Positions 1 through 43,495 of a DNA stretch of 43,495 nt are shown here, piece after piece. Made by a program: the position numbers and the translations under genes. Source of the DNA: a virus; UHGV virus genome UHGV-0404561, one strand, 5' to 3'. Numbering within the stretch: position 1 is the stretch's first letter; each line of letters begins with the position of its first letter. A model generated the notes under the pieces. That model did no database searches. It worked only from the letters and a program-made list of their open reading frames with translations, and was not told the origin of the DNA.

Positions 1-115
1 CCCACATCTCGCCGACCTGTGAGCTGCCACACATCTTGCCGACCTGTGAGCTGCCACACATCTTGCCGACCTGTGAGCTGTCCCACATCTCGCCGACCTG
101 TGAGCTGCCCAACAT
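1..115. repeat. 27-bp tandem direct repeat, about 4 copies (cacatctYgccgacctgtgagctgYc), in frame within the 1..511 CDS
   Basis: Four contiguous near-identical 27-nt units are visible at the window start. The unit length is a multiple of 3, and the repeats encode the 9-aa protein repeat. Confidence 0.8.
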
Positions 116-511
116 CACGCGTACATCATTAAGCAACTTTTTCACTTCGCAGCGTTTAAGCCGGTAAAAACCAGTTTTCAGCTCTTCCAGCTTTTTGTCA
201 ACAAGTACATGCTTTCTCCACCAGTCGCATACTGATTCGCGGAACTCTTTCTCATGCGTTTCTTTGTCAAACCAATCAGGAATTATATCTTGATCAACGA
301 CAAACACCCATTTCTCCGGTTTTTCTGCCGGATCAATCCACCACTCATCATCTTTTTTCGGTACCAGCTCAGCCCGAACAAAGGTTTTTGATGCGCCTAT
401 GTAATCGTCCTTAATTCCGAGGCTTTCCAGCAAATCGGAATGGCTTTCATTATCTTCTGGCGCAATTACGATTTTGTTTTTCAAGATAATTCCGCTCTTA
501 AATCTACACAT
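1..511 (-). CDS. Hypothetical protein, 3' part runs off the window start. The C-terminus carries tandem 9-aa repeats (SSQVGEMWD / SSQVGKMCG); start at 511 with RBS GGAGGA
   Basis: Open minus-strand frame from the ATG at 509-511 through position 1. The SD TCCTCC (plus strand) lies at 518-523. This ORF is not in the supplied track because it leaves the window. Confidence 0.55.
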   Translation of the reverse strand, partial: MCRFKSGIILKNKIVIAPEDNESHSDLLESLGIKDDYIGASKTFVRAELVPKKDDEWWIDPAEKPEKWVFVVDQDIIPDWFDKETHEKEFRESVCDWWRKHVLVDKKLEELKTGFYRLKRCEVKKLLNDVRVMLGSSQVGEMWDSSQVGKMCGSSQVGKMCGSSQVGEMW

Positions 512-523
512 TGTTTTCCTCCG

Positions 524-760
524 TTAAATCACATTGTTTTTTTCGTCATCCGTTATCCCTGCGACCTTTAATATGGCCCACAGTTCCCGCAGCCGCATAG
601 AGCCGGGATCCTGCTTTCTCAGCCGGTACGTTGACAGTTTCATTCCCGCCATCTTAGCCATGCGATTATCGTCATAGCGCTTGCGGGATTTGATTACGTC
701 AAGGAGTATCTGGAGGTTTTCCCCTTTCTCCTCGGCGTATGTCTTTTTTTTAAGCGCCAT
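524..760 (-). CDS. Small hypothetical early protein (about 78 aa from the M at 760), possibly DNA-binding
   Basis: ORF 524..820. The internal ATG at 758-760 is preceded by a GGGGG RBS. The basic helical segment LSTYRLRKQDPGSMRLRELWAILKVAG looks HTH-like. No family recognised. Confidence 0.45.
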   Translation of the reverse strand: MALKKKTYAEEKGENLQILLDVIKSRKRYDDNRMAKMAGMKLSTYRLRKQDPGSMRLRELWAILKVAGITDDEKNNVI

Positions 761-900
761 ACTACCCCCGATCTTGTAAATGCTCTTGTGTTCAAAGCCA
801 GTGTAAAAACCCATAAGCATCCAATCTAACGCGTAGCACTGCTACCGTGTTGCGCCTACTTACGGGCCGGAGAGGCTCCTGCCAGCTCCGGGCATACAGC

Positions 901-949
901 TATTTACATTAACATTTTCATTTACATTAACATTTACATTTACATTAGG
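901..949. repeat. Iteron-like direct repeats of ATTTACATTAAC / ATTTACATT (4 copies) in a non-coding region
   Basis: Sequence tatttacattaacattttcatttacattaacatttacatttacattagg. Lies between the early-gene start at 820 and the plus-strand gene at 1052. Confidence 0.6.
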
Positions 950-963
950 TTTTCCGATTACAT

Positions 964-1020
964 AACCTATGGTTTTGCAATTTAAAAACCTATGGTTATT
1001 TACTCCTTATGTGATATAAT
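964..1020 (+). promoter_or_regulatory. Putative promoter region for the 1052 gene: two copies of the palindromic-arm site AACCTATGGTT (964-974 and 987-997) followed by an extended -10 TGATATAAT (about 1012-1020)
   Basis: AACC-TAT-GGTT has inverted arms and occurs twice 23 bp apart. TG-n-TATAAT lies about 35 bp upstream of the ATG at 1052. Confidence 0.4.
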
Positions 1021-1051
1021 TAATACAACATCACATTAAGAAAGGACTTTT

Positions 1052-1567
1052 ATGTACTTAGTAATATTTATTGCTGGAATTGCAATCATTAAATTTGTAT
1101 TGAATTTTTCTAGGCTCATTGAAACACTTATAATTTTCCGTATTTTTCAAAAACAGCCTAAAAACGTAGCGCAATATTGCCCATTTGCGACTGCTTTATT
1201 TAACGCAGCAGGAACCCAGCAAGTCATCATTTCTACCATACGCACTAATGGACTTTCCCAAGCCAGGCAAGATTACATTTCAAATTCCCTAGATAAAAAA
1301 GATTCTTATTTTGCGCTTGAAACTATTTTTCAAAAAACCATTGGTGTTTATAAATTTCGTATATCGCAAAGCGTAAATCCTTTTTACTGGTTATTTCTAC
1401 CAAAATACCTGCTCATGAGCTATTCAATAGAATTTCCATCTTTTATTGAAGCATTGCTCAATCTTGTCTATTGGTTTCTTGGCGTTGTCCTTTCATATTT
1501 TCTAGGAAAATATTTAGATCTTCATTATCAGGATCTTGTTTCGTACATACGCAGTATGCTGATATGA
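1052..1567 (+). CDS. Hypothetical protein, 171 aa, hydrophobic N- and C-terminal segments, very AT-rich gene
   Basis: Only plus-strand ORF in an otherwise minus-strand early region. There are no minus-strand ORFs of 60 aa or more between 820 and 1706. No recognisable family. Confidence 0.5.
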   Translation: MYLVIFIAGIAIIKFVLNFSRLIETLIIFRIFQKQPKNVAQYCPFATALFNAAGTQQVIISTIRTNGLSQARQDYISNSLDKKDSYFALETIFQKTIGVYKFRISQSVNPFYWLFLPKYLLMSYSIEFPSFIEALLNLVYWFLGVVLSYFLGKYLDLHYQDLVSYIRSMLI

Positions 1568-1705
1568 GAAATGCCCTTATCTCTTTTCTCTCTCGGCTAC
1601 TGCGGCAATTTCGCAGTCTTATCACTTCATCAAACATTGCTTGATAAAGTACTGCTTTAATCTTTTCTGGATCTGTATCTAAAAATACAGGCTCATTAAT
1701 CTGTC

Positions 1706-1918
1706 TTATTTCTGCTCACCTCCCCTTTTCTCACAGCCTTCCAGCAGGGTCTCAATTCCGACACCGAAATATGTAGCGATTTTCTGAATATTTTTCACTG
1801 TCGGGCTTGACTTATCCCACCTTCCAATGGTTCCATTACCAATTCCACAGTCAGACTCTAATTTTGCAATCGAAATACCTTTCTGTTCGCATAGGGTTTC
1901 TATCTTATTTAGAATCAT
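1706..1918 (-). CDS. XRE-family HTH transcriptional regulator, Cro-like (70 aa)
   Basis: ISIAKLESDCGIGNGTIGRWDKSSPTVKNIQKIATYFGV is a canonical HTH_XRE. Divergent from the CI-like gene at 2132. Confidence 0.85.
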   Translation of the reverse strand: MILNKIETLCEQKGISIAKLESDCGIGNGTIGRWDKSSPTVKNIQKIATYFGVGIETLLEGCEKRGGEQK

Positions 1919-1966
1919 TTACACACCTCCAATCTGCATAAAATTAATATTTTTAGAGATGTACCC

Positions 1967-2117
1967 TTGACATTGAATAGAGAATAATCTAAAATGTGAA
2001 TTGTGAGAGACATATTTTAGGATTCGCTATGTTTAGGCTTTTCTCTAACTTACAAGCCTTATTATATAGAGTATCCTCTAATTTGTCAATACTATTTTTA
2101 GGTTTTTCTCTAATTTT
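1967..2117. promoter_or_regulatory. Lysis/lysogeny switch region. The plus promoter (-35 TTGACA 1967-1972, -10 TAAAAT 1990-1995) and minus promoter (-35 TTGACA at plus 2084-2089, -10 TATAAT at plus 2061-2066) appear face-to-face. Direct repeats TTTAGGNTTTTCTCTAAYTT lie at 2031-2050 and 2098-2117
   Basis: Both promoters have 17-bp spacers when read by eye. The 20-bp repeat occurs twice, and the second copy abuts the RBS of the CI-like gene. Confidence 0.45.
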
Positions 2118-2131
2118 TAGGAGGTATAAAC

Positions 2132-2518
2132 ATGAATAGTGTTGAAAGCGTGAAAACCATATGCAAAGAGAGAAAGATACCTATATCTAAATTGGAAAAA
2201 GACCTCGGCTTTTCAAATGGGTATATTTCACAACTGCGTAAAGGGGTATTCCCGTATGACAGGCTAAAAAAAATAGCTGATTACTTAAACGTATCGGTTG
2301 AGTATCTTGGTGGGGAGGAGGATGCCAATGCAGAGGTAAAAGAAGAAAAACCAATAGATCTAAAAGATGAGTTTAACCGTCTTGAGAAAATGTTAAAAAG
2401 CGGAGAAGTGACACCGTTATATTTTGACGGTCAGCCCGTAGATCAGGAGAGCATAAACTTATTGCTCGACCAGATCAAGATTTCTGTTGCTTTTATTGCA
2501 AAGCAACGTAAAAAATAG
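2132..2518 (+). CDS. XRE-family HTH repressor, CI/ImmR-like (128 aa) with a C-terminal extension
   Basis: N-terminal HTH_XRE (IPISKLEKDLGFSNGYISQLRKG). Followed immediately by an ImmA-type metallopeptidase gene. RBS AGGAGG. Confidence 0.85.
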   Translation: MNSVESVKTICKERKIPISKLEKDLGFSNGYISQLRKGVFPYDRLKKIADYLNVSVEYLGGEEDANAEVKEEKPIDLKDEFNRLEKMLKSGEVTPLYFDGQPVDQESINLLLDQIKISVAFIAKQRKK

Positions 2519-2529
2519 GAGAGGTAAAT

Positions 2530-2967
2530 ATGATAGATGCAAAAAGGACAGCCGCAGAGCTATCAAATATGTATCATACAAATGACCCCATTGATCTCGC
2601 CGATCATCTGGGAGTATATACACAGGTTGGCCCTTTGGGTAAGATATACGGATGCTGTTTAACCATAGCGGGTGAACGCTTCATTTATATAAACAGCGAT
2701 CTGGATAAGTCTACACAAAAGATGGTTGCGGCCCATGAGCTGGGTCACGCCGTAATGCATCAGGAAGATTACTTCTTTTTTAACTGGATGCCGGACAGCT
2801 TGCACCGGAACCGTGCAGAGATCGAAGCTAACACTTTTGCTGTTGAGTTGCTTGTACCGGACAGTGTTGTGCTGGATCATCCAGGTTTTACTTTAGCGCA
2901 GCTATCCGCATTAACCGGATACGCAGAAAATTTCTTAAAATTCAAAAAAGTAGGGGGAGTATTATGA
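2530..2967 (+). CDS. ImmA/IrrE-family zinc metallopeptidase (anti-repressor protease partner of the XRE repressor)
   Basis: HEXXH motif AAHELGHAVMH. Size and position immediately downstream of the XRE repressor fit ImmR/ImmA modules. Confidence 0.85.
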   Translation: MIDAKRTAAELSNMYHTNDPIDLADHLGVYTQVGPLGKIYGCCLTIAGERFIYINSDLDKSTQKMVAAHELGHAVMHQEDYFFFNWMPDSLHRNRAEIEANTFAVELLVPDSVVLDHPGFTLAQLSALTGYAENFLKFKKVGGVL

Positions 2968-3413
2968 AGCTGAAATTGAATCCTGACGAAAAAACTATAT
3001 ATCAATGCAAGCCGCACTGGATCGCGTTTGTTGTGCCTTCCATTGTAGCGATTTTCTTTTTTCTTTTGTTTGCGACAGACTTAACAAATACAAGCAGCAG
3101 TGTAAGTTCCAATTTGACATTTTTTGTCATTTTTCTGTTATCGCTTGTCCCGATTATAAGGCTTAAAGCAATGATTTTGATCTTGACTGATAAAAGAGTC
3201 TTTGGAAGAACCGGAATCGTAAAGACAAAGTCCTTAACTATGCCGTTAAACCAAGTTAACACTGTAAATTTAACGCACAGTGTGCTGGGAAGGATTTTGA
3301 AGTACGGAACGATCCAAATCAGTGCTGTAACCGGAGTGTACCGTTTCCCTAAAATGCAAAATCCGGAAGAAATGCAAAATGCGATCATAAACAAAGTATC
3401 CAACAACAAATAA
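2964..3413 (+). CDS. Bacterial PH-domain (bPH_2 / YdbT-like) membrane protein
   Basis: N-terminal two TM helices, then ILTDKRVFGRTGIVKTKSLTMPLNQVNTV...YGTIQISAVTG, matching the bPH_2 pattern. Overlaps the ImmA stop (ATGA). Confidence 0.6.
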   Translation: MKLKLNPDEKTIYQCKPHWIAFVVPSIVAIFFFLLFATDLTNTSSSVSSNLTFFVIFLLSLVPIIRLKAMILILTDKRVFGRTGIVKTKSLTMPLNQVNTVNLTHSVLGRILKYGTIQISAVTGVYRFPKMQNPEEMQNAIINKVSNNK

Positions 3414-3574
3414 AAAAACGCCCGGCGCTACCAACACCAGACGTTTTAGGAGTGTGATATTTCTATCACGAAACCTACACCCGTATAATATCACATTTCC
3501 AGGCAGTCACGCAAGATAAACCATGTAAAAATCTGGTGGCTGTATTTTTTATACCCAAAAAGGAGTGTGCGACT

Positions 3575-4816
3575 ATGGCAAAAGCAAAAAAATTACCCTC
3601 AGGATCATGGCGTGTACTGGTGTTTGACCACTACGAGCCTGTCTTAAATCCAGACGGAACACCCGTCATGCAAAACGGAAAACCGAAACAAAAAAGAATA
3701 TATCAGTCCTTTACGGATGATGACCCGTCAACCAAAGGGCGCAAACGGGTCGAATTGGCAGCTGCACAATACATGGCAGAGAAAGATTCACGTGAAGCGG
3801 AAAGGCGCAACCAAGAGGCGAATATGACGCTTAGAGGGGCGGCAGAAAAATATATAGATCTGTGCAGAACATTGAAAAGGTCTCCATCCACCATAGAAGA
3901 CTATGAGTGCATCATGCGGAACGGGTTCCAGGATCTTTTTAGCATGCGCCTGTGTGACATATCAGAAGAGCTTCTACAAAATGCTATAGCCAAAGAAGCG
4001 CAGCGGCCTGTCAACGGGAAACCAGGCAAGACCCTTACAGCAAAGCGGCTGAAAAATGAATGGGGGTTTGTATCCTCTGTGCTGCACAAATACACAAACA
4101 TCCGCACCGACAATCTGCAATTACCTACGCCAACGCAAAGAATGGTTGACCTGCCAGATGCAAAAACAGTAATGGATATAGTACGCGGCACCGAAATGGA
4201 GCTGCCGGTGCTGCTTGCAATGTGGCTGTCGTTCACAGCATCGGAGATCCGCGGTCTTACAAAATCCAAATCAATTAATGGTGATTACATAACAATAAAG
4301 GAGACAGTCATTACCGTAAAAGGAAAAGCTGTAAGAAAAGAGACAGCGAAGAACAACACGAGAAAACGCAAACACAAAATACCGGCTTATATAAAAGGTC
4401 TGATCGACAAGGTTCCTGGCGATGTACTGGTGCCGATGACTGACGTTTCACTGCACCACCGCTGGAAACGCTTGCAAAAAAGCTACGGTATAAAAGACCC
4501 TATCACGTTTCACGACCTCAGACATCTTAATGCCTCAGTAATGGCCCTGTTGCAGATACCGGACAAATACGCTCAGGAGCGCGGTGGCTGGAAGTCGGAT
4601 GCTGTCATGAAAAAGGTCTACATGCAGACATTTTCGTCGGAGCGGCAAAAGGTTGATGATAAAATTGACAGCTACTTTGAGAGCATCGTGGGAACCGAAA
4701 AAAGCGAAAAAGAATCCATAAAAGAAGTTGTGAACCGGCTGAAAAAAGAAGATCCAGAGGGATGGAAAAAAGCCATTTTAGAAGCTATGCAACACGAAAT
4801 GCAACACGCGCAATAA
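3575..4816 (+). CDS. Phage tyrosine integrase with N-terminal AP2-like arm-binding domain
   Basis: N-terminus KLPSGSWRVLVFD matches the Int AP2-like arm-binding type. C-terminal FHDLRH...ERGGWKS...KKVYMQ provides the R-H-R-W-Y catalytic signature. ATG at 3575 with RBS AGGAG; the track ORF begins at an upstream GTG. Confidence 0.9.
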   Translation: MAKAKKLPSGSWRVLVFDHYEPVLNPDGTPVMQNGKPKQKRIYQSFTDDDPSTKGRKRVELAAAQYMAEKDSREAERRNQEANMTLRGAAEKYIDLCRTLKRSPSTIEDYECIMRNGFQDLFSMRLCDISEELLQNAIAKEAQRPVNGKPGKTLTAKRLKNEWGFVSSVLHKYTNIRTDNLQLPTPTQRMVDLPDAKTVMDIVRGTEMELPVLLAMWLSFTASEIRGLTKSKSINGDYITIKETVITVKGKAVRKETAKNNTRKRKHKIPAYIKGLIDKVPGDVLVPMTDVSLHHRWKRLQKSYGIKDPITFHDLRHLNASVMALLQIPDKYAQERGGWKSDAVMKKVYMQTFSSERQKVDDKIDSYFESIVGTEKSEKESIKEVVNRLKKEDPEGWKKAILEAMQHEMQHAQ

Positions 4817-5015
4817 AAAATGGCTTAAATAAGCCATTTTTCAAGAGCAGATAACGGGAATCGAACCCGTTAAAGTAAAAACTCACAAACCCGCGAAAAC
4901 ACTGAAATCTAGCATTTATGCGGGTTTGTGAGTTATAAATACTTACCACTTGCTCTATAAATATATCACAAATAATATATTTTTGCTTTCTATGCAACAC
5001 GAAATGCAACACGAC
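4786..5015. other. attP-like site: tRNA 3'-end fragment (T-arm + acceptor, about 4845-4870, minus sense) flanked by arm-type direct repeats ATGCAACACG (2 copies at 4793-4813 overlapping the int C-terminus, 2 copies at 4993-5014). A 14-bp inverted repeat lies at 4881-4894 / 4920-4933
   Basis: Minus-strand reading ACGGGTTCGATTCCCGT-TATCTGC-T gives a T-stem/loop plus 3' acceptor without the rest of a tRNA. The 23-bp direct repeat CTATGCAACACGAAATGCAACACG is present on both sides. The site is immediately downstream of int. Confidence 0.5.
4815..4841 (+). terminator. Rho-independent terminator after the integrase gene
   Basis: aaaaaatggcttaaataagccattttt gives a 9-bp stem AATGGCTTA/TAAGCCATT followed by a T-run. 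Confidence 0.7.
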
Positions 5016-5215
5016 TACTGCAATGGAAACTTTCATTAATTATAAGCAACATTCAAATAGCAAATACCGGAATCAGTAAAGGCTTCTCTTTTATTATTTC
5101 TGCCATAGCCCAGTCATTGACCTGTATTTCCAAAATACTCTCATTTTTCTCACACCAAGCTTCCAACCGGTTCAGCAAAATTTTCATTTATCACATCCTT
5201 TCTTTACAATAAAAT

Positions 5216-5485
5216 TTATTTAGACTCATATTTTAATCTGTCTAAATCTAAGGTAACATCAGTTTCTGCGATGCATTCTAATATAAATCTCAAAGCTTGA
5301 TCATGAGTTAATCCCTTTTCCTTCCCGAGCTTTTCAGTTATGGTTTTAACAATGGTACATAACATTGTCAATGTGTCCACAGTGCTTCCAGCACTAATTA
5401 CTTTTGCTTTATGTCTTTTTTTAACACACATTATAAGTCCCATTACATTCCTCCATACATTTGCTATTTTATTGAGCTTTCTCAA
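5216..5485 (-). CDS. Hypothetical small protein (89 aa or shorter), overlaps the upstream RHH gene by 17 nt
   Basis: ORF only, no motif recognised. Arranged like a downstream partner of the RHH gene. Confidence 0.4.
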   Translation of the reverse strand: MRKLNKIANVWRNVMGLIMCVKKRHKAKVISAGSTVDTLTMLCTIVKTITEKLGKEKGLTHDQALRFILECIAETDVTLDLDRLKYESK

Positions 5486-5651
5486 TAAAATTCTTTATTG
5501 CATCCGAAATAAAACTATTTATAGACGAATACCCTAACGCCTCTGCTTTTTGCTTAATCTGCTCTTTTTCTCCTTTTTTAACAACGTAATTAATCCGATC
5601 ATACACTTTCTGGTTGTATCTGTTCTTAACTTCTGCCGATGTTTTGCTCAT
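5469..5651 (-). CDS. Ribbon-helix-helix (Arc/CopG-like) DNA-binding protein, 60 aa
   Basis: KNRYNQKVYDRINYVVKKGEKEQIKQKAEALGYSSINSFISDAIKNFI has a beta-strand followed by two helices typical of RHH antitoxin/repressor proteins. Stop/start overlap with the 543-aa gene (ATGA). Confidence 0.6.
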   Translation of the reverse strand: MSKTSAEVKNRYNQKVYDRINYVVKKGEKEQIKQKAEALGYSSINSFISDAIKNFIEKAQ

Positions 5652-7279
5652 AACTCCTCCTTACTATTCTTAGCGGGTATACCACTGCTTTGTATATTGT
5701 CTTTCTTTGTTTTCATCACTCGTTCCCACTCTTCTGGATGTGTCTTTTGGAACCACTCCATAAAAGCCCCGTGTTTTTCTTTTTCTGCCCGCTCCCTAGC
5801 TTTTATAGCGTCCTGGATATCCTCATATAGTCCTAAATGGTATAAATACCCTTTAAACTGTATATAAGCCTCCCATTTTTGCCGCCTTTTATTAAACGAT
5901 ACACCGACATGCCCAGATGTATTGTTGCTCTGCTTTGTGTAAAGCAATGAATTAATTCGTGTACCGTCCACCTGGTCGGTGATCGCGTTCGGGGTAAATC
6001 TACTAAATTCACACCCGCAAGACTTTGTTGTCCCGTAAGTAAGGCTGCCGCCTCTAACCGTTGTAATCTTCCCGCAATCGCAACGGCATTTCCACATTGA
6101 ACACTTTTGTTCTTCGTCCACCCCTGCATATGCTATAACCGTTAGCTTTCCAAAGCGTTTTCCTGTCAAATCCAAACGCTTTATACAGCCGCAGGATTTA
6201 GTATTTCCACTGATCAATGAGTCCAAACGGTACTCTTTAACCGTCCCGCAGTCACATTTTGCTATAACCCTTTGCAACTCTCGGGGTTTTCTTGGGCAAA
6301 ACTCGGTTATTGTGAGCTTACCGAATTTCTGCCCTACATACGGAGCACTTGGAGCAGGATCTTGATTTTTTTGTGCTACAAAACTTTTTCCGTCCTCATA
6401 TCGCTGATAAAGTAGATCCACCAAATTAGCTAACTCTTCCCCGCGTAGTTTATTACGTAAATCCATTGGAATTAACTCATAATTAGTATTAAAAACTTCA
6501 TCTTTTTTTCCAATCCTGCTTATTTTTTTTACCAGATTGCGTTTGCTAAATTTTAACGGTTCTTTAATGTCAAAAGTATCGCATATTCTTTTTATTTGTT
6601 CATCGTTTAATAGGCGCGTTCCTTGCTCAGCTAACACGATATGCCAACGGTTCAATCCAGCCTGCTTTGCAAATTCCTTTTGTGTGAGCCCTACTCCTTC
6701 GCGTAGCTCTTTTAGCTTTTCTCCCGCTTCAATCGCTCCGTCGTCGTTTAATGGTATAGTCGGACCCCCACTTTCAAACATCTCTCCAGTTCCTTCTATC
6801 AACCAATCTATTCGCACATTAAAAATATCGCATATGTTAGCAATTTCGCCTTCTTTTAATTGCTTTTTCCCAGTTTCAATCCACGATACATAATATATCT
6901 GGATTCCCAATTTGCTAGCCATTTCTGCTTGGCTTAATCCAAGCTTTTTCCGCAATATTTTTAGTCTTTTTTTGATATTCCCATTTCTTATACTTTCATT
7001 TTTGCAAACAACGGAACGTTTTGGATCATTGACTTCATAAGGCTTTGGAACGCTGTTATTCTCTTCATCATCTTTATCAAACATATTTCCAACGCCTGTA
7101 GTCAACCACCGTTTGCTTATACCATGAATATTGCAAATTTTATCTATAAGTTTATCAGATGGGTTATTATAACCCATCTCTATAAAATTTACATAGCTCA
7201 TTGAAATGCCGACAGACTCGGAAAATTTCTTCTGCGACAAGTGTAACGCTTTTCGCATCTCCTTGAATCGATATCTCAT
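5648..7279 (-). CDS. Multi-domain DNA-binding protein (543 aa): three tandem XRE-type HTH domains, two zinc-ribbon repeats (KFGKLT...CxCxCG...TKSCGC) and a C-terminal AP2 domain
   Basis: HTH_XRE-like segments at about aa 5-60, 105-160 and 190-245. Repeats GQKFGKLTITEF...CDCGTVKEYRLDSLISGNTKSCGC and GKRFGKLTVIAY...CDCGKITTVRGGSLTYGTTKSCGC. AP2-like GHVGVSFNKRRQKWEAYIQFKGYLYHLGLYEDIQDAIKARE. Confidence 0.8.
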   Translation of the reverse strand: MRYRFKEMRKALHLSQKKFSESVGISMSYVNFIEMGYNNPSDKLIDKICNIHGISKRWLTTGVGNMFDKDDEENNSVPKPYEVNDPKRSVVCKNESIRNGNIKKRLKILRKKLGLSQAEMASKLGIQIYYVSWIETGKKQLKEGEIANICDIFNVRIDWLIEGTGEMFESGGPTIPLNDDGAIEAGEKLKELREGVGLTQKEFAKQAGLNRWHIVLAEQGTRLLNDEQIKRICDTFDIKEPLKFSKRNLVKKISRIGKKDEVFNTNYELIPMDLRNKLRGEELANLVDLLYQRYEDGKSFVAQKNQDPAPSAPYVGQKFGKLTITEFCPRKPRELQRVIAKCDCGTVKEYRLDSLISGNTKSCGCIKRLDLTGKRFGKLTVIAYAGVDEEQKCSMWKCRCDCGKITTVRGGSLTYGTTKSCGCEFSRFTPNAITDQVDGTRINSLLYTKQSNNTSGHVGVSFNKRRQKWEAYIQFKGYLYHLGLYEDIQDAIKARERAEKEKHGAFMEWFQKTHPEEWERVMKTKKDNIQSSGIPAKNSKEEL

Positions 7280-7458
7280 AAAATTTCAACTCCCAATTTT
7301 TCAGCGGCCTGGAATGCGACCTGTTCAAAGGTCTCACCGTCTGCAGCTTCCCACTCAGCTGTCATGTCAGCTAACTCACATAACTCTGCAAGCTGGTCAA
7401 GGTCCCATTCCTGGCTCCTTTTAATTTCTGCTGCTAATTCCTGTGCTCTGTTCATCAT
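7276..7458 (-). CDS. Small acidic hypothetical protein (60 aa), translationally coupled to the 543-aa gene
   Basis: ORF with ATGA overlap at 7276-7279. Highly acidic and helical, no TM segment, so not a holin. First gene downstream of the promoter at 7499-7527. Confidence 0.45.
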   Translation of the reverse strand: MMNRAQELAAEIKRSQEWDLDQLAELCELADMTAEWEAADGETFEQVAFQAAEKLGVEIL

Positions 7459-7498
7459 ATTTTTACCCTCCGTAATCTATTCTTTCTTAACTATCTTT

Positions 7499-7527
7499 AG
7501 TATAACATACTTGTGCAAGTATGTCAA
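7499..7527 (-). promoter_or_regulatory. Sigma-70-type promoter on the minus strand (-35 TTGACA at plus 7522-7527, 17-bp spacer, -10 TATACT at plus 7499-7504) with a perfect palindrome ATACTTG-TG-CAAGTAT (7507-7522) in the spacer
   Basis: Read directly. The promoter lies between the lysin terminator and the 7458 start. The palindrome position is typical of an operator. Confidence 0.5.
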
Positions 7528-7550
7528 GGGCGTTATACTTTTTTTTTACT

Positions 7551-7585
7551 AAAAAGGCAGCCTTTTCAGACTGCCTTTTCTTCTT
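7551..7585 (-). terminator. Hairpin terminator downstream of the endolysin gene, possibly bidirectional
   Basis: aaaaaggcagccttttcagactgccttttcttctt has a stem AAAGGCAG/CTGCCTTT. T-runs flank it on both strands. Confidence 0.5.
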
Positions 7586-7633
7586 AATTTCTTTTATTAT
7601 TTCTACCACCCCAGAAAGTACAGAAAATTAGTG

Positions 7634-8413
7634 CTATTTGGCAATGCCTGGATAATGAAGGACCCCGTCCTGATCAGGAGTAAGTACTACTGGTTCAGTT
7701 GCCATGCGACCGTCCTGATTCAGGTAGTACCACTTGCCATTGATTGTCTGTAAGCCCTTTAGCATGGCGCCGTCGGAGCCGAGATAGTACCAAGACCCTT
7801 TGTATTGATACCAGATATCATGAACCATCATGCCGGCACCGTCGAACCAGTACCAGAGTTCTCCGTCTTTGTACCAGTCATTGGAAACATACTTCCCAGA
7901 TCCGTCTTTTAAATAGAAGCGCCAACCGCCATTTTCCTGCTGCCAGCCTTCTATGATCTTCGGCTTTTCCACGGCTGACCAGGTTTTCATAAACTCTTCC
8001 GGAGTTTTATAGAGCTTTTTAATCCCACTGGTACCACTTCCCCAGTCTGGAAGTTGAAAATGTGGTTTATCTACAATACTCTTCCAGTTTCCACCCCATT
8101 CCAAGCCGATGGATGTGCCGATCACGCCAACCTTGCTAAAAAATCCATCTGAATCATAATAGGCGCCGCGGCCATCTGCACGATAAATGTCGAAGGCTGT
8201 ACCCCACTGGTGATAACTGCTGTAACTGCTGCCTGGGGCATTGGTCACGATATTTCCCGGTTTTGTACGCCCCTGAGCATATAAATCATCTTGCTCTGCT
8301 TTTGTCCTGAGAGTTTCCCCGATTTTGATCTGCAAGCCTTTGGCGGCACACTTGGAAATCAATTCTGTTGCCAGCTTCTGTAAACGTGGATGGCATAAAG
8401 TAATATCTCTCAT
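7634..8413 (-). CDS. Endolysin: N-terminal peptidase M15 (VanY / L-Ala-D-Glu peptidase-like) domain plus C-terminal choline-binding-type cell-wall-binding repeats
   Basis: SSYHQWGTAFDI and GGNW...DKPHFQ motifs of M15 peptidases. C-terminal GW/YY repeats (GGWRFYLKDGSGKY, GELWYWFDGAGMM, GSWYYLGSDGAM, GKWYYLNQDGRM). ATG at 8413 with RBS; the track ORF starts at an upstream GTG at 8434. Confidence 0.9.
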   Translation of the reverse strand: MRDITLCHPRLQKLATELISKCAAKGLQIKIGETLRTKAEQDDLYAQGRTKPGNIVTNAPGSSYSSYHQWGTAFDIYRADGRGAYYDSDGFFSKVGVIGTSIGLEWGGNWKSIVDKPHFQLPDWGSGTSGIKKLYKTPEEFMKTWSAVEKPKIIEGWQQENGGWRFYLKDGSGKYVSNDWYKDGELWYWFDGAGMMVHDIWYQYKGSWYYLGSDGAMLKGLQTINGKWYYLNQDGRMATEPVVLTPDQDGVLHYPGIAK

Positions 8414-8443
8414 AATTTCGCCTTTCTTTTGCACCGGTGAAAC

Positions 8444-8575
8444 TTAATATTTTTCTCCGGTCAACTCCTGATACTCTTCTTCTGTCAGTTTTCCAGCCTG
8501 TACCAAAGTTCTAAGTCTATCTTTGTCCCAATATTTTGGATAGTATTTTTCAGCCAGATTCTTTACACTTAACAT
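8444..8575 (-). CDS. XkdX-family small phage protein (43 aa), below the ORF-track size cutoff
   Basis: Minus-strand translation MLSVKNLAEKYYPKYWDKDRLRTLVQAGKLTEEEYQELTGEKY has the XkdX hallmark KDRLRTLV...G.LT.EEY.E.TG. Located just upstream of the lysin. Confidence 0.75.
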   Translation of the reverse strand: MLSVKNLAEKYYPKYWDKDRLRTLVQAGKLTEEEYQELTGEKY

Positions 8576-8587
8576 ATGCGCTCCTCC

Positions 8588-8998
8588 TTATAAATCGGTT
8601 CCTGTCATTACAGCCAAAAAGTCTATGTCAGCTCTATTGTGTTTAACCTGTTCTGTCACTCCTGGTTGGGACAGAATCAGTGTTACAGCCCTGCCCATTA
8701 CAGCTTCAGCTTTTACGCTGCCATCATCATTATAAGTTGCGGGTTGCACCTGTGCATTGTCATCTACACTCTTGGGATTTCCCAAAGCAGTATAACCATC
8801 ATACACGGCTAATGTCTCCCCAGTGCCATTGATGATTTTTATCTGATCCGTGTTGGAAGCGTTGGAGAAAATAGTGATCAGATCTTCAAGGTTGTCATCC
8901 GACAAAAATGTCAACTTAAGGCTGTCGCTAAACGCATCAAGCCCGTTTACTACTAAATCAAATTCTTTTTCATTTTTTAACTTGATTTTTTCGTTCAT
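8588..8998 (-). CDS. Hypothetical tail-fibre-region protein (136 aa)
   Basis: ORF in the XkdV/W position between the fibre genes and XkdX. No motif recognised. Confidence 0.55.
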   Translation of the reverse strand: MNEKIKLKNEKEFDLVVNGLDAFSDSLKLTFLSDDNLEDLITIFSNASNTDQIKIINGTGETLAVYDGYTALGNPKSVDDNAQVQPATYNDDGSVKAEAVMGRAVTLILSQPGVTEQVKHNRADIDFLAVMTGTDL

Positions 8999-9376
8999 TC
9001 TTTTTTCCTTTCTTTTTCTTTTGTTTTTTTTACTTAATATATGCGATTTTTCTGTTTCTATTACTCAACTAAATAGTAATTTAACAACAAGAGCAATGTA
9101 TGTCGGATATTATCTCAATAATCAATGGATCAATATTCTTTTAAAGCCAAACCAAACGGTCTTACTAACAGTAAATGCTTTTTCGCAAAGCAATTCTGTT
9201 AGTAACGCATTGTATTTGATTTGTGGTGCAAGTGTAGCCGATAAGTCAGGGAGTATACTTAAGGTAGGCGGTACTTTTGATTTAATAACCAACTGGAACA
9301 CTGGACTATCAATTGGTATTAATGCAGCTGCAAATCAATGGTTGCAGATAAGTGCATTGTATTTGTAATGATCATT

Positions 9377-10081
9377 TTAGCACATTGCAATATAGCATAA
9401 ACTGACATTACGTACTGGCTTTGCTGAAGGAAACGGATTTCGGATATATCCGGTAAATCCAGTTGTAGATATACTGTCCACCTGTGATAAAAAAAGGTCA
9501 CCATTTGTCCGCAAGGTAAACGTTAATGCTGGAATGACACTAAATGCCTTGTCAAATGTGACAGTAAACATTACTTCGTCACCACTCGCCAAATCATTTG
9601 TTGACGTAAAAACTGGCTTGACAGCCAGTTTAAATTGTATTTCCTTTGCATTTAGTACTGTTAAATTACTATTTAGCTGATCAAGTTTCTGCCCCATAGC
9701 ATAGGCCAGTGCCGCAGAAACACCTTTAGTCGCATCATTGGTCTGTACGCTTACCAGATCGCTGATCTTAAGCAACTTAGTAGCAGCCTGATCTACTACC
9801 CAGTTTATCAAATCCTGTGCAGAAACTGTACCGCCCACTTCTCCCAGCACTCCGCTGGTATCCTCTGCCTGCACTGATTCCAGGGCTGTAGGGTTAAAGC
9901 CTTTAGCCATCAGCTGATAATTAATATGATCATCTGTAGGTGTGATGCCTTGTACAGTCTTCAAGGTAATATACGTACTGTTTTCATACATTACCATTGT
10001 AAGTTGTTCATATGCTGTTTCCGGATTGTATTCTCCACCATTGGTAAGCATCCACTTACCAAGATCTGTTGTGCTTGCCAC
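9377..10081 (-). CDS. Putative tail fibre / receptor-binding protein (234 aa)
   Basis: Position downstream of the Tal and fibre genes. T/S/N-rich composition. Confidence 0.55.
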   Translation of the reverse strand: MASTTDLGKWMLTNGGEYNPETAYEQLTMVMYENSTYITLKTVQGITPTDDHINYQLMAKGFNPTALESVQAEDTSGVLGEVGGTVSAQDLINWVVDQAATKLLKISDLVSVQTNDATKGVSAALAYAMGQKLDQLNSNLTVLNAKEIQFKLAVKPVFTSTNDLASGDEVMFTVTFDKAFSVIPALTFTLRTNGDLFLSQVDSISTTGFTGYIRNPFPSAKPVRNVSLCYIAMC

Positions 10082-10851
10082 TATGCCACCTCCACTAATA
10101 CATGGTTATTTTCAACTTTAACTGTTACTGTTTTTCCTTGTTTGCACATCAAATGCCCTGTTGATGCATCCAGATAAAACTCCGGTAAGATCAGATTTGC
10201 ATATGTCCCAGCCTTTTCAGCTTCTTCTTTCGCCTTTTTGCTATAAAATTTGCTGTTGTCAGTATCTTCCCCTGTTCTGGAACCAGTACCACCCACAGCA
10301 TAGCTTATAGATGATTTATTATATGCCTCTGCCTCTTGCGCTGCTGTCTGAGCATCAAGCATATACTGCCGTAAAGTCTTCTGCAATGTAGGCTCTAGCT
10401 TATCTGCTGTTATTGACCCGTCTACCACATTTGCAGATATAGTCGTTCCATCCAGGTTCATTGCAATAGTCGCTGTACTGGAAACGTTATAAACAAAACG
10501 CTGGAAGCTGATCTTCTTTATGGTTCCGTCCTGCTGGACCAGTACGAGATTACCATCTTCGTCCAGATCAAGCTTTGTTGGCATCATCTCAATAGGAAAA
10601 TCTACCGTTTCTACAGTGCCATCCTTATGTGTTACAGTTACAATCCAAGTGGATGTGTCAACTTCCCATCCAGTTATAAATTTGGCCGCATCCGATGCCT
10701 CCAGTTTGTCCTGGGATAGGCCAAGGATATATTGCGCACATTGCAGGATACCATTATCCATATGGCGCAGATTTGTCTTGCCAACTGGTGTGGATGTGTC
10801 CGGGTAGTTCACCCAGCCTATAATGCTATAAAACAGCTCACTCAGCTTCAT
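10081..10851 (-). CDS. Putative tail fibre protein (start at MKLSELFYSIIGW..., RBS AAAGGAAG)
   Basis: The N-terminus MKLSELFY...TNLRHMDNGIL is typical of Firmicute phage fibre proteins. The track ORF extends upstream to 10914 with a basic low-complexity leader that is unlikely to be real. Confidence 0.6.
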   Translation of the reverse strand: MKLSELFYSIIGWVNYPDTSTPVGKTNLRHMDNGILQCAQYILGLSQDKLEASDAAKFITGWEVDTSTWIVTVTHKDGTVETVDFPIEMMPTKLDLDEDGNLVLVQQDGTIKKISFQRFVYNVSSTATIAMNLDGTTISANVVDGSITADKLEPTLQKTLRQYMLDAQTAAQEAEAYNKSSISYAVGGTGSRTGEDTDNSKFYSKKAKEEAEKAGTYANLILPEFYLDASTGHLMCKQGKTVTVKVENNHVLVEVA

Positions 10852-11035
10852 TCTTTGCTTCCTTTCCGGACTGCTGTGGTTTTTCCGGGATTTCTTTAAC
10901 GATTCCACTTTCAAGGATAGCCGCAGCCTGTGCCATAAGCTTTATATTGTCAAATCCTTTTACAGCCACCATATTAAGTAGTGCTGTTAAAAGCTGGATA
11001 TCCTCTTTTTTGTACTCTACCTTAGCCATGATCAA
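10838..11035 (-). CDS. Small hypothetical protein (65 aa) between the Tal and fibre genes
   Basis: ORF with short overlaps to both neighbours. Confidence 0.4.
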   Translation of the reverse strand: MIMAKVEYKKEDIQLLTALLNMVAVKGFDNIKLMAQAAAILESGIVKEIPEKPQQSGKEAKNEAE

Positions 11036-13058
11036 CCTCCACTTTCCGCAAGATAAATTGCAATGCCTTTACTATCACCGGGATGTAATTTATGTAAGGG
11101 ATGGAATAGTATTTACCATTTTTAGTATACAATGGCATTTCCGTGCCCAGATCTGCACACATTTTTTTTACTTCTTGTGCAATAAATCCCAGGCTTTCCG
11201 CATCGTTTACATTCAGTGCATAGGCTACCGGCCGCAGCCCTTTTATCACTTCTACAGCAAGCTTTTCATGAACATCTCTGATGTCATGCTTTAACCTTCT
11301 GTCTGACCAGGTCTCCCCAGCCATTGATGAGTAAACACTTACACAGCTTATTCGATTAGCATCGATGTTTTGGCAGTTAATCGCTCCTGAAAAATCCGCT
11401 CCTGAATTAAATACCGCATTACCTCCAACTTCCAGATGGTTTGTGTAAATCGTACTCGCACCGATTGAACTCGTATTCGCAGTTCCAGCAATTTCTGCAC
11501 CGGTAATCGTCAGTTTTCCATTTGCCAATGTAATACTTCCATCATTGGTTTTAAAACTGTTCGCCACCACATCACCTGTAAATGATCCGCTGCTTGCTGT
11601 CAGTTTACCATCTGCCGTCATAGAGGAATATGTAGAACTCCAGCTAAAACGATTCCCTTTTATGCTGATCCCACCGGTTTCCACCGAAAGCTGATTTGAT
11701 ACGTCTCCCTGGCTAACTTTCAGTTCAATCTTATCACTGACTACGTTAATCGCTGATCTCAGTTCTGCTTCCTGACCGGTAGCTCTCGTAACTTCCAGGG
11801 AAATCTGATTAGCCATCTGGGTAAACTTGGAATTAGTTCCCTCTTCCAGATTGGTAAGTTCATTTGATATTTCTTCTACAGATCGCTTAAGGATAGCAGA
11901 TAAGCCTTTTATCTGTATCAATTCACTTTCAATGCTAAAAGGTCTTGATAATTCCTGGCTTCCAGTGCTTTCATAGCTGTCCATAGCCCCCTGAATACCC
12001 GTAAAGGTTCTTTTCATCACAAGGGTATTAACTATCCCGTCTGTAGTCTCCAGACTGATCCTATCCCCTATTTCAATCCACGGGGAACCGTTTGTAGATA
12101 TGGTTGCGGGCTGGTATTCCAGACCGTTTACGACGTTTTTAATGTTATTGGCAATTCCTATCATCTCTGATGTGGTCTTGCCATATACCAGCATGTTTCC
12201 TTCAATGATATAAACATTTTGACCGTCTCCTGTGCTGGTTCCGCCTATGTCCCCTTCTTCCTGACGGATCTGTACGGTATCTATATCTGGAACTGTGTAC
12301 TCTTCACTCTCGGCATTCTGATAGATTGTGATCCGCGCGGATATATCCTCTTTTTCCGGAAGTGCGATATACCGCAGTTCCCCGTTCTTATTGATGTTTC
12401 CAAATACTCCATTGATCTGGCAGATCTGCTGCAGTACTTCCCGCCCTTTCAAAGCTGTAGGATTTATGGTCTTTTCTACCTGCATTTCATCATTAACAAG
12501 AACTGCATTTTCTTCCCGCACACCTACAAATGAACAGAGTGATTTACGAAATGCTTTTAATGTCATTGGAAAACTCAATGCATTATACCAACCGGACACA
12601 TCTACATCAAAACGCTGCATCCTGTCATAGGCTATTATCTTTCTGGTATTCTTGTCTTCCTGCTTGGGTGTAGACTCTACTTTAAACAAGCCCAGGACCA
12701 TGTTATAGCCACCAAATGACTCTGTAGCCATAAATTCGCGGCCTGAAATACTCTGGGTCAGTCCCGTTACTGTGATTTCAAACTGGGCTGCCTCACACGA
12801 TCCAAAGCTTAGATCTTCGTCTGAACACAGGCTTTCTGTAATGGCAAGGGAATCTGTTACTATCTGATCATCTTCTATGGAAAAATCCACAGCGTCCGCA
12901 GACATTTCAGAAGGATATAAATCCTCTGAAGGATACAGTGTTTCAGACGGGTATAGAGCATGATATTCTTCTTTAAAAAAAGTCAGCTTAAGACTTTTTC
13001 CACCATATTCGTTAAACAGGTCTTTATAAACCTGATCGATCTCTATCATCTGCTTCAC
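11022..13058 (-). CDS. Tail-associated protein (Tal / prophage tail endopeptidase-like) with C-terminal peptidase-S74 intramolecular chaperone domain
   Basis: The 678-aa product follows the Dit-like gene. Near the C-terminus SDRRLKHDIRDVHEKLAVEVIKGLRPVAYALNVND matches the S74 SDxRLKxNI chaperone motif. N-terminal YPSETLYPSEDLYPSE repeat. Confidence 0.8.
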   Translation of the reverse strand: MKQMIEIDQVYKDLFNEYGGKSLKLTFFKEEYHALYPSETLYPSEDLYPSEMSADAVDFSIEDDQIVTDSLAITESLCSDEDLSFGSCEAAQFEITVTGLTQSISGREFMATESFGGYNMVLGLFKVESTPKQEDKNTRKIIAYDRMQRFDVDVSGWYNALSFPMTLKAFRKSLCSFVGVREENAVLVNDEMQVEKTINPTALKGREVLQQICQINGVFGNINKNGELRYIALPEKEDISARITIYQNAESEEYTVPDIDTVQIRQEEGDIGGTSTGDGQNVYIIEGNMLVYGKTTSEMIGIANNIKNVVNGLEYQPATISTNGSPWIEIGDRISLETTDGIVNTLVMKRTFTGIQGAMDSYESTGSQELSRPFSIESELIQIKGLSAILKRSVEEISNELTNLEEGTNSKFTQMANQISLEVTRATGQEAELRSAINVVSDKIELKVSQGDVSNQLSVETGGISIKGNRFSWSSTYSSMTADGKLTASSGSFTGDVVANSFKTNDGSITLANGKLTITGAEIAGTANTSSIGASTIYTNHLEVGGNAVFNSGADFSGAINCQNIDANRISCVSVYSSMAGETWSDRRLKHDIRDVHEKLAVEVIKGLRPVAYALNVNDAESLGFIAQEVKKMCADLGTEMPLYTKNGKYYSIPYINYIPVIVKALQFILRKVEVDHG

Positions 13059-13061
13059 TCC

Positions 13062-13475
13062 TTAATACTGGATCATTTCAATGGTTACTTTCTCATAGTA
13101 CATTTCACCGGTGTCATTGTCTGCTATGTGGTCAATAGCAAACTCTGTATCTGGGATATAAAAAGAACCGGTGCCATATACACATGTATCTAAATTCCAG
13201 TAGGTCACTCTGTACTTCTTTTGGGTAGCATCCTGCAAGCCATTGGCCTTAATAGAATTAAACAGATCCTTTTCCCTCTGGGATAATGGTCTCAATTCCA
13301 GATTAAGAGTCGTTTTGAAATTAGGAGAGGTCACCCTCTGCAAGGACTCATTATTATCTCGCCAAGCCTTTTTCTCTATTCGCTGGTCCGGTGTTGACCT
13401 GTACCGGGTAAGGAAACTGTTTGGGAGCTGTGTGTTCCCAAACATTACCAGATAACCTCTATAGTCTTTCTGCAT
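13062..13475 (-). CDS. Phage tail protein, distal-tail-protein-like (137 aa, short for Dit)
   Basis: Position immediately downstream of the tape measure gene. Confidence 0.45.
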   Translation of the reverse strand: MQKDYRGYLVMFGNTQLPNSFLTRYRSTPDQRIEKKAWRDNNESLQRVTSPNFKTTLNLELRPLSQREKDLFNSIKANGLQDATQKKYRVTYWNLDTCVYGTGSFYIPDTEFAIDHIADNDTGEMYYEKVTIEMIQY

Positions 13476-13485
13476 GCCTTACCTC

Positions 13486-16344
13486 CTACACTAAGACAGG
13501 ATTTTTTCCCGTCCTTTTCTTTTCCTGACGGACAAATTTAACCGTAGATGCACCCATTTCTTTGCCGTCCAGATAAATGTATCCTACTATATCACCACCA
13601 CCCAGGCCACCAGCTTCCTGAAGTGCCTCTTTTAGTGCCTGTTTCATGGTTGACAGCGGAGAGACAACCTCTGTTTCTTTCTTGTTATCTCCCAAGATTG
13701 CAGCAAATTCACCAGCACGAGGCGGAACCACTGTACCAGAAGCAAGGCGGGGAAGTCTGACTTCCTGAAGCTGGAACCCAAAAGTCTTTCCACCAATCTC
13801 CGGGATCCAGTCAGGCACATCAAAACTGACCCTATTCAATGCTCTGACAATATAATTCACTGCATTCTCTGCAATGGATACAATGCCATTGAAAACACCT
13901 TTAAAGATATCCTTAATACCTTCCCAGGCTTTTCCCCAATCTCCGGAGAATGTTCCATTGATAAATGTTATGAGGCCGTTTACTGCCTGTTTGAGGCTTT
14001 CTATGACCTCATTCAAGCTGGGAAGCATATCTGTGATACCCTTTTTCAATCCTTCAATCAGATATCCGCCCATTTCTGCCATAACAGTTGACGGGCTATG
14101 TATACCAAATGCATCTTTAAAGCCATTTAGGAACGGCTGGAATACATGTTCTTTGATCCAATTCCCTATGTCCTTAACTGCATCTATGATACCATTAAGG
14201 ATACCTGCCCCCCAGTCTCCACCAGCCTGCTTTGCGTACTCTGTAAAGTAGCTCTTCATACTCTCTATAGAGTCATGGAACAGACCATAAAGGAACTCGC
14301 CTAATGATGCAAGGGCCGCTCCTAACCCATAAAACAAGCTAGCAGCAATTCCTGCATAGTCTATAGTGGCAAGTCCCTCGGCTATCTTTTCACCGGCCTC
14401 TTGCCAGTCTGTTTCTATCAATGCCGCACTGATACCATCACATATACCTTTTGCAAGCCTGCTTATAGCTTGTGCGTAGCTTTTAAGGTCAATATTTGCA
14501 ATAGCTCCATTAATGCCTTTTCCCAAGGCAGTTCCCGCTTTAGACCAGTCAAAGGTTGTTACAAATCCTAATAATGTTTGAAATACAATATTAAACTTTG
14601 CTACAAACAGCTTTCCCAGGTTTTCCCAGTTTACTTCATCAACAAAACCGTTAAAGCCCTCTGCAATCTTGCTTCCAAGTTGTACCCAGTCAATACCATC
14701 AACCAGAAGATTTAATGTATTCACAAGGGTATTTAAACCAGCGCCTACCGTCCTTCCCATTAAGTCCCAGTCAATATTTTTGACCAGGCTGTTAAATGTC
14801 TGTGTAAAGGCATTTACAAAAGCTGTGATCTTTGGTCCTACATGATCCCAGTTAATAGCATCATAGACTTTCTGAAGACCTGCATTGATCCCCTGAGCCA
14901 GATATGCGCCTAATCCGGTCCAGTCCTGGGCCTTGATCAGGCTGCGGATCTTATCAGCCATGCCCTTGATCGAACTTTCAATAGGTGTAGTCTCAAACAT
15001 CTGGGATGGGGATACGCCACCGTCTCCACCACTTCCGGAAGAAGAATCTGCTTTCTTAACATTTAATTTGTCAAATGCGGCCAGTTCTCCCTCTGCTTCC
15101 TTGGCAGCACTTCCAGTCTTTTTTAGAGACTTAGCATAATCCTGCTGTACCTTTGTAGCTTTTACTACTGTGCTTTTTCCGGTCAGTGCTGCCATAAACT
15201 GAGCAATGGCCGTTACTGCGGTATTAAGCAGTCCGATCAAGTAATTAAGCGCCGGAGCTACTGCAGATAATATGGGCGCAAATGCTGTTGCAAAACTGTT
15301 CTTAAGCTGTGTCATGGAAGACATCAGACTGGAAATATCTTTATTGGTTGATCCAGAATATTGCGCCAGGTTCTTAAAACCTTCAACAACAGCACTTCTC
15401 ATCTTGCCGAACAGTGCATACAATGTCCGGATACCCAAGCCATACTTAACCAGATTTTTCAGGCTTAATGTAGTCTTATTCGCAGATTTATGGATTCCAA
15501 ACATACCGGTAGTCATCTTTACAAGCCCGTTTAAGATCGGCTTACCTACCAGTTTTCCAAGGCTTACAGATGCCTTTGCCGCCAAGGAGGCTATGTTTTT
15601 AATTCCTTTTGCTGCTGTTTTCAGTATCCCGCCAGACAGCATTTTGACACCTAAGCCCAGAGAGTGGAATCCCTGTTTAACTCTGTCAAGTGTTCCTCCA
15701 TAATCTGAAGTTTCTCCTTTTGCCGCTGCCAGACTTCCGCCATATTCCTGTATCTTCTGTTTAAGAGCCATAAAGGACGTATTCACCCGGTTATTGACAT
15801 CAGCAAGCTTCTGTTGCTCTGTTTCCAGCTGGGCTGCTGCCTTCTGAGCGGCAGGTGTATCCGCCCCAGAAGTAAATGCACCGCCACTTTTTTCAAGATC
15901 TTCTTTTTCGGCCTTTGCGTACTCAAGGGTCTTTTTCAGCTGTTCAATTTCGTATTGCATGCCAGCATAAGCTTTGCTGTTCGTTTTGCCTCCAGTGTTT
16001 ACAAATTTTTCCTGGCGTTCATTTAATGCTGCGAGTTTCTTTTCCGTCTCTGCTATCTGCTTCTGGATCTCTGCATATTCTTCTGTAGGGATCTTCTGGG
16101 AGTTAAATTCTTCTATTTTCTTTTTCAGGGCTTCAACCCGTTTTTCCTGTGCCGCATACTGCGCATTTAACTTTGAAAAGGAATCCAACTGTTTCTGAAG
16201 CGCTATCTTAGATTTATCTCCAATATCACTGACTGTCTTTGCCATGCGTTTGGCAGCAAGTTCTATATCTTTAGATCCGGCTTTAAAGCCATCTTCCGAA
16301 ATTGTGGTATCAATCAGTATTGTTCCGTCTGCCTGCACGCTCAT
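13486..16344 (-). CDS. Tail tape measure protein (952 aa)
   Basis: Size. N-terminal coiled coil (QEKRVEALKKKIEEF...). Long G/A/I/L-rich repetitive hydrophobic middle section. Position after two chaperone genes. Confidence 0.85.
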   Translation of the reverse strand: MSVQADGTILIDTTISEDGFKAGSKDIELAAKRMAKTVSDIGDKSKIALQKQLDSFSKLNAQYAAQEKRVEALKKKIEEFNSQKIPTEEYAEIQKQIAETEKKLAALNERQEKFVNTGGKTNSKAYAGMQYEIEQLKKTLEYAKAEKEDLEKSGGAFTSGADTPAAQKAAAQLETEQQKLADVNNRVNTSFMALKQKIQEYGGSLAAAKGETSDYGGTLDRVKQGFHSLGLGVKMLSGGILKTAAKGIKNIASLAAKASVSLGKLVGKPILNGLVKMTTGMFGIHKSANKTTLSLKNLVKYGLGIRTLYALFGKMRSAVVEGFKNLAQYSGSTNKDISSLMSSMTQLKNSFATAFAPILSAVAPALNYLIGLLNTAVTAIAQFMAALTGKSTVVKATKVQQDYAKSLKKTGSAAKEAEGELAAFDKLNVKKADSSSGSGGDGGVSPSQMFETTPIESSIKGMADKIRSLIKAQDWTGLGAYLAQGINAGLQKVYDAINWDHVGPKITAFVNAFTQTFNSLVKNIDWDLMGRTVGAGLNTLVNTLNLLVDGIDWVQLGSKIAEGFNGFVDEVNWENLGKLFVAKFNIVFQTLLGFVTTFDWSKAGTALGKGINGAIANIDLKSYAQAISRLAKGICDGISAALIETDWQEAGEKIAEGLATIDYAGIAASLFYGLGAALASLGEFLYGLFHDSIESMKSYFTEYAKQAGGDWGAGILNGIIDAVKDIGNWIKEHVFQPFLNGFKDAFGIHSPSTVMAEMGGYLIEGLKKGITDMLPSLNEVIESLKQAVNGLITFINGTFSGDWGKAWEGIKDIFKGVFNGIVSIAENAVNYIVRALNRVSFDVPDWIPEIGGKTFGFQLQEVRLPRLASGTVVPPRAGEFAAILGDNKKETEVVSPLSTMKQALKEALQEAGGLGGGDIVGYIYLDGKEMGASTVKFVRQEKKRTGKNPVLV

Positions 16345-16350
16345 ACCTCC

Positions 16351-16908
16351 TTACAGCCACTTTTCAAGGTTTGCAATCTCCTGTTTCTGCTCTTCACTCT
16401 GGACTACCGGCAGCTTAACCAGGTCCAGATTTTCCTTTTCAAATTCCTTCTCCCATTTTTCCAGCTTTTTATGTCTTGCTTTCTTTTGCCTGATCGATAA
16501 CACCTGGGAAAAGAGACCGTCTTCCACTTCCATGAAATATCCCAGGAATGTCCACCAGTGCATGTATTTCTCTGCACGAAGTTCTTTGCCAGCCACTTTA
16601 TTAACAGCTGGCATAATGATAGCTGCATCATGCTGCCAGTCAATGACCTTTTTCTGTGGTCTTCGCTTATCATTCAGACCACCATCTATAAAATCAGCGG
16701 CCTTTTTGCATGCCTCTTCATAGCAGTGTACAGGGATTGTATCCGAATCCACATACAGGATCTGATACATGGCATCCTGCTTTTCATAATCATTCAGATC
16801 CGGATCCTCGCAGGCTATGAGAATATCCAGTATGACCCGAAAGTCCGACTGGATATTGTAATCAATGCCTTCGATATTTATTACTTTTGGAAGATTATAA
16901 CCTATCAT
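16351..16908 (-). CDS. Phage Gp15-like tail assembly protein
   Basis: Position immediately upstream of the tape measure gene. DFRVILDILIA-type N-terminus as in the bacteriophage Gp15 family. Charged C-terminus. Confidence 0.55.
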   Translation of the reverse strand: MIGYNLPKVINIEGIDYNIQSDFRVILDILIACEDPDLNDYEKQDAMYQILYVDSDTIPVHCYEEACKKAADFIDGGLNDKRRPQKKVIDWQHDAAIIMPAVNKVAGKELRAEKYMHWWTFLGYFMEVEDGLFSQVLSIRQKKARHKKLEKWEKEFEKENLDLVKLPVVQSEEQKQEIANLEKWL

Positions 16909-17312
16909 TTCTTATACTTGTCCGTGTACTTCTTTACCTTTGCACTAGTCTTCCGTACTCTAACATCCAGCTCTTTTTCAATGAATCCTGCAACAACGCT
17001 TAACACATATTCACATAAAAGAGTTCCGTCTGGACGTGGGGTAAATGGATTAGCTCCGGCAAACAGAGCTTCTGATGCATTGGTATTTAACAGATAATCA
17101 AACTGCTCTTTTACTTTATCTGAGATGGCATACATCTTATCAATGTCTTCCCCTTCTGGAAGCTGTATTTTCTCAAATTCTGCTGCCACTTTCTCATAGC
17201 GTTTTACTATATCCAGATCCGCAGGGTTCCAGTAAAATCCGCCTGTCACATTTCCTTTGCTGTCAACAATATCGATCCACTCCCGGTTATCCAGTACCAA
17301 CTGCTTTCCCAT
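16905..17312 (-). CDS. Tail assembly chaperone
   Basis: A 135-aa acidic protein between the major tail and Gp15-like genes. ATGA overlap with the downstream gene. Confidence 0.55.
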   Translation of the reverse strand: MGKQLVLDNREWIDIVDSKGNVTGGFYWNPADLDIVKRYEKVAAEFEKIQLPEGEDIDKMYAISDKVKEQFDYLLNTNASEALFAGANPFTPRPDGTLLCEYVLSVVAGFIEKELDVRVRKTSAKVKKYTDKYKK

Positions 17313-17323
17313 TTAAATCTCCT

Positions 17324-17821
17324 TTAACCTAAATCTGATGGTGTGAATGTTTTCTTGCTTACATCCCATGTACCTTTAACCCTGTTTCCAGCTTTGTACA
17401 CAGTAAATGGAGTCTGTATGCCGGATGTATCGCCGCCTACACTGTTCGGGATTAAGTAAACATCTTCTCTATAAGCCCATACTGCAGTAGGCGCAGCATC
17501 CTCGGTTAATCCTGGCTTTAACAGCACATCAACCATAGTGGTCTTGCACTTATCGCCTGTGGCTCTTGTATTGGCCAGATCCATGATCTTGTTGCTAAGG
17601 GTATCGTCATAATCTTCGTAGTAAAAAGGATCTACATCTGACTGTACTTCATAGCCTGAGTGCTGCACTGACTGTTCGCCTAAGATGTTTTTAGTAACCT
17701 CAACATCAGGGTTCAGCTCTTCATTGTACTCTTCCAGGTTTTTTCCGATTCTTACATAAGTCGGAGTTGATGTGCTAAAGGCTGCGTCAATGTAATGCGC
17801 CAAGTACTTACGTCCAATCAT
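17324..17821 (-). CDS. Major tail protein (165 aa)
   Basis: Position. The N-terminus KYLAHYIDAAF resembles phi13-type major tail proteins. Confidence 0.65.
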   Translation of the reverse strand: MIGRKYLAHYIDAAFSTSTPTYVRIGKNLEEYNEELNPDVEVTKNILGEQSVQHSGYEVQSDVDPFYYEDYDDTLSNKIMDLANTRATGDKCKTTMVDVLLKPGLTEDAAPTAVWAYREDVYLIPNSVGGDTSGIQTPFTVYKAGNRVKGTWDVSKKTFTPSDLG

Positions 17822-17842
17822 GCTATCATTTCCTTTCTATGG

Positions 17843-18340
17843 TTAAAATTCTATGTCATTTGTATACTGAACTGTTACCGGCAGTACCCAATCCTGTACT
17901 GCGTTTTCATTTGGCTCCAGTCCGTATGAGTTATCGCGAGTGATTCGTTTTATAACCCGGCCTTCTGACAATGCCGGGAAAGTCGTAAGACGCGTTTGAG
18001 CACCATTTATTACTACCGGTTCATGGCACAGCCACTTCCCAAGAGTGTCGAGGAACTCTTGGGCGCTAAGCTTTAGCCTCTCTTTATTTGAGGCCGTCCG
18101 GTATACAACATAAAACGGGTACTGGCACTTTTGATGCCTGCCGCCGCATACGTCTTCAGTTTCGGCGTACACCAATGCGCCGTTATCAGCCGAAAAGGCT
18201 AATCCAGAGTCTTTAGTAAGCTCTTCAAATTTAATGATTTCACCATCCTTAAGACCTGGATATTGATTTAAAAGCGATTTAACGGCACGTGTCAAAATCT
18301 CATACCCGCTGGCATCCATGCCGATTGGCTTACTATCCAT
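17843..18340 (-). CDS. Head-tail joining / tail completion protein (putative)
   Basis: A 165-aa ORF between the minor capsid and major tail genes. Confidence 0.45.
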   Translation of the reverse strand: MDSKPIGMDASGYEILTRAVKSLLNQYPGLKDGEIIKFEELTKDSGLAFSADNGALVYAETEDVCGGRHQKCQYPFYVVYRTASNKERLKLSAQEFLDTLGKWLCHEPVVINGAQTRLTTFPALSEGRVIKRITRDNSYGLEPNENAVQDWVLPVTVQYTNDIEF

Positions 18341-18824
18341 GTTTTCCTCCTCCGGCTATGCGTTTAACGTCTTTAATCCATGTCTTTCCGTCCGCTTCTT
18401 TTGCAGCATCAAACCAGTGATCTTGCGCTTTAGGATGTGCCTGATGCGTGTAAGATATGTTTTCTCGAGCATTTGTCTTGCCAGTGTATTCACTCACAAG
18501 CACCTTCCGCGCTCCACGCCTCGCCCAAGGTGATCCGGTCTTTTCGTCAACCATGACTTTACCCTCGTACAGGTATCTGCCTTGTGGTCCATAAGCAGCA
18601 AATACTTTTCCTGTTCCCTGTTCCGCAGCACTAGCGGCTCTGGTTGTGTTTATAAAGCTGCCTGTAACCATTGGCATAAAGGGTACCATGCTATTCATTA
18701 CAGCACCGTCAAGCTGGTATTGTGCCCGCTTGTATTGCGTTTCAAAACGGTCATATCCTATCTTTACGTGTACATCCCCATCAACAACGGAAAAACCCTT
18801 AAAATGTCGTGTCTTTGAGCTCAT
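18333..18824 (-). CDS. Minor capsid / head-tail connector protein (putative)
   Basis: Position. FMPMVTG motif resembles minor capsid proteins of strepto/lactococcal siphophages. Confidence 0.5.
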   Translation of the reverse strand: MSSKTRHFKGFSVVDGDVHVKIGYDRFETQYKRAQYQLDGAVMNSMVPFMPMVTGSFINTTRAASAAEQGTGKVFAAYGPQGRYLYEGKVMVDEKTGSPWARRGARKVLVSEYTGKTNARENISYTHQAHPKAQDHWFDAAKEADGKTWIKDVKRIAGGGKHG

Positions 18825-19298
18825 TTACTTACCTAAAATTTCAAAATGAGGGATAACGGTATACGGACCACCTACACTGCTGACCTTATAAACATTATCC
18901 CTTTGGGTGTTCATATACTGATAAAATCCGCCAAGGTAATCATCATCCGTTACCGTTCCGCCCGTCCATTCTCCAAGCCAAAAAAAGTCATCTGGTCCAA
19001 ATGTTAGGCGCTCTGGCAGATCATCATTGACCTGTCTACTCCACTCTTTTGGTGCTAACCATAGCATAAAGCTGTCACCGCTTTGCCGTACCATCACATT
19101 GTCGCCGTCCGGAATGTAAGATATATGCAGCACAGCATTGTCAGAGCTGTCGGGACCGTATTTTTTTAAGATAGCGCCATGATCCGTTATCAGATCAACG
19201 CCAGGAAGGACATGCGGATACCAGTACACCTTGCCGGTTGTCAAGGATTCGTAGTAGTTAAAAACCGTCACTGTTTTGTCATACATAATATTTACCAC
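18825..19298 (-). CDS. Minor capsid protein (putative)
   Basis: DKTVTVFNYY-type N-terminus as in minor capsid proteins. Start at GTG 19298 or ATG 19286. Confidence 0.5.
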   Translation of the reverse strand: MVNIMYDKTVTVFNYYESLTTGKVYWYPHVLPGVDLITDHGAILKKYGPDSSDNAVLHISYIPDGDNVMVRQSGDSFMLWLAPKEWSRQVNDDLPERLTFGPDDFFWLGEWTGGTVTDDDYLGGFYQYMNTQRDNVYKVSSVGGPYTVIPHFEILGK

Positions 19299-19455
19299 CC
19301 ATTACACTTTGCCTCGTTAAGTTTGTCTGAAAAATGTTTTACCCTTACAATGTTTCCTTTACATTCCTCCGGCACACTGCCGTAAAATATAATGCTTTCC
19401 GGGTGCAATCGTTCCACCATTGCATTACATCCGGATAAGAATAGGCGTTTTTTAC

Positions 19456-19659
19456 CTATACTGTCATGCAGCCCACGGAAGATACCGCCACGGTTCCGCC
19501 TTCTGGTTCCGTTTTCGTCATAGTTTCCATAGGAGCCGTTGTCGAACCATCCCTATATCTGACATACTTAATATTTCCAGCCTGATATAACGTTTCGTAC
19601 TCTGTTCCATACGGCTTTCCCTTATCGCTCATACCACTTGCTGATCCGCAGCCACCCAT
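19456..19659 (-). CDS. Small G/S/T-rich hypothetical protein (67 aa)
   Basis: ORF. TAATG stop/start overlap with the upstream membrane-protein gene. Confidence 0.4.
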   Translation of the reverse strand: MGGCGSASGMSDKGKPYGTEYETLYQAGNIKYVRYRDGSTTAPMETMTKTEPEGGTVAVSSVGCMTV

Positions 19660-19928
19660 TACTTATTTATGCTCTGCTTATATACCTGGTTCACTCCTGT
19701 GGCTGCCAATCCATTGAACATTCCCACAGCAACCGCTGTAATGTAGTCCGATGCCGGGAAGTCTGGGATAACTCCCATTCCGACCGCTCCAAGAATTCCA
19801 CCAATAACCGCCATTATTACCGGAATCCATTCATCGGAGATTCTTTTTGATGCTTTACAGCCCATTCCTATGATGTAGCAGATCATAACGATTGCTATAC
19901 ACGAGCCTAATGTTGAAATGTCCATCAT
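19659..19928 (-). CDS. Small membrane protein with 2-3 TM helices, holin-like (89 aa)
   Basis: TM1 GSCIAIVMICYIIGMG, TM2 WIPVIMAVIGGILGAVGMGVI, TM3 ITAVAVGMFNGLAATGV, with a charged C-terminus KQSINK. Class-I-holin-like topology. Confidence 0.45.
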   Translation of the reverse strand: MMDISTLGSCIAIVMICYIIGMGCKASKRISDEWIPVIMAVIGGILGAVGMGVIPDFPASDYITAVAVGMFNGLAATGVNQVYKQSINK

Positions 19929-20221
19929 TCAGATACCTCCTCATAAGTTTTTTCAAAAATATCTGGTTTGCACGGATATAATTCTCCGTTTACACCCTGG
20001 ATAACATAATCACCAATAGATACATGATGATTGCCTTCCAGAGTTTTGATATACAATTCTGGAGTATCAGATGGTTTCGCCCTTGGAATGATATAATACA
20101 TTGTTCCTGCTTTAAAGGCTTTTACTGCCCAGTCCGGCACATAATACTTACCGTCCCTATCTTTTAAATCGCCATCATACTGAAATGCTTCAATTACAAC
20201 TGGTTTCTTTCTAAATTTCAT
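19925..20221 (-). CDS. Conserved hypothetical phage protein (98 aa)
   Basis: ORF. The KKPVVIEAFQYDG N-terminus resembles a widespread phage DUF. Confidence 0.5.
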   Translation of the reverse strand: MKFRKKPVVIEAFQYDGDLKDRDGKYYVPDWAVKAFKAGTMYYIIPRAKPSDTPELYIKTLEGNHHVSIGDYVIQGVNGELYPCKPDIFEKTYEEVSE

Positions 20222-20238
20222 TGATATACCTCACGCAA

Positions 20239-20613
20239 TTACATCAAATCATATTCGTTGAACACTTTAAAAATCTTCGGTGACTGAATAGCAAACCAGT
20301 CGACCATTTCTTCATTCACAGCCCAACTGTCAGCACTGTTTGAATTGGAATCAAGTCCAGATTCGAGCAGAAATGCATGAATGATTTCGTGTCTAACAAC
20401 CTGCTTCTGATAGCTTTCAAGGTCTGCCTTTGCTCCAATCTGTCCCTGCGATGCCTCCATATCATCAACCACAATTTCCCGTATTGATAAATCAGTATAG
20501 CCATCTATATTTGTCAGATTTGGATATTCTTTCTCGTTCCCGAATTTCACGTTCCATTCGGAGCCTAAGATATTAACCTTAAAATCCTGCATATAAAATC
20601 GGTATCCCTTCAT
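20239..20613 (-). CDS. Hypothetical protein with HExxH zincin-like motif (124 aa)
   Basis: VRHEIIHAFLLESG contains HEIIH. Confidence 0.45.
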   Translation of the reverse strand: MKGYRFYMQDFKVNILGSEWNVKFGNEKEYPNLTNIDGYTDLSIREIVVDDMEASQGQIGAKADLESYQKQVVRHEIIHAFLLESGLDSNSNSADSWAVNEEMVDWFAIQSPKIFKVFNEYDLM

Positions 20614-21073
20614 CCGTTCTTACTCCCATCAGAAGCGGTAAAGCTGTCTTGTAAAGTAAGTTGTTTGTTTTCTTCACATCTCCGGCGGCGGCATATACCG
20701 CACTCCATTCCTTTGCACTCGCTCCAATCTGCTGTGGCGTTGCGTAAGAGATGGATTCACTGCCGGATGATACAGATGTTACAATGCCTGTTGATTTGCC
20801 ACCGGCATTTGTGTCGGTCGCACTTGCTGATGCCTGATTGATTGCATTCTTTTCAGCAAGTTCAATCTGATACATTAATTCAGCCAATGAACAGACCGCC
20901 TTTTTTATACGTTTCTGCTGCCGATCATCGGACGGTAATCCGTCTGCCAACCGGTCAAATGTCAAGCTGTCAATAAAGTCACTTGCTCTCTCAGACATCC
21001 TCATAAAATCAGATTCCGGCACGACATTGCCGAAAAATGATTTTTGGTAAAACTCATAATCTACATATGCCAT
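20579..21073 (-). CDS. Head-tail connector / DNA-packaging (gp6-like) protein (putative)
   Basis: Position immediately downstream of the major capsid gene. Size 164 aa. Confidence 0.5.
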   Translation of the reverse strand: MAYVDYEFYQKSFFGNVVPESDFMRMSERASDFIDSLTFDRLADGLPSDDRQQKRIKKAVCSLAELMYQIELAEKNAINQASASATDTNAGGKSTGIVTSVSSGSESISYATPQQIGASAKEWSAVYAAAGDVKKTNNLLYKTALPLLMGVRTDEGIPILYAGF

Positions 21074-21088
21074 GCCGGAACCTCCTCA

Positions 21089-22255
21089 TTACTGTGCGGT
21101 TACAGTCGTATGACCTGCGCTCAGCGCTTTATATGTGCTGTCGCACTCAACTACAGTGATAACCTGGCCGTTGGCCGCTGTGATATCGCTCTTGCCGTCC
21201 CATGCGCTCCAGTTTTTCACATTCTGTCCATACTCTACAGTGGTCTCAGAAGATGCCACTTTGTACTTATAGACGTTACCAGCGTTGCCCTTTTCCGGAT
21301 TAACAGTAATCTTTGTGGTACCGCTGGATGATCCAGCTGTAGACTGTACAGTCAGATCGCCAAGAGTCTGAGATGCCCCAAATGTAATCACAGAAATAGC
21401 ATCCAGATACTCAGCAAACAGCACCATACCCATGATTGCAAATGCCTCAGATACAGCAGTGCTGTAGTTGCCCTGAGTATGGAAGCCGATCAGATTGGTT
21501 TCTCCGGACACTGTATAGGAGAGCCCAGCACGTGCAAAGTCGGAATCGCTTGGATCAACATAGTAAAGCACAATGTTGTCTACCGGTGTAGCGATCACCT
21601 TGCCGCGCGGGATCTCGCTGTCAGACAGCAGGAACACGGTATTGAATCCCATAAAATCTTTCAGATACTGGAATCCGAACTGATTCTGAACGGTGATGTT
21701 TGCAGCGCCAAGATACTCATATACGTCAAGGATGTTTACAAAACCTGCGATGCCGTTCGGAATGGAACGATGCATGTTTTTGAATTTATCCTCAACGCGG
21801 CCTTTTGCCATAGCAAGAGCCATCTGAAAAGTGTTCTCGGTAGAGGTAAGGGTACCGGTCTTAAGATAGGTGTAAAATCTTCCGGTTACATCCGTCTGGA
21901 GCTGGAAGAGGAACTCTTCATCTGTCATCTCCACAGCCACATCGTAGCCATAAGTCTTGATTGCCTCGATGGATACAGCCTTTGCGTACTTCTCCACATC
22001 CATTTCAGCATACTCTTTTTCTTTTACCTCGAATTTGGAGTACGGAATTTCCTCTCCCTCTGCGACCTTACCGCTCTGTAAAGTTCCGGTTGCATATTTG
22101 GATTTCAGAGTTGATCCCGGCTCTTTTTTTATCATTCTCAGCACACCAAGAATTTCGGATAAGTGCTCCCAGTTGCGTTCAAATCTGGTTACAAAATCTA
22201 CCTCTCTCGCGCGTACCTGAATGTTTTCTGTTTTTATAAGATTTGCTTTTGCCAT
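21089..22255 (-). CDS. Major capsid protein (HK97-fold type) with C-terminal Ig-like extension
   Basis: About 390 aa immediately after the scaffold gene. The C-terminal T/S/G-rich beta-rich segment (TKITVNPEKGNAGNVYKYKVASSE...) looks like a Big_2-type decoration. ATG at 22255 with RBS AAAGGG; the track ORF starts at 22297. Confidence 0.8.
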   Translation of the reverse strand: MAKANLIKTENIQVRAREVDFVTRFERNWEHLSEILGVLRMIKKEPGSTLKSKYATGTLQSGKVAEGEEIPYSKFEVKEKEYAEMDVEKYAKAVSIEAIKTYGYDVAVEMTDEEFLFQLQTDVTGRFYTYLKTGTLTSTENTFQMALAMAKGRVEDKFKNMHRSIPNGIAGFVNILDVYEYLGAANITVQNQFGFQYLKDFMGFNTVFLLSDSEIPRGKVIATPVDNIVLYYVDPSDSDFARAGLSYTVSGETNLIGFHTQGNYSTAVSEAFAIMGMVLFAEYLDAISVITFGASQTLGDLTVQSTAGSSSGTTKITVNPEKGNAGNVYKYKVASSETTVEYGQNVKNWSAWDGKSDITAANGQVITVVECDSTYKALSAGHTTVTAQ

Positions 22256-22316
22256 AAAAGTTAAGCCCTTTCTGCCCGTAATTTGGGCGCCAGTCAAATC
22301 ACTGGATTAACAACGA

Positions 22317-22952
22317 TCACTCAAACAGTGACATGTTGCTTGCAATCGCAGCCTGTCGTTCGCTTGCATCTTTAATGTCCATGATTTCTTTTTTGGTCAT
22401 CTTTCCACCCGGATGATTATTGCGGGTTATCCCCGTTGTAAATCTCGCCTGGTTCTGCATAGCGGTCTGCTGATCTTCATCAACAAATGCAGACGCATCG
22501 TCTTTTTTCATCTGATCCAGCAGATCATTAAGCCCCAGTATCTTTCCATCCTTAAGCTTAAGACCGGCGTCTTTGATGTCTGCCATAACAGCCTTTTTAG
22601 CAGCCTCGGAAGAGAATTTAACATCTTCCAGTGCAGATTTAAGAGCATCAGCAAAATCTCTTTCATAAATTTTATTGTTAAAATTTTTCTCTGCATCTGC
22701 TGCTTTTTGCTTCCATGTGTCGACCTCTGCCTTGACGTTCTCTGGATCAATGCCATCAAAGCTTTTGAGTGTAGCTTCTGCTGTCTCTGCCCGTTCCTTC
22801 CAACTGTCACGCTCACTTTCGACCTTTGACAGTGTTTTAGAAACTTCTCCGGCATTCTTGTAATGCTCAGACAATGCCTTTTTTACATCTGCCTGCTTAT
22901 CTTCTGGAATGTCAATACCAAATGATTTGAGTGTTTCAATGAGTTTCTGCAT
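22317..22952 (-). CDS. Capsid scaffolding protein
   Basis: A 211-aa acidic, coiled-coil, K/E/A-rich product directly upstream of the MCP. Confidence 0.75.
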   Translation of the reverse strand: MQKLIETLKSFGIDIPEDKQADVKKALSEHYKNAGEVSKTLSKVESERDSWKERAETAEATLKSFDGIDPENVKAEVDTWKQKAADAEKNFNNKIYERDFADALKSALEDVKFSSEAAKKAVMADIKDAGLKLKDGKILGLNDLLDQMKKDDASAFVDEDQQTAMQNQARFTTGITRNNHPGGKMTKKEIMDIKDASERQAAIASNMSLFE

Positions 22953-23028
22953 AGTATCCTCCTGGCCGTGTTTATTGACCTGCCGCCGCAGGTAATGGAT
23001 TAAGCCCGATAGACCACGGGCGGGGTAA

Positions 23029-23100
23029 CTCCGGCAGCCGGATTCGAACCAGCGCTATGAGAGTCAAAGTCTCATGCCTTAACCGCTTGGCAATGCCGAA
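23029..23100 (-). tRNA. tRNA-Gln (anticodon TTG)
   Basis: Manual fold: acceptor TTCGGCA/TGCCGGA (U1-A72), 3-bp D stem GCC/GGC, anticodon stem TGAGA/TCTCA with loop CTTTGAC, T-loop GGTTCGAATCC. Similar to Bacillus tRNA-Gln. No encoded CCA. Confidence 0.75.
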
Positions 23101-23172
23101 AGCTGATAGCCGGACTTGAACCGACAACATATTGATTACAAGTCAATTGTTCTTCCATTGAACTATACCAGC
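23101..23172 (-). tRNA. tRNA-Thr (anticodon TGT)
   Basis: Manual fold: acceptor GCTGGTA/TATCAGC, D arm GTTCAATGGAAGAAC, anticodon stem ATTGA/TCAAT with loop CTTGTAA, T arm GTCGGTTCAAGTCCGGC. Confidence 0.75.
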
Positions 23173-23176
23173 AAAA

Positions 23177-23250
23177 TGGACCGCCAGGGACTTGAACCCC
23201 GGACCACCCGGTTATGAGCCGGGCGCTCTGACCAGCTGAGCTAGCGGTCC
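23177..23250 (-). tRNA. tRNA-Met (anticodon CAT; elongator-type, tRNA-Ile2 not excluded)
   Basis: Manual fold: acceptor GGACCGC/GCGGTCC with G1-C72 paired (not initiator), anticodon stem CCCGG/CCGGG with loop CTCATAA, T-loop GGGGTTCAAGTCCC. Confidence 0.75.
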
Positions 23251-23253
23251 TAA

Positions 23254-23283
23254 AATGCCTGGCATGATTACATACCAGGCATT
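23254..23283 (-). terminator. Long hairpin (9-13 bp stem) immediately upstream of tRNA-Met on the minus strand, followed by TTTTA; a second short hairpin CTGCT-TAT-AGCAG + T-run lies at about 23315-23328
   Basis: The sequence aatgcctggcatgattacataccaggcatt is a near-perfect inverted repeat. On the minus strand it is followed by tttta, then the tRNA. Confidence 0.4.
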
Positions 23284-23577
23284 TACAAGTGGAAAAGAAA
23301 AACTCTGCTTATAGCAGCGGAATCCTCGCTGCGGTCGTAAGCCGCATTAACAGCCTATCAGCTACGAGGTGAAAGGAGGAAATTCAAGGCCAGTCAAAGC
23401 ACTTGAATTTTGATCTGGCAAGCGCACGCCGGAAATTTCATCCGCTTTTCAACCTCCAGGAATGGCCTGTTTATATTAAGGACGTGCGCGGGAGGTGTGT
23501 GAGAAAACCATGAAAAGTAACCAATCCTCTTCACATCTACATTCTACCATTTATCTATAAGTGCCTTGTCCACACAT

Positions 23578-24120
23578 CTACAGCATATCTCTAAGCTTAT
23601 CCACATAGCGCTTCACAAGATCGCGTTCTTCGCGGCATTCTGCGTCCTTTGACATATCACCGATTTCTGCCGTAAGCCCATCCAAGTGTTCCTCTAATGC
23701 GGCCAGCATTTTACGCTTACAGTCCTCTGATTTTCCGGATCGGTAGCTTTGCTTTTGAGTCATGTAATCATCATAAGCATCCCGTCCATCGCTCCGGCTG
23801 TAATGTCCACGCACATAATGCTCACCACGGCGCATATAGGATGATCCGCGGTCATAATCTGGCATTCGGCCATCAGAAGCGCTATAACGCCCCATGTTAT
23901 CACGTCCGCGGCGCTCGCTGTAGTCACCTACACGCATCTGTTCCAAAACGGTCATATAATACTCGCCCTTTTTATCCCAATACTCTGTGTTTTTAATGTC
24001 TTTATACATATCAATCAGCTTAAAAGCCGTGTCCAGATTGCCGGAGGTGAGGCCTTTTTCAGCAATGTTAGATATCTCATCTTCAATACGTGCACATAAA
24101 TCTTTAATATCTCTCATCAT
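23578..24120 (-). CDS. Hypothetical protein with R/G/Y/S/D-rich low-complexity centre (180 aa)
   Basis: ORF. Central RRGRDNMGRYSASDGRMPDYDRGSSYMRRGEHYVRGHYSRSDGRD segment. Structured termini. Confidence 0.5.
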   Translation of the reverse strand: MMRDIKDLCARIEDEISNIAEKGLTSGNLDTAFKLIDMYKDIKNTEYWDKKGEYYMTVLEQMRVGDYSERRGRDNMGRYSASDGRMPDYDRGSSYMRRGEHYVRGHYSRSDGRDAYDDYMTQKQSYRSGKSEDCKRKMLAALEEHLDGLTAEIGDMSKDAECREERDLVKRYVDKLRDML

Positions 24121-24129
24121 CCCACCTCC

Positions 24130-24552
24130 TTATGCTACCCGTGTTACCACAAGATTTGCATTTGCTACGGTGATAGCCTGGGTACTGGTATTCTCTACCG
24201 CAACATTAAAGCAGCATCCGCGCGGCACATCAATAAAGATTCCGGCAGATACGTTGTTAAACGCTTCTACCGCGGTCGGTGTGGAAATCATCTGGGACGA
24301 TAAGACAGGCTCACCGCCGATTGCAATAGCAAGAGAAATTGCTTCCGCTGTTCCTCCGGTCGGCACTGCGATATTCGCAGAAAAGCTAACAAAATAGCGG
24401 GCCTTGCACTGATTAGTCATTCCTCTGAGGGTAACAATGCCGCTGCCTTCCCGGTGCTGCACGCATGCGGTTCCTTTTACAGCGGTGTTGGTATACACCA
24501 CGTTTCCGTTTGCTGCCACTTCCTGAGCGGCAACAGCTAAATATTCAGCCAT
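24130..24552 (-). CDS. Small A/V/T/N-rich beta-rich protein, possibly BclA-C-terminal-domain / TNF-like fold (about 140 aa from MAEYLAV...)
   Basis: ATG at 24552 with RBS AAGGAG. Composition and the C-terminus ...ITVANANLVVTRVA are reminiscent of exosporium BclA C-terminal domains. This is a weak, by-eye assignment. Confidence 0.4.
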   Translation of the reverse strand: MAEYLAVAAQEVAANGNVVYTNTAVKGTACVQHREGSGIVTLRGMTNQCKARYFVSFSANIAVPTGGTAEAISLAIAIGGEPVLSSQMISTPTAVEAFNNVSAGIFIDVPRGCCFNVAVENTSTQAITVANANLVVTRVA

Positions 24553-24689
24553 ATTGTTTTCTCCTTTTTCATATCGCAAAAAGGCAGGTCTAAGCCTGCC
24601 GATTTGCGTAATACCGGCATTGCGCCGAACATCCAACCATATTGCCGATGTCAGGAATATGGTTGGAAGATACAGATATGATGTTGTTG

Positions 24690-25466
24690 TCAGCAGTTAC
24701 AGCCCGTATTGCAGCCGTAATATACGTTCGGGTTCGGCACCTGGTATGCCGGAATCGGTGCCGGATTGATCGCATTAATGAGCTGCTGGGTCTGTGCTGC
24801 CATAGCGGTAGTAAGCAATGCACTCTGACGATCCTGAGATGCAGCACGTCTGAGATCATTGTTTTCAGCCTGGAGGGAAGAAATCTTCTCATTGCACAGG
24901 TAGTCCAGAATAGCTCTGGTTCCTGCGTTCTGGCTGTCGATAATGTCTCTGGTGTTGTTGTTCATGGTGTTCTGGAGTGCACAGGTGTTCTGCGCCATGT
25001 TGTAATTTACGCCCTGGATTGCTTCCCGGGTCTCGCAACAGCACTGAGCAAGCTGCGCCTGGAGTGCGTTAGTGTTCTGCATGTTGGCTACAGTGTCGGC
25101 GTTAATAGCCTGCTGGATGCCGAAGCCAGTCTGCATGACGTTTGTATTGATGCCGTTGAATCCGGTAAGCATACCGTTATTCATGGCATAGAAGCCATCA
25201 CACAGGCCGCTGGACAGGCCGTCCAGTTTGCTGATAACTGCCTGGTTGTCAAAGCCACGCTGGATCGCAGAATCGGTGTATGCGCTTCCGGCTGCTCCAC
25301 CTCCGCCGTTTCCCCAGCCATTGCCGTTGCCCCATCCGCAGAAGACGAACAAGAACAACACAATGAGCCACCAGGCACCGTCTCCACCAAACATTCCATC
25401 GTTGTTTCTTCCGTTTCCGGTTAAAAGAGCAACGTCAGAAGCTGTTAAGTTTCCATCCATAATCAT
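24690..25466 (-). CDS. G/N/Q-rich membrane-anchored protein with a Cys-rich C-terminus (258 aa)
   Basis: TM segment WWLIVLFLFVFCGW followed by GNGNGWGNGGGGAAG. Long N/Q/T-rich region with CCCE. C-terminal YYGCNTGCNC. The same strand as all neighbours; the antisense 260-aa ORF is judged a shadow. Confidence 0.5.
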   Translation of the reverse strand: MIMDGNLTASDVALLTGNGRNNDGMFGGDGAWWLIVLFLFVFCGWGNGNGWGNGGGGAAGSAYTDSAIQRGFDNQAVISKLDGLSSGLCDGFYAMNNGMLTGFNGINTNVMQTGFGIQQAINADTVANMQNTNALQAQLAQCCCETREAIQGVNYNMAQNTCALQNTMNNNTRDIIDSQNAGTRAILDYLCNEKISSLQAENNDLRRAASQDRQSALLTTAMAAQTQQLINAINPAPIPAYQVPNPNVYYGCNTGCNC

Positions 25467-25636
25467 TTAATCTCCTTTGATGTATTTACATTGATTTGGC
25501 CAAATCATAATGTACTTATTTTACGAAAAATGCTATAATATATATGTACGGATAGGGTAGCTCCCGAAAGTCTCATGTCCTAGAGATTTCCGTACATTGT
25601 TTATAGGACACGCACTGAAAGGACAGGTGTTATTTT

Positions 25637-26188
25637 ATGAAAGAAATATGGAAAGATATATCCGGCTATAATGGATTATATCAAGTCAGCAACTTAGGTA
25701 ACGTAAAAAGTCTGAATTATAACCACACCGGAAAGCCTAAGAATTTGTCTATAAAAAAGCATCATACAGGCTATAGAATGGTTACATTGTGTCGCAATAA
25801 AACACATAAAAACTTAAACATACATTTTCTTGTGGCACACGCTTTTATCGAAAACCATGATAATAAACCATGTGTAAATCATATTGACGGCAACAAAGCC
25901 AATAATTGCATTTCCAATTTGGAGTGGGTTTCTTATAGCGAAAACACAAGACACGCCATAAGAACAGGTTTAAGGGCTGATTCTAATATGATTGGTCGAA
26001 AAGGGCGATTGAATCCGCTTAGTAGACCAATTTATCAGTACACAAAATCAAGTCAGCTTGTTAAAAAATGGCTGTCAATATCAGATGCAGCAAGGAATTT
26101 GAATTGTTCGCCATCATCAATTATAAATAATGCAAAAGGGCGAACAAAAAGTTTACGTGGATATATTTGGAAATATGAGGAAGATTAG
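25637..26188 (+). CDS. Free-standing HNH homing endonuclease (NUMOD4 + HNH_3 + C-terminal NUMOD1-like DNA-binding motif)
   Basis: WKDISGYNGLYQVSNLGNVKS is NUMOD4. HFLVAHAFIEN...VNHIDGNKANNCISNLEWVS is HNH_3. C-terminal ...SISDAARNLNCSPSSI...RGYIWKYE. AT-rich, on the opposite strand, with its own terminator hairpin at about 26170-26200. Confidence 0.85.
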   Translation: MKEIWKDISGYNGLYQVSNLGNVKSLNYNHTGKPKNLSIKKHHTGYRMVTLCRNKTHKNLNIHFLVAHAFIENHDNKPCVNHIDGNKANNCISNLEWVSYSENTRHAIRTGLRADSNMIGRKGRLNPLSRPIYQYTKSSQLVKKWLSISDAARNLNCSPSSIINNAKGRTKSLRGYIWKYEED

Positions 26189-26200
26189 TCTTCCTCTTTT

Positions 26201-26434
26201 TTATTTCATGCCGCCCAGCATCCGTTGAAACTGCTGTGCCATCTGCTGAGCCTGATCAAGCTGCGCCTGTGATATTCTGCCAGACTGCAACATCTTTTGT
26301 ACCTCAGCTTTTGGGTCTCCCTTAAAGTTTTGCTTAAACTGCGCAAACTGCTGCATCATCTGCATGGGGCCGTTGCCGCCCATCGGCATGCCGCCGAACA
26401 TTTGGAATAATGGGTTACTCATCTGCTGCCGCAC
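26201..26434 (-). CDS. Small Met/Gln-rich protein (77 aa)
   Basis: MRQQMSNPLFQMFGGMPMGGNGPMQMMQQFAQFKQ...AQQMAQQFQRMLGGMK. An extreme M/Q bias is visible directly. Confidence 0.45.
   Translation of the reverse strand: MRQQMSNPLFQMFGGMPMGGNGPMQMMQQFAQFKQNFKGDPKAEVQKMLQSGRISQAQLDQAQQMAQQFQRMLGGMK

Positions 26435-43495: not shown

Follow-up and report, generated by a model that had tools for sequence, protein, structure and literature searches.

Positions 4785-5013 of the window, by which we mean the whole 43,495-base stretch of DNA analyzed here, very probably form an attP that is functional and unsplit, belonging to a temperate siphovirus-like phage whose host is an uncultured member of the Lachnospiraceae; this judgment covers the core, a proposed strand exchange in the T-loop and the reading of flanking repeats as arm-type sites. 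As a heterobivalent (lambda-type) tyrosine integrase attP of the T-loop class, the site is of an ordinary, already known kind. The features on which the argument draws are the following, by position in the window:

3575-4816, plus strand: int, a tyrosine integrase of 413 amino acids (PF00589, E 1.2e-9), ending in ...AMQHEMQHAQ*, written over the proximal repeats
4787-4808 (units 4787-4796 and 4799-4808), plus strand: int-proximal arm, two ATGCAACACG units inside the last int codons, centered about 60-70 bp from the core center
4816-4841, no strand assigned: hairpin of an A-run, a 12-bp stem and a T-run (inverted repeat I10), terminator-like on both strands
4846-4869, minus strand: common core (O), 24 bp equal to the 3' end of tRNA-Gly(CCC), 4846 and 4869 being the exact limits of identity in attP, attB and the two junctions
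4852-4872, no strand assigned: perfect 7-7-7 arrangement TAACGGG / AATCGAA / CCCGTTA, read from the sequence; candidate core-type Int sites around a 7-bp overlap (the T-loop)
4880-4934, minus strand: long hairpin with a U-rich tail (inverted repeat I2; -33.1 kcal/mol, z -8.2)
4992-5013 (units 4992-5001 and 5004-5013), plus strand: int-distal arm, two ATGCAACACG units about 130-150 bp from the core center

Recombination between phage and host takes place at the 3' end of a tRNA-Gly(CCC) gene of the host, within the 24-bp common core at 4846-4869. A preliminary description of this DNA, made from its letters, had proposed that the tRNA 3' fragment is the core of a tRNA-targeting attP, and this is now established by the recovery of attP, attB and both prophage junctions, in which the flanks are swapped exactly around the 24 bp. 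The junctions were found in metagenome contigs through exact-protein look-ups. At the int-side junction (L249 and L253), an Int 100% identical to that of the window is followed by a tRNA-Gly(CCC) that ARAGORN calls as complete and that equals the tRNA of the empty site in sequence, and then by the host AI-2E transporter and pheT genes. At the far junction (L245, L231 and L234), host SIMPL and xanthine permease genes lead into a P' arm identical to that of the window, distal repeats included, and the empty attB was found in L258-L265. When 90 nt were compared on each side, the left flank of attP matched that of the int-side junction in 90/90 positions, the right flank of attP matched that of the far junction in 90/90, and the flanks of attB matched the int-side junction on the right (90/90) and the far junction on the left (87/90), whereas attP and attB matched each other in only 20/90 and 27/90 positions. 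The preliminary description had regarded a split of this region into attL and attR in the source assembly as a refutation; split copies were seen in other samples, and they confirm use of the site instead. The junction contigs are unlikely to be assembly chimeras, because they come from several independent samples; one int-side junction and one far junction (L249 and L245) share a single sample. In addition, all five Logan contigs (5/5) carrying an Int of 99% identity break 59 nt past the int stop, just beyond the right edge of the core, where the match to the window ends.

Integration thus connects the body of the host tRNA to a phage segment made up of int, the proximal pair of repeats, the hairpin terminator and the phage-borne tRNA 3' end, and the tRNA gene is rebuilt unchanged with a terminator supplied by the phage. 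The displaced host tRNA 3' fragment is joined to the long hairpin and the distal pair at the other end of the prophage.

The minus strand at 4846-4870 reads ACGGGTTCGATTCCCGT TATCTGC T, corresponding to a T-arm, the 3' acceptor strand and the discriminator. ARAGORN called no tRNA at 4846-4870 of the window, in agreement with the earlier reading of a minus-sense T-arm and acceptor fragment devoid of a D or an anticodon arm. The core itself consists of 4 bp of the 5' strand of the T-stem, the T-loop, the 3' strand of the T-stem, the 3' strand of the acceptor and the discriminator. The block of identity begins 4 bp 5' of the T-loop rather than at the anticodon loop, as in the T-region class, and the same boundary was observed in relatives that occupy tRNA-Gly(GCC) and tRNA-Ala(GGC). 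A search for bacterial tRNA genes with a matching 3' end, which the preliminary description had suggested as a check, recovered the 24 nt at 4846-4869 as an exact match to tRNA-Gly(CCC) in at least 120 genomes (a lower bound), nearly all of them Lachnospiraceae. A tblastn search of Int against 120 of these tRNA-Gly genome loci gave four Int-like matches, all at 32% identity or less, and thus the species-representative genomes do not carry the phage of the window. In the INPHARED phage collection, a distant blastn search with 3500-5300 found no relative and returned one match of 83 nt. NCBI MAG records label the host lineage 'Clostridium sp.' or 'Enterocloster sp.'. With Rfam at a permissive threshold (positions 4600-5200), only the T-arm was matched, by the 3' end of the tmRNA model at 14.8 bits, compared with a gathering threshold of 47. 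The ssrA gene was considered as the target and rejected: the acceptor strand TATCTGC is unable to pair with the 5' end of tmRNA, and the genome scan pointed to tRNA-Gly(CCC) instead.

In attB, the right half of the 7-7-7 arrangement reads CCCGCCT as opposed to CCCGTTA in attP. From the arrangement we infer cleavage positions that would bracket a 7-bp T-loop overlap at 4859-4865.

The unsplit state of the site is supported as reflecting an excised or closed genome. An unsplit attP identical to that of the window occurs in many assemblies (L248, L250-L252, L254, L256, L229 and L232), the site is flanked by phage genes on either side, and the two ends of the window are contiguous in independent contigs, so that the window represents a closed, complete phage genome of ~43.5 kb and not a prophage; the preliminary description had anticipated a free or circular form or a tandem duplication. 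A tandem prophage dimer or an assembly artifact could also yield an unsplit attP: circles, concatemers, virion DNA with terminal redundancy and head-to-tail prophage dimers all give closed contigs that look alike, and the ends of the window itself do not overlap. We consider this origin very unlikely, given that contigs of 41-44 kb from many independent assemblies share this unsplit attP and this end-to-start joint, that contigs break at the core in samples also holding the junctions, as expected for mixed forms, and that an artifact would not recur across assemblers and samples.

Both sides of the core carry repeats that differ from the core in sequence. The direct repeat CTATGCAACACGAAATGCAACACG is 24 nt long and exact at 4785-4808 and 4990-5013 (repeat family D1), and each copy contains two ATGCAACACG units 12 bp apart. 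The layout of int, repeats and tRNA fragment given in the preliminary description was therefore right in that the repeat is real and places two units in the C-terminal codons of int; its length is 24 nt, not the 23 stated. By our own arithmetic, exact 24-mer repeats are expected by chance at ~3e-6 in a sequence the size of the window. Exact copies of the ATGCAACACG 10-mer occur at these four places only in the 43,495 bases, and one-mismatch copies elsewhere number 4 versus ~3 expected by chance. To the right of the distal arm, close relatives diverge at once. AT-rich TATAAATA repeats were also noted by eye at 4935-4975. A literature search for ATGCAACACG returned unrelated primer sequences only. 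The possibility that the 24-nt repeat is an insertion scar, that is, the target-site duplication of a 205-bp insertion into int, was excluded by comparison with relatives. The four units are strongly supported as putative arm-type integrase sites by comparison among relatives.

Alternatively, the conserved element might be the C-terminal peptide MQHEMQH, kept for a protein function, with the downstream DNA copy a by-product such as a spare int 3' end or a duplication scar. Across 40 homologues, residues M405, Q406, H407, Q410 and H411 indeed show a conservation of at least 90%, in contrast to a variable stretch of ~35 residues just before them. Integration leaves int uncut, however, and a spare 3' end would therefore be superfluous. 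Furthermore, synonymous positions are fixed within the motif: glutamine is encoded by CAA in 57/57 codons compared with 109/377 elsewhere in the same genes, and histidine by CAC in 50/57 compared with 114/254, although P values from this test are overstated because related genes are counted as independent. The DNA motif also persists where the peptide does not, in another reading frame (ICNTKCYT, in L192), on the other strand inside an open reading frame (SVLHSVLH, in L212) and beyond the stop, outside the reading frame, in loci whose entire att module is inverted (L159 and L202).

The distal pair is non-coding and conserved, and its loss coincides exactly with integrated junctions. Among 80 IMG/VR loci with Int identities of 40-99%, which carry the motif pair at the int 3' end, the distal pair was present in 20 loci devoid of a full tRNA versus 0 with a full tRNA (counting loci with at least 300 nt downstream). 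It was absent from the 10 loci with a full tRNA or tmRNA; a further 13 related loci have the proximal pair but lack, within 450 nt, both a distal pair and a full tRNA. Where units vary, as in L156 and L192, the variants agree between both arms of one phage. The repeat pairs of L212 run opposite to their usual orientation with respect to the tRNA fragment, an arrangement not foreseen by the simple model. Taken with the codon data, the persistence of the DNA motif and the conservation and loss of the distal pair leave the peptide explanation with hardly any credibility, and we retain the reading of ATGCAACACG as a conserved DNA site.

Int carries the catalytic signature of a tyrosine recombinase, with HDLRH at 313-317, W339 and Y349 invariant in 40 homologues. 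Its AlphaFold model matches Tn1549 Int (6en0, 6emy) and lambda Int at E values of 2e-7 to 1e-6; 6en0 and 6emy are the best structural matches for the core-binding and catalytic domains, with a structural identity to the model of only ~16%. The N-terminal domain is modeled with beta strands at 12-22 and 39-48 and a helix from residue 53 (pLDDT 83-92). The preliminary description had labeled this domain AP2-like, which found no support in Pfam, NCBIfam, PDB profile or Foldseek searches, nor did any other named arm-binding family. Specifically, Pfam at E values up to 10 gave one unrelated weak match to residues 1-100, the NCBIfam match to the whole protein was confined to residues 92-323, outside the domain, a PDB profile search with 16 N-termini gave no relevant match, and the best Foldseek hit of the domain model (E 0.36) was among unrelated folds.

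A domain that matches no known arm-binding family leaves room for another protein as the ligand of ATGCAACACG in an otherwise valid attP. Such a ligand might be a repressor, a host factor or a recombination directionality factor (excisionase). The window yielded no excisionase gene, and two relatives (L001 and L007) carry an HTH_17 excisionase-like gene. Directionality-factor sites, however, are normally found on one arm only, as for lambda Xis. Here the motif follows the Int family across different phage backbones and at least seven tRNA or tmRNA targets (Gly-CCC, Gly-GCC, Ala-GGC, Trp-CCA, Pro-CGG, Ser-CGA and ssrA). It also co-occurs with the conserved Int N-terminus at low overall identity: the Int of L105, located beside tRNA-Gly(CCC), is 32% identical overall, yet keeps the N-terminus MAKAKKLPSGS.R, the best-kept part of the protein, together with the same repeats. 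Moreover, the classic arm-type layout has pairs of sites on the two arms, unequally spaced from the core, as here (PMC3203893). A ligand other than Int is improbable on this evidence, and we favor the N-terminal domain of Int as the candidate partner of ATGCAACACG.

Two hairpins flank the core. A simple terminator scan flagged neither, because its loop and T-run rules are unsuited to them, and folding energies were used in its place. The hairpin at 4816-4841 folds at -11.4 kcal/mol on the plus strand and -13.8 kcal/mol on the minus strand (z -4.1 and -5.8), and relatives have an equivalent at the same place; inverted repeat and folding energy thus confirm the terminator previously described after int. 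It is terminator-like both for int on the plus strand and, after integration, for the rebuilt tRNA-Gly on the minus strand. The hairpin at 4880-4934 shows three compensatory pair changes relative to phages with a 70% identical Int, with its loop conserved. It is probably the terminator of the leftward lysis/moron transcript, and it remains with the prophage at the distal junction.

In the mechanism we propose, strands would be exchanged within the 7-bp T-loop AATCGAA (4859-4865), with the core-binding and catalytic domains of Int positioned on the T-stem inverted repeats TAACGGG and CCCGTTA. The four ATGCAACACG units would serve as arm-type sites for the small N-terminal domain of the same Int, and bridging from arm to core would generate a lambda-like intasome of about 230 bp. 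The embedding of two units in the last int codons would account for the conserved MQHEMQH tail of the integrase family.

A broader and rather doubtful proposal is that the phage belongs to a large, undescribed integrase family of Lachnospiraceae and Clostridia phages with a fixed arm module (the N-terminus MAKAKKLPSGSWR and four ATGCAACACG sites) and a core retargeted to at least seven tRNA or tmRNA genes, in which the arm sites in the int tail could be functional and not a product of compaction only. For instance, binding of Int at these sites might regulate int by feedback or link its expression to intasome assembly. If true, the family would offer a natural integrase toolkit with swappable targets for gut Clostridia that are hard to engineer.

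Across the relatives, these recombinases prove modular, one arm motif and N-terminus going with many tRNA targets, and they illustrate how a putative DNA-binding site can dictate a conserved protein tail. The results leave the current understanding of site-specific recombination unchanged. The results on attP provide a fully specified set of attP, attB and Int for an abundant, uncultured gut Lachnospiraceae lineage, with a 24-bp core, a candidate overlap and four putative arm sites, and with an integrase met in both excised and integrated states in metagenomes of the human-gut type. Such sets are raw material for site-specific integration vectors and for precise calling of prophage boundaries.

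Among known systems, Tn916 and Tn1549, elements of Firmicutes, provide the best structural match to the core-binding and catalytic domains of the window Int. The N-terminal domain of Tn916 Int binds direct repeats in the transposon arms. The integrases of Tn916 and Tn1549 accept overlap ('coupling') sequences that are not identical and have many AT-rich insertion sites, whereas the phage described here uses one tRNA site with a 24-bp block of identity. The resemblance to lambda lies in a site of ~230 bp whose short common core is also present in attB, int directly beside the site, tandem repeats of ~10 bp that are unrelated to the core and lie on both arms at unequal distances, and an integrase catalytic fold that matches lambda Int. 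By contrast with lambda, the core is a tRNA 3' end and not an intergenic site, the four units are all in direct orientation and unrelated in sequence to lambda arm sites, and the N-terminal domain has no detectable match in sequence or fold.

As in tDNA islands and prophages (Williams 2002; Islander, PMC4383910), the element brings its own 3' tDNA fragment, which restores the target gene while the host fragment is displaced, with a block of identity from the T-stem to the tRNA 3' end, and nothing essential differs. The Islander classes combine the T-loop and T-acceptor junction subsites as hard to separate (PMC4383910); separating them here likewise depends on cleavage positions, and a T-loop crossover is what the sequence suggests. 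The attP sites of mycobacteriophages L5, Giles and Cluster K1 (CrimD and relatives) have a core matching the T-stem region of a tmRNA or tRNA gene, with two pairs of putative arm-type repeats of ~11 bp around it and a stem-loop terminator that separates the core from one pair (PMC3203893). The repeat pairs of L5 and Giles are in direct orientation, and arm-site variation among mycobacteriophages has been linked to N-terminal Int residues (PMC3203893). The site in the window likewise has two repeat pairs around a T-stem core together with a terminator, and differs in host phylum and repeat sequence. The K1 attP lies 5' of int, with its pairs inverted to each other, whereas the attP described here lies 3' of int, with direct pairs, one of them within the int coding sequence.

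The unsplit phage attachment site (attP) occupies 4785-5013, where two exact copies of a 24-nt direct repeat, CTATGCAACACGAAATGCAACACG, lie at 4785-4808 and 4990-5013, each containing two ATGCAACACG units 12 bp apart. By our own arithmetic, the chance expectation for exact 24-mer repeats in 43.5 kb is about 3e-6. The exact ATGCAACACG 10-mer is present at four sites in the whole window, all within the two CTATGCAACACGAAATGCAACACG copies, and its one-mismatch copies elsewhere in the window are as numerous as predicted (4, compared to a shuffle mean of 2.99). The first CTATGCAACACGAAATGCAACACG copy encodes the C terminus of the tyrosine integrase (Int), ...AMQHEMQHAQ followed by the stop. The int gene and the three features between the CTATGCAACACGAAATGCAACACG copies are as follows:

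3575-4816, plus strand: int, 413 aa, stop codon TAA at 4814-4816, Pfam PF00589 match
4816-4841, both strands: hairpin of A-run, stem and T-run, -11.4 kcal/mol (plus, z -4.1) and -13.8 kcal/mol (minus, z -5.8)
4846-4870, minus sense: tRNA 3' fragment
4880-4934, minus strand: long hairpin, -33.1 kcal/mol, z -8.2, with a U-rich tail after it on the minus strand

At the site, ARAGORN called no tRNA gene, and in Rfam the T-arm alone matched, far under threshold. The preliminary description of the site from sequence was correct overall, except that it gave the repeat as 23 nt.

The tRNA fragment had been proposed as the attP core, with a matching bacterial tRNA 3' end to be sought. The 24-mer CGGGTTCGATTCCCGTTATCTGCT is present in at least 120 species-representative genomes; among the matches listed, nearly all are Lachnospiraceae, including Blautia, Dorea, Acetatifactor, Hungatella and Enterocloster, and in each genome it forms the 3' end of tRNA-Gly(CCC). 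Exact-protein look-ups in public assemblies retrieved all partner sites for this same phage. The int-side junction was found in two loci (L249 and L253) whose Int is 100% identical to that of the window, in the order Int, proximal repeats, hairpin, core, complete tRNA-Gly(CCC) and host genes (AI-2E transporter, DUF3837, pheT). At the far junction (L245, L231 and L234), the right-hand genes of the window, the distal repeats and the long hairpin are unchanged, and beyond the core the sequence runs into host DNA (SIMPL, xanthine/uracil permease). One shared sample contained both L249 and L245. The empty bacterial site, attB (L258-L265), has the gene order pheS-pheT-DUF3837-AI-2E-tRNA-Gly-...-SIMPL. 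Flanking host proteins carry the MAG names 'Clostridium sp.' and 'Enterocloster sp.'.

Identity of flanks, compared over 90 nt either side of the core
attP left and int-side junction left: 90/90
attP right and far junction right: 90/90
attB right and int-side junction right: 90/90
attB left and far junction left: 87/90
attP left and attB left: 20/90
attP right and attB right: 27/90

Based on these identities, the common core is AGCAGATAACGGGAATCGAACCCG, window 4846-4869. With all partner sites found and their flanks swapped around this segment, we show that the reciprocal exchange falls within 4846-4869 and that the tRNA gene is rebuilt unchanged. Five Logan contigs with 99% Int identity all end 59 nt past the int stop, where the sequence has just passed the core's right edge and its final bases match the tRNA body, not the phage; an assembly graph holding both integrated and unsplit forms would break at this position. 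One 99%-Int locus, L137 (IMGVR_UViG_3300045988_047562), has a T-to-C change in the common core at the equivalent of window position 4852 (AGCAGACAACGGG), which could reflect either polymorphism or adaptation to a variant tRNA in the host.

The gene content of the window is phage throughout and includes:

1706-1918, minus strand: cro-like
2132-2518: cI-like
2530-2967: ImmA-like M78 peptidase
2964-3413: bPH-domain gene
7634-8434, minus strand: endolysin
41520-42149, minus strand: ERF
42168-42659, minus strand: Gp157

Two independent contigs (L248 and L252) run from the last 426-480 nt of the window straight into its first bases, with identities of 100% and >99%. The window is therefore one circular permutation of a genome of about 43.5 kb, opened inside a 27-bp tandem repeat, which supports the earlier suggestion of a free or circular form. 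From assembly alone, a circle, a concatemer, terminally redundant virion DNA and a tandem prophage look alike. The tandem repeat (window 3-120, 4.4 copies of the unit CACATCTCGCCGACCTGTGAGCTGCCA) falls within a minus-strand open reading frame crossing the end/start joint, and its copy number varies by assembly, L249 and L255 having far more copies than the window or L248. Three adjacent tRNA genes in mid-genome (23028-23250, minus strand; Gln-TTG, Thr-TGT and Met-CAT) are phage-encoded and have no relation to the attachment site. Between endolysin and attP, 5648-7279 (minus strand) encodes a protein of 543 aa that carries three HTH_3 domains; among close relatives it has 278 aa in L228 and 529-544 aa in others, and L235 lacks it. 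It resembles a moron or regulator located at the prophage end.

Comparative evidence is consistent with the ATGCAACACG units as putative arm-type sites. Phages with 70-78% Int identity keep the entire layout, from the unit pair in the int tail through the hairpin, the tRNA fragment and the long hairpin to the second unit pair, and the non-coding DNA around it diverges. An IMG/VR profile scan yielded 80 loci with Int identities of 40-99%, nearly all with a ATGCAACACG pair at the int 3' end. Among loci with this proximal pair and at least 300 nt downstream, 20 had a distal pair and lacked a complete tRNA, and no locus had both; in 10, a complete tRNA or tmRNA directly followed int and the distal pair was missing, and 13 had neither. 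Matched attP and junction sets for tRNA-Gly(GCC) (L139 versus L140/L142) and tRNA-Ala(GGC) (L145 versus L146) place the identity boundary as in the window, four bases past the T-loop. Targets across the family include tRNA-Gly(CCC), Gly(GCC), Ala(GGC), Trp(CCA), Pro(CGG), Ser(CGA) and tmRNA.

Constraint acts on the DNA of the repeat, not on the peptide. The motif is retained in a different reading frame in L192 (peptide ICNTKCYT), inside the open reading frame but on its opposite strand in L212 (SVLHSVLH), and after the stop codon in L159 and L202, where the entire att module is inverted relative to int. Across 29 genes, the Gln codon is CAA in 57/57 cases inside the motif versus 109/377 elsewhere, and the His codon CAC in 50/57 versus 114/254; P values are overstated since the genes are related, and the direction is unambiguous. 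Variant units match across both arms: ATACAACACG occurs four times in L156, and ATGCTACACG is the second unit in each arm of L192. In L105, an integrated element of a Lachnospiraceae MAG, Int is only 32% identical overall, the Int N terminus is retained (MAKAKKLPSGSYR...YRSFT...AELQAAQY), and ATGCAACACG/ATACAACACG adjoin tRNA-Gly(CCC). The distal pair marks the edge of the att module, with a mosaic joint exactly there, because similarity to contigs with 99% identical Int and attP (L136-L138) stops a few bases right of 5013 (~5014-5040). In L212 (2520-2810), a 46%-identity relative, both repeat pairs lie on the opposite strand and have exchanged distances to the tRNA fragment, whose sense is unchanged; a simple arm-site model does not predict this geometry.

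The long hairpin differs from that of the 70%-Int phages by three compensatory pair changes, and its loop (ACACTG.A.T.TAGCATTTAT) is conserved between them and the window. The kept stem and conserved loop hint at a role beyond simple termination, such as protein binding.

In the three-part AlphaFold model of Int (mean pLDDT 79.5), a confidently predicted N-terminal unit, made of strands 12-22 and 39-48 and a long helix that starts at residue 53, precedes a helical core-binding domain and a catalytic domain. Foldseek places the model beside Tn1549 Int (6en0, E 2e-7) and lambda Int, in alignments that include full-length chains (~375 columns). HDLRH 313-317, W339 and Y349 do not vary among 40 homologues. 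An 'AP2-like' N terminus had been suggested, and found no support: Pfam, searched up to E 10, gave no family for the N-domain, a profile of 16 Int N termini against PDB gave nothing relevant, an NCBIfam match to the whole Int was confined to residues 92-323, and the unit modeled alone (pLDDT 80.6) had no significant PDB fold by Foldseek (best E 0.36). A small beta-sheet-plus-helix domain of DNA-binding type is still plausible. Of the preliminary interpretation, the attP reading is supported, and the N-domain label and repeat length are not.

The phage core at 4852-4872 reads TAACGGG-AATCGAA-CCCGTTA, a 7-7-7 arrangement with the T-loop at the center of a perfect inverted repeat, and its attB counterpart reads TAACGGG-AATCGAA-CCCGCCT. 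Tyrosine recombinases typically use inverted core-type sites flanking a 7-bp overlap. In Islander, the T loop and the T/acceptor junction are both recognized crossover subsites, pooled since they are hard to separate (PMC4383910). Strand exchange here would occur at the T-loop, with AATCGAA as overlap, rather than further 3', because identity ends only four bases past the T-loop for three targets. The Int N-domain may bridge the four arm units to the core in a lambda-like manner; all four units share one orientation, with centers ~60-70 bp away in the int-proximal arm and 130-150 bp away in the distal arm. The 4816-4841 hairpin would act as the int terminator on one strand and, once the phage has integrated, as the terminator of the rebuilt tRNA gene on the other; the 4880-4934 hairpin would halt the leftward lysis/moron transcript short of the site.

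In the host, ssrA (tmRNA) lies ~1.1 kb from tRNA-Gly(CCC) (L234 3600-5100; L258 5300-7300). The gap contains a phage lysozyme pseudogene fragment, a ATGCAACACG/ATGCAATACG pair and a terminator directly next to the 3' end of the tmRNA, and a single ATGCAACACG close to tRNA-Gly(CCC). This looks like what is left of a related element once inserted at ssrA, and the locus would therefore be an integration hotspot. A different integrase (348 aa) is present there in L263. Other Lachnospiraceae carry differing short tandem motifs directly 3' of tRNA-Gly(CCC), namely TGATTACC (L023, L030, L095), TTTAGTTCCA (L032, L059, L133) and AGTATCA (L016, L018, L021, L048). Such motifs may be arm sites for other, unrelated integrases that share attB; tblastn with the window's Int found nothing at these loci.

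In conclusion, this is a clean, fully documented attP and holds no surprise. We consider it rather unlikely that it represents a large, modular family of integrases in which the arm module is fixed, the core can be retargeted and the coding overlap is functional. The repeat sequence was not found in the searchable literature, nor a close relative in the deposited phage genomes searched. The site has the established attP architecture of heterobivalent tyrosine integrases. In published mycobacteriophage sites, the common core falls in the T-stem region of a tmRNA gene and has a pair of ~11-bp putative arm-type repeats on either side, a terminator separates core from repeats, and variation in the arm sites is tied to N-terminal Int residues (PMC3203893). 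The site in the window follows the same plan, but differs in the details of repeat sequence and host lineage and in its position 3' of int with one pair within coding sequence, and the single arm motif of its family serves a wide range of targets.
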